From Lepidodermella squamata (Eukaryota; Animalia; Gastrotricha): a stretch of 64,000 nt of DNA. Within the stretch, counting starts at the first letter, position 1. Every line of letters starts with the position of its first letter. The stretch is from contig JBLDXI010000029.1 in assembly GCA_047495785.1 (NCBI GenBank), positions 1,922,001 to 1,986,000 of the forward strand. Reading direction: 5' to 3'. A program made the translations under genes and the position numbers. The notes below the pieces were generated by a model, which ran no database searches, was not told the origin of the DNA, and was given only the letters and a program-made list of their open reading frames with translations. Of this stretch, positions 1 through 64,000 are shown piece after piece.

Positions 1-487
1 ATGCCATACACTGCGCGCAAAACAACCATTGACACGCTTCACTGCACATATCCTTGAGAATGTAAAAAAACGCGGAGATTAAAATTAACAGCTTTGAAAA
101 ACTGGGGCTTTGTTACCTGCTTGACCCTATACAAGGTCCTGAATCTTACAGCTAGCGGCAGCGACCCACAGACAACAGGATAGCAGCAATTTTCACCTTC
201 CATTCGATTTTATGTATGTAGAAATAATCAAAGGTAAAATAAATCATCCCATACCCAATCTATTAGCAGCACAGCACATTAATGCTGACGGGAAAATCGC
301 GCCGAGAAAACCTGAGGAAAATATACGGATGCATTGATTAGGATCGGATGAGAAACCTACACCAGCCGCAATTTTTGAAACATTCGCATAGCCCGACCTC
401 ATACGGTGTCTCAGCATTCTTGTCCACTGGCTGGCCAGCCGTGACCATCGTCATCGGCTGGGTGACGATAGGGTAAGTATTAGCCAT
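1..487 (-). CDS. PLAC8/cornifelin-family Cys-rich protein, multi-exon, 3' end beyond the window edge
   Basis: Not in the ORF track. Manual splicing from ATG 487 through GT-AG introns gives MANTYPIVTQP...YEVGLCECFKNCGWC/FLGAIFPSALMCCAANRL/GENCCYPVVCGSLPLAVRFRTLYRVKQ/DMCSEACQWLFCAQCMA, which follows the PLAC8 pattern (V..QP, GLC.C, GE.CC, R..Y, FC..C). Confidence 0.75.
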
Positions 488-993
488 CGGTCAAACGTTT
501 CCTATAACAAATTCAGGCCCGAATTGAAGGTAGTATTGAAAATTTATCAAATAGAAAAGTGTACTGGATTACAAATCCAACTTCGCTGCATTTTAAAGAA
601 GACCTATGTAGCATGTTAGTTTTAGCACAGAAGACTGCCAAATTAATAAATAGCTACGCGTATTATATGTAATAAGTATCAACTCAGTGCAGGAATCGAT
701 CACGCACAGGTCTAGGTATCAAGTGTGATCGCAGCATTCCCATCAGGCTGCCGAGCTTGTCCGCGTTTTTTATTCGCTGCAATTACTATAGCTTAAAGGT
801 ACTCAGTCATGTTTAAATGCGCTCTAAACCGTAATTATTTCATCGATTTTTTGCGCATGATACAGGATACGATTTCAAGTACATGACTCAGTGTGTAGGT
901 AGCGAAAAAGTCGGCGAAGTAAATATTGGGACGAACATTTTTTATTAGCATTATTTAATTCCAAAATCGATCGGAAAACGTTAATTCGTACAG

Positions 994-3900
994 TTAATTC
1001 GTATGATAAAAATTGCGATGAGACAGAAGAACCCCGGGTAATATGTGGTAGAATTCATTCACGATATCTGCGACTATATCGAGAGCCCAGGATACGTAAA
1101 GCTCGTCTTGACCACGAGCTGTGACACAGACCCCAAACCGCGCACCATTCTCGCCACCAACAAGCTTAGCGACGACGTAGGATTTCGTGAATTCGCTGTC
1201 AGGGTTTCGCCGAATTTCTGCGGCAACGCAACGGCCGCGTTGAATTTCCATGAAAAGCCACGCTGATTGATGTAGTCGGACTTGGAATAGCTGGAATAGC
1301 TTCTTCATTTCAATCTCAGAACCAACAAGAGGCCAAAATTCAAAAGACTGAACCATTTCACCGCCCTCAAACGCTTCAGGCCAATCAGCTTGGTTTTCCT
1401 TCGAATTTTCGTTGAAATTGTACTTCGTTAGCTTGACAATAGAGGTTGTAAACCAGCTTTGCAGATGCCCTTTACCCTGCTGGTCTGTATCGCATCGCAC
1501 ATAGCCTAATCCGTAGTCTTCCAACAACTTTTCAGCGTGTTTCATTGAAGTAACGTGGCTAGCTGTTGGGAAGAATAGAGAACACTTCAAAAGTGGCTCA
1601 CAGACAGAGCCTTGTTCCCTAAACGCCTGTAAAGCCTGTTCGAACTTGTCGTCTGGAAAACGGGCTCGATGCTTTAAGACAGAGCAATCAACAGTTGGGG
1701 CTTCACATAGGATAGGCTCCAACGCCCGGATTAATTGGCTAGGCCTTACAGTCACCCATCGCCCTGGAACGTAGCGACTTATAACGCCGGATGCCTCGAG
1801 GAAATCCAACGATTCCTGCAGTTCATCAGGGTTGCTAAGCCCGGAGACTGCCGCCTCTTGCAGAGCTTCCTGCCAATCGATTAACGGATTTCGCTTCTGC
1901 AGAAGTCGCCTACCCAAATCTTGCCACGACTTTTCAGGTTTCTTCTGAACATGAGGCGTTAGATTGGCGTTGATTGCAAGTAGCTCAAGCTGCCACTCCA
2001 ACTCCTCCCACCGATCAGCATTTGCCCAACTGTCGATTAGGGTCACCTCGCGACATGTTCGCAACAAGGCGTCGCGTGTCTTCAAATCCCCAAGAAAATT
2101 AAGCCGCTGCGACGTTAGTTCATGCAGCCGTTTGATAGCAGGTAGCGAACTTGTCGCAGAAGGAATCGCCGGCATTTCGTCGTTGAACTGGCCCAAGGCA
2201 GCCTGGATCCGCTTTACATACTTCATAACTTCAACACGGGTTCTTTGGTTGCAGAGTGGAGGAGCGGTTGGGCGTTCTTCCAAGTCGTTGCCAGTACTCA
2301 CCGCTACCAACTTAACGACGGCCCCTGGCGCGCAGACTGAAATTGTCTCAAGCCAACGTTCCAACTTCGAAGGTTCTGTAGGTTCTGTAGCATCCAGAGT
2401 CGCGAAGTCGAAGACTAAAAGGACTATGCTTGACCTAACCAGAAAAAGTGGAGTCAAGTAGTTCGTGGCATCGAATTCGCTATGAAGATCATAGACCACA
2501 AAAGGAACCCCGTTTGTAGATGACCACTTGTGGATACCGCAAACCTTGGAACCCTTGTCCATATAGTGAATCCCGACCAACTGCTTGATAATCGTTGTTT
2601 TCACAGAATCGCTATCTCCAAGCACTAGAATCCTGGTTGGGTTCAATCTCTGGTCCTTCGCGAGGTTTTGAACAGCAAGACGACGAACACTGTCGCAGAG
2701 TAGGCCGATATCATCCCCCATCCAAACAACAGGTGGAGGTACGGCAAGCTCAGCGTTGCCCAGAAGCCACAGGCCTGTCCGTCTCAGACCTTCGAACGTA
2801 TGCATCAGATTCAAGGAATCCAGCTTATGAATCGTGCTCGGAACTTCGGCGATATGGTTCTTTCTAACATCTAAAGTTTCCAAGAAGTTCAGCTCGGCGA
2901 TGCATTCTGGTATTGACGTTAAATTATTCTTCGCCATGTTGAGAATTCGAAGTTTGGTCAAATTCGCGATTTGATTCGGAATCTCGCTAATTTGGTTATT
3001 TGAGCAATCCAATTCTCGCAATTGAGGCAGGTGGAGGACGGATTTAGGTATCACCTGGAACTTATTGCTAGCAATTCGAAGTCTCCTTAACGTGTTTCCA
3101 AGGTCCCATAACGTGTCTGGCAGGGTTTCTAATTCGTTATTCGATAGATTCAGATCTCGTAATTTGATCAATTTTGTCACAGTTTCAGGGAAGATTTTGA
3201 TGTAGTTATTTGATAGATCGAGCGAGACGAGCGATTCGAGGTTATGCTGTGGGAAAGTGTTGATTTTCGTGTAACTCAAATCCATATCTCGCAGGGACCT
3301 TAGGTTGAAAACGACTGAGGAAATGTGTTCGGATTGAATTTGCTGCCGTTGGATCAAGTTTTCCATGTATGAATCGACATTGGCTGCGGTGAATACTCGA
3401 TAGCTGATTCCGAGGGTATGAAGCTGGGTGAGCTCGGCGACTGTTTCAGGCAGAGACTGAAGGGCATTGCCGTACAAAATCAACTCTTGAAGGTCTTGAC
3501 AGTAGGCGATTTCGGGCGGCAATGTCTAAAAAACGATTGAAAAAGAGTAAATAATTTTCATGGCCTCGAAATTGAAAAAAATGAGAAAATAAAAATAAAA
3601 AAACAGCTTAATGTGAATATTCGGACTCGATCGAAAATGTTTATCGATTGCTGAAAATTATGAAATTTTTTAAAACTTAATTTAATTTTCAGATCTCAAA
3701 GTGAATAATTTAATAATTTAAAAAAAAAATTTAAATTTAAAAAAAGTGTCCTGTCTAAAGTTTAATATTTGGGGCAATAAATTATTTTCAAATTATTGAG
3801 GATCCAAAATTCAAAAAAAGCCCATCTTAAAATTTAGAAAAAAAGTAAAATTTTAATTTTTTCACCCACCGTTAATCCAGTTAGTTGTAGATTGAGCTTC

Positions 3901-4523
3901 TTTAGTTTCTTGAGCTTGCCAACCTCAGCCGGCAGTTGATAAATTCTATTCCGATTCAGGTACAACTCGGATAGATTGCGCAGCTCCCAAATAACCGGCG
4001 GAACGTGCATCAAATTACAGCATTGAATGCTCAACGTGTGCAAATAATTCAACTTGGCCAAATTTCTCGTCAGACCTTCGTTATCCTGAGGCCCGCGGCA
4101 CCTGATCGAAGTATTGTTAACGTGTAATTCGTGTAAATACGGCAACTGGACAATGGACGACCCGACTTGGCCAATATTATTCGCCGATAAATCGAGAACT
4201 CCTATCAACCGATTTTCCCATAAACTGTCCGGGATATTTGTCAAAGCCTGGTTGCTGAGATCGGCTACGACCAAATTGATCACCTGGCCATTGGGTAACG
4301 TTAAAGTTGGCGCCTTGTATTTATTAGGTGGTGGGTCGAGGGGTCCGGCGCTTTCGCCACGTTCATTGCCCGGGGTCGCCGGGGTTTGAGGTGCCGTAGT
4401 GTTATCTGTTCGTTTGCTGTCACGTGACGCCGGGGTCCGAGGCGTGGCCCCGGAAGCACGCATAAATTTCGACGGGGTCTTGCGCACCTTTTTAGTCAGC
4501 TTTCCACCACCCGTCTCTGCCAT
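994..4523 (-). CDS. LRR-Roc(-COR) Roco-family protein, MFHAS1-like, without kinase; 2 exons (4523-3870, 3525-994)
   Basis: Many LxxLxLxxN repeats across both ORFs, joined by a phase-0 GT-AG intron. These are followed by a Roc-like segment (RILVLGDSDSVKTT...VVYDL...LFLVRSSIVLLVFD...WL..I) and a COR-like segment (L.FL...G.I). Confidence 0.85.
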
Positions 4524-4773
4524 TTCTAAGTTCTGAATTGATTTAAAAAATAGCTAGAAAATTTAAGAAAACTTGTAAAAGGTGGATGTGGTACAGGTAA
4601 GGCACCGGCTATTTACGCGCGCCAAGATTTTATTACGAAAACAGTGGCTATGTTCGAAAATATTGACGCGTGTAATATATTGAAAGCAGAGCAAAATGAA
4701 GGCTGGCGGTTGGAGTGGTTGCTATGCACGCTTTTGACGCGAGCCGCAAGGTGCACACATATCGATTATAACC

Positions 4774-4775
<2 letters not shown>

Positions 4776-4815
<40 letters not shown>
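4776..4815. repeat. (GT)20 microsatellite
   Basis: Read directly from the sequence. Confidence 0.95.
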
Positions 4816-4818
<3 letters not shown>

Positions 4819-5355
4819 GGTATAATGTCGCGCTGGTCCTCGGGCGTACGCGCGCGCTGTCAGCAGGAAAGCGCGCACTCAAAAGGCGCCACTCGTTTTT
4901 ATAAGATTAATTTACGGAAGACCAGAGTTGCCACACCTTCAGGCTCTTAAAATATTCCTGAGTCATCAACATCCGAAAATCGAGAGAGAATATTTAAAAA
5001 ATTCACAATTTTTGGTTCCTCTACAGTGTGTCCCACAAGTTGCGCTACTATTTTTCACTTGGGCAACTTTTTTTTAGGAAATTTAATTTTTTTTTAAATT
5101 GAACCGTCGGAATATTCCACATTTTATCCACAGAAATAAAAAAATTCCGGAGAAAACCCCCTATGCTTACTCTTTCGGTAATTTTCGGTATTTTACCCTT
5201 TCAGAACAAATTTCTCCGAATTTTTTTAATTCCATTAACATTGATTTTTTGATTTTCTACACAATTTTTCTGACAATGAGATGTGTCTCTCATTTTAGAG
5301 TTTCTGAACCTTTTTTCTGTGTATTTTCTTTTTGCTTTCGTTACTTACGGGAAAC

Positions 5356-6126
5356 ACCTGGCTGAAGCTAGCAGGACGTATCTTGCAGGATTGTGTTCCG
5401 CTCATTTTCGCTCTTGTGCCACCCTTGTGCCATCAGTCTGAGGACCTAATTAGATAAACCAGGTGTATTCCAGAGATTGCCGCATCGATTTCATCAAGTA
5501 ATTAACGATTGACGCAATTAAGGGTCACAGTATACGCGCCCTGTTCTAAATTAACCTCGCAGGATACTGTGCCAGTCATAAAACTTGGTGGACTGGGGTA
5601 GAATTTTGCGCCGATTACGAATATGCAATCCTCTTGCGTGTCCAATCTGCGCAAAATTCGATTTGTGCCATTATTTGTGAAAATAAGCAATAAAATGACC
5701 TATCACGTGACCTTTGACCTTAGGTGAGCCTGTGCCGGCAATGCAGGATCAACCAATCGATAGAGCGGGGTCGATTACCCTAGTTTACCAATTGACAGCC
5801 CAATGCAATCAAAATCGAGTGTGGAAAACGTAGCCAAAATACCGTAAAATATCAATTTTTAGCACCGCAGGGTGACTACAACAAAAAGTGGGTCAACCAC
5901 CCTTGCAGGATTGTGTGCCAGGCATTATGAAATGACCGTCTAGACCAGTTTTTGGCCCTGATCACGAATTTCAAGTCTGTTTGCGTAACCGGAGCCGGCA
6001 AATCGGTTATTTTGCCTGATTTATGAGGAAAAACCGCGAAAATTGGCTTGTCACGTGACCTGTGACCCCAGGTGTGCCTGTGCCAGTAGCGCAGGAAGCG
6101 CCAATCGATCGGGCGTGGTCGAAAAC
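5356..6126 (+). repeat. Left TIR of the MULE, with internal sub-repeats
   Basis: Reverse complement of 14711-15481. An imperfect ~70-bp module TCACGTGACCT.TGACC..AGGTG.GCCTGTGCC occurs at ~5703 and ~6051, and GCAGGAT..TGT recurs. Confidence 0.95.
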
Positions 6127-6613
6127 GGTTGCTCTTATCGGGGCAACTTCGTCTAATGAAATCTGAACATTTAAAACGTTAATGAAATCAAGTATTTCGA
6201 TATTATTACGAATTTTTATTTTTTTTCTACAGATTATTAATTCCACTGTTTTGTTATAGTTAACGTTCCATTTTTTATAGTTAAAATGGAACGTTCAAAA
6301 AGCGGAGTACAAGATGTGATAATAAGAATGGAAAATTATTTGGATTCACTCTGGCATTCACTTCTGGGGCATTTTCACTCTTCGGAAAAGCAATTAGACA
6401 CCGACTGAGTAAATAGGATGTTAGTAGGACTTCGCATCTCAAATATATAAGAGACGCCAAATAAACAGCGCGAGTATAAATGGTATTGTATCTAGTATCG
6501 TTTCCATTCTATGCAAAAGCGTTATGATGAATGTCCAGCGATACCCTGTAGATATTAGTGTATCCCAACGAATCCAATTGCGGAGATTCAAAATTCAAAA
6601 CCGCAAAAAATAG

Positions 6614-9600
6614 TTAGCGGTCAAATATGTAGTCGCCTGAATTCAGTTGGGGTTCCGCACAGCTTAGTTCCTGTTCGTCTGGCGTACGCCCAAGAATAAG
6701 AAAAACGCCCAGCCATTTTTTCAAGGCGGGTGATTCAGGCCGCAGGTAATTCCGTCTCGCCTTCCCCTCGGTGACAAGGGTATAATCCAACGGGAAAGAA
6801 CCAGGCGTGAGGAGGCCGTAGTTTGACGTGCCACTTTGCCTAGCCACGACGGCGACGACTTCATAGCTGGATATTACTGCTACATTACATGTTTTACGTT
6901 TCTTAACAAAAATTTACCTCAGATTCTGGAATGATAATTGCGTTAGATTCAGGCATTTGCTAAGGGCTACAAGACCATCAATGGCGATGATGATGGTGGG
7001 GCTTGGCGAAACTCGGCCATCTTCGTGATGATGAGTGCCAACACTGATCAGCCTCGTGCCCTGGCATGGCGATCTGAACAAATTTCAACCCCAAAATTTT
7101 AACCTGGCCGTTAATTCAACAATATTTAGTGGATTTTACCCGCTAGATTCCACGTATTGACAATCGGTCGAAGTCTGACCGAATCGGTTGCTCAACATTT
7201 CCTCTAGCTGCCGCGTAGATGGAAAGCTACAAATTAATTGGCATTCAAAATTGATCCGAAGAAATGAATTGATAAAGCACACCTGCTTTGATCCGACTCG
7301 ATGATGAGGAACGGATTCGTAATGAATTCTGTCCGAGGCGGAGAGGTGCAGAATTCATTTTGGCAGTTGCCAACTTTCCGAGAAAGCCCACATCGGTCAA
7401 TAGCAAAGATCGCTGAGCACAACTGACTGGGCCTTATATCGTCAAAGCTGTACACTCTGCCCCCATCTTCACGCCGAACAGCGAAATCAGAGTACAGCTC
7501 TTCGATCAAAATGCCTCGCCTGGCTCGGAGTTCGAAGCGAGTCGCTGTTTTATTGCTGATGGCTTCCAAATAAGAAACCCATTTACCTGGGCATAGACTT
7601 TGGCGGATTGGGGCCATGCCCATAGCAAATAGGTCAAAAGGTCGCGTGCTTCTTAGGTCAACATCATGACTTGCAAAGTCAGAGGCAGGCAATTGGTCGA
7701 GCACGCTGAGTCCCAAGGCGAAGCTGATTTCTTGGGCTTCCGATCCATCCGAAGCCAAATCATCGAAAGTCCAAGCGTCCTTGCGCGACTTACCTTTCCC
7801 CGGATTGTCTTTGCGGGTTTTAGGAGCATTAGGAGACTTCGGAGACTTCAGAACTTTGGGAGCCTTGGGAGCCTTTGGAGCCTTGGGAACCTTGGGATCC
7901 TTGGGAGCTTTCGGAGCCCTCGAAACTTTCGGAGCTTTCGCAGCCTTGCGAGGCTTCGGATCTTTTACGGTCTTCGCAGCTCTTCGAGGCTTTGAATCTT
8001 TGGGCGTTGGATTTTCCAGAGGCTCCGGTGCATTCGCAAGCTTTGGAATTTTCCTTGGCTTTGAATCTTTGGCTATCAGGGTTGTTTCTGGAGCCCTTCG
8101 TCGCTGGGATGCCATGGGCTGACTTGCTGTAGCTGAGCTTACTGAGGCCGGCTCATCATCCATAGCCGAAACTATCGACGAACTTTCCAATACCATCCCG
8201 CTATCTTGCAATCGTGTGGGTATTTCAAATTGGAAATTGCTCAATTCGTAAATCGCCTCTAGACCGGCCAGTCTATATAGTTAACATTAAAGTCCCAATA
8301 TCGTCCCATATAAATAATAAGCAGGCAGCCATTCTATACCTAGAAAATGAGCTTTTCCCAACAGCCGAGAGCTGCTGTGACTCTTTGCTGCTGAGATCCA
8401 TTGCAGCATGGGCCTGTTCGGAATAGGGTGGAGGGGGTGAAGGTGGAAGTGGGACGCTAAATTATCATATAGCTAGACAAGTCCTTCAAAGTAAAACACA
8501 AAAATCACCTGGAAGATGGAACAGATTCCACGAACGTAGCAACATCAGCCGAAACAGGTTTGGGACAGCAGTAAAAGAAAATAACTGCGTAGTAAAGGCG
8601 ATAGAATTTCTGAAGCTCATTGTCGAATTTTCGCCAAAACGGTTTCCGTGTACGTGAGCTGACTACAAGATCGTCAAGCAAGTAAGCGTCACCATCGATG
8701 ATCCTGATAGTGACGTAATGTCCCGAGCCTTCCCTATCCTCGGTTCTCTTGCCTTCTGCTCGATTAGGCTCGCTGAAAAGAATAGCGCTGTGAAGCGAAT
8801 ATCTTTAGGGGAAAGGAGATCTGACATTTGGCTTCATTTACAACACTAAGATGAAGACTTACGAAAAGTGTTCCATTTCAAGAGACTTGGGAGCTTGGTT
8901 GAGAACAGTGGTTGCTGTCCACTCCCAACTCGACTCAAACTCGATGGCAATAAAAGGTAGGGGCTTGCTTGGATCATGATGCCTAGCGGGTGATAGCATT
9001 CGATGATGGTTTTTGCAACGGCACATCACAATGTCCTCAAAAAATAAGGCGTCGATTTGCGCTTGGAAAGTCACCCTTTGCAACGCTGTATTTGCTCGAA
9101 CAGCCTCATAGTGCTGCGCATTTTCCCTACAAATTAATGAAATAAATAGATAAAAGCCTTGAATGGGACAGAAAACTGACGCCTCAATAGAACCCAATAA
9201 GACAGGATTAACCACTTTTTGTATCTGAGTCGGCTTACGGCATTCTTCACACGGATGTAGGTCTCGCAGTAAATAGCAGCCATCAAGTTCACACATTTGC
9301 GTAAGCCAAAGCATACAATTTCCATCTCCAACATTGGAAACTCGCATCTCGTAATGATCAATTGGGCAGCAAATTGATGAATCAGGGGATACTTCGATGA
9401 CCCGACCGAAGCAATCAATTGGCAACAACCTAGTTTCATTGTTCCTCGGAAACACTCTGCCCATAAATCTGAATCTGGCTAACTGAGCCATCCTCTCGCC
9501 GTTTTCACTAGAAGCCGCGTCCTTTAGATTCCTCAGATAGTCCACCAGCTCGGACCCACAGAAACGCTCCATTTCGCAATGGGACACGGCGTTAATCAGG

Positions 9601-12600
9601 CTGTCCACTGCACACGTGTTGCTGGTTACGTGAAAGAACTCTTCTTTATCGGTTGAGAAAATTTTAACACTCCCTCCGTTTTGCAGCAAATATACGCCAC
9701 CTGACAACATTGTTTCAGTTACGATGACCGATTTCGCAGCCCCGCGTTGGTCATTTCCAGTTCCACGCGCAGGTCTTTCCGAAGTCCCAGCCGTTGGACC
9801 AGTCGAGGTTCCAGCAATTGGACCAGTCGAGGTTCCAGCAATTGGACCAGTCGAGGTTCCAGCCATTGGACCAGTCGAGGTTCCAGCCATTGGACCAGTC
9901 GAGGTTCCAGCCATTGGACCAGTCGAGGTTCTAGCCATGGGACCAGTCGAGGTTCCAGCCATTGGACCAGTCGAGGTCCCAGCCATTGGACCAGTCGAGG
10001 TTCCAGCCATTGGACCAGTCGAGGTTCTAGCCATTGGACCAGTCGAGGTCCCAGCCGTTGGACCAGCCGAGGTCCCAGCCGTTGGACCAGTTGAGGTCCC
10101 AGGCGTGAAAACACATCCCAAAATGTCATCAGACACAGAGAAATCGGATTGTTCTGAATCGGAAGTTGAAGAGCTGAGGATGTCGTTGTAGGCCTCGTCC
10201 ACACCCCCATCACTTCCAAGGTCCCAAATGGGACGTTTAGGAGGCAAGGATTCCGTTGCTGAGCTAATCTTGGATGTTTGCTGGTAAGTAACTTCGAACC
10301 TCGCGGAAAATTCCTTAACCAGACGTTGAGCAGCATATCCGATCCTTTGCCGACGTTTTTCTTTCCGAAATTTTTCGACCTCTTTATCAGCAGTATCAGC
10401 CTGTCTGTTTCGTTTCTGTGGGGCCGGCATCTCGTCGGAGAGCTCGATTGCTGCCAGACGGCCAGATTGGCTGACTTCCAGCTTTCGTACAACAGCGGCA
10501 ATTGACTGCTTCTTCTTACCTCCCAAGATGACGTTCTTCGTTGTATTTATTTCTGCTTCAACTGCCCCATTAGTGTAGTGACCAGGCGGCTTTTCCCATT
10601 TGGGACTGAAAGATTTGAAAATATTTTTACGAGTCTTTTCTACTACTTTCAACCACCCAGGGTGCCATGTGACTAAAATACTGAACTACGTTTCAAATTT
10701 AAGAGCACCAAGTGATCGAAATTGTTTTTATTCATAGTTTATTATTAAAACTCACAAACGCTTCGCTGCAATTCCGCTAACGAAGAGAGCAGACCAAAGA
10801 GGAAAAAGCGGCAAAAGTCTGTCAAGAAGCGCATCCATTGCGAATTTCGCGTAGAAGATATTGCGGGTTGAATCACCATCAGCTTCCATTTCATCTGCGG
10901 CTGGAATTGAGTCGTCAATCGACCGTTCCCGAATGTAGGAAAACATTCCACAACAGGCCGAGAGCTTTTTATATGTCCCACATTGAAATTCTTTGGAATC
11001 ATCTGGCCCAGCTATGATATTCGAACAAGCTTCACCGTTTAAATCTTCAACAAATTCTTCATCTCCTTGTATGGGAACCTCGGCTTTTGGCATACTTTCT
11101 GCGTAGATCTGCATCAGTGAGTTTAGATGGCTAATAGCCAACTCAACGTCTTCGCCATAATTCTCGGTATCGAATACCTTGCACATCAGGTGGAAAATCA
11201 TGAGAGCCAGACCAAGGTTCTGAGCACTCTGCAGAAATGCGAAGCATTGCATAAAAAAGGTTTTTACATGCTTTTGCAAGTATTTTCTTCCTTTTGAATT
11301 CAAAATTCCCATGACTTCTTTGAATAGATGAGCCATGCAAAGGACGAGCAACGTGAAATGACCCAAATCAGACTGGATCTCGCTTTGAACTTTCCCAGAA
11401 GAATCGCGAAGAGCTGAAAAGGTGTAGTTGAGAACTCGCTGCAGGCGGCATTGATTATAACATCGTGCTACAGCTTGCATCAAGGCAAAAGAATGATCGG
11501 TTACCACTGCATAAGGAGCCAGAACTTTGCCGCCTACTACATCATCCCAAGTGCTCCAAAGTACCTGAAGTGCATTGGAGATGGAAAATGCGTGCTGGTC
11601 AGAGAGGAAAAACTGTCCCATCGGAACCTTGGGACCACTTTCACCCAGCATTGGACAACGCATGCAGAGCAGGTATAGGAAAACCCGTTTTCCAGTTAAT
11701 AAATCATCCGCAACGACTTCACCCGTTGAATTAACATGAAAAACGTGGGATCTCCTCGCTTGCCGAGCCCATGTCTGACCCAGCCGAAATTGGCGATCGT
11801 AGCCAAGTACTACGCCGAGCGGTAGCATTGAGACACCTCGAGCGTACCGTAGCTCATCGTCCAGCGTCATTTGATCAACCAGCCACAAGAAGAGGTCAAT
11901 GTATGGATTCTCGTGCATTCTTTGCTCCAAAATTTTGATCCGAAGATATCTTCTGAAGAACGGTCTCACTTGGTATAGCAGCCAAATTCACAAACTCTCC
12001 TTGTAAAAGGAAAAATACAGGTTATAACCGGTAAGAAAAAGCCAGCTAACTTTATGTAAAAATAATATCGAATAATAACACATTTCGTCTTTCCATTTCG
12101 AACACCGAACCAAAACTACAACAGACTCGGAAGTCGAATCAATGCGGTGTTATAGAAATATTCGGGTATGAAAAGTGGGCACCTTTATTTTAGGATTCCC
12201 GTGCTAACTACAACCGATATTGATTTAAAGTTTCGATTTTACAAATCTATTATTTTTCCGATAATATGAGAAGTCTCGGAAGAAAATATTCGAAATATTT
12301 CTTCTTAGCTGACGACATTATTTATAGGCTAACAAAATGTCTTCGTGAGGGCTTCAATATCGATCAAGAAAATTAAATAATTAAATTTTTTAATAAAATA
12401 AAAAATTCACCTCGAACTCTTCTTTTGTGAGCCTGATCGAGCAAAGCCCATAGGTAGGCCGCGGGTTTCTGCTGTCGTAGCTCTTTCGCCAACTGTTTTC
12501 GAGCAACACCTCGCGTTTGGATGGTTCGTGGCGTAACCGGCTCATGCACCAGTGTCCCAATAATGGTTACCGTTACAGGAATACGATTATCCTGATTGAG

Positions 12601-13291
12601 TTGCCTGGGGTTGAACCTGAACTTGAACTTGCGGCAACCACTTTCTGCCTGGCAATACCCAGCACAAGTTACCGATGATCCGTTCTTGGTCACGTCGCTG
12701 TATTTCAGTTTAACGTCGCATTTGCGGACTTCTGCGGTCATTTTCGACTGAAATAGGGTTGTCCAACCTGGCTTCAGGTGTTTGGACTGACGAGCTGATG
12801 GCAGATAAGGCGCAACTTCTTCTAGCGTTAACTGGAACTCATCGACAGCCTCCGGTATTGTCGCTGGCGATTTTTTTTCCATCACCTTCTTATTCCTGAT
12901 GTTTGGAGCCTCCAATGACTCGGTCAACGAAGAGCTGTTACTAGTCGACTCGCTGCTGAGAAACTGAGGATGGTTATTTGCTATGTGCGTGTAGAGCCTG
13001 TGGCGAAGTGGACCGTCATTTTCACTGAATAGACGAGCTGCCAACCGCCCTACAACGGACTCGTGCCGTCGCCAACCTACGAATTCCATTATTAAAATCT
13101 CCATCAATTACTTATATCCCATTTTTATCACCTGAAACTAGTTGACCAGGATTTTTTTTGAAGAAATCCAGCAGCTTTTTGTCATCGATTGGCCTGTTGT
13201 CTTTGGCCCTCCGCCGAGCAGCACTGGCAGCAGGTGCCTCTAAAGACAGCATCACCAGGTACAGCAGTAACAAACCGATAGGCTTGAACAT
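6614..13291 (-). CDS. Multi-exon MULE/NOF-FB-type DDE transposase fused to USP-like peptidase domain(s); this copy is probably defective
   Basis: N-terminal GWT...C...GYC...C Zn-finger-like region. Core motifs HV(N)STG, VVTDHSFAL, LCMAH (CxxH) and TNGAVE. Then an octapeptide repeat, a USP Cys box NTCAVDS, a His box GHYV...YLLDD and a PKAPK repeat. Exons join with consistent phases except for an apparent +1 frameshift near 11930. Start codon uncertain. Confidence 0.8.
7815..8075 (-). repeat. Coding Lys/Pro-rich short repeats (PKA/PKD/PKS; KDSKPR)
   Basis: 9-nt periodic GGAGCCTT(T/G) units; translation KAPKVSRAPKAPKDPKVPKAPKAPK. Confidence 0.85.
9789..10100 (-). repeat. 24-bp coding minisatellite, 13 units (GTSTGP[M/T/I]A)
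   Basis: Unit GGACCAGTCGAGGTTCCAGCCATT on +, in frame within the transposase gene. Confidence 0.95.
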
Positions 13292-13324
13292 CACATTGCG
13301 CCCTGAAAAATATAGGTTGAATAT

Positions 13325-13409
13325 ATATCGCCATTGGGCTAATGAAACCAGCTAAGTATATAGTATTTTCCTATATACTTAGCTGGTTTCACTAGCCCAA
13401 TGACGATAT
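13325..13409. repeat. Inverted repeat/hairpin, 39-bp arms, 7-nt loop
   Basis: ATATCGCCATTGGGCTAATGAAACCAGCTAAGTATATAG-tattttc-CTATATACTTAGCTGGTTTCACTAGCCCAATGACGATAT, two mismatches. Confidence 0.9.
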
Positions 13410-14710
13410 CGACTGATCAGGACTTCAATTTTCAATTTGAAATTGAACCAAACGCAAATGTATAAAATATCGAATATTTTTTAAATAATGGCGACTACGC
13501 CGCGACCTGAAGATGAGGAACAGGCCTTTCATGTTTATTGTTTTATCAATCGTAAAATTCCAGAAAATCCAAAAAAACAGTTTTGTGAGAATTAATTAAA
13601 ACTAAAAGTAAGACCGCAAACAAATATGAAAACGGCGATAGCCTCCGGCCGACCCTCCTCGGGAATATCTTACGGGTTTCAATTTAAATGTGGAGAAAGC
13701 TGAAAAAATTAGAAATACTCTCAAAATTTCCTAAAATGCAGAATGAACATGAAGCCCGAGAGCACCCAATCTATTCGAACATGCTCAATATATATGCTCA
13801 TTTCCTGTGACTCCGAACTCCCCAATAGGCGATAATCGATAATTTAAGACACTTTTAACGTCGGCAATATCGCAGATATTACAGCCGCGATATACTGAGG
13901 TAATAATAAACAGAAAATACTTACTTTTTGGCTTTGACATCCCAATCTTCAAGGCCCTGTTAACCGTATGCATCTGAGTCACCCTCTAATGTAACTAATT
14001 AGGAGATTGAAATGTATTTATCGGTAATATCCAAAATATTTTCTAAAAAAGTGTCCGCATTTTGTAAATTGATTTTATTACAAGATTTTAAGCGTTAGGC
14101 TCGAGAAAGGTGGGGGCGCATAGTAGGCTGTAGTAGGATAAAATTAAAGAGCTGCATCGTCAATTTCGCTTTTTTGAGAGAAAAAACGGTGTTTTTCACA
14201 AAATATAAGCAACGTATTTCTTTAAACACCGCAAAATGACCTCGATCAATTCTGCGAATTTCTTTAGTCGCCTATGCCCCCATACTCATTAGCAAGAATA
14301 GGCCAAACAAATCTGTCGGTCAGTACGCCTGCGCGTACGCGGGAGGGGCTTTATTGCGTGTAATAACTTTCGAAGAAGGCGCCCATTTTATTAGCGCACA
14401 CCTGTTATCGGCAATCACTTGTAGTAGTGGCGGCTCAATGTATAATAAAGCCCGTCGATAATTAGTAGACCAAATTGTATGTGGCAAATATTTTCATCTC
14501 AGCATTCTGTAATTGTAATGTCATGTAAAAAAAGAAACAGCAGAGAAATCAGCAGAGAATCGGATAAAATCGCCTGTGAAAGCGCATTCTGCTAACCGCT
14601 AAAATTGAAAATATATTGAAAAAATATATCCATATATTATTTCGGCTAATTTCAGTAACGTCTTAAATTATCAAATTTTATTGCCTAGAACTGCCCTGCT
14701 GACAGAAGGT

Positions 14711-15481
14711 GTTTTCGACCACGCCCGATCGATTGGCGCTTCCTGCGCTACTGGCACAGGCACACCTGGGGTCACAGGTCACGTGACAAGCCAATTTTCG
14801 CGGTTTTTCCTCATAAATCAGGCAAAATAACCGATTTGCCGGCTCCGGTTACGCAAACGGACTTGAAATTCGTGATCAGGGCCAAAAACTGGTCTAGACG
14901 GTCATTTCATAATGCCTGGCACACAATCCTGCAAGGGTGGTTGACCCACTTTTTGTTGTAGTCACCCTGCGGTGCTAAAAATTGATATTTTACGGTATTT
15001 TGGCTACGTTTTCCACACTCGATTTTGATTGCATTGGGCTGTCAATTGGTAAACTAGGGTAATCGACCCCGCTCTATCGATTGGTTGATCCTGCATTGCC
15101 GGCACAGGCTCACCTAAGGTCAAAGGTCACGTGATAGGTCATTTTATTGCTTATTTTCACAAATAATGGCACAAATCGAATTTTGCGCAGATTGGACACG
15201 CAAGAGGATTGCATATTCGTAATCGGCGCAAAATTCTACCCCAGTCCACCAAGTTTTATGACTGGCACAGTATCCTGCGAGGTTAATTTAGAACAGGGCG
15301 CGTATACTGTGACCCTTAATTGCGTCAATCGTTAATTACTTGATGAAATCGATGCGGCAATCTCTGGAATACACCTGGTTTATCTAATTAGGTCCTCAGA
15401 CTGATGGCACAAGGGTGGCACAAGAGCGAAAATGAGCGGAACACAATCCTGCAAGATACGTCCTGCTAGCTTCAGCCGGGT
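14711..15481 (-). repeat. Right TIR of the MULE
   Basis: Reverse complement of 5356-6126. Confidence 0.95.
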
Positions 15482-15702
15482 ACGGGAAACGCTGTATTAA
15501 GGTAGATTTCGGATTTTGTAGGAATTTCCTGTATCGCTATAGTCTCGAATACGATGAATATTTGTTTATTTTATTAACAGGAAATCAGCACTTCAGCTGC
15601 AAATTTGCCGAATTCAGCGAAAAACCACCAATATGTAACTCGCTTATTTTTATTGATTTATTAAAAAGTTTAAAATCCATCTCATTTTATTGCCAAAATA
15701 AA

Positions 15703-16580
15703 TCACAATTTATGAAGAATCGCTAGATTGGAAATAGCGTAAAACGTCGACGCTACCGCTGTTATGAACGGCGTAAAATGCGCAAAGAACCAGATAAAAA
15801 TCAGCGCTGTCACAAAAGCGGCCACCTGACCTATCAGCAGCAGCAGTATATGGCTCAATTTCGACATCAACTCGCTCAAATTTTGCTTTTCCATCAAATT
15901 ACTCTTAAAATTCAACATCCGTCGAGCGTTAACTTTCTGCGACTGCAGTGTTGTTAAATAGAGAACAGCCATTTGAGCGATTAGCATGGCGATCAATAGG
16001 GTGACTAGACGAAGCGACGCCGAGTCGGCTAGGCAGTCGGGGAAGAAGAACACTGGGTCGACGAGGTAGCCGAATAGTGACCATTGAAGCGTGACGAAGG
16101 CCACGGCGAGTAGAGCCCAGAATGCGATGGACCAAATCGCGAAAATTCGAAATCGATTGTGAGGATTTTCTTCATCTGAGATCGATAGGAATCTGGCTAT
16201 TAAAGACCCGCTGCTTAGGACGTAGCCGAATGCCAGGGTGAATACAGCTATAGGCAGGGTGCACAGTTCCACGGCATATTTCGCGGCTGCTTCGTTTAAA
16301 ATGATGGTTAGAAAAACGCTGATCAGCGTCAAGCAGTTGCCGATGAGTAATAAACAGGTGAGAGGTCGATTTTTGATTAATGAATCGGTGTTGAGCGGGA
16401 ATTTTTTGAGTAAATCGGATGGAATTTTTTCGTGAAAGGCGACAATCACGGTCATTAGGATGGCTCGGAATATGCTGAAAAATGTGGCAACTAAAAAATA
16501 AAATACGGAAAAAATTGTTATTTACAATGACAAAATCAGGTAATAGCTCTAATGAATCTAATAACATTATATTGTATCCG
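15703..16580 (-). CDS. Multi-pass membrane protein, serpentine chemoreceptor (Sre/Srab-like); 5' part out of frame, possible pseudogene
   Basis: Several hydrophobic segments. The loop 'NARR...SNLMEKQNLSE' resembles the Sre-class 'L.ERYQ..EN' motif. The upstream coding-like stretch lies in another frame across a T-run near 16495. Confidence 0.45.
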
Positions 16581-16811
16581 GTAATGGGAACAGGCGGATA
16601 CAACCACGGATGTTCACCTGAAAGCCAGCTTAAGGCTTTATACTTTATAGATGCAGCGTATGTGAAGTCGATGGATATTAGTGAAAATTAAATATTTCAA
16701 GATAATTCCAAATTTGATGTTTTGGCCAAAATCCTTGAAGAAGAATTTCAAATTTCGCCTCGAACCCTATAATTTTAAAAATTCTCGAATTCCATGAACA
16801 AGTCCTATCTA

Positions 16812-18148
16812 CACTCTTATGAAATCAACGGTCCTGACCGCGGAGAGAGCGGTCCTTTTCTGTTCAAATACTCAGGCCCGTAGACGAATTTAGTTATATT
16901 TCGTCAACGGAGAACTCAGCCTAGGAATTTCACCTCTTCCTTGACGCCGCTGTAACTGATAATTTCAAGCGCTGAAACAAATAAATCAGGGCGTTGAATA
17001 TCCACAAAAATAAATTTTAACGCTTTGCGTTAATAAGTACTTGGGAAAAATTCTGAGACTCAAGTCCTATTAAGAGATCTAACGCTGTAAAATAAAAATT
17101 CCTAGGGAGAGAAAGGGACACCTATTGTTACGAAACAAAGCTGGACACAAGACCACGTCGCCTCATCATTCCTTCTCATTACTTAATTTTTGTCTCTAAA
17201 ATCGAGGAGATATTTTTCTTGAGATCTGAATTTGAGATTTTGCTGCTCTAACCTCTGATTTTTCGGCGATTGGCGTGGTGATGGGGATTTCAAGGTGCAT
17301 TCAGTTGATACCGCAGGGCGCGCTGATTTTGCTTCAGGTTAATTGCTGAATTTATGAATTTTAACCTAATTTCTTTTGATTTCGGTCGATTTGGCTAAAT
17401 TTTGCGGTAATTTATGGCTCGTTTACTGTCAATCGGCGAAGAAGAATGAAGCATGAAGGGCGCTGAATTTGCCTTGCACTGCAGCCGATATCGATTCTTT
17501 CAAATTCGATGAAGATTGAAATCATAGCAAGCCAACTGGGGCTAACGAAGCTAAAACTTCGAACATCAAAATTGACCGAACCAAAAAGTCTCAAACATGA
17601 TAATAGTCCCATTGTTCTCGTTTTCTGCCTAACTGCACCTTTTTGACTTGCATGTTCATTGATTTGCAGAGCAAATTTCAAAGCCTTGAGGGTCACGTGC
17701 GCATTTATTGTTCAGACTTTCATAAGTTCATAAGTTCTCAGTTCTCATTTCTCGGCACGAAAAGATTGGCACGGACAACCAAGGCCATTGAAATTCGCTC
17801 TGCTAATAATGCTATTGAGTTTGTAGTTATACCTAAACGTAAATAATACTTCATTCGACTATAACTCATATTTTCGGACTTAATAAAATTGAAATTGCTC
17901 AAATTTTGAAATTGAGTTTGAACCGGTGGGAGGGAGGGGCAGGAGAGAAATGTATAATATTAAACGCTCATAATTATTATAAATATTCAGCACATGCATT
18001 ATTTAAAAAATTCAGCGTTTCACGATATTTCTTGAAAATACCTACCGCTAATATTCGTGAGATCAGTCCTAAAAGTTTCAGCGTTAAATATGAATCTGTT
18101 CCAGCGGTGCGTTTTCTAATGGTCAGAACCGTTGATAAATTAAGAGTG
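16812..18148. mobile_element. Non-autonomous DNA transposon, CAC-terminated, TA flanks (CMC-type or Tc1/mariner-type)
   Basis: Imperfect ~28-bp TIRs CACTCTTAtgaaATCAACGGTcCTGACC / GGTCAGaACCGTTGATaaatTAAGAGTG, with TA on both sides (16810-11, 18149-50). Confidence 0.75.
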
Positions 18149-18509
18149 TAGAGCATCTCGCGATTTTGCCACTACGAACTGATTACCGCATTTGTTCCTA
18201 TAGCAGCCAGGGTTACTAAAATTTCAATCTCGAAATTTCGAAAATTTCAAAAAATAATTTTAGGTGAATCGTTCATTTTTGATTTTATCGAACCGACTTT
18301 TTTCACTTAAAAAATTGATTTTCAAGTCATCTAAAGTCATTTTTTCAGACGAAAGAGCCAAAAGCACCGGCTTTTATTACTCAAAAAAATATTACATTCT
18401 GACAATTAATTCGGCGGCTACATTCAAGCGCAACGCGACGCAAGGTTGAATTTCTTTTGATTTTATGCCAATTTTCTTGCTAAAAAATAGAATTTCACGA
18501 ATTTTAGAT

Positions 18510-18794
18510 GGGTCTTACTTTTAGCGGAACCAAATTTGCCTGTAAGCGGAGCCCAATTTTGGAATTTTCAATGGGTTTAGAACCCATTTTCGAAGCTTTT
18601 AAGGATGTCCTGATGGATCGGCATAATTTAAATTAAATTATTTTTGAATTCAGCGTGGAATTCTGTATAAGACGCATTTATCACTATATAGAATTCATAA
18701 CCTGCCTTAATTTTTAGTGGAAATACTCGAAAAGCGACCTTCTTCTCGTTTAAAATTAGGTCATGCGGATTTGGTTCCGCTAAAAGATATTCCG
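18510..18794. mobile_element. MITE, probably MULE-type
   Basis: Inverted core CTTTTAGCGGAACCAAAT / ATTTGGTTCCGCTAAAAG; 9-bp direct repeat ATTTTAGAT at 18501-18509 and 18795-18803. Confidence 0.7.
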
Positions 18795-19966
18795 ATTTTA
18801 GATGGGTATGGCGACAAATCCGTGCGCGAATATTGCGTCCGTAATGATTATTTGAATACACTGCTCAACCGCCTTAAAATACTTATTATGACTCATGGCA
18901 AGGGCGTTTAAATTGGCGTGCGTACTGGTCGAGAGCGATCATGTCGCCTTTTTAATTTATTAATGAAAAAATTGTTGACACGCCTATTTCCCCGCTGAGG
19001 ATGAAGGGGTTTCAAGCCTATTCTGGAAAGAAAATGTTATAGAAAAAATTCTAAAAATTAAAAATATTCTCGTAACGATGGGCCCAAGTGATTTTTTAAA
19101 ATTCATGCGCTGAAGCTTAACTCGAAAATGCGGCCTGCGGATGGTTTCGCGCCATATCTCCTCTGTGTAATAACAGCGTGAATATAAAGCGAACGCCTTA
19201 TAATTAAACAAGAGATGCTACGTACTTTCTCATATAGCTAGCTAATTGCTGCGAGTTATTCATACCACGCCGGACAGTAATAAAAGCTATAAAGCGAGGT
19301 CAACGCAATATGACGCCTATGGCACTGTCACACGAAATGTCGTATTTATGCTCACCTTTAAAACAAAACGCTAGTGCGCTGAACACGACAGCTGAGTCGA
19401 CATCAAGGGCCATGATTGTGGTAAATTTCTTCTTCTCGTATTTCACTGCTATATAGATGTGTACGTATACAGAGGGAAAAGCGAGTAATGGCTATATAGA
19501 GGAGAAGTGCCCCAATATTATTTCGCAGAAATGTTGCGAAAATAATTGTGATAAACAACTGGCTACGTCGATCGTATTCATGCATTAGTCATTATTTCAT
19601 AGTAGGGCTGATATATTGATTTGTTCACGTGAACCTACAACTTGGGCATCGCCATAAAAATTGCAGCTCGATAATTAGTCCAGCAATCAATAAAAGAGAA
19701 ATTTCACATCTTGGTTTATTTTAAATAGATTATATATTGGTCTTGCACAGCTCTCTTGTTAACGGAAGCCATTTTTCTCATGATTGAAAATAGAAAGAGA
19801 CTCATTTTAATACCTATAATATTAGCCAGCACTTGGTGCTGAATTTCGTTAAATTGTAATTTATATATACAAAACAAAATAATACTTTTTAAAAGTTGTT
19901 TTCTAATAATGGAGTATTACACGCATTGTTTTCTGAAGAGTGTAGATTAGTTAATATAGAAGGCTT

Positions 19967-22900
19967 TTAGAGTAGCGATTGGTCGCTCAAGGCAGCGGCG
20001 GTTGGGTCGGGCGGCTGGCGGCCGACGCCGACCGATGGTGAGTTGAAGTCGCACTTGTGCGTGGTCGAGTTGTCGGGCGCGGAACCGAACATGTAGCCGA
20101 CGTAGATGAACGACGCCATGAATAGAAACACGTGCAGAAACAAGATGACCCGGTCGGCGATGCGCGCGAATACTGAAATAGAAAATGGTGGACACTACAT
20201 AATATTTTAAATTTTAAATTTTTGCGGTTATAACAGAATAATATTCAATTATTAGGAAATCAATTTTGCAAAATTTATTATTAAATTAAATAAAAAAATC
20301 TTGAAATCCGGTAAAATGCTGAAGAGGTAATTTTCGTGTATTTATTCAAGCAATATTTTATTTCAATTCACGCGGTTTTTTGAAAAAATCGACCTTGAAT
20401 CTTTATCAATTATCGAAATGTTGGAAAAAAAACTTGGCGTGACCCCAATATCAGCTGCGTAATTTTATGCTGAAAATGTGTTGGCCTAGGTTAAAATCAA
20501 AAGATTATTGCCGCAAATGTGATGACCTCGTCTGGTGACCTACATTCTCCCAGTGCGCGAAAGTGGGTCATCTCCCCATTTTAGGCTAGCTTTCCAAGAA
20601 GAAAATGTCAGTAATTTCAACTGAATGATTTCTTAGTTTTATCAATAAAAATGATGAACAAAAGATCCTCCATGACTCACATAGACCTGGAGAGCAAAAT
20701 TATAGCAATTGAACGAATAAAATACGAATAATTTTTTAAACAATAAAATGGAAGTATTTTCAACTTACATCGCCACTCATTGATGCAGCTATCATCGACA
20801 GTCTTTTTGCGAACGGCATGTTCGTAGAATCGCCTGATAGCCGCAACAGATCGTGATAGTGTTCGAATATCGTTCGCCATTCTCGCTAAACTTTTCGCCT
20901 GTTTCTCACCGGTACCAAGCGAAGACTCTGAATAACTCTGCGCCACCCCGGCATCGGCACTGCTAATCAACGGCGATTGATCACCTATGCCCATGCCGTT
21001 AAGTTCCGTATCGTTACTAGCAGATCTGACTGCTGATGATGTTGAGTTGGAGTAGTTGACTAGCGTAGTGCTGAACAGGCTTGAATCCGTGTTTAGAGCT
21101 TCGACTCGGTGGCCCTTGTTCGCCTCGAGTACGGCCTCGACTGTTTTCGAGTCGACGTCGACGAGGAAAGCGAAGCGGCGGATGAAGGCGCGCGACAGCC
21201 GGCTGGTTCGCCGCGATTTGCAGTTGAGATCGTGGTAGAAGGAACGAATTATCCACACGCTGAGAACTATGCTGACCGCCGAGGCGGCCATGAACGACGC
21301 TAGGTAGATCGCAACCAATGGCACCGAGTCGGAAGTTTTAGGCCTGGAAAATGATCCAATTTCAGGATTAATAACTAATTTAAAACCACCTAATTATTTC
21401 AGCCAAATATATACCCAGCAGTCCTCCGATTATTTTTTCGTGACTCGACAGTGTCTGCCACTGGAAAAAAATTGCGAAAAAGTGTACGCGAAGTTGGATT
21501 TTTTTAATTTGTTCGTTTCTTTCGCTAAGCTGCTGTACATTGGTTCGAAGTTCGCAAAATTCGCGAAACTAGTTACTACGCGATTGAAAAATCACAGATG
21601 CTATTTCCTAAAGCTTAAAGGCTGACGTCTTCAATGCTGTTCTAGGGGTCTTTAATATTGCCTTTTATAAAATCAAGGAAACCAAAAATAAGATTAGAAT
21701 GCGAGCGAAGCGAGCCGATTTTTCGGCAATCCGCCTCTGAAAATTCGAAAAATGAGCATCTCGATACTGGTTTTTCTCTAAAAAGGAAGGAATTTTAGGT
21801 CTCTTTCTACTTTCCTTCCGGACAGATTCCAGATTCCAGATCATTGAAAATTGGGTCGAGAGAGAATGGGAACTGTTGGCTTTAAAGAATGGAAAATAAA
21901 AGGAAATTGGATATCAGCGAGCGAAGCGAGCAGAATTTTCGATATAAAAGCACGAAAATTGCGAATTTTTAACTCGAGAAATCCCTAAAACTGGCTGGCT
22001 TCATAAGGTCTTATTAAAAGTGTACACCGATTAACTATACCCCTACCCCTTTTCTCAATGGCTTTAATAAGGAATATTTGTGTGTGTCTGCCACTGAGCG
22101 TGGTCCAGTGGGCAAAAATCGGAACACTGATACCCAGGAATGTATTAAGGACTCAATTTAATGTTAACCTTTGAGCAATATACTTTCCACTTTTTAAAAG
22201 TAAACAATTTGGACCTTCGACTTCGATATCGAACATCAATATTGATCCTCACAGAACTTTTTAAACATCAGTCTAGCGGCAGCGCTAAAAAATTTAAGAG
22301 CCGAAACATTCGAAGGTTATTCAGTATTAAAAATTTCAAGGTGGATTCCCAATCGATTTTAATACTATTTTTTGCAAATGTCTCAAAATTAGCCGAAATT
22401 TAAAAAATTGCGGAATTTAATAGCCGGATCATTTTGAACATCTCAAATTGTTCTTGAATTTTTACAACTCATTTTGGAATAAAGAATGATAGCAACTTAA
22501 TTTTCTTAACTAAGGTCTCTGATGAGTCTCTTGGCCGAGACGAAACGTATACGTCAGACTAGCCATATTGATTAATTTTCTTAAATGCATAAAAGAATAA
22601 TTGTTCGGAAATTTCCTGGGCTTCTAAAACTTTTGATAATTTACATAGCTTGGAAATTTCTAATTGGTAATGGGCTACGAATTGAAAATGCAACGAAAAA
22701 TTAAAAGATTATCATTTCCTAATTCCCTATAATTTAAGATTAAGCTTTCCTAAGTAAACACTGGAAGAAAACCCTTAGAAACCTTTTTCCAGCTTTTCCC
22801 ATATAATTAATATGTTTTTTAGGATGAAATGGCTTACATGTTCTCGGCGATCATGAGTAAAAAGACACTAAATGAGAGTAGAATAGTCATTGCTAGAGAC

Positions 22901-24185
22901 ACCTTCTCGCCGGCCTCCGGAGGCAGCCAAAACACCTATCAGAAAAAGGTTCAATTACAAATTACTGCCAGTTCGAATATTTCCTAAAACTTGCAATAAA
23001 AACGAGAACGGCAAGCACAACGCAAGGCGTGATCATGTGAGTAATGTAAAATTTCGGCTTCCTGTTCAGTTGAATTTCGAAATGCACCGACCAGAAGCCA
23101 TCTGGCGACGAAACGTTGTACAACGCGAGAACGTGGCATGCTGTCGTGTCTAGAAACATCGGCATAAAATAGCCATTTTCGGTTAAAATTCGGAGAATAT
23201 TACTAGAAATGTTCCACTCGCCGTTCGGCGTGAAATCTTCGAGATTTATCGTTGGTTTATCGGCGAATAATCGCATCTGAATCAACGCAACACATCAATA
23301 TCGAGTCAAAATTTGGCTGAAACAACATGTAACCTTCACCTTTTTGGCTGTGTGGGAATAGCTTTGAAAGCTTAGTACGCAGGCCTAAAAATCAAGAATT
23401 TTTCGTTAATTTCTGGAAATTGAATAAATGAAACCTGTCGGTCCCATGGGTAGTAGAAAAGCGAAAGGCGGCAGCTTGAAATGAACTGATTGCCAACATC
23501 CCAATGAACCTCGCCGTCGTAGCTGACCCGAACGAAAAATTCAGACCGAAAAGTTGGATCATACAAACTTCTCGCACTGGAAAAAAAATAAAAAATTCCA
23601 AAAAATTTCAACAAATTTCAAAATTAATTACTGATTATCAAGACCGAAGATTGGAACCCATACTAAATTTGCTGAAATTAATTTAAATTAAAAATGAATT
23701 TTTAAGAATTTTTAGAAATTACCAGGAATTTCTAATGTTTTCAGATTGCCATAACGAGCCGGTATCCATTTCAGCCGATCATCATGCCATCTAACGGTTA
23801 ACCAGCCAGTCGTAGTTAACACCTGCGTCTTCTCATCCAGGGCGTTGATTTGCATCAATGAAAATTCGAGTGACACAAAAATCGGCTGCGTGCAATTTCG
23901 ACACGGCCGCGCCCACGGTGTGTAATTCGCTAACAAATCAGCCGCCAGGCGCTGTTCGGGAAAATCGGCTGTCATGTCAACCCCGGCGTCTAGAAAGCCG
24001 CCTCCGACTAGAAGTGGGGTTGAAATTGTCGACGAAGAGCTGTCGTCTGGGTTTAGCCGGCTCAGGTAGCGTGTCGATGACGGTTTATCGAACAGGGCGC
24101 CGCTTGCTAGGCACAGTGAGACGAGACATAATTTAAGGTGGGCGATGGCTACCAGTAATCGGCAACTCCGATTAACACCTAACAT
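19967..24185 (-). CDS. Cys-loop ligand-gated cation channel, nicotinic acetylcholine receptor-like non-alpha subunit
   Basis: Signal peptide, RP..N, DEK.Q, W.D.RL.W, Cys loop C-RLSLFYYPWDRQA-C, NGEW, R.P.FY, M1, GEKVSL M2, PKTSDSVPL M3, EW....DR M4; no vicinal CC. Exons about 24185-23723, 23671-23632, 23576-23435, 23384-23340, 23276-23204, 23149-22995, 22935-22838, 21343-20769, 20172-19967. Confidence 0.93.
21419..22129. mobile_element. hAT-type MITE in a nAChR-like gene intron
   Basis: Termini CAGTccTCCGATT / AATCGGAacACTG; 8-bp TSD ATACCCAG (21411-21418 and 22130-22137); internal GCGAGCGAAGCGAGC motifs. Confidence 0.8.
22514..22560 (+). ncRNA. Minimal type I hammerhead ribozyme
   Basis: GGTCT-CTGATGA-GTCTC(ttggcc)GAGAC-GAA-ACG(tata)CGT-C-AGACT: complete catalytic core, stems I/II/III, GUC cleavage triplet (cut after 22555). 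Confidence 0.92.
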
Positions 24186-26121
24186 CGAGATTTCGTTACA
24201 TTTGGCACCAAATTTCTTTTTTAAACTTTCTAAAATTTAAATAATTTAATTTATGCAAATAAAGGAATGTTATCAAAATTATGAAAAATTCCGAAAAATA
24301 TTTAAACAAATAATCTTGAAAGGAAATTAATTTCTTGCATGGAAAAAGCTATTTTGAAATATTTTATTTTTGGAGGGCCAAAATATCCTTATTTGCTGTG
24401 AAAATTAGATTAAGCAATTGATGACCTTACAAAAAATTGTCTCTTTTTTATCTGCAATCAAAAGGATGAATATCACGCCTATATTCGTTATGCAAAGGTG
24501 AGTGCGTTGAAAAACGTGACTGAAGAATGGGTAAACTGTAATCATATGTTGTTTTGCCAGGAAAAAACGGTAACAACTCGATTTTCCTCGTCTACAGAAA
24601 TATGCCTAATAATCGATGAGCTAAAGAATATAGTGCTAGGTTATTGAGAGGCCAGCCGTCTGAAAAAACAATGATGTGTAATGGAAAAAAGCAGCGAGGC
24701 AGCAGGCAAAGTTTTTTACCTGGTTCGCTGCGCTCCGCCGCGCTATGACGCGCTAATAATTGATTGATAGATTATCGCCGGTGAACAGCGGGCACCCGCA
24801 TATATATACGTTATTTCGCTCAACCGTGAACGAGCGTGATGCGCAATATTTTCATTATACGGCCCCGATTAATAAAAAGGCAGCAATTAAAGCGAGAGAC
24901 GCGCATGGAAGTGCGCGCAAATGCGCGTTTACGCTTGGCTGGTTTTCAAATGAAAAAATTAAACTTTTTCACTCGGGTCACGTCCCAGGGTGAAATGACA
25001 AATATTTTTAATAAAAATAAACCATTTATGATACTGACATGTTTAGAGTTCGAATTGAGCGCGGCTATTTTGTAATAATTTATTATGCATAAGAAAAACT
25101 CCCAAATTGCTCACTTACAGCAGCGAAATCAATACAGCAGGTGAATAAATATGCGAAAAAAACGTCGCGAAAAGATGCGTGTATTTTTTTCTCGTCAAGA
25201 AAATAAAATAACCATATAAAAGCGCTAATATTTAATAATGAGGCGTTTGCGTTATTATTGAATTACGTTCGATTTGTCTCTTAAAGTTTGCGCGAAAAAA
25301 TTGGTGATAAAAATCGATCAAATTTACGATGCGCTCAAATTTAATAATATAGGAAAATTTCCCTTATCTGCCATATACCAAGCAAAATGAAGTGCCCTAT
25401 AACAATAAAGCCGAAATACCTAATTGTAGCGAAAAAAAATGGCATGCTATATGTTGCTCTGACATGTAGAAGAGCTATACAACATGATTTTTCAGGATGA
25501 GAAACAGTGTATATAGTGGCGGATAGCATATTGTCAAAAATGAAGAGTTAGGAATAAAGACGTCGGCATATCCAGCGATGAATTAGCGAAACATGATCCT
25601 AGATAAACATTCTTATAAAAATAACAAAAATGATTATCCTATTGCGCCGTCATGTGGATTAATGGTAGGAAGATGGGCAGGTACGCTTATATATTATGCG
25701 CGTTATAACCTGTGGGTATTAGGAAAATTATTTGCTATATAATTTGCTTGCACCCTAGGTGCCCTCACATAGACGTAAATATATTGGCTTTCATCGATTG
25801 GGGGGTAGGCAAATTAACACGGACAATCAAAATTAAGGAGGATGAAAATAATTTTTTTTATATGCGGCAGGTTTCGCTATAAAATTTCGATTTTTACTTT
25901 AAATTCTACGAAAAATTTCAAAAAAATTAAAACAAAAAAAACGGCCTGATTATTGACATGTAACATTTTACTTCCTATAAATAATATTTAACGGCTCACA
26001 AACTTGAATCATATAATAGAAAATAAATTAACAAAAGGCGACATGAAAAGCAGAATATTCACAAATATTTACACGTGAAAAATCTAGTTTAATCTATCGT
26101 GAATTATAACGCCTAAATTTA

Positions 26122-29100
26122 CTATGACTCGGCGACAAGACTGAAGCAGTAAAGGCTGAAGCTAGCAAGTAGAAGCAGTTGGATGAACGACGTGAAAATC
26201 GATGACGCAGCTGTATTTTTCGTCTGCGGTACAGGCTCGGGAGTTGTTTGGTTGCCGCCGATGCCCTGGCTTCGAGTCGTTCGGCCGGCAGGGACTCGCG
26301 TGCCATTGCCGGCTGAATCGGGCGATAATAGGGCGTTCAAATCGGCGCAACGGCCCATGGCGAGTGACTCGTAATTTTCGGCGCAGTGAACGCAAACTGA
26401 ACCTTCGCCGCAGTAGGTCATTGTTGGGTTGAACACTTGCAGGGCGAGGGGAACTGTACAGTTGTCACCAGCTTTGCCTGCATTACAATAAATTTCAAAA
26501 TATTAGCAAGAAAAAATATAAAAAAATTATTCCTAAAATAATTTAAGCAATTTTTAGTTTTTAAATGTAAAACTTTTGATTTTTGAATTTTAAAAATAAT
26601 TTCGGATTACAAAGTAGGTCCGATAAATTGCGAAACCATTTTCTAATTATGAAAAATTTGCGGGAAATTTTCCCGTGAATTTTACCGATTTTACTGGACA
26701 ATTACCGGTAAAACCCGAAAAAACCCGATGGCATCCGATTTGGCAATATTCGGTTTTTTCACCCGTTTATAGACAAAATTTCTCCGATTTTTTATTTTCA
26801 ACAAAGATACCCGATACCCCTCAATAACATTGAAATTGTCGAATTGTCGGTGAAATTTGTTTTTATTTTTTCGAACGTTGTTTCGCGAAATGAGCGAAAT
26901 TCGATTTCGAAGATGCTTACCAATCATGCGAGTTTTGATGCCAGACGGGTAGCAGTAGTAACCGAGAATATTGCTAGCTGTCATGTCGTGCATCTGAGTC
27001 GTGCTAGGCGGCGTTCGAACAATAGCATTAACTGGTATGAACAAATCACCGCACTGGCAAGTCGAGTTACGGCATGTCCCACGCGTCGCGCCCGGCAACT
27101 CGCCGTAAATTACATTGCACTGGTCATCGTTTTGACACGGATCGCCATATAGAGCTAAAAAATGGAGAAAAATAGAGAAAATAACTTGAAAATGAGGAAA
27201 AAATATTGCGAGAATTTGCTGCTGAGAAAGAAAAAATAAAGCAAATTCAAAATTCAAAAATTCAATTAAAAATTTCAAAAATTTCAAAATATGCGGAAAA
27301 GTGGAAACTCAATGTTTTGAATTTTTCCAGATTTTCTAAAAAAAAATTCTATTTTTTGAATAATTTTTCAATTATTACCTGGCTGACATCTGCCATTTTT
27401 GAAAATTTGATTCGACATGCATTGACAGTGGCGTCCCCGGCCTTCATGCATAGCACCCGGTCGGCCGCACTCGAGCCCAATCGCTAGGTTGCAGGGCATA
27501 TTGTCATCGCACAGCTCACCGGGTGACGACTTGATACTAGGCGGCGCCACGCACGACCCGTTATTCGCAACCAGGCCCATAGTGCATACTACAAGACTGT
27601 TGTTGCACTGCGCGAATTCGGGTATCAGCATAGCCGCATCGCCGTTGGTTGTGCATTCATCGCCTGGTTTAAGCAAACGGCCGCAGTCGGATGTGTTCGA
27701 GTACATGGGCGCGTATTCAGGGGATATGCACTTGCAGACACCCATTTGACACCCGGAGCCGACTAGCAACATCGAACACACGGCGTTGTTGCCGCATTGA
27801 GACGGTTTGATATTAGGGTCACAAACTGCAATCAGAAATTACAGAAAATTCAACATCTTCAGGGGGGAAGAAATAAATTTGGAATTAACATAAAGCCCAG
27901 ATGTTTTCGGAAAATATTTTTATTTTTCTTTCCTTATTGACACGTGCGTTTCCGATAGAGAAAAATTCGGGGATTAAGAATCTGAAACCCGCATATTTTT
28001 GTCACCTACCGTTATTGAGATATTCCAGTGTCAAGTTGTCACGTGACCTTACCTGTTGTCACACTTGGACGATTATCTCAAGAACGGTGATAGCTAGAAA
28101 GCCGCTCTCAAAGAAAAAGTTCATCAGCGTGATGAGATCTATCTAGAAATGCATTCAGTTGGGTCATAGGTGATACTTCGTGCAAAGGCGATTTTGATGA
28201 CACTTTAGTGCAGTTTGGTGAAAGTCCCAAAAACGGCTCCTAGCTCATCACCAAGCCTACGAGACACTGGTAATTTATCTGTTTTCCCCGAATTTATACG
28301 ATTTCCCAGCGCGGAGATATGCCTTTTAGACACCCTGGGGTTCTAGTCACCCTACAGGATTTTTTAAATATAGGGTGGCAGGAAAAGATGCTCCAGCACC
28401 CTCGGTAAACTTGAGCATACCTAAACGTCTACAATAATGAAACTGGGTCAAGGTTAAATCATCGTGAGTCCGTGATGAAAAACACAGCTTCAATGTTGCA
28501 TCAATCGAAGATTAGCCAAAATAATAATCGTCACGTATGAAATGATTGAGGCATGCAAGTCATTAGGCTGAAAGCCCTCCGCTGTTTTCTCCCTCATTCA
28601 TCGCTAAAAATTAATATAAAATGATCTTGTATAGTGCAGTGTTCTACTTCTTGCTAGGCCTTTTCTGTTGCTCAATGGCAATCAAGCCATACCGCTTGAA
28701 GCTACCAGTTCATCTGCCATTAACTGGTCTCCTTAGCAGCATGGAACAAGGGAAAAAAGCTCAAGAAATGGCCGCCGATCTTGTTAACAACCGAAGCGAC
28801 ATTCTGCCCGACTACAACGTTGAAATTGAAGTTTTGAACGAAGAGGCCGAAAGTGTTCTCGCGGTTTCCTCCACGTTTGACTTTATTCGACAATATGAGC
28901 AAAGTGAAGATGTCTTCATATCCCCACTTACTCTCGGGCTTATATTCCCACTGGGATGTAAAGCCTGGGCTGGGGTTGTTCATCATCTGAAAATGGTTAC
29001 TTTAGCTTCTAATTGTATCACTCAATCGTTGACTTCAAATCGAGGACGCTATCCTAATTTATATCGATCAGCTAATCCACAGGAAATATCAGTAATGGCC

Positions 29101-32100
29101 CAGCTTTATTTCGTGAAAATCATTGCAAAATGGTCCAATGTTGCATTACTGAGCTCTGCTTCATCATTCGCTATGGAATCATCAATTCTGACACACGATT
29201 TATACTTAAAGCATGGGATAAACATTCAAGCCCTTGAGTTTGCCACAGAAATAAGCGATGAACTGATGCAATCATTTAAAGTTAAGCACTGCCGGATTAT
29301 CATCGTCCTAGCTTCTGATTTCGACTTCTACCTTGACTTTTTATGTCAGGCATATGCGAATGGGTTACGGGGAGATCGATACATGTTTATCCTAGATATG
29401 CTTCTGCTATTCGACCCTAATTCGCTACCCGAATTTCTCCTACGCCCAGGTTGTAAATTTGAACATATCAAACAGCAGCTAGAGCAGGCAGTATTCATAG
29501 GACTTGCGGTTGGTTATATACCCCCAAATGATCGCAAGGACCAACTTGGCTTAACACTTCAGGAATTTGAATACATCTTCACATCGAAATATGGTGGGAG
29601 CGAAAACTTCGCCGACTACTCTTTCCGGCATTTAAGGTACGATCTCATTTTACAAGGAGTCATGGCTTTGGATAGGTCGGAAAAACTACTAAAGACTCGC
29701 AATTTGTCGCTCAGAGATTTTAGGAGTAACCCTAATGAAGTTATGCAAGCTGTAAACATCAGTTTGCTCGAAACCAATTTCAAAAGTTTACATCTTGGAG
29801 AATTTCACTATTCATACCGCGGAGAGGCCGACTTCATACCTCAGCTAATAGGGAAATGGAGCCGCTCAACCGGCCTCAAAATATTGACCCGGGTTAATAT
29901 GAGGGATAATGAAACTGTAACTACTAATCTGTCTTCATATACGGCAGAGATTTCGATGCAATTTGGGCAGATTCCCAATGATTCACCAAGTCAATTTCAT
30001 GAGCAAGGCGGCATCAACGTTGAGCTTTTCGCATGTCTTACTATTGTTGCGATTATCCCAGTTATAGTTCAGTTAGTTCCGATAGCTTCTAAACTCGGCA
30101 AAGATTCATTCAAGCTACTGGAACTATTGATAAACAGTTGCTTACAAGCTATTGGATCCATTTTAATCGTGCTACCACCACTTTTAAAATCCTCCGTTTT
30201 ATGCCAAATTGCACTCTTCATGCTAGGAGTAGGCTTGATGTCCGTCTATGTCCACCTAGCAGTTGCTATTCACAGTGAATTATCTGAAATGAGGAGGCTG
30301 GGAACCTGGAATTTAAGACGAAAGTTCAAGCGAGAACAACCCGTGAGAAAGGAGTCGAAGATGCGTATACGTATACCTCTTGCTATCTTGGCTTTCCTAT
30401 TGCCAATTCTATGGCTAACCAATGACCGACCATTTCTGCGAACTAACGAAGTATTTTCTCATTATAACGAGCAGGACGATGCTCTAGTTTTCAAGAGAGA
30501 TATTTACTGCTACTCACACTACTTCACGGAATGGATCGCAGCAACGCTTGTGTTGGATGCAGTGATTTTGGTGGCAGCAATGGGAGTTGTTTTCAACCTG
30601 CGGGGATTTCTAAAGCGTTCTAGGACGTTTAATCAAATGAAGCGCATCGCTGCGTCTATCGTGATTTGCATTACTCTTCTACCGGCGACAATACTTATTG
30701 CCCTTATCGTCAAATCTAGCAGAGCCGTTGAAATTACTGTGCTCCTCGCGATTGCAATTCAGTCATCGGTCGTCTGCAGTTTGCTTAGTTTTGGATTTCC
30801 TAAACGCAAGACTGATCACGTCGAGATACCATCAAGCTTTCAACTCAGCCCAGCCCTACCCCCACGCCATCCCCATGGGGTCGGACGTGATTGATTCCTC
30901 GTTTTCAATATAAAAATCAGCATCAGAATCTTAAACTTGCTTCAAGTTATCGGCAGCATAATTCAATAAAATGTTGAAATAGCTTATTGTTAGAGCTTTT
31001 TCAATGCCAAAGCATGCTTTTCGAGCTTATATGCAGTTCATTGATTATTCAATCTTCGCGCCGAGAGAGAAAATTGCCGGTTTTCTGGCTTGAGAAATTC
31101 AAAAATTGAGATAATGAAATCGAGGTAATGCCTTGAAAACGAGGTAATGCATTTTTTTCAATCCAGGTGGAGTTTCCGATATCTTTCCAAAAATTTAGCA
31201 ATTTTTAATACTCAAGTTGGCACAACATCTCACAATATTAACGATATTCGTGATCTTGAGCATAAAGTAACAGTATCTACTTGACATGGACAGCTATTGG
31301 AGGAACATATCTGGAGTTACGGGCCACGATTACTTTCGGCACGACCAAGCTGAACTTGAAATTCAGAATAACGACAGAGAACACTGAAATGAAGATCGAC
31401 CCAACGGCAATGGTCAAGTCACGCATCACACTTGTCCAGGAGATGTAACCCACCGCCAAAGTCCCGATGAACAAGGTAACAGCCGCAACAAGCAGCAGCA
31501 AGTAACGCTTCGATTCAGGATTCGACGAGAATTCAGGCCGTAAACGGAGTCTGACAGCGTAGATAACGCTCACGAATAGAACAAGTAAATTCAGAATGAC
31601 GATGGTACCAATAAACGGAACAGAATACAAACTCGATTGGCAGGAATGAAATTTGAATCTGAAGTAAGTATCCTCAGCCTCAGAGTAATACCTTGAAGCT
31701 TGGCTGTTGTTTTGAACGACTTTGATAGGATCAATTATCATCCAGATGACACAAAGGCCGACGCAAACCGCCGGGAATACAACAAATTTCTTCAGGCTGA
31801 ATCCCTCCTCGATTTTGTTAGGAACAATCGACCGCTTGCCCAATGCTCTGAAAGTTAGGAAAAGGGTTGACGATAAGCTAGATATGCCCAGAGTAACGGA
31901 AAACAAAGCGGTTATGCAAGAGACATCGTTTCGAAATCTTGTGTTAGTCGCAACGGTGAATGCGCCAATACATAGGAAAACGATAGGTGAATGCCTCTGA
32001 ATGTTGAATATCAAACTCTCAGACTTTCTGAATGTCATCACTACTGCTGAAGTTATCGTGACGAAGGATATCGCGAGGGTGAGCCCAAACACCACACATG

Positions 32101-34286
32101 GCACCCCGGCATCGACTTCAACCTCGGCAGGTTCATCTTTCGGTATATCCCCAAGGGGTTTCAGTTGTTTGATTTCGTAAAATGAAGTGTTTAGCAGCCT
32201 TTCATGGTCTTGCTCCTTGAAAGCGATTGAGTACCTGAGGACCATGCCTTGCGCCGGGTACCATTGCGCAACGACTTGCAGCTCGTTATCTACCTCAAGC
32301 CGTTTGGAGTACCGAAATTCGCCATGCCGGAGATTTCGCAGCTGTACCGAACCTGCAGACTCGTTAGCTACGGCTGAAACAACTTTTGGTTGAACGGCGT
32401 AGTCACCGAGGGTCATGTTCATTTTCCTGAGCCTCAGCTCAGTTTCGTGGAGAGTCATCGCGCCGTGAAGAGCCGTGTCGTAGCAGAGATGTCGGAAGCC
32501 GAAATCTGTTTGGATCGTTCCATTCGATAGTTTACCATAGATCCGCTCGAAATCTTCCACCGAATGGTCTAAACTTGTTTTAAGACCATGTGGAATGACG
32601 AGGTCGTAGGTCGCCCCAACGAATAACGTCCTTTCGAGCTGCTCGTAAAATTTAGCCCTACTACACCAGGAAGGGAAGAATGAGTCAGCATAGCTTGAAG
32701 GTTGGCTGAAAGAGTTCATCCCAAGAATGAAAAGATACCTCGAACCTTTTATGCCAAGATTCCAAGCTTGGCATAGGAAAAGGGGTACCTGCGAGAAGAC
32801 CCCGAGTTCAACATTAAAAATACGAATATCCGATTTTTTCATCGCATGCAGGACACTAGTCGAATCCGGCGTCCAGGCTTCAACTGCGCTGATCTTCAAC
32901 CCAGCCTTTGAAGCCATGTCATAGAACATCGTAGCAACTTCATACGTTAAAGTATTTCCCTCAATACTAAGGACTATTCCCAGCTTTTGCCACTTTGTTA
33001 CAGTTTTTATGAATTGAATCCTAGAGTAGACTGATAGTTGGATTGAAGACCGGATTCGATACATGTTAGGAAACAGATCTCGCCTAGCTGTTTGGGATGG
33101 TGCTGTACAGCTGAAGGCGATCATTACCGAGTCGACGTGGCTAGCAACCCTGCCCCAACTACCACACCCTGGGGTGAAAAGGGTTCCGATCACTACAGGG
33201 GAGATTGTAGTGTTATCGGCTGGATCCTTATCCCAACTTTTCCGAGCATTTTGAACAGCGACGCTTGCAGCTCTCATCGAAGCAGCGCCCTCGTCTTGAA
33301 TGTCTAGCTCGATCTGATAATCCGGCAAAATGTCGCTTCGGCTATTGATAGAGTCTATAACCATTCGTTGCGTAGCTGCGCATGTTTTGAATGTTAAAGG
33401 TTCGGAGCCAGTTAGCGGTAACATTGACAGCACTTTCACGACTCGCGCCTTCGAAGATGTAGAATTTTCGAGAAGCGACAAGAAAACTAGCGCTGATAAT
33501 AGTAAGCGATTCATGTTGAATTTGCAAAATTTCTGGCAAGAGGATGCACGCCGCTGTATATAAACCGGTTCGTTACGAGTGAACGTGCTTTCTAGATGTA
33601 TCTCGTCAGCAGATAAGACGAAGAAAGTCACGCCTAATTGTTGATTTTCAGCTAATTGGGGGACTTCATGTCTTGATTTTCTAGTCGCGGAGGATGAAGA
33701 AGGTTAACTTTAAGAGTGTCAAAAAATTCTGGACACACAAATTTTCACTGGGCGCTCTGCTGTTGAAAAAATTATTGACTTATAACATTCCGAATTTTAT
33801 TACAAAAAAATTTGATTTCCGCGTGAAAAAATTGAAAAAAGTAGGAAATGTCTGATATTTTCGACTCTCGAATACTCGAATAGATGGAGAGAATTTCAAG
33901 AATATATCCTCTTTGATCAAAATTAAGGAAAAACTGAAAAACTCGATGATTCAAATTCCATATTCGAAATAAAATATCTCGTTTCGGTAATTAATTCGCG
34001 GAATTTTTCGGAAAAATAATTAGGTATAAGACTATAAAATTCTCCAATAAATTGTAGAATCGATTCAAAATAACTTACGGGACATTAACGGCAATTTCTT
34101 TACGGAATCGTTTGAATTCGAGATTACAGTCTGATGTTCAGCCCGCGGCATTTTCTCAGCGCTTCTCGAGTCATCGGCCGCGGTAGTTGTAACAGCCGCC
34201 GTAGTTCTACTGCCGCCGGTTGAACGCTGACCATTCGCGATAGAAACAGCGAATACAAAAACAGCCAAAATCGATTTAGCCATCAT
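26122..34286 (-). CDS. Cys-rich (EB-module-like) secreted, probably GPI-anchored protein; exons 34286-34079, 27825-27379, 27154-26921, 26477-26122
   Basis: The signal-peptide exon ends with a phase-1 GTAAGT donor that fits the phase-1 acceptor at 27825. Motifs CG.NA.C...C..G.C.C, G..C, ALYGDPC; hydrophobic C-terminal tail. The link to exon 1 is inferred. Confidence 0.7.
28621..30894 (+). CDS. Intronless class C GPCR, GABA-B receptor-like (Venus flytrap + 7TM)
   Basis: Signal peptide, 'VNNRSDILPDY', 'RYPNLYR', 'W..VA', 'RIII', 'LCQAY..GL.G.RY.FI', 'YD', followed directly by TM helices with no Cys-rich linker. Confidence 0.85.
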   Translation: MILYSAVFYFLLGLFCCSMAIKPYRLKLPVHLPLTGLLSSMEQGKKAQEMAADLVNNRSDILPDYNVEIEVLNEEAESVLAVSSTFDFIRQYEQSEDVFISPLTLGLIFPLGCKAWAGVVHHLKMVTLASNCITQSLTSNRGRYPNLYRSANPQEISVMAQLYFVKIIAKWSNVALLSSASSFAMESSILTHDLYLKHGINIQALEFATEISDELMQSFKVKHCRIIIVLASDFDFYLDFLCQAYANGLRGDRYMFILDMLLLFDPNSLPEFLLRPGCKFEHIKQQLEQAVFIGLAVGYIPPNDRKDQLGLTLQEFEYIFTSKYGGSENFADYSFRHLRYDLILQGVMALDRSEKLLKTRNLSLRDFRSNPNEVMQAVNISLLETNFKSLHLGEFHYSYRGEADFIPQLIGKWSRSTGLKILTRVNMRDNETVTTNLSSYTAEISMQFGQIPNDSPSQFHEQGGINVELFACLTIVAIIPVIVQLVPIASKLGKDSFKLLELLINSCLQAIGSILIVLPPLLKSSVLCQIALFMLGVGLMSVYVHLAVAIHSELSEMRRLGTWNLRRKFKREQPVRKESKMRIRIPLAILAFLLPILWLTNDRPFLRTNEVFSHYNEQDDALVFKRDIYCYSHYFTEWIAATLVLDAVILVAAMGVVFNLRGFLKRSRTFNQMKRIAASIVICITLLPATILIALIVKSSRAVEITVLLAIAIQSSVVCSLLSFGFPKRKTDHVEIPSSFQLSPALPPRHPHGVGRD
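31277..33514 (-). CDS. Intronless class C GPCR, GABA-B receptor-like (paralogue of 28621-30894)
   Basis: Probable start MNRLLL (ATG 33514, signal peptide); 'INSRSDILPDY', 'FPNMYR', 'DIRIF', 'LCQAW..G..G.RY.FI', 'YD', 'IIDP', 'ESK' and 7TM segments. Confidence 0.85.
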   Translation of the reverse strand: MNRLLLSALVFLSLLENSTSSKARVVKVLSMLPLTGSEPLTFKTCAATQRMVIDSINSRSDILPDYQIELDIQDEGAASMRAASVAVQNARKSWDKDPADNTTISPVVIGTLFTPGCGSWGRVASHVDSVMIAFSCTAPSQTARRDLFPNMYRIRSSIQLSVYSRIQFIKTVTKWQKLGIVLSIEGNTLTYEVATMFYDMASKAGLKISAVEAWTPDSTSVLHAMKKSDIRIFNVELGVFSQVPLFLCQAWNLGIKGSRYLFILGMNSFSQPSSYADSFFPSWCSRAKFYEQLERTLFVGATYDLVIPHGLKTSLDHSVEDFERIYGKLSNGTIQTDFGFRHLCYDTALHGAMTLHETELRLRKMNMTLGDYAVQPKVVSAVANESAGSVQLRNLRHGEFRYSKRLEVDNELQVVAQWYPAQGMVLRYSIAFKEQDHERLLNTSFYEIKQLKPLGDIPKDEPAEVEVDAGVPCVVFGLTLAISFVTITSAVVMTFRKSESLIFNIQRHSPIVFLCIGAFTVATNTRFRNDVSCITALFSVTLGISSLSSTLFLTFRALGKRSIVPNKIEEGFSLKKFVVFPAVCVGLCVIWMIIDPIKVVQNNSQASRYYSEAEDTYFRFKFHSCQSSLYSVPFIGTIVILNLLVLFVSVIYAVRLRLRPEFSSNPESKRYLLLLVAAVTLFIGTLAVGYISWTSVMRDLTIAVGSIFISVFSVVILNFKFSLVVPKVIVARNSRYVPPIAVHVK

Positions 34287-35705
34287 TGAAAATCGACGAA
34301 AATTCACGATCGAAAAACTGGTTGTAGTTGAGCGAATATTTTTTATTTAATAAATATTTAATATTACCAGCAAATGTAAGGGGCTATTTTACATTTGACC
34401 GTCTATAAAAGGGGAAAAAACCGATATAAAAAAATGTTTGGTCGGATTTTCGAGGCGGCTCAGACTTTGGTGGTACCAGAGTGACGCCTGTGTATAATAT
34501 ATTATTACCACTATATATTTACAGGGTGGATTAAATCGCTACCAGGACCACTATACCACTACGACTACTACTACCTCATGTGACGAAAAACTGCCGCTGG
34601 TGTTCATTAAACAGCAATTACGTGCGGATATGCTGTAATGTAGACTATTTTTGTTAGAGGCGCGCGTTTTTGGCGCCTAAATGCAAATTGGTACCGCACG
34701 ATCTTTACTCGGCGGAAAAATAGCTTTGCAAATATCGCTTATATTTATGCCACATAATTATTATAATAATATTATATACCAAATTAACCATATAATATAA
34801 GGCTTTTCCTTTATTAGCTGAACAATGGTAACGTTTTTGTGACACCCTTATATTGTGTATATGACGAATGACTCTAGCAAACAGATCAGAGAGCAAAAAA
34901 CACGTGAGCGGATTGATGACCGATGCACCCGAGCGTGACGCCTTTTTATGGCGCCGATTTGGAACCCTCGGAATTTTTATGTTTGCCTATCCTACGCAGC
35001 GTGAAATTGCGCCTTGTTGTTGTTGCAATAAAAAATATTTTGCACTAAGGAATTCGATTTAAGGGATACTGAAACGGCGTACTATATTTGTTTCCTATTC
35101 ATCAATCATCAGTATAACCCTCTAATTTTATATTCCGAAATGGCCTGATAGCCCCAAAAAATGAACCATGCTAATTTGACCTAGAAAAATCTCATAACAA
35201 AATGAAGTGAGGATGGTATAAGAATTAAATTCAAATTTTTGAATAAAAAAAGGTAAATAAAAATTTGTGAACGTTAATTTTTTCTGGAATTTTTCCGAAA
35301 GCCATCAATCCATTAAGGTTAAATATTACCTCACGTGCTGGCTAAATTAGCGGCGGTAAATTAGCTATCATAAATGTTCTAATTTTTCTACGTCATTCAA
35401 TTTATCGACAGAGCACGACTAAAGCATAAAATAGATTAAAAAGTAATATTATAGCGAAAAACTAAATAATTCTTGGATGAAATACAAAGCTTCCTTTGTG
35501 TTATGTATTGTCACCTCCGACGCGGAACTCGTTCAAGGTGATTAAAAGCTGTAAAACTAAGGTGTTTTTTATTTGTTGTGTAAACGTAACAAGCTGTTAA
35601 AAACTCGGGTAAAATACCGTGAAAAAAACAATTGATTTTTTATTTCGACAATAATAATGATAATAATACATTTTTTGACGTAAAAAATCAGTTCCAAAGC
35701 CATCG

Positions 35706-38700
35706 TCAAGATGCGAAAATTGCAAAAACTGCCATCGCTGCTATCGCGATAATTTCACCCGCAAATTTTGAACACTGATTAGCAATAATTTGATTTCTCC
35801 TGTAGTTGCTATATTCGGCGAAAATTGCTGTTTTATTGAGCCCTGACTCCGTTGCTTTTTGTAGGTTTTGCCTCAGTTTCGCCTCGTCGTCGGTGAAAAG
35901 CGGGAAGCCGTCGTTGAAGCTGGTCGCTTGTTTAGCTCGGTATTTTCGCTGGCCACTGCTGCTGCCAAGGCAACGGCCTTCGTTTGCATCATGGCCGAAT
36001 TCTGGGCACGACCAGCATTTTAAACCGGCGCCGCAGAAAACAGCCGTTGGAGACCTGAGGCGATCGATTGGTGATGATACAAAGCACTTGTCGCCAGAAA
36101 GTTGGCGCAGTTTGTTAGCTGCAGGAAGACAGTAAATTGAATAAACTCGGAGAAAATTCGGAAAAATTTAAAATGCCGTAGTATTTTTTAATACCTTGGG
36201 AAATATTTTGGGAATTGAGATATCTTTGAAATATTTGTCAACGAATTAGTTGAAAATTTGCTTCATATTTGAGTTTTTATTCAATTTGAGCTGAGGAACA
36301 AAATTATTCACATTTTTTTATTACTCGATGTCATTTCTCTTTTGCTCGAGGTCATTTCTCGCGGGAAATTTAGTACTATTTAGTGATTTCCAGAAATTAG
36401 ATCGTGAAAATTCGCGCACGTGAACTTTAACTCGAATTTGACCTAATTTTACGCCAATATCTCAATTCATTAGTATCTCAATGAGGAGATAACAGACGCT
36501 AGTTTTAAGGCGCTACTTCAAGCGGAACCAAATTTTGAGTAATTAATTCACCGAAACAAGCGAAACATGCCTTTTCAAGAATTTACGGAAAATTCATCAT
36601 AATTAAAAAATCCGAATAAAATATTAGGTATAAAATAAAATTCTTATCCGATCCGGTAAACCTTTTCACTACACATGGCGTACTATCGATTTTTCAATTT
36701 TTTTTTCGAAAACGGCATACTTTCATGGAAGGCGTTTATAAATAAAATTTGTTGAAGTTCAAACTTCGATCATAAAACTTACTTTTGATGCAGTAGAAAT
36801 CGTATTGAAAACCAGCCGGGGAATAGCCGGTTTTGCAGAGGCACACGTTGTCCCGGCAAAGTGACGGCGAATCATCTACGTCGGTACCATACGCCGTAGA
36901 GCACTGCACATCAGACGTGCAACGATCGCCATACAATGCTGAAAAATGCAAGAATAACTTCAATTCAAATTTTGTTATAATTGGAAATTTATTTTCGAAT
37001 TTTCTATTTTTTTTATATTAATTTTGGAATAAATGGAAGGATTGCCTCACCTTTTTGGCATTTGCCGTCTTTGAAGGTCAAATGATCCGGACAGCGGCAA
37101 TAACGATGGCCGAAAATCATTTGATCCGACGCACTGCTCGCATTGAGGCACAGCAGCCCCGCCAAAAAGTCACACGCAAAGTACTCATTATCACAATAGT
37201 CCCCATATCGCCCGTAGTGAGGCGGCAGCAGACACCCTGATAGGTCACGCGTAGGGTGCAACAACGCACTGTTGCACACAACCAGGCCATTGATGCATTT
37301 CGTATGCTTCGGCAGCCGATACGCATCATTGACCGGGTTGCAAGACTCGCCGATTTTGAGCTGAGGTTCGCAGGCTGACGGTTCGTCACGCGACGGGACG
37401 TAGCTTGAGTTCAGGCATAGGCAGCGGCCTTTCGAACACGGCCCGTCCTCAGCGATGCAATCCGCGTTTCTGCCGCATTTCGGGCGCCGATTTTTCGTGC
37501 CTTCCAGGCCGACTTCGTCCGAGTCTGGGGTGCAGGGCGATGAGATGCTGGGTAGGTAAGAGTTCCAGGGTTGTAGCACCGGGCCGCCGGTTAAACGAGG
37601 CCAGACATCGTCGTGGAGGACTCGCGCGTTGGTGAAGTGGCAATGGCCGAGGTTAGGTGCTAGGCTGGTCACCCCGGGGCATCGCACGCAGGTGAGGCCC
37701 GGGTCACAATATTGCAGCTTCGCGTTATCAGTAGGATCGTATCTATAAGGGCAATAAAAATTCGATTTTTCGGAATTTTTCGAAATTTTTAGGGTGATCA
37801 AACCCCAGCAACTGGCTATACACATTTCATCGCTGAATTTTGATTTCAAAAATTATTTTGAAATTTTGAAATTTTCGAAATTTTTTGAAATTTAAAATTC
37901 TTTCTGAAATTTTTTTTCAAAATTCAAAATTTTGAAAGGGCTTACATTTTTTGCCCTTATAATCGAAGTTCAAACACCATCCCATCATTTTTCAGATACT
38001 TCGACTTTCCTTATTCCTTACCTAAGAGGGACAGTACACTCCTCTCCGAAATTCGCCAACGGCTTGAATTTTGTCTCAGGTAGGCAAAAATGCGCCAGAA
38101 TCTGCTCACTAGCATGTGGATGGATGGTAATCAGCGTCGAAACAGCAACATAGCCCTCGTTACAAACGCATCTCCGCTTCAACGGGCAGCACTTTGATGC
38201 GCCCTTCAGCAGGACATTGCACTCGGCATCGGTCGAGCAGGGATCGCCGTTCAGGGCCGGGCGGCAGAATCCGTCTCGAAAAATGAGGTTATCCGGGCAG
38301 GCGCAGACTTGATCTGTGGCGAAAGTCGTTTGGTTAACCGGTAAATGATCAAGTTCTTCGTCAGTATTCAGCTGTTGTATGTCGACGCAAACCAGGCCTG
38401 AGTAAGGATTGCAGGCTCGATTTTTTCCGCATGGCTGCCCTGGGACATTGCTAACATCTTTATGAGGTACACAGTTGCCATCACCATCCTAAAAAAAATA
38501 AAAAAAATAATTAACAGCAAAAGCGTCCATAGCAACAGGAAAAAAACGAGGAAGAGCGTCCCTAGCAACGGTTTTAGGGTAAAAAGCTTCCCTAGCAACC
38601 AGGGATGAAAAAAATCAGGAATTTTAACCTTTATTTCAAGCTGTGAAATTAATGAAAAAATAATTGAAAATTTCTGAAATAATTTGAAATTCCCACCTTA

Positions 38701-39117
38701 AATTTTGAAATGCATTGGACAACGCCGTTTTCGCAGATTGAAAATTCTGGCAAGGTTGATTTAGGCGGATTTTCCTGCTTAATAGGGCACTCCTGACCGA
38801 CGCGTAGGATCTTGATACAATCAGCATTTTCAGTGCTTTTCGAGGCTGGGGCGTAACGACCCGGTAAGCACGTGCAGTAGCCGAATTCGCAGCCTTCTGT
38901 TAACTTAGAGCAAAACGCATTTTGGCCGCAGGGTGCTGTATCGTTCCGGGTCGAACAGGCTGGAAATAAATTGTAAAAAAATTCAGAAAAATTTGAAAAA
39001 TTATTTACCCATTTGTAAAGGTATCGGCTTCATGTAATGAGGTACTAAAGGCGTTGTAACCATCGAATCAATTTTTTGAGAAATTGTTAAAATAATTAAA
39101 ATCGAAAATATTTCCAT
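35706..39117 (-). CDS. Cys-rich (EB-module-like) surface protein with two tandem copies of the module set; about 6 exons, probably GPI-anchored
   Basis: Signal-peptide exon (MEIFSILIILTIS). Two repeats of CG.NA.C...C..G.C.C / G..C / P....C.NG.V.C / C.C / AL.GD.C..D..C / C..G..C..C. Hydrophobic C-terminus IIAIAAMAVFAIFAS*. Confidence 0.8.
38510..38601. repeat. Intronic tandem repeat, 3 x ~32 bp
   Basis: Core AGC(G/T)TCC(C/A)TAGCAAC occurs three times. Confidence 0.7.
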
Positions 39118-40760
39118 TTTAATTTTCTAGAATTTCTCAACGATTTTTTAATTATTTTTTAGAAATTGTCAACATCCAAGTCATGTTTGTTAATTACAAA
39201 ATAACTTAAAGCGCGAGTGAATAGGCGAAGGAAAAAATAACCTTTTTTTATGACGCATTATCTTATTATCAGAGCGCCAAAATTTTTAGCGCAAGCGCGC
39301 GAATAATTTAGTCATGCGCGCTTCTTCTATCACGAGCTTTCACGAGCTCGCAATAATTGCTGTAGTGAGTGAGTATACCTGGTGTTCCTATATAGCGCAT
39401 TCACACATTATGTGACAATGGCTGCAATTAGTGTATAACTGATGCAATGTATCCATAGGCAAACAGCTACGACGTGTCGCATAAAAACGACTCGGAGTCT
39501 TCGGAAGTCTATCGATGTAACAATAAAAACAACTGGCCGGCCGGCCGGCTAAAATTCGGACGTGACTATGAGTTTTCACCAGCAGCAGCAGCAGCAGCAG
39601 ACTCTCTGTGTTTGTTCTTTCGTTTTGTTTCCACGCTAATAGCGCGAAATTTATCAACAGCTTATATCGCTTGTCAACTAATAGAAATGGGCCATTTTAA
39701 ACTGAGAAAAAGTAACACAGTAAATAATATCAATAAACGGGCATAGCTTTTGTTCTGGTTATTTCGCATTTATAAGACGGAATATTGCACAATGTGGGAC
39801 AGCTACTAATATAGCAAATTGCGTAAAATACCAGAAATAACTTCGAATCAACGAATTCAAACGAAGTTCATTGGATCAGAATAAAGGAAGGAATCGAATT
39901 CCAATTCAAAATTATTCCAATCTTTTGGAAATTAAATTTGGAATTTATTGGGGGAGAAATTAATGAAATTATTCAGTCCCGATGCAAGATTTGCCTGTTA
40001 GCGGAACCACATTTTGAAACTTTCTAGTGGCCTGGAATCACTTTTTGAATATTTCTTGAGTTTCAAGATTGACAACATTAAATTCAAAAATGTCACTAAT
40101 AGATTCAGCGTAACATTCTCGATAAGACAAAGTTTCAATTCTTGACTCTTGGCAAGGTTCCAAAGAGACACCTCGGAGAGCAATGTTCCGGAGGTTTCGA
40201 CCAAAGTTTCGCAAAATGCATTTTTGTGTGGTTCAGTTTGGTTACAGTAAATATGGTTCCGATGAAAAATATATTCTGTTAATACAGCCAGACCGAAAAC
40301 AGGTCAGTAAGTATGATCTCATGTGGGGCAATGCCATGAGAGATGATCTTGAGTAATCCAGCTAAATTCTTTGAGAAAGTGAGCGAAGTACCGGTGTAGC
40401 AGTTTATTTTAACTCCCCTGAATAATTAACTCCCCAGTTAAAATTTCCGGGAAAAATTAACTCCCCAGTTAAAAAATGCTAGGGTAAAGTAACTCCCGGA
40501 GTTAATTATTCCTAGTTTAAAATAACTCCTCCCAGTTTTCATTAACTCCCCTACAGACAGACACAAATTTTTCCAGTTTCGATCAATTTGCGTTCCAATT
40601 AAAATTGCGCATCATTTCACTGATTTAAACAATGACGACTGGAATAATTTAAATAATGAGGAATAGTTGACAACTTGGAATTTGTTCGAACTTGTAAAGC
40701 CAGTGTCGAATTATTTCGGTTAAAATAAAAACTCACGCTGTTTATTTTTCAATAAAATAT

Positions 40761-40995
40761 TTATGACTCAAAAATGAAAAACCAGTCGCCTAATCCGACA
40801 TGTTTCAGCTTTTATTCAGCCATCTTCAGGGTCTGACAACAAGTAAGGAAATCAACAATCAAGTTTCGAGACTAATATTAAAACAAGTTGAACTTGATTG
40901 TTGATTTCCTTACTTGTTGTCAGACCCTGAAGATGGCTGAATAAAAGCTGAAACATGTCGGATTAGGCGACTGGTTTTTCATTTTTGAGTCATAA
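40761..40995. repeat. 105-bp inverted repeat carrying a hammerhead motif in each arm (Penelope-like pLTR remnant)
   Basis: Arms 40761-40865 and 40891-40995, 25-nt spacer; no mismatches noticed. Confidence 0.9.
40924..40962 (+). ncRNA. Minimal type I hammerhead ribozyme (mirror copy on - strand at ~40794-40832)
   Basis: CC-CTGAAGA-T-GGCT(gaataaa)AGCT-GAA-ACATGT-C-GG: core intact, palindromic stem III (ACATGT), weak stem I. Confidence 0.75.
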
Positions 40996-42857
40996 TTATG
41001 ATATCGCTTTTCCATCAAATCCTACGACTAAAAATTGAATTTCAATAAAATGATCTTTTTATGGAGGCTGCTTTTACTGGTCGTTCTCGGGCATCGTGAC
41101 ATCGGCGACGGCAGCACGGAGGGGCCTCGGGACATATCAGGGTACTACTACGACATCTTTCACTTTCTCGTCTCTTTGCCCGGGGATCCGATGCGCTACC
41201 CAGCGCACGTAGTAGATATAGGCGAGAAAAAACTTTAGGGGCTGCTGCGAGATTCATCGTAAGGGATGGGACCCTGTTTTATGTAAAGCACGACCGCAAT
41301 AATAAAGGAAGTGCTTTACAGTTAGAAGTGCCGCGGACTCGCGAGCGGCAGGGGGAAATTATGCAGGCTTTTCATGATGCCCAGGGAAGCTCCCTAGAAG
41401 CTCAGGCGATGCGAGGCCATATTGGACGTGATCGAATGATCGATCTCATCGGGAAGCGGGACTCTAGCACCAAGTTTTCGCCGTTTTTTCTGGTGCACAA
41501 TCGCGACCCCACACTGCCCCCACATTATTCTTTAATTGAATTATAATTTATTGCGGGAGTCAATAAATGCTGCATAAAGTTAATTAATACTAGGATACAT
41601 TAACTCCGGGAGTTAAATAATTCTAGGGAAAGTTAACTGTGGAGTTGAAAAAAACTAGTAATATTTAACTCCGGGAGTCATTGTTAAGGGGAGTTAAGAC
41701 GTACTAGTACACCGGAAGAACGGGGATGCGTCGAAAGAGCCCAAAAAACACACTGAGAAACTGTGGTTCAGTGCTGAAAATACACATGCGCCTTTTCTTA
41801 AATACTAACCCTGGCAACGTTGAAGCGACGAAAACTACCAAAAATTAGGATTCTGTTCAAGATATAGGCAACCTGGAGATAGGAACAGGTGGTGCCAAAT
41901 TCAAGTAATGAAGCTTCAATGTACTTAATCCAGCTTCTCATCCCATACGCCGTCAGACAGCGCGACGTCCGCATCTCAAGTGGACTTCCAAGTGCGTCAA
42001 GGTGCATTTCATCACCTGTTAGCACGTGCGGAGATGGCTCGATCCACGCGCCCAGGCTACCTAATACTATTCAATGTAGGGCTATATGCATAATCGGATT
42101 ATAAGCGAGGCAGGGCGCTCAACGAGAGGGAAGAGAAAATCTTTTATTACATCAAGAATAATATTGATAATAAATCTCGAAAATAAGCTCTGCTAAAAAT
42201 AAACCCATCTCCGCAAATGTTTGACTCCATGCAGCCCAAGTTTTATCGCACGGCTGAAAGTTGCGCCTTTTTTTAGATGTTCAAACTTACCTGAGCGTTA
42301 TCTGACAACAATTTACCCGGCTGCAGATTTCACGCTGAGTTTATGAAAAACCCGTTTGAGCATCAATTCATGCCGATTCAAATTTTTTGTATAATTCTTG
42401 ACAGAGATCATTATACACTGTTCACTCTTTTTATTAGCAATCATCAGTTCGATAAACAATGAACATATTATCATATAGCGCAGCCACTTTTTACCGAGGC
42501 CGAGAAAATCTCACAATAGAGCCCGTAATTCAAATAATTTAACGCAAACGGATTTTCGGCAAATATTTTTCATTTTGGAAATAAAAAATATTGGCCCAAA
42601 AGGATTGTCCTCTTGGGCGGGTAATTCGTTTGCTCTATTGTGCGATTTTCTCGGCTACGGTAAAAAGTGGCTGCGCTATGTATAAAATGTCCCTGCTAAA
42701 ACCTGATATTTCAGCAAACACCTCCTCCCCATCTTCCACATCCCTCTCCTACATATTCCTTGCCAGTTGCCGATCGGAAAACAATGAGAAAATGAGAAAG
42801 TGCGAGTGGAAACGCAAACGGGAACAAAATCTGGGAGTCAGCGATATGTATTTCAGC

Positions 42858-43914
42858 AACTACATCCGCAACCTCCGTCTCCTCCTCCTCCGCAACCTCC
42901 GTCTCCTCCTCCACCTTCTCCTCCATATCCTCCACCATTTGCCGCTTGAAAAGGAATGAGAAAGTTGGAGAGAAAAGAAAAGCGAGTTCAGACTAAAAGA
43001 GTCAGTGATAACGAAATTACGACTTACCTCGCATTGCGATTATCCTCATCATTCTCTTCCGCTGCTGCTTTCTCCAACTGAACAACAGGGTCGGCCTTGT
43101 AGGCAGCGGGAAAGCAGATAATACCATAAGGGTAGTAATCCGGTTTTCCAACCAGTTGCCGATTACAGCATTTGCAACACATCGAGAGCCAAGTAATGAC
43201 GTAGCTAAGTGCCAACGACGATAGGACTGTGAAGATTGCCCAGCCGATTGCCCACGAACTCCAGTCATGCTCGAAGCATGAGTCCGTCAGAATAATAAAG
43301 GCAAAATAGATAGGGAACGGTATATACAGATGAGCCAGGAGAAAATCCTGCAATAAAGCACATGATGTAACAGAATGCCGTCCAAAAGCTGAAAAGCTAC
43401 TATTTCGGTATACTATAGGGCAAGTTGAAATCAACATCTAATAAAGCTGATGCATTTAGAAAAAAGATCTTACCTACCAAAATCATATCGTAAGCCCAGC
43501 AGTAGCAAGTTATGGAAAAAAGCTGTCTGATAGCGACCGGGAGACCAACAAACGACGGCGCAAGCAGCCATGCCGAGCGTAGCCTACCCAGCCGTGTTAG
43601 GCATTTAGCTTCAACTTTGGGAGATTTATCATCGAAGTTGGTCATATCGACGATATAGGCTATTGATAGAGCTATACATATACAATGTTGAGTGTAAGCT
43701 GTAGCAGTCTTGTGATTCCATAGCCTGATCTCAGTCGAATTGAAACTAAGCTCATCTTAGGCTCGGCATGCTCATGCACATGCCAATTAATGATGGGCAA
43801 GTGTGGTTGACCGCCGGGCATCGCTATGACGTAAACTTCCGGTCGGTGAGTATCGAACGGTTGCTCATTGCGATGAAATTGGTAAGCAGGTGGAGAAACC
43901 ACTTGAAACGGCAT
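42858..43914 (-). CDS. Small multi-exon membrane protein of unknown function with Cys-rich and Gly/Cys-rich C-terminus
   Basis: Hydrophobic exons bounded by GT/AG sites, CCKCC motif, and a possible final exon GGGDGGCGGGGDGGCGCSC*. Exon phases not fully reconciled. Confidence 0.4.
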
Positions 43915-46315
43915 TGCAAAAGCGTGGATTAAATGTACGCGGATGCGACGTGCATAGTTGAAGACATAATGACTGACTCATTGCTGTAATCGCGCGATCG
44001 CTCTCAAATAACGGCTTCGGATTTGGCTGGACTCTTGGTGTTAGGTTGGAAATCCACTACAGGCTACTGCTATGAATAAGCCTGGATTGACTAAATGCTA
44101 CACTCTTGTTACTTGCAAAGCTATATATTGACAAGTTAGTTATTTTTACATTCCTGTTTTTTTGCACCTATGTGCAAGAGTTCTTTTTAGTTCTATGATT
44201 CGTGGATCACATTTAACTACAGTATATGTGAACATTATAACCCGGGCTTATGCAAATTTAGTAGCATTTCCAGTATAGTCCTCTTGCAGTAGGCCCAGTC
44301 AACCGTGGCGATGTTCAATTTTTCAATGCTCAGATTCTGCCTCAATTATATGTTCATGCTTGAAAATGTTTGTTTTACGGCCGGCGTCACCAGATTGTTC
44401 AAATCAGAGCACTTATTCAGAGGAACAGTACGTTGAATAGCGGGGACATGAATTGCTTGATATAAAAATTACGCACGACCGAGCCGCAAAACCGATAATG
44501 ACGGGGGAACGGAACGTTCCACCGTTAGGGTCTGCGATAAATTCTGTCCTGGTTTTACGAAATCAACTATTACGACAGCGACAGATTACGCTCGGAAGTG
44601 GGGTTCCAGCATGGCGTTAGCGCCGTTCAATACGCACTCAAACAACACAGCTTGAGTGCATCGGCTGGTTTACATCCGTTTCAAGGTGGCTGGTGGCAAA
44701 TATTGGTAACGTTGCTAACCGATGTCTCTATTCATTGCCACTTTTTGGGTTTTTATACTTTGCAGCGAGTTGACTATTAGTTCAAAATTAAAGCGAAGTT
44801 CTTTGGCTATCAAGCTCGCTCATTCCAATCGACGGTTCAACATTCAATCATTCGGTTTTAAGCTTGATTACATCGGATGGAAATTGCCTTTGTTGCCTTG
44901 CATTTGAGCTTACCCTTGAAGACGTGATGCCTGAACCTCTGATGTTCATGATAACGGCCGAAATGTGAGATTCCTGCTCTACTATGTAGACACTACTCTT
45001 TTCTTGAATGGTTTTCGGCATTCAATTACAAACAAAAATCACGCTTTGAGGAATACATGTGTTTTATTGTCGATATACATTGTTATAATCAGGAACAAGG
45101 CAAAGGTTTTTAACATGTTTGCTGTACACAGGCATTCTATTCTATTCTGTTACGGCCGAAAGACCAATCGTTTGTTGATGTCTGACATTTGCTTGGTGGT
45201 GAGTTCGCTCAAGCGTTCAAGCCTCTTGTCTTCATCGAGAGCTTCTTTTCCGGGAATAAAATACTGCAAGTCCGATTCAGAGTATGCTTCCGTCATCAAC
45301 AAACCCCGAGACGATCTGATCCTCGAGAGAGCTACATACAAACTAGATCGTTCTGGATTCTTGTATTTGTCAGTGCGCAAATTCGAAACGCACAATTTCC
45401 CTAGTGTTAGACCTTGAATTCCATGAACAGTGCTAGAATAGGCTGGTACCATCGGAAACTGATTAATGTGATACTTGCTGTTTTCATAGCGGAAAGAATC
45501 ACACTTCCTGTATATCGGCATAACTGAGTCGGGCCAATCATCAGGGAGGCCAGGAAATCTCAAACTTGCAGTAACATTTTCTACGTTCACGTAAATGTTT
45601 GTCGGCTGTCTTGTGGGGACATGACATCCATCAGAATCCCTCATGAATACGACGTCAGCCGGCCAATCAATGTAATGTATCTGACCTTGGCCACCATTAA
45701 CGCATCCTTTCAAAGTGCTCTGATTTTCTCTGAGCCTTACAGGCATTCCCTCAAAAATGTGCAAAAGAGTTGGAAGGCCAGCGGTTTTGTTGTCAGGTAG
45801 AGAAAAGAGTGGCGTGATATCATTATTAGTATTACTGCTGCTTATGATAAGGGCGGGAATTTTGTAAACGCAACCTCCTCGTCGCATTACTTCTTTGAGG
45901 CATTTGATACTGATTTTATGCCTCGTAGCATTATCAGAGGTAATGATTGGAGAAAATTTCTCAGCGAAAAATGTCTGCAGTTCTTGTTGACTGATGTTTC
46001 GTAATTGTCGCGTTGTTAATATTTCTTGCATTTCTCTAGTCCATTGGCCTTTTCTGCAGAGATCCATTTGTGTGCTCCATTCTGGATCTTCACGGAAGCG
46101 CATTGTTTCTCGTAGGTATACAACTCGATCGATATCCATGTATCGCAGATTCCCCAAGTTGGCATTCAGTTTGCTGGCACTACCACTGGCATTCGTAGGT
46201 CTATAAAGAGGGGTTCCGCCAACTGTGGGCAATTGTAGGATGTCACCTGTAATATATACATATATGACTTTGGACATTGGAGTGATTCAATAAGCATCGG
46301 GGTATTAACACGAAT

Positions 46316-46862
46316 GAGGGTTACGGAGGCGTTCGTTAATATCGGCCAATTTGAATGTTTTAGTTGTTAAAAGACGCGTCGGGATGACACGGGAATTTTA
46401 AAAACTAAGTTGTTACCCAAAAGGGTTTGTGGTTTGTTTTACCAGACTCTTTTGGAGCTGATCTTACTTTATGGCGCACCTGCCTGGTTCTGCCTGAGCC
46501 CTTCATTCTTGAGCCGCCTGGCGGACCTACAAGCCTACTGCCTGAGAGCGCTTTTGAGCCTTCCTTGCGAATCTCACTCTATCGACGTCATCGCATTTGC
46601 CGGAGTCCCCGGCATCGACCTCAAATTTGATGAAGCCAAGTATCTAGACCGCATATCAACCCTGACACCGTCTACCGATACAGCACATGAAATTGAAAAA
46701 CGCTGCCCAGCGTGGCATATTCGAAATCAACCGAAGCCCGCTTACAACCTAAAAATCGACCCCAGGAACTGGATAACATTTGACACCAATTAACAACTTA
46801 TTAACAACAATTATCGGTTTGTTTCCATGGCAACTGATGGCAATAACGCCTCCGTAACCCTC
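46316..46862. mobile_element. Small insertion bounded by 18-bp inverted repeats inside the last RepHel intron
   Basis: GAGGGTTACGGAGGCGTT (46316-33) / AACGCCTCCGTAACCCTC (46845-62); no TSD seen. Confidence 0.55.
46416..46793 (+). pseudogene. 5'-truncated non-LTR retrotransposon (LINE) fragment, post-RT region
   Basis: FYQTLLELILLYGAPAW...L..LQ...LR.LL.LP matches the typical LINE 'Y....P.L.YG...W......L...Q...LR' segment. Confidence 0.75.
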
Positions 46863-49800
46863 CGCTAGTGTGAAAACGACGCATATCGATACCGAGTAAC
46901 AGAATTTGTAAATTAGGCCATTTTTGATCCATCGGCGTTTCTTTCAGTTTTTTGAGCGCATCGATCCAAATTGCAAATGTGACGCAGTCTAAATAAACAA
47001 TGTTAACGCAAATTGAACGCATGCTTTGAACAAGCCAGCATCAACCTTCCATTGAGTATTCATCCAATGCCACTGCACATATAGCATCCCACTTGGCAAG
47101 TTTTTCTCCAGATGGCTTCATTAGACTTCGCGGTAACGAGCTGAGTTTCGGTCTCATTGCTGTTCCGGAATGCTGGGTTGTACCCTGGTTAATCGAAGCA
47201 GCTATCCCTGTTGTTGCCATCACACAGAAAGCGTTTGGCCTTCCCCACGCGGTAACTAAGTGCTTGATTGCAAATAGTATCAGGCTCTTGCCGGTCCCCG
47301 CAGGACCAGCGGCGATAACAGGCGACTTATCGCAAATGAAGTCAGGAATGAAGTCGAACAACTCTTTTATTTCAATACCCGTTATCGAACCCAGTAAAGG
47401 AGCGCAAAAAAGCGTAAAAGTAAGGTGTTGGAGATAATTAAGACCGAACTGGCATGAAACATCATTTATTGAGGGGAAGGCAACTCCTGTGAACCGTTGT
47501 TTGGTTCGCTCAATTTTGTAATTCGAATCAATGAGAGCTTCTTTCAGCATTTGCAAAACCACTGATGGGTTTCGTATAACATTTTGGGTATTTACTAGTG
47601 ACGACTGACGTTTACTATCTTCGAAATACTCCTCCACAGCTTTATTGTGCTCTCTCATCATTGTCTTTGTAACTGATTCGCCAAGAACCTTTTTTCTGTT
47701 AGACTGATAACCGACTATTCCACCCGAGGGTAGAGCCAAATCGGTCAAACGTTTGAAAAGTTCAGCCTGGGTTCGATCCCCGAGATTGCCCGACATTGCA
47801 GCTGAACCGACAAGAGGCATATAATCTAGGATTGGCGGATAACTTGATTCTTGAGGAAATGCGTAGGTTGACACGTTACTTATATCTGGATTTTGAAGTA
47901 TGTCCTTATCGCCACCGAGCGACGCAGAGTCTTCTAAAATGGCGATATTGTGGCCAATAGCAGCTTCTAAACCCAGATAGTATTCTTGGTGGAATTCCAA
48001 TCGCTTTTTCACTGCAGTGGGTTTATCCCAGGCGAGAAACCGCGAAATAGCAGAATCTGATTTATCAAGAAAATATATCGGATCTCTAAATGGATGATAT
48101 AACAGAAGTGCAACACGAGAATACAATTCTCTCTTTTCTTTATCAACAGGGAAAAGATTGCGATTCGGCAATCGTGGACCGTAAATATCCGGAACACGAG
48201 TATCAGTCAATTTTCTCAACGCCCATTTGAGACTGCCCGGGTGTCCCTGCATAAACCGCAGCTTGATACGAATTGTGGCGTTTACTTTCTCGTACGACAT
48301 TGCAAAATCATACCAGCTGAGAACTTCGAGTTCACAAGGCCGGAAAATGTAGTCGTAAATTGCAGCTGAAACAAAGGCTATACCATCAGTTTGACTGTAC
48401 ACTACGCCTTCAATTGCCCGTTTATCCATCATATTCAGACCTTGCACTAAAAATAGAGGTGCAAAGGTGGCGGAGAAGTACCCAGCTTGTCCTCTCAACA
48501 AATAATGTGTTATCAACGGTGCCCCTATCTCAATCACACCACTCGTAGCATATGCCAATGACATTAGCCTACTTATTCCGCGTTGGTGCGAAGATTTAGA
48601 GGAATCTTCACGAGTAAGGTGGCGCTCGAATGCTAACTGAACGATATGAGCGTTGTCCAGAACGTTTTGATGCTTTGACGCATATTTCGTGCAATAATAA
48701 ACACATTGCGGACCAGATCCATCGCAAAGCCTGATGAAAAGAAATGTTTGGTGGCAAAACGTCAATAAATCAATGATTTAATTACAAGCGGCAATCCATG
48801 TTGAACATGAAGCATCGACGCCATACTTTGATGTAATCGTTCAGGTATTGGTTTCCGAGGCGCCTTCGCTTAGAATAGGCCCCGTTGACAAGACCTTCGT
48901 ACGGTACCAATGGGCGAGGGAATCGATATCGGCAAATATTATTCTTCTTGCCTATTCATATTCATATCATATTCATGACCGAAAAAGGAACATCAGGCAA
49001 GCGAGACAAGCAAAAACTAGACAAAATTAGTTTAACCTTTGACGCAAGATTGCACGTGGTAGTAGCAATGGGTTTGATCACGAAGAAGAGATTTCGTCAA
49101 TTGGATGTTCATCACGTCCGTGTTAGCTGAAAACCCCCCGAAGCCCATTCGGATGAATGCGATCCTGTCGTCTGCTACTTGATGACGCGTATTTTCGGGC
49201 AGCTTAGCGATAGCCATGTTCATTTCAGAGTGTAAAATAGAGTCTTCAGGGAAAAAGCTATGACAAGACTGACACTTAGCTACATTGGGTGGCGGCGCGT
49301 CTTTTTTCAAAAGGTGGCAATATTTCTCGTCGATTTTTATGGGGACAAGGCGACCAGAGCAGGAAGCGTGGGGGCACTTGATAGAATCTTGATTCTCCAG
49401 AATCGGCAGCTCGGCGGAGAAGATTGATTTACAATACCGCTCATAAACATCGACAAACTAAAATACATAAATAAGCATGTAAAAGGCGACGCGCTATTGT
49501 GACTTGCTTCAGCATCCATCATTAGATCGTGCCATTCTTGAGTTGATTTCGGCATGCCGATGATCCAGCATATCGCATGAGAATGTACAGTAAGGCGTCC
49601 CTAAGAGAGAGAGAGCCCGTTTTGAGAATAAGAATCTGGCTCAGACGAGACTACTTACTTGACTCTCTTCGCAAAAATACAAGGCTTCAGCATGTCCAGC
49701 TATACCTCTGCTGCGTTTCGGCTTTTTTGCTCTCATGTCGAAACCAAATAAGATTTCAACAAGTATTTCAACGCAAAGCCAATAATATTCTGCTTGGATA

Positions 49801-51987
49801 ACAGTGTTCTCACTGATTATTTTCATGGCGTAAGAAGATGATGGGGCGTTTTCATTTGTCAAATCAGCCAGGTATTCAGGCCGCATGCCTGGCAAGTCTT
49901 TTGAAGACCAGAATGACACAACAATCGATCCTTCAGGTGAGGGAGTAAAAGTCCAAAACAACGAAGGTGAGCCATGTCGTATTATCATATTATCAAGCTT
50001 TCTGCGGAAATCATTTCTTTCTTCATTTGTGCCCCAAAGATTCTTCATTCCAGCAGAAACTGTACTTAGCGTTTCAAATGCGTTAGATGCATTTTTTCCG
50101 ACTGGTTTCATGGGCGACGGCTTTCCTGCTCGGATCGCACTTCTATGAGCCTCCTTCCATCCAATCGCGACTTTCATATCTTCAGTAGATACTGCAGCTG
50201 ATTTTTCGCACAGGTGTGGATTTTGTGACACTTTTAGATAAACACTATTTTTAATAATGTTCAGCGATAAGTAATCAAACGCGACAAGCTTAAATGAGGG
50301 ATCTTCTGCAAATTTGTTTGTAGATAGTAGCAGCAAATGGCAAAATATTTCACGATCGGTGTACCTATTCTGCCGATCTTTCTTCAGTCCGCCGATGCCG
50401 AATTCAAACAAGTGGGGAAATATACGCTCGAAGTAATAATCATCATTTCTGCACAATAAAACGTTTGACCGGCGAGCTACGAAATGTTTCTCGCTGTTCC
50501 CGAAGCGCTCTAAATTTGCAAAACCGATGCGACAGCTTTCTGATTCCCCTATCAATGGCTGTGTGTTCAAAAGGAATGTTTCAGTCTTCCACTCAGCTTG
50601 CTCATCATGATCTCTGAATGAGGACGCGACGTTGCTGCTCTCCTCTTTTGCTTTCTTCACAAGCAGTTCGAGGTTTTCATTCATGTCCAAGCGCACGAAA
50701 AGTGCATTAGGGTCGACATAAGCGTTGTCAGTAAACGCTCCATTATCCATACTCGCATCGTGGTAGAGATGATTATTTTTAATTAGGTACTTTCCTAATG
50801 CTCGGACAACCGATACATCACATTTATACTGCTTGGCTTTCATCAATTCCTGTGTATCTGTCAAAGGTCCTGCGAGAATTATTGTTATAAATCCTTCAGA
50901 AAGTTTGACGGGAATGGATGTGAAAATACACCCTTCGCTGTTGTCCCAAACCAGCATGTGGCTTTGCAATATAGACCCTTTTCCACCGTGAACCACGGTT
51001 ACTTTACCTCGTAACTGAGCTAATGCAACTGCTGCCTTTTCTATTAGAGTTGCTTCTTTGAATAATGGTGATGAACCTACAGCAAATCTGTCTGCAATAG
51101 CAAATCTCGGTATTTTGAATGTCATATTGCTTGACCGCAGCAATTTGTTTTGCATTTTATTAAGGTAACCCAACACATCAGTATCTATCGTAGCGACTGC
51201 TATTGAGCCTTGAAATTTGATTGCCCTCGGTGAAAGCAACAACCCTTCGAGGCAAGGATGAAAAGCTATACAGCAGTAAGATTGCCTCATTTCATCAGTT
51301 ACCCATTCACCGCCGCTCAATACGCTTCTCATTGCTGCTAAAGGTAAGAGCTCAACATTCAAGATGGTGCATTTGCACGTGGGCAGCCAGCGATCCGTCA
51401 CGAGACAAACGCTTCGTTGAGCTTTTTCGTAAAATGCAGATTCGGCGGCCCTCACAAGACTGTTAGCCGATGAAACGCTTAGGGGGGAGATGACGTGTTT
51501 CTCGTTCATAACTGCTATTTCATTGCTTGAAAGGAAACTTGACTCGACTGCTTCCAACTTGGCGTGCTGCTTTCGATCTCTATCATCCTCAAGCCGTCGC
51601 CTTTTTGCGGAAGGGGCTTCATTCATTCTTGTATGCCTCTTACGAAGCATTTCATCGTAGTTATTCTCGATCCTTTGAACTTGGCTCAAAGCTTGTATTC
51701 GCTGTTGGTTACGAACACGACGATGTAATAACCGTATTTTTCTCACGCCAAGTGGCTCGCGCATTTTCGGGTTGTGACCGAACCCGGACGATTATAATTA
51801 GAATAAACCTTTCTACAGCCTATTACGAGAACAACCTATCTTTGAAAGCCGATTTGCAACAAATCTTTCGCTAAACAAGTTGTTTTTTTTATTGTTCAAA
51901 CTCACAGGGATTCCGCGAACAAACGGAATCGATAAGCTCGATAAAAGTGCGAAGGTTCAAAGTCACGCATCTAACCATACACCATGT

Positions 51988-52359
51988 TTAATCAGGTAAA
52001 TCAAGGGCGTTGATACAATCTGATGCTGATTCGAATGCAGCCTCATCTTTTCCTAATCGAATATCTCCGACAAGCTGTTGGATAGATTGATTTATTATTA
52101 ATATTTTGAAAATGTTATCAGCCAATCCATTTACATTTACATCTGTTTCCATTACCCATTTTTGAGCGGTGAGCTGACTAATTGTGCGTCTGGCTTCGTT
52201 GGCGAACATTTTAGCTTCTGCCAGCTCTCGCTGTGCGTCTTGAAAAATTCGGAGAATTTCCATTATCGTTGCAGCATCTTTAATTCCGAGGGGGATGAGA
52301 AATTTCACGAATTTCCAGCATTTCAAACACGTGTTGCAGAATGGTAATGTATTTGACAT
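51988..52359 (-). CDS. Hypothetical coiled-coil protein
   Basis: 123-aa ORF with helical heptad character; no family recognised. Confidence 0.35.
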   Translation of the reverse strand: MSNTLPFCNTCLKCWKFVKFLIPLGIKDAATIMEILRIFQDAQRELAEAKMFANEARRTISQLTAQKWVMETDVNVNGLADNIFKILIINQSIQQLVGDIRLGKDEAAFESASDCINALDLPD

Positions 52360-52606
52360 TCTCTATTATTGAACACCAACCTGGAAGAAAAACCATTGAA
52401 ATACGTTTCTGCTACTTTGACAACGTGATAAATTTTATTAAACGAAGATCTTGTTCTATTCGTTTATCCGCGAGTTCAGTGTTAAGGAGTCTGTACATAT
52501 GCATCTGTTACTGTTGCAAAATTGCACGCAAATGTTCGATTTCCGATTCCAGATAAGCAACCTGATGTCCATTAGAAATATAAAACGTAATCAAAACAAC
52601 ATAATA

Positions 52607-52837
52607 TCAATTCGCTTTTCGCACCTTAGTTTTAAGTTCTGCAGTTTCGTCATCTGCGCGTACTGCTTTGATGATCGCCTCGCCGTAGTCTGAAAGAGCC
52701 CGATTTAGCATCGCCTGATATCGCAGTTTTTCTTCGCGAAGAGCGTTCAGAGCATTTTCAACTGTATCGACTGATGTTGTCGCCGAAAGGATCGCAAAAG
52801 TTATATCCCACTCCACGCGGCAACAATTAGTTTCCAT
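52607..52837 (-). CDS. Hypothetical small coiled-coil protein (may splice onward)
   Basis: ATG-initiated, natural-looking composition; no family recognised. Confidence 0.3.
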   Translation of the reverse strand: METNCCRVEWDITFAILSATTSVDTVENALNALREEKLRYQAMLNRALSDYGEAIIKAVRADDETAELKTKVRKAN

Positions 52838-53136
52838 TCAAATTTACTATTTACTTGTGTCAGATGAGTTATTAACCTAGGTTTTTTACTATTTGTCAGT
52901 CAACAAACGAGTTATCCATATTTAACCCTCCAGCACCCACGAAGTATACGAGCCTCTTCACTTTCCTCAAAGTTTCCACGTCAAAGAACCCTTTTTGACT
53001 ACTCTTTCATTGATATTGTATCTGAAAATTGTAAACATTTACAATTCCGCTACAACTCTGCGCCCTGCCGATCAATAATTGACCACGAGGCGCAACATTT
53101 CGTCTATGAGGGCTCGAATAAACTGATATTCGTACC

Positions 53137-53512
53137 GGGTCCCCCACGAAGCAGCAGGCTTCAAAGCAGGATAAACGCACTGAACAGTCCTCCTGGTAGG
53201 CGCTCAGGCTTAGCCTCTGATTTTCAACCAATGGACTGACATGGTGGTCAGCTATTCTAGCTGTCCACACCGAAATTTGAGGAACGTAAGTCATGAAAAC
53301 TCCGCAATGTAGCTCAGACCACAATTTGGTCGAAAAAGTCGTTTTTCGAAAATTTTCCAAATTCATAAGCCGGGCTGTTAAAGTTATGATAGGCCCATAT
53401 TCAGAAAATTACGCATAATTTTATGGTAATTAATTCCATTTATTGTTGCGTGGCGTTTGCATCGCTTTTTGGGTTTATCCTGCTTTGAAGCCTGCTGCTT
53501 CGTGGGGGACCC
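53137..53512. mobile_element. MITE with 40-bp perfect TIRs and 8-bp TSD (Merlin- or hAT-type)
   Basis: GGGTCCCCCACGAAGCAGCAGGCTTCAAAGCAGGATAAAC at 53137-53176, reverse complement at 53473-53512; TSD TTCGTACC (53129-36 and 53513-20). Confidence 0.92.
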
Positions 53513-53830
53513 TTCGTACCTACTATTTTTCGATGATTTCCAAATGTCTCGGTAGCTAAAATTTAAGAGCCCTGGTGTCCTAGTGCGTTACATTGTAATT
53601 TGTGTAATTTGCGTGTGGCGCTGAAGAGTTATGATGGTTTACTCCCTTTTAGGGTTTTATGAACGGCAGGTATTATTTTCGTAACTAAAAACATTTCAAC
53701 AAAGTTAATTAAAAGAAAATTAAAAGGTAACAGAATTTAGCTATATAATCAGCCCGGGGATTACATTCAGTTTTACTGCACGAAATTCCATCAGAATTTA
53801 GCCGAATGATCTTATCAACAACTGAGCCAT

Positions 53831-54330
53831 TCAAATGATGAACTCCTTCTTTCCCAGAAGATCCACTTCAACACCATCAGCATCTTTCATTTCGACGACT
53901 TGGGTGGAACTATTGATGACAATTTGTCGTTGTTCGTCATAGCAACCTAATTTGCAGCGCTGGAATCTAAATTTCTGACCAATGTCTCTGATCATGTCAG
54001 CATTTCTACCCCAGGCAACACCATTTATCATTGCTGTCTCATCGGCGAAAACGAAATTTCGGCGTCGCTAAACCTCACAGTTTCAAATTTCGGAAAAACT
54101 GACGTTGGAATTCACTTACAGTTGACCCGTTGACGAAAATTTGAGAGCTAGTACGAATGAAACCAGTGCATGAAAAACATAACCCCTCTTTCTGTGTTTT
54201 AAGGTCGATCAGCTTCAGCTCAGGCATCGATTCATCGGCAACTTTGCTATCGATTTCAGGCGATGTTTCATGGTTGAACCCGCAAAGGTGGATTAAATCG
54301 GAACCTGAGTTGAGTCTCAACTCATAAACA
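53831..54330 (-). CDS. Hypothetical protein, probably two or more exons
   Basis: Adjacent co-oriented ORFs of protein-like composition separated by an intron-sized gap. Confidence 0.3.
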
Positions 54331-54497
54331 TGGTCACCTGGTATGCGATATTCTCTGCGGGATTTCTAAATAATATACAAGATCGAATTATTTAAAAGTG
54401 TAATTCAATCTATAGGAACATGCCCAAATTTCCGCCTTGGCGATTTTCACTTGGCATCCAATTTTCAAGCCGTAGGCTAACAGCGCGTCGACTTCAT

Positions 54498-55353
54498 TCA
54501 CGCAAGAGATTCGTATGGATCCGGTGGGGTCTTTAACGCCAAGCACAAATAACTTGGATGGTGATCCTCTTCAAAATATTGAAAAAAATATAAGCATTGA
54601 CGTCTTAGAATTTCGTGTTTACCTCTGCTGCTCAACCCAGCTGACTTCGCCCAACAAGCTGAAGTTCGTATAACCAGGAAAAACTTCTGCAACTGAAAGG
54701 CCTACGGGTTCGCTCTCGTAAGCATATTCATGTCTCAACACGCTGTCTTCGCTGTGCTGGGATCTATCGCTCATTTTTGCATTACGATTCTGCTTACGAA
54801 TCACCAACTTCAACTTTTTATTCCCACTTTTCGACGATAATTCAGTGGCGCATCGTTTTGCCATCTGCGTATAATACACCTTTAAAATAGCTAAAACCGA
54901 TATATATGCCGATTACTTATACTAAGCCAGTTTTAACCGTCACATCGAGAAATTTGTATTTTTAACGTAAGTTTTCAAATTATTTGCTCTAATATAAAAT
55001 TCCGGGTGATCGAGATGGAAATGCTGAACGATGAGCTTGGCTTGTGAAAACCGTAACGTGCAAGAATGATGAAGACATTTGTAGTCTTTACCAACCTTCG
55101 TGAATACAAGACCAGGATTGTGTAGGTATAACATGGCCCACCAGGCGGATTTTTCAAAATTGGAAAGAAATCTTGGCTGGCGCCAAATCCTTGCCCGAGG
55201 ACGCCAAATTACAGGAATACAAGACTCTTCTGCCGCTTCGAAGCAAATTTGCGGACCGATTTTAAGTTTCCATCGCATTTCAAGTTTATTCCTATAGAAG
55301 CATGAAAAGAAATATACACCAGTCTGCAATCTCGCTTTCAAATGAATACACAT
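54498..55353 (-). CDS. Hypothetical multi-exon protein with one C2H2 zinc finger
   Basis: YKCLHHSCTLRFSQAKLIVQHFHLDH (C-x4-C-x12-H-x4-H); further co-oriented exon-like ORFs 54879-54498. Confidence 0.5.
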
Positions 55354-55460
55354 CTTGATTTTATACGATTTTCGTCAAAAAGAGGATCTAGATTTTGATC
55401 TAGATAAATGTCAGAAGCTGGTGAAATGCTGATTTTCAGCTAACTTGTTTAGTTCTGGAG

Positions 55461-56117
55461 CTAAAGAGAGCAAATTTCAATTACAGGGAAATCCGAACAC
55501 TTCCCATCGATCTTATTTGTGAGAAACAGTTTTTTACTATTTCCAAAGTGTTCAGTGATGTGCTTCAAAGTGTCGGCTGAAAAATAATGAGCCCCAGCGA
55601 CAATCACTAAATCGAACAAATCTTGTGGGATATATTTCACGCTCAAACCATTTTTCTCGTCACAGCAGGTAATGAAGAGGGGTGGCAGTTCTTTCCAAGA
55701 GGCATGATGAAACTTGTATGTGATATCAATAATACGGCAAGAGGGTATCACCGACCGCCAATTCGTTGTGTATTCATAAATATCGGCCTGAAACAGAAAC
55801 GCTGTCTGAGGGTCGGAATCGCCTGTAAAATCTCGATATAGCTGACGCGAGATACTCCAAGAAGGCGTAACGACTAACGCCCGTGTACACTTGAGCACAT
55901 AAGGAGAAAGCACCGTGACGCCTGATTTCCCAGTCAGCATCGCAACTACAACCGATTTCGAGGTTTTCCATCGGAAATGCTCATCAAGCAGCCGTAGTGC
56001 TTTCACCTGGTGCTGGGAAAGAGAATGTCCATCGCGTATATTTTCGATTCCGAACCTAATTCGATTGTTTTCACTGTTAAATACGGTTAATTCCAATTTC
56101 ACTTTACCAAGGGCCAT
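55461..56117 (-). CDS. Stand-alone, degenerate ResIII/DEAH-type SF2 helicase N-terminal domain
   Basis: Q-motif LSQHQVKAL, shortened Walker A (MLTGKS), motif Ia LVVTPS..I..Q, Walker B FDLVIVAGAH (DE replaced by AG), motif III LFLT, then stop. Confidence 0.7.
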   Translation of the reverse strand: MALGKVKLELTVFNSENNRIRFGIENIRDGHSLSQHQVKALRLLDEHFRWKTSKSVVVAMLTGKSGVTVLSPYVLKCTRALVVTPSWSISRQLYRDFTGDSDPQTAFLFQADIYEYTTNWRSVIPSCRIIDITYKFHHASWKELPPLFITCCDEKNGLSVKYIPQDLFDLVIVAGAHYFSADTLKHITEHFGNSKKLFLTNKIDGKCSDFPVIEICSL

Positions 56118-56323
56118 ATTAACGTTACCTACAGATGAATAATAGGTACAATTTAATTAGAGAAAAGTCGTTATATATCAAAAGTATGTTTCAGAGCTTG
56201 GGGCTCAATCCCAAACTCACCAGCTATGCAAACGGTCTATAAATCAAACATTCAGATGGCAAAAAGTCAGGGAATGCAAAAAAGTTTCAAGTTCAATGAC
56301 CAGAATTATTAGATCGACTCAAA

Positions 56324-57263
56324 TTAATTAACGAAAACGGGTCGTCTTGTTCAGAGTCCGAATCTGTAATTTCAGCAAATTCTTTTTTCAATGGAACTTG
56401 CATTAAATTGCTTCGAATTTTCCCAGTATTCCGGCCGAAGCCAGGGTTAAATCCTGATGTAGCACCTAGAGAATTCAGGCGCCGGACTATTTTAGGTTTC
56501 TTGGCTAATTAAAAAGCGAACGAAATATGCTTTCATTTTAATCTCGGTAGGTAATCTCACCTGATTTCGCTGATTTCGCTGAAGTTAGGCTTTTGCCACC
56601 CATGCATTTCGTCTTGTAGATTTTAACGAAGCAGTCTTCGATTGTCTTAAGTACATTTTCAGGATTCGATTGCCCAGGCGGCAGATCTGATAACTTGTTC
56701 GAAAGTTCGAATACATCAGAAGGTTCAATCGCTTTTGCCAAATCAGCTGATCTGTCTCGAAGCAGAAATTTCGGCCAATTACTCCCGCTCCACGTAGTTT
56801 CCGAAAATTTGTTGATCGAAAACTCATGAATGTACTCTTCATACGCTTTTGAATACGCATCTCTCAAGCGTCCCTCGCTAAATATTGTTGCAAAGTACAG
56901 CAAATCCACACATTTGCCAACCAGATTACAACTTGCATCCATTTTCTCAAATCGCAGTAACTTACAAGCCGTTTCATGACGAAATGTGAGTAGATCAATA
57001 TAAAATATAGACATTTTTGAGGTGGCTGAGAAGTCAGTTATAGTCAGCAACTGCTTGAAACGTGCCTCCTCTAAGAAGCAGGATGCCGGGAGAAAATCGA
57101 CAGTTCGCATCTTGGTCAGAAAACCATCACAAGCCCTAAATATTTCTTTAAATGCAAGGTGAACTGGCATGTCATCGGTATCGCTGATTATGACTTCTTT
57201 TCCAGCTACTGCCCATGCCTTTACAAAGTGGAAGAACACAGATCCTTCCAAATCCATCGACAA
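56324..57263 (-). CDS. Hypothetical protein (241-aa main exon plus probable last exon ~56465-56324)
   Basis: Long open frame, GTGAGA donor and a phase-compatible downstream exon; no family recognised. Confidence 0.45.
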
Positions 57264-57639
57264 TTAATGAATTTAGTAAAATTCTAGGCAGCAAGGCATA
57301 AATCTGGTTTTGAAACTGGTAATTTATTTTATTTTGGATGATCTCCCTGTATTTTCGTCATTTTCGTCATTCACATCCTTTTTATTTAGCACGAAAGCCA
57401 ATTTCCAGAATTTAATAAAACTCTGAATTATCATGAAATGGTGCGGCAAACCGGCCCTTTAAATAGCAGTAAATATCAAGATGGCGTCTTGGCTGTCGTC
57501 CAATAAAAAATTTTGGCTTCGCGTTTCTTTTGCGTTACAGCATTCTATTTTTTGTGGAAAAAACGAGAGCTTTTTTTAGCGGGTGAAACTATAATATTAG
57601 GTGATAATTGAATAATTAAAAAAGTGCGCCGTTGAGGTC

Positions 57640-57775
57640 TTGATGACGTATAATAAAATAGCCGCTCCTTGGCGTATAATGAAATCGCCGCTCAATGACG
57701 TATAATAAAGCCCGGCATCTGGGTCACGGCTGGGTATAAATAGGCGCCCTCTGCACTTGTTTGTCTCTCAGTGGA
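57640..57775 (+). promoter_or_regulatory. Putative promoter: three tandem TG(A/G)CGTATAAT(A/G)AA units, TATA box (~57735) and TCAGT initiator-like motif (~57769)
   Basis: Repeats with ~26-bp spacing read directly. A donor AG/GTAAGA at ~57920 and an acceptor at ~59048 could link this to the 59089 gene. Confidence 0.45.
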
Positions 57776-59088
57776 AAAAAAAATCCAAATCCAAATCCAA
57801 ATGAAGAGAAGATGAATGAGAGAACCAGAGTTAGAAACGAACACTTATAGACCGGCGCAAAATATTTGTGAAAAATTTTCAAGTCCCAAATGACGAAATA
57901 TTATAAATTAGAAGAAAAAGGTAAGAACTGGAAACTGAGAATGAGCCGCTCCTTCCGCCCCCCGAGAAAGAAATCAGCCATGGGTATAGCTGAATTCAAC
58001 CGCTGATAATGCCATGGGATAGACAAAAATTAAGTATATCATCTATACTGATCCATAAACGTTCGTTTTCAATTGAATTTTCTTCAAACTAGTATACATC
58101 GCCCGGATTTGATCATCACTTGATTTAGGAATTAGCACAAATTTCATCATCAATAGTGGCACAATCTTGTGCCCGTTTTTCTCATCTTTTCTCCGTTCGC
58201 TCAATAGTTGATATTTTATGGTGTAATTTCCTTACATGCCGCGGGCGAGGTTCACGATAAAATGATGATTATGGCAACATTGAAGAGGCTTGTAGTGGAT
58301 AAAGCCCCAAATATCATGGCAAAATTGTGGATTTATTATTTAATGACCCTCCACCCGAGTCTCACCTTAACCGGAGCAATAATATTTTGAGAAACCACCA
58401 TGAAACAATGATGAACGATTTTAACGCTTTTATAAATAATGATATCGATAACATTTGATTTTACACGTTTCATCGATATATTTTCATTTGATTTGATGAT
58501 TGAAATCCGGAGTGATCATTTATTTCAGTTTGCGGGTGTGCATAAAAGTGATTATGACCGCCTGACTTCTGCGCTGAGTCAACCTGCAGCCAGTTTTCCT
58601 CATATCTATTATAGCATAGCATAATGGACGCCGCCTCAATGAAGAGAAGCGCGGCTTTTTCGGTGATGATAATTTTCAGGTGCCGCAATTCTTACGGCAG
58701 TTGACACCAAAATGAGCGATCAATCATCGCACTTGGCAGTCGCGCAATCAATTCGGCGATGTACCAGGGTCAGACTCAGGTGATCGTATGGGCAGAAATC
58801 CTACACACAGGCGGATGAAATAAGGCGCCGATAGCTAATCTTAGCTAATAAATTAATGAACCTGAATTGTCCTATTGTTAAAAATCATCGCCATGTTTTG
58901 AAAATTTAAAAAGCGATCAGCCCTTATTTTCAAATTCCAACAATTTTTGAGGCTACGTTTTCTGCATTTCAGATGTTAATATTAAAAACTACATTGTTGC
59001 CGTATTTCATTCACCCAATTTAGGAATTTCAGTTTATTCGTGTTTCAGCTTGATTTACTGGTTGATTTCTTGAATTTATTTCTCGTAA

Positions 59089-60081
59089 ATGGCTGCTCCG
59101 AACAAGCCCGGAAGTGGTCAGCCTCATGGTTATAGCTCCAACTCGAACGGCGCTGTTTCACAGCAGGGTCAGCAAGTTCAACAGGGTTTACAAGGGTCGA
59201 ATAACTCTGCATCTCAGCTAGGCGTTACACCCCGTGCGATTCAGCCTCAAACTGGCCTTTTAGATTCATACCTTCTGTGCACTCTTGGCAGGCGCGCGAT
59301 CGAGGCTGGCCAAGACCAGCATAAACGGCACCTCATGCTCAAGTGGGATCGTGTGTATTGCGCGATCGCCGATGTTACTGCTATTTTGACGCGCGAGCGC
59401 GACTCGACCCCTGCGGAGTTCGAGTGTCACTTAACGGCAGTGATAGCCGCGGCTCTCCCGAATACCAATCTCGCTACTTTAGATGCGAACCGCGGCTTAA
59501 TTGCCACGAGCGTCTACAACTCCATTGTCAACTACAATAAAAAAACGCGAATCGCCGCGGTTGTAGGTTATTTCACCGAAGCTATTGCCAGCACCGCCCA
59601 ACTCTGTAGCGAGGCTAGCTTTATCGCAATGGTTTTGGTCGGCACGCACCGGGCCCCAGATCCACTAGCCATGAAATTTAATCAAATTGGGGCGGAAAAA
59701 ACAGCAGGATATTTTACCAGCCTGCCGACATACGTCGGCCCAGACGACGTGATTCGCATCTGCGAGAAGCTGGCGAAAGCGCGAAGCGCTCCCGAGCCTA
59801 TATCGCCCATTTTCTATGAGGAGCTGGTGCAATTGCTGCGCGAGGTCCGCGTGTCTCAGTTCGATCTGATGCAATTACCCGATATTCCCAGGCCACCCCA
59901 GTTCCCTGAGGAGGTCTTTCCGTGGCTCTTTCCTCAGCTGGTCAATCCGCAGTCAGGTGAATTTAATATGGATGGCAAAACATGCGAAATTCCGTGACCC
60001 GTTGTTCTCTCACGTGTTTCAATACCTGATTTCTTGCATTTTAAAACGTTCCTCGATAGCGCAACCAATTACTATTCATAT

Positions 60082-60117
<36 letters not shown>

Positions 60118-61321
60118 GTGCATAAATCCCAAAGTTGAGAGCACGATAACAAAAAGTTTCAAGTGGTATAAAAGTGGCAGAAAATTCGAGTCATGTTTCA
60201 ATCCGTTTCATATTCATCTGATAATATTACAGTGCCAGTTTGTACTAGGCGTTCATGCGTTAATCATTCCATACAGACAACATTCATAGCTTAAATTCCT
60301 AATCGCGACTTACATTGTCAATCCAGACAAGTTATTTTTCGTTCAAAAATTAACCACTCACCGCCGAATTAAACCAAATGGGCGTATTGCGTCATTACAG
60401 CAAACAACAAAATAGCAAACTCATTCACTTCGGCATGCAACATAATAAAGCGCGCGCCTTCATCGCGATATTGCACGAGAGTCACGTGGGCGGCTAGCAG
60501 ATCGGCTATTTCGTTGCCGCTTTCATGACGGTTCATGTTTATATATTAAAATAACCACGGAAATAGAATAAAAAAGTAATGAAATACTATTGCGGCTAAA
60601 TGATAAAATTTTCACGACATGAAATGGCCTATATGAACACCTAACCTCAATAATCTCAAGTCTGAATTCAGATAACATGAAATGGAAATGTTTTCACGTA
60701 TTTAATTAAAAGCGCGCCAATTCTTCGAACATTTTTATTTAATATTTCCATTATTAACGTCGCAACTAAAAAACGTCCTTGTTTTACAGCCAAAGCTGGT
60801 TCCTCAAAGACGAAAGAGCGCAAGAAGGTATCTCGCAAAAAACCGAAAACTTCGACATCGCGTAAGACTTCTTATACATGTATAGTCCAAACGTTGGAAA
60901 CGTTTTATTTACAGCATCTGTCGAAGCAGCTGCCGTGCCCGAAGCTGCCGTGCCAGCAGTGGAATTAGAATCGGAAGGTAAATTAAACAAATAATATGAA
61001 TTTCGAGTATAACGTAATACATTCATCTATTTACTAGCTCAAGCTGCTAAAAAAGCTAGAAAGGCGAAGAAAGATAAAGAAAAACCGGTAAAGCTGCCGT
61101 CCCAAAGCAGCTTTCTCAGCATGTCTCAGCCGCCGGTGAAGCAAACGTCACACATCGAACCGCCAGCGCAGATACCGATTATTGTTACCTCATCGCCTCC
61201 GCCTCCGCCTCCGCCCTTGACAAAACTAACGTCGACCGTCGTCTTGCTGAGCGAACCCAGCAGCAGCAGCAGCAGCGGCAGCAGCAACAGCGGTGATAGC
61301 GATGTCGAAGTCAGCGATTGA
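59089..61321 (+). CDS. Hypothetical protein, 4 coding exons (59089-59956, 60789-60861, 60914-60977, 61038-61321), low-complexity ends, Lys-rich NLS-like tracts
   Basis: 302-aa ORF plus three phase-1 GT-AG introns joining in frame to ORF 61121-61321; exon limits approximate. Confidence 0.6.
60081..60116. repeat. (TTTA)n microsatellite
   Basis: Read directly from the sequence. Confidence 0.9.
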
Positions 61322-64000
61322 TTTGAAACGACTGAAGCGAACGAAACAGCGCTATATGTGATATGTTATATATATGTATATATACGATTACTTTCAAATA
61401 CAAATGACGTATGAACAATGTAAAATACGAATTATGTAAATTTCAAAAATTGTAAATAAATATTTTTATACAAATTGAGTAGATTCTTTATTTCTTGAAA
61501 AGTTATCATGCGAATGAAAGAGCAGCCCAAGGTTTGTCTTCGCTGCAGTCATCGGAATCCAAAGGCAACAAAACAATGGAAGGCCGTTGTAAGCGGATTT
61601 GTTAAATTATCGCAAAAAAGAGGGGAGCTGATGAAACTTTGCGAAAACTGTCGCAAATCAATGAACCACGCTGCAAAATGATTTAGGAGAGCTGAGTGCG
61701 AATCGAAGACGGGATAGAAAAATCGACCGTTGAATACTTTCAAAATTAGCAGCCGCCTTTCCTTCGGGGAGAACAAGCGCAGGAGGTGAATGTATTGAGC
61801 GATATATGTATCAATAATTCTGATTTTGTTTAACAATTACGAAACAAGGCATGCGATTTCAAATTTACTGGAAAAATGTATTTCAATAAAAATCACCAGC
61901 TTTCCGGATGATCGCTGAATCTGAATTTTGATCGTTGGTTTGATAAAAAACATTCAAGCCCACACAAGCCAAACTGCGTAGCTAACGAGTATGCACATAA
62001 ATGATCGCCTTTCAAGGCTATTTTATATTTCAGTGGTTTTCAAACTATTTTCGCTCCCGGCCAAAAATGGCGGCTGGCTGGTTACTTTTCCGGCCGCATT
62101 GTCGCCTGAACCCTTAACCAGCCGCTTGGAATGATAAAACAGGTCCCTCCGGGGCCGCACGCCGCTATTATCAAGGTTCGAAGTTTTGAGCGCGCTTTTA
62201 TGCGAAAGAAAGCGTATTTTGAAGCAGTACTTGGGCGTATAAAATAGCCACTACTGTAACGCAGTCCTTTTTCGGGCAGGGTAATTTTGGATACTTTTGG
62301 CTGTGAGCGTCAGCTTCACCACAGCCCTGGTAGATAGAAACACCGTTCACAATGACACCTCAAACATGAGAAACGGATTTCTTTACGAATACTGGTTTCA
62401 CTTTTCCGCAGGTGAGCATCGAGGTACAAATTATTAACTTCCTCAAATGGCAGTATTGTTTGCCGGATATAAGAGATATGAGAATTCAATCGACAGGTTT
62501 CAAACTTTAATATGACCGCTGCAAAGTGAAAAGTGGATCTTGGCGAATTTTTTCACATTTCGGAATGAGAGTTCGGATGTGGGGTGTTGGCCATGACATC
62601 CCGAGTCGATTGGTGAAAACCGTTCGAAAAAATACCTGAAAATGACGGAGATATCGCGTTTAGAAGTTTAGAGAACATTTTCCCACATTTTGAGAAAAAT
62701 GTAAAATTAAAAACCTTATTTTGCGCACAAAAAATGTATTTGCACAAGTTTTCACCGTCATTATCTCCGCATTTCTAAATCGTATTTCTATAAATTGTAT
62801 TCCGTTCGAATGAGCGAGACAAGGCGCTTTTCACACCAGCATTCAATTGGAAAATCAATATAAAATGCCGAAGCCTAAAATTTGTCGGCATTCTTATTTA
62901 AATTTGAATTCCAGCGCGTAATTCCCACTGACATTGATACCTGAAAGTTCCAGGCATTCCAGGACCTATGGCTTGCTATTCTCGATCCCCTAGTGTATTC
63001 TTGTAGCAAGGTCCATGCAAATGTCACTCATCGCGTGTTTGAATACGCAATTGCACACAATAATGTGAGTGGCGATTTAGAGGACTGCGTCTATTACGGC
63101 TGTTGCAGTTTCAAGGGCCAAAAAACGCGAGCGTTGGCAAATGAGGGCGGCTTTTGCTTTTATTGCACACCGGCGAAATGCTAAAACATCGTTTGAGCTT
63201 TCAATGTGCACAAATGTTGATGTCTGCCTCTTAAACAATGCGTACAAAAATGTAGAAAAAAATCGCAAATTAATGCTTCAAAGATTAATGCAAATTTGAG
63301 GTGGATCCGTAGGTCCTATGTAGTTGGGGACGTGAAATTCGGAACCTGCATAAAACTGGATAAGGTTATAAGTTGAAGCCAGAACAGCCTTGGTTGACCC
63401 CGAGACTTGTTTTTCTGGTTGCTGAAAATTATTGAAAAATCGTCAAGATACACTTGGCAGCGGCCATATTTTAGTGAGAATAGCACTGAACTGCGTTGAG
63501 AGCACCAATTCGCCATCGGGGGTTTAAATTCGAAACCATCAACATGCAATCCCTTTAAATCAACAAATTTTATCTCGCTTTAGTGTGAACCTAACTAAAT
63601 TTTTACACTGAGCTGTCCGAAATGACCCCAGTTCTGTCAGTAATTAGCATAAGTATAAGTATAAGTATAATTAACATTCAAATAGCTCAGATCTGACATC
63701 AAATTCTTGATTCCAATATACCTTAAAGCTAAAATTACAGAGAAGACAATGTTTATTGCTAAAAATCCGTTCCCCCGTCTCTGGTGGCTACCCTAGTAGG
63801 GTAGCGTCCAGCCAATGGAATTGTACGTGGCGAAAAACCTTGACCCCGTAAACTTGGCCTGTGCGGCTCACTGCCTCGTTGTCGTCGTATTGACTGGTCC
63901 CGCTGCCAAACCAGAATATGACGAGCGGTTAATCCTGGCTTCCTCGAGCCGATGCCCGCTTGAGCTCATCCGTTTTAGTAATCTAATACTTGGGAGTGAA

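Follow-up and report, generated by a model that had tools for sequence, protein, structure and literature searches.

The window, i.e., the 64,000-nucleotide stretch of Lepidodermella squamata DNA analyzed here, harbors a complete transposon of ∼10 kb (positions 5356 to 15481) whose long minus-strand gene likely joins a DDE-type transposase to a real, divergent USP (peptidase C19)-like domain (D1). The best explanation, in which we place reasonable confidence as a whole, takes the element for an intact, recently inserted, and autonomous-looking Mutator-like element (MULE). The initial annotation had proposed a MULE transposase fused to an intact-looking USP-type domain, which might shield the transposase from degradation, modify histone ubiquitin at target sites, or oppose silencing. 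Membership in a Mutator-type transposon gained support from the ends of the element, and the USP likeness of the tail from controlled tests (about p < 0.01), with neither a UCH nor a MULE match in Pfam, whereas "intact-looking" proved too generous for a Cys box that carries Val, Ala, and Asn substitutions with respect to the USP consensus.

The assignment to Mutator relied on the ends of the transposon. MULEs have target site duplications (TSDs) of 8 to 11 bp and terminal inverted repeats (TIRs) of hundreds of base pairs (PMC6446971). Consistently, the inverted ends are 790 nt long each and 99% complementary, and they are flanked by a perfect 9-bp target duplication (ACGGGAAAC), both copies of which are identical. 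The terminal 25-nt motif of the left TIR recurs ∼520 nt inward. The element belongs to a multicopy family, with 99 contigs at 90 to 100% identity in run X1 (DNA contigs, which show no splice joints), and searching it against Rfam returned no match. Rehavkus, a Mutator-related transposon of arthropods and annelids, likewise combines a 9-bp TSD, TIRs of up to hundreds of base pairs, a single ORF, and a minisatellite in the C-terminal part (PMC6446971, Table 1). However, it has a PHD finger and no described protease, whereas Pfam found no PHD match in the element reported here.

Coordinates of the transposon and of the predicted exons of its gene (positions in the window)
Feature	Position	Strand	Basis or remark
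Left target site duplication ACGGGAAAC, 9 bp	5347..5355		Identical to 15482-15490
Left terminal inverted repeat, 790 nt	5356..6145		99% complementary to 14692-15481
D2 last exon, YEVVAVVARQSGTSNYG; Asn (6823-6821) in place of the D1 catalytic His; stop 6616-6614	6614..6866	-	Intron position and phase same as in the D1 His-box exon
D2 exon with counterpart of the LPFIAIEF strand (SPSPTIIIAIDG)	6918..7073	-	BLASTP D1 versus D2, E = 4e-4
D2 exon flanked by 56-nt and 66-nt GT-AG introns	7140..7226	-	Sequence
Pro/Lys-rich linker and first part of D2, including a zinc-ribbon-like region	7283..8272	-	Sequence
D1 His-box exon: YSLHSAIL, GSGHY (His 8720-8718), LLDDLVV (Asp-Asp 8675-8670), YAVIFFY; stop 8507-8505	8508..8802	-	Alignments, ESM Atlas
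60-nt GT-AG intron, phase 2, three in-frame stops	8803..8862	-	Sequence
D1 exon: second Cys pair (CRC) and LPFIAIEF	8863..9126	-	Sequence and hhalign
Probable 54-nt in-frame GT-AG intron in D1	9127..9180	-	Last 12 nt identical to D2 intron 7282-7227
D1 first part: LSGG, Cys box HVTSNTCAVDSLIN (Cys 9614-9612), helical region, CEEC	9181..9689	-	Sequence
24-nt tandem repeat, 13.5 copies; TSTGPMAG linker between transposase and D1	9780..10102	-	Sequence repeat
Start of exon 3, end of transposase with TNGAVEAEINTTK, candidate catalytic Glu	10103..10680	-	Motif by eye
Transposase core exon: HVNSTG, VVTDHS, LCMAH (C-x2-H)	10756..11968	-	Sequence
First coding exon, Cys/His-containing N-terminal region, possible DNA-binding part	12411..13104	-	Sequence; no family match (Pfam)
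Right terminal inverted repeat	14692..15481		Pairs with left repeat 5356..6145
Right target site duplication ACGGGAAAC	15482..15490		Identical to 5347-5355

The predicted gene comprises either 5 exons (1322 aa) or, if reading continues past D1, 9 exons (1816 aa); all junctions are GT-AG and all phases fit. Its product arranges, in this order, the N-terminal Cys/His region, the DDE-type transposase, a repeat linker, D1, a Pro/Lys-rich linker (with a 9/27-nt repeat at 7823 to 7965), and a second domain (D2). D1 is distributed over two minus-strand frames. HVTSNTCAVDSLINAV, with its Cys encoded by TGT (9614-9612), lies in the open frame 10685-8862 and is followed by CEEC, CRC, and LPFIAIEF, and a separate open frame without ATG, 8804-8508, reads YSLHSAILFS..GSGHYVTIRIIDGDAYLLDDLVV with the His codon CAT (8720-8718) and the Asp-Asp pair (8675-8670). 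The codons of the presumed triad were thus located on the minus strand where the initial annotation had placed them (Cys 9612-9614, His 8718-8720, and Asp ∼8670-8675). The His-box exon, described there as missing from the ORF track, occupies a frame of its own lacking a start codon and is only partly present in the ORF list. The two frames would be joined through intron 8862-8803 (donor TC/GTAAGT, acceptor AAAG/A, phase 2 on both sides), whose three in-frame stops make splicing a requirement; the His-box exon would be spliced in this manner to the upstream D1/transposase frame. The D2 part may be either attached to D1 via a 236-nt intron of fitting phase (8508-8273) or encoded by a separate gene.

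The transposase is best explained as a very divergent DDE-type enzyme. By eye, VVTDHS, LCMAH, and AVEAEIN are present and the position of the first catalytic Asp reads Asn (HVNSTG), so that this copy, or the whole family, may not be autonomous. The ESM Atlas neighbors of the core exon include MULE and ZSWIM RNaseH-like clusters at 0.84 to 0.90, which serves as a lead only. Stop-free pieces did not match the Pfam models PF10551 (MULE) or PF00872 (Transposase_mut) even at E ≤ 10, a word-index search with the transposase exon found no homologue, also at E ≤ 10, and the AlphaFold single-sequence model of this exon (pLDDT 40.3) was unusable for fold.

D1 displays seven USP landmarks in canonical order, namely, the Cys box, CxxC, CxC, LP..I.F, Y.L.SA, GHY..DD..V, and YAVIFFY. 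It thereby resembles cellular and giant-virus USPs (PF00443) in both the order and the spacing of the Cys box, the Cys pairs, the LP strand, Y-x-L, G-H-Y, D-D-x-x-V, and the final aromatic strand, as had been initially claimed. Cys, His, and Asp follow one another in this order, and the Cys-to-His distance, typically some 250 to 300 residues in USPs, is 260 residues in the spliced model versus 277 in a USP profile that was built from 50 nonredundant giant-virus USPs. The distance from CEEC to CRC is 58 residues (profile, 48); the latter pair, CxC instead of CxxC, was aligned by hhalign. The His box conforms to the USP pattern (Y-x-L-x-[SAG]-[LIV]..G-H-Y, then [ND]-D-x-x-V), with YSLHSAIL..GSGHY..LLDDLVV aligned by both hmmsearch and hhalign. 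The Cys box retains N-T-C..S-L of the consensus G-N-T-C-aromatic-x-N-S-x-L-Q, with Gly, the aromatic residue, Asn, and Gln substituted; Val replaces the usual Asn five residues before Cys, Ala the aromatic residue after it, and Asn the closing Gln. Besides these changes and the CxC pair, D1 differs from USPs in a longer loop before GHY and in the lack of an HMM match at curated thresholds.

Several comparisons with controls argue for the USP likeness of D1. On the USP profile, its Cys box fell at positions 21 to 36 and its His box at 297 to 327, a spacing close to that in D1 itself, with E = 0.0086 for this single comparison and a score that 65 of 5,000 shuffles reached. Both catalytic boxes were collinear on the profile in D1 and in none of 20,000 composition-matched shuffles. 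When phmmer hits were ranked, with USP labels assigned by profile score, 19 of the first 25 and 35 of the first 50 were USPs (background, 111/829); the former count was equaled by 2 and the latter by none of 300 shuffles. The N-terminal half alone, devoid of the His box, ranked USPs at 9 of the top 10, and 25 real ORFs used as a control reached at most 12/25. In an hhalign comparison of D1 plus D2 with the USP alignment, a single stretch covered the second Cys pair and the LP strand as well as Y-x-L and GHY..DD (P = 0.006), at a match probability of only ∼6%. PF00443 UCH accounted for 34 of the 60 ESM Atlas clusters nearest to the His-box exon (top, 0.92), and UCH clusters also occurred among the language-model neighbors of the N-terminal D1 piece. 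Each of the statistical tests reached about p = 0.003 to 0.02 on a domain that had been picked beforehand for its USP-like look. At neither E ≤ 1 nor E ≤ 10 did any stop-free piece match UCH, UCH_1, C98, or C48 in Pfam; when the 276-aa D1 piece was compared exhaustively by phmmer with 1.84 billion representatives, one spurious match to a repeat protein and no relatives emerged; and a word-index search with the D1 piece retrieved no homologue. Searched against PDB sequences, the two D1 pieces gave noise only, two scans of metagenome contigs and one of viral contigs uncovered no related loci, and neither did tblastn against a phage collection. The AlphaFold single-sequence model of the 276-aa stop-free piece (pLDDT 31.7) was unusable for fold.

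D2 is best explained as an old, degenerate paralogue of D1, a relationship suggested by BLASTP (E = 4e-4 over 144 aa; 21% identity), by two intron positions and phases that both domains have in common, and by a 12-nt identical intron end. It holds Asn (6823-6821) at the place of the D1 catalytic His and retains a Y-x-V-x-A-V-V stretch that is more canonical than that of D1. D2 alone was not significantly USP-like, and its assignment as USP-like derives from its paralogy to D1. As the two domains are merely 21% identical within a young element (99% complementary TIRs), their duplication must be far older than the insertion and the lineage has long carried the domain. Neither the transposon ends nor this second, dead paralogous domain had been recorded in the initial annotation.

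The resemblance to USPs could be due to chance, the tail being a Cys-rich domain of another or unknown fold (e.g., a zinc-binding module for DNA or protein interaction) and no protease. Such a reading is favored by the lack of a curated family model or database protein matching D1, the p values of the tests, which are only those given above, the choice of D1 for its motifs, and the AlphaFold pieces, whose pLDDT was too low for a fold. We nevertheless regard it as unlikely in the face of seven collinear landmarks with USP-like spacing, shuffles that never placed both boxes, a high rank of USPs with the N-terminal half lacking the His box, the UCH clusters that a language model independently returned for the His-box exon, and the more canonical stretch kept by D2. 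Alternatively, since MULEs capture host gene fragments (PMC8277862), D1 might be the decaying remnant of a host USP acquired by Pack-MULE-type transduplication rather than transposon machinery, and D1 and D2 do contain introns. A recent capture would, however, be expected to show strong similarity to Pfam UCH and to host USPs, which was not observed, the reading frame stays open through all exons and agrees in phase with that of the transposase, and the divergence between D1 and D2 in a young element indicates a long-carried domain. Recent capture was rejected on the grounds of the Pfam and phmmer results, the open in-phase exons, and the old D1/D2 split, and a captured, decaying host fragment appears very improbable.

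A different question is what a domain with a USP or PLpro-like fold would cut. Its main substrate might be the polyprotein of the transposon itself, which it would process in the manner of viral papain-like proteases, with release of the transposase from the protease tail as the outcome and any deubiquitination as a secondary activity. Coronavirus PLpro, which has a USP-like fold, cuts after LxGG, and LSGG (L-x-G-G; model residues 961 to 964) occurs 28 residues ahead of the catalytic Cys, where the repeat linker meets D1. The predicted product is very long (1322 or 1816 aa), its modules being separated by repeat linkers, and viral clan-CA proteases, e.g., the C28 L protease, occur among the language-model neighbors, both of which would also fit. 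However, a single LxGG within ∼60 residues is estimated to arise by chance in ∼3 of 100 cases, and D2 is not preceded by a matching site. We consider self-processing as the main function improbable. We give quite little credence to a more far-reaching version, in which D1 and D2 would represent a deep, unrecognized transposon-borne USP/PLpro-like branch, with an active domain and its dead paralogue on a giant polyprotein that combines self-cleavage at LSGG with the removal of ubiquitin-type modifiers, i.e., a virus-like strategy in a cut-and-paste DNA transposon.

Under the preferred reading of D1 as a divergent USP-like domain, what has been observed comprises the ends of the element, its open exons with matching phases, the motifs, and a statistical likeness to USPs, while the splicing of the gene and the fold, activity, substrate, and role of D1 are inferred. 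D1 would most likely function as a cysteine isopeptidase that removes ubiquitin or a ubiquitin-like modifier, either from the transposase or, at the site of transposition, from chromatin or repair factors, whereas D2 would serve as a noncatalytic binding or scaffold module. A corresponding role has been put forward for other transposon proteases, namely, Ulp1 of MULEs, OTU of Helitrons and Ginger1, and VTD of Helentrons. MULEs with Ulp1/peptidase C48 include KI-MULE, VANDAL-type, hydra, lancelet, and plant Mutator elements (cited in PMC2836005). They share with the element described here a C-terminal clan-CE/CA cysteine isopeptidase (predicted in our case) for a ubiquitin-like modifier, placed in the transposase or in a companion ORF. 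In contrast to Ulp1, which has a compact fold and the order His-Asp-Cys, D1 has Cys..His..Asp over ∼260 residues with Cys pairs in between and no match to Pfam C48, an arrangement that is USP-like. Helitrons and Ginger1 encode OTU proteases, and Helentrons encode VTD deubiquitinases (PMC2836005; PMC9741609); VTDs were shown to be active deubiquitinases and are proposed to protect transposition proteins, and inactive duplicated copies are known. D1 would resemble both as a predicted deubiquitinase-type cysteine protease with conserved catalytic residues, but the protease families and transposon classes are different, and the VTD active site includes Asp-x-His. Our literature search for a MULE carrying a USP domain retrieved none. 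Among published proteins, the only precedent that we found in which a USP/C19-type domain is attached to a DDE transposase is Trichomonas vaginalis XP_001314237.1, which combines transposase_11 (IS5-like) with Peptidase C19 (PMC2836005). That protein belongs to another transposase superfamily and its C19 domain is seen by standard models, whereas the domain in the MULE escapes Pfam.

Proteases of the ubiquitin and SUMO systems have been picked up independently by transposons of several classes, i.e., Ulp1 by MULEs and Ginger1, OTU by Helitrons and Ginger1, and VTD by Helentrons. To our knowledge, activity has been shown only for VTD among these three. If our reading is correct, the USP-type domain of this MULE, which is young and seems to be mobile, would extend the repertoire to four protease types and strengthen the idea that DNA transposition generally needs removal of ubiquitin-type marks. 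Similar tails have probably been missed in transposon annotation, given that neither Pfam nor large-scale HMMER searches detect D1. With its ends, target duplication, and open gene, the element is complete as well as multicopy and thus provides a concrete system for addressing the role of a protease in a transposon.

The minus-strand gene, which runs from ~13100 to 8500, lies within a complete transposon, bounded by two inverted repeats whose outer ends are flanked by a perfect direct repeat. Duplications of 8 to 11 bp and terminal inverted repeats (TIRs) of hundreds of bases are hallmarks of Mutator elements (MULEs) (PMC6446971). That the arms are nearly identical and the 9-bp duplication is intact points to a recent insertion. 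Comparison with a public DNA run (run X1) revealed 99 contigs with 90 to 100% identity over the element, which is thus a member of a multi-copy family with diverged members. An Rfam search of the element gave no match.

The initial annotation regarded the protein as a MULE transposase, an assignment for which there are several leads in the sequence, namely, the 790-nt TIRs with their 9-bp target-site duplication (TSD), motifs compatible with Mutator identified by eye (VVTDHS, LCMAH [C-x2-H], and TNGAVEAEINTTK), and language-model neighbors that include MULE and ZSWIM RNaseH-like clusters (0.84 to 0.90). However, Pfam returned no match to the transposase even at an E value of ≤10. Word-index homologue searches with it found nothing, and AlphaFold without an alignment modeled the transposase exon with a pLDDT of 40.3. 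The expected first catalytic Asp reads Asn (HVNSTG; 11732-11730, minus strand, model residue 311), an uncertain by-eye reading unaligned to known MULEs. Should this reading hold, the copy, or its family as a whole, may lack autonomy even though the ends are intact, and would rely on another source of transposase.

The tail of the transposase gene encodes a predicted USP-like (peptidase C19-like) domain, hereafter D1 (segments 9689-9181, 9126-8863, and 8802-8508), whose coordinates and residues were correctly reported in the initial annotation. An open frame on the minus strand (10685-8862) carries HVTSNTCAVDSLINAV (Cys codon, 9614-9612), followed by CEEC, CRC, and LPFIAIEF. A second one (8804-8508, minus strand) reads, in order, YSLHSAILFS, GSGHY (His 8720-8718), LLDDLVV (Asp-Asp 8675-8670), and, at its end, YAVIFFY; this frame has no ATG and is therefore mostly missing from the ORF list, as had been noted for the His-box exon. 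A predicted 60-nt GT-AG intron (8862-8803), with phase 2 on either side and three in-frame stops, separates the two frames. In the predicted gene model, every junction identified is GT-AG, and the phases are all compatible. The 54-nt segment 9180-9127 is in frame and stop-free; it is called a putative intron because it begins with GTCAGT and because its final 12 nt exactly match those closing the 56-nt intron at the equivalent place in D2, the downstream paralogue of D1.

Coordinates of the element, its predicted genes, and its repeats
Feature	Coordinates	Strand	Details
Inverted repeats	5356-6145; 14692-15481		790 nt each, 99% complementary
Direct repeat	5347-5355; 15482-15490		9 bp, perfect, ACGGGAAAC
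TIR motif, left arm	5382-5406; 5902-5926		25 nt (CTTGCAGGATTGTGT..)
TIR motif, right arm	14911-14935; 15431-15455		same motif, mirrored
Short inverted repeat	13325-13409		39 nt, 95% complementary, 7-nt spacer
Five-exon model	13104-12411, 11968-10756, 10680-9181, 9126-8863, 8802-8508	minus	stop 8507-8505; 1322 aa
Introns of five-exon model (predicted)		minus	442, 75, 54, 60 nt
24-nt tandem repeat	9780-10102	minus	13.5 copies; encodes TSTGPMAG linker, transposase to D1
9/27-nt tandem repeat	7823-7965		encodes KAPKAPK-type Pro/Lys-rich linker, D1 to D2
D2 exons	8272-7283, 7226-7140, 7073-6918, 6866-6617	minus	GT-AG introns of 56, 66, 51 nt

For comparison of D1 with bona fide USPs, giant-virus USP genes were fetched with a back-translated Cys-box pattern, 94 USP ORFs were extracted, and a profile was built from 50 non-redundant ones. 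Seven D1 landmarks match the profile consensus in order and roughly in spacing; the Cys box of the spliced model falls at profile positions 21 to 36 and the His box at 297 to 327, nearly the spacing in D1. The similarity had an E value of 0.0086 in this single comparison, a score reached by 65 of 5,000 shuffles. None of 20,000 shuffles placed both boxes collinearly on the profile. We also ranked phmmer matches among 829 ORFs from giant-virus USP loci, 111 of which are USPs by profile score. With D1 as the query, USPs accounted for 19 of the first 25 matches and for 35 of the first 50 (equalled by 2/300 and 0/300 shuffles, respectively), whereas 25 real ORFs of the window used as controls yielded at most 12 USPs in the top 25. 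The N-terminal half of D1, devoid of the His box, still retrieved USPs as nine of its top 10 matches. An hhalign comparison of the D1-D2 alignment with the USP alignment produced one local alignment spanning the second Cys pair, the LP strand, Y-x-L, and GHY..DD (P = 0.006, with a probability of only ~6%). In an independent language-model comparison, the 60 ESM Atlas clusters closest to the His-box exon included 34 that belong to UCH (PF00443; top score, 0.92), and UCH clusters are also among the language-model neighbors of the N-terminal piece (0.84 to 0.86).

Other searches gave no evidence for a USP. Pfam gave no match to any stop-free piece even at an E value of ≤10, a PDB sequence search with D1 pieces returned noise only, and metagenome, viral, and phage collections held no related sequence. 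When 1.84 billion representative proteins were searched exhaustively by phmmer with the 276-aa D1 piece, the sole match was a spurious repeat protein. AlphaFold, proposed as a check in the initial annotation, lent no support (pLDDT of 31.7 for the stop-free D1 piece without an alignment). D1 also departs from the USP consensus at several positions: Val replaces the Asn 5 residues before the Cys, Ala the aromatic residue after it, Asp-Ser the Asn-Ser of the Cys box, and Asn the closing Gln, and the second Cys pair is CxC. The landmarks claimed for D1 are confirmed, and their interpretation as a USP-type domain is partly supported, by order, spacing, shuffle-controlled similarity, and UCH neighbors, but not by Pfam or by the substituted consensus residues.

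D2 is located behind the stop at 8505 and is 21% identical to D1 over 144 residues (BLASTP, E = 4e-4); two of its introns match both D1 introns in alignment position and phase. It looks catalytically dead, since its His box (YEVVAVVARQSGTSNYG) carries Asn (6823-6821) where the catalytic His would be expected and its first half is apparently shortened. Splicing from a donor at 8509/8508 to an acceptor at 8273/8272 could remove a 236-nt intron and link D1 to D2 in phase, making a product of 1816 aa possible. Given 21% identity between D1 and D2 versus 99% between the element ends, the duplication is much older than the insertion, and the domain has been carried along with the transposon lineage. 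This disfavors a host USP captured recently, which Pfam should in any case recognize. At the junction proposed as the donor of the 56-nt intron (7284-7290), the collapsed run X1 contig over D2 is short of 2 + 4 bases, so that other copies carry a 6-nt, in-frame deletion here. The two tandem repeats encoding linkers recall Rehavkus elements, described as having a "minisatellite in C-term" (PMC6446971).

The best-supported reading is that of a Mutator-type transposase bearing a divergent, predicted USP-like cysteine isopeptidase, with D2 as a putative non-catalytic partner. D1 might alternatively process its own protein at an LSGG motif, which lies where the linker meets D1, 28 residues N-terminal to the catalytic Cys. 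The motif is reminiscent of the LxGG sites known for ubiquitin-like proteins and for those viral papain-like proteases that have a USP-like fold. One such motif is weak evidence. For the isopeptidase reading, substrate and role can be proposed by analogy with other transposon proteases, i.e., Ulp1 (MULEs and Ginger1), OTU (Helitrons and Ginger1), and the VTDs of Helentrons, whose deubiquitinase activity has been demonstrated biochemically (PMC9741609). These proteases have been proposed to shield transposition proteins from degradation or to act on repair or chromatin factors (PMC2836005; PMC9741609). The one published precedent found for a transposase with a C19 domain is a Trichomonas vaginalis protein that joins it to transposase_11 (PMC2836005). 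A literature search, to which Repbase reports are external, found no paper on a USP-type domain in a MULE, and a broad review of MULE diversity names no protease (PMC6446971).

Other features of the element are apparent. Within the 442-nt first intron, the summed run X1 contig depth reaches ~3830 at 12201-12400, versus ~170 to 200 elsewhere in the element, with loose contig ends at 12214/12215 and several small insertions read at 12382-12391. A far more abundant short repeat seems to reside there; neither a clear TIR nor a clear TSD could be identified for it. The short inverted repeat, which precedes the first coding exon by ~220 nt, may form a regulatory hairpin or represent a small palindromic insertion. 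Each TIR carries near its tip a 25-nt motif that recurs ~520 nt inward in that TIR; these repeated motifs are candidate transposase-binding sites.
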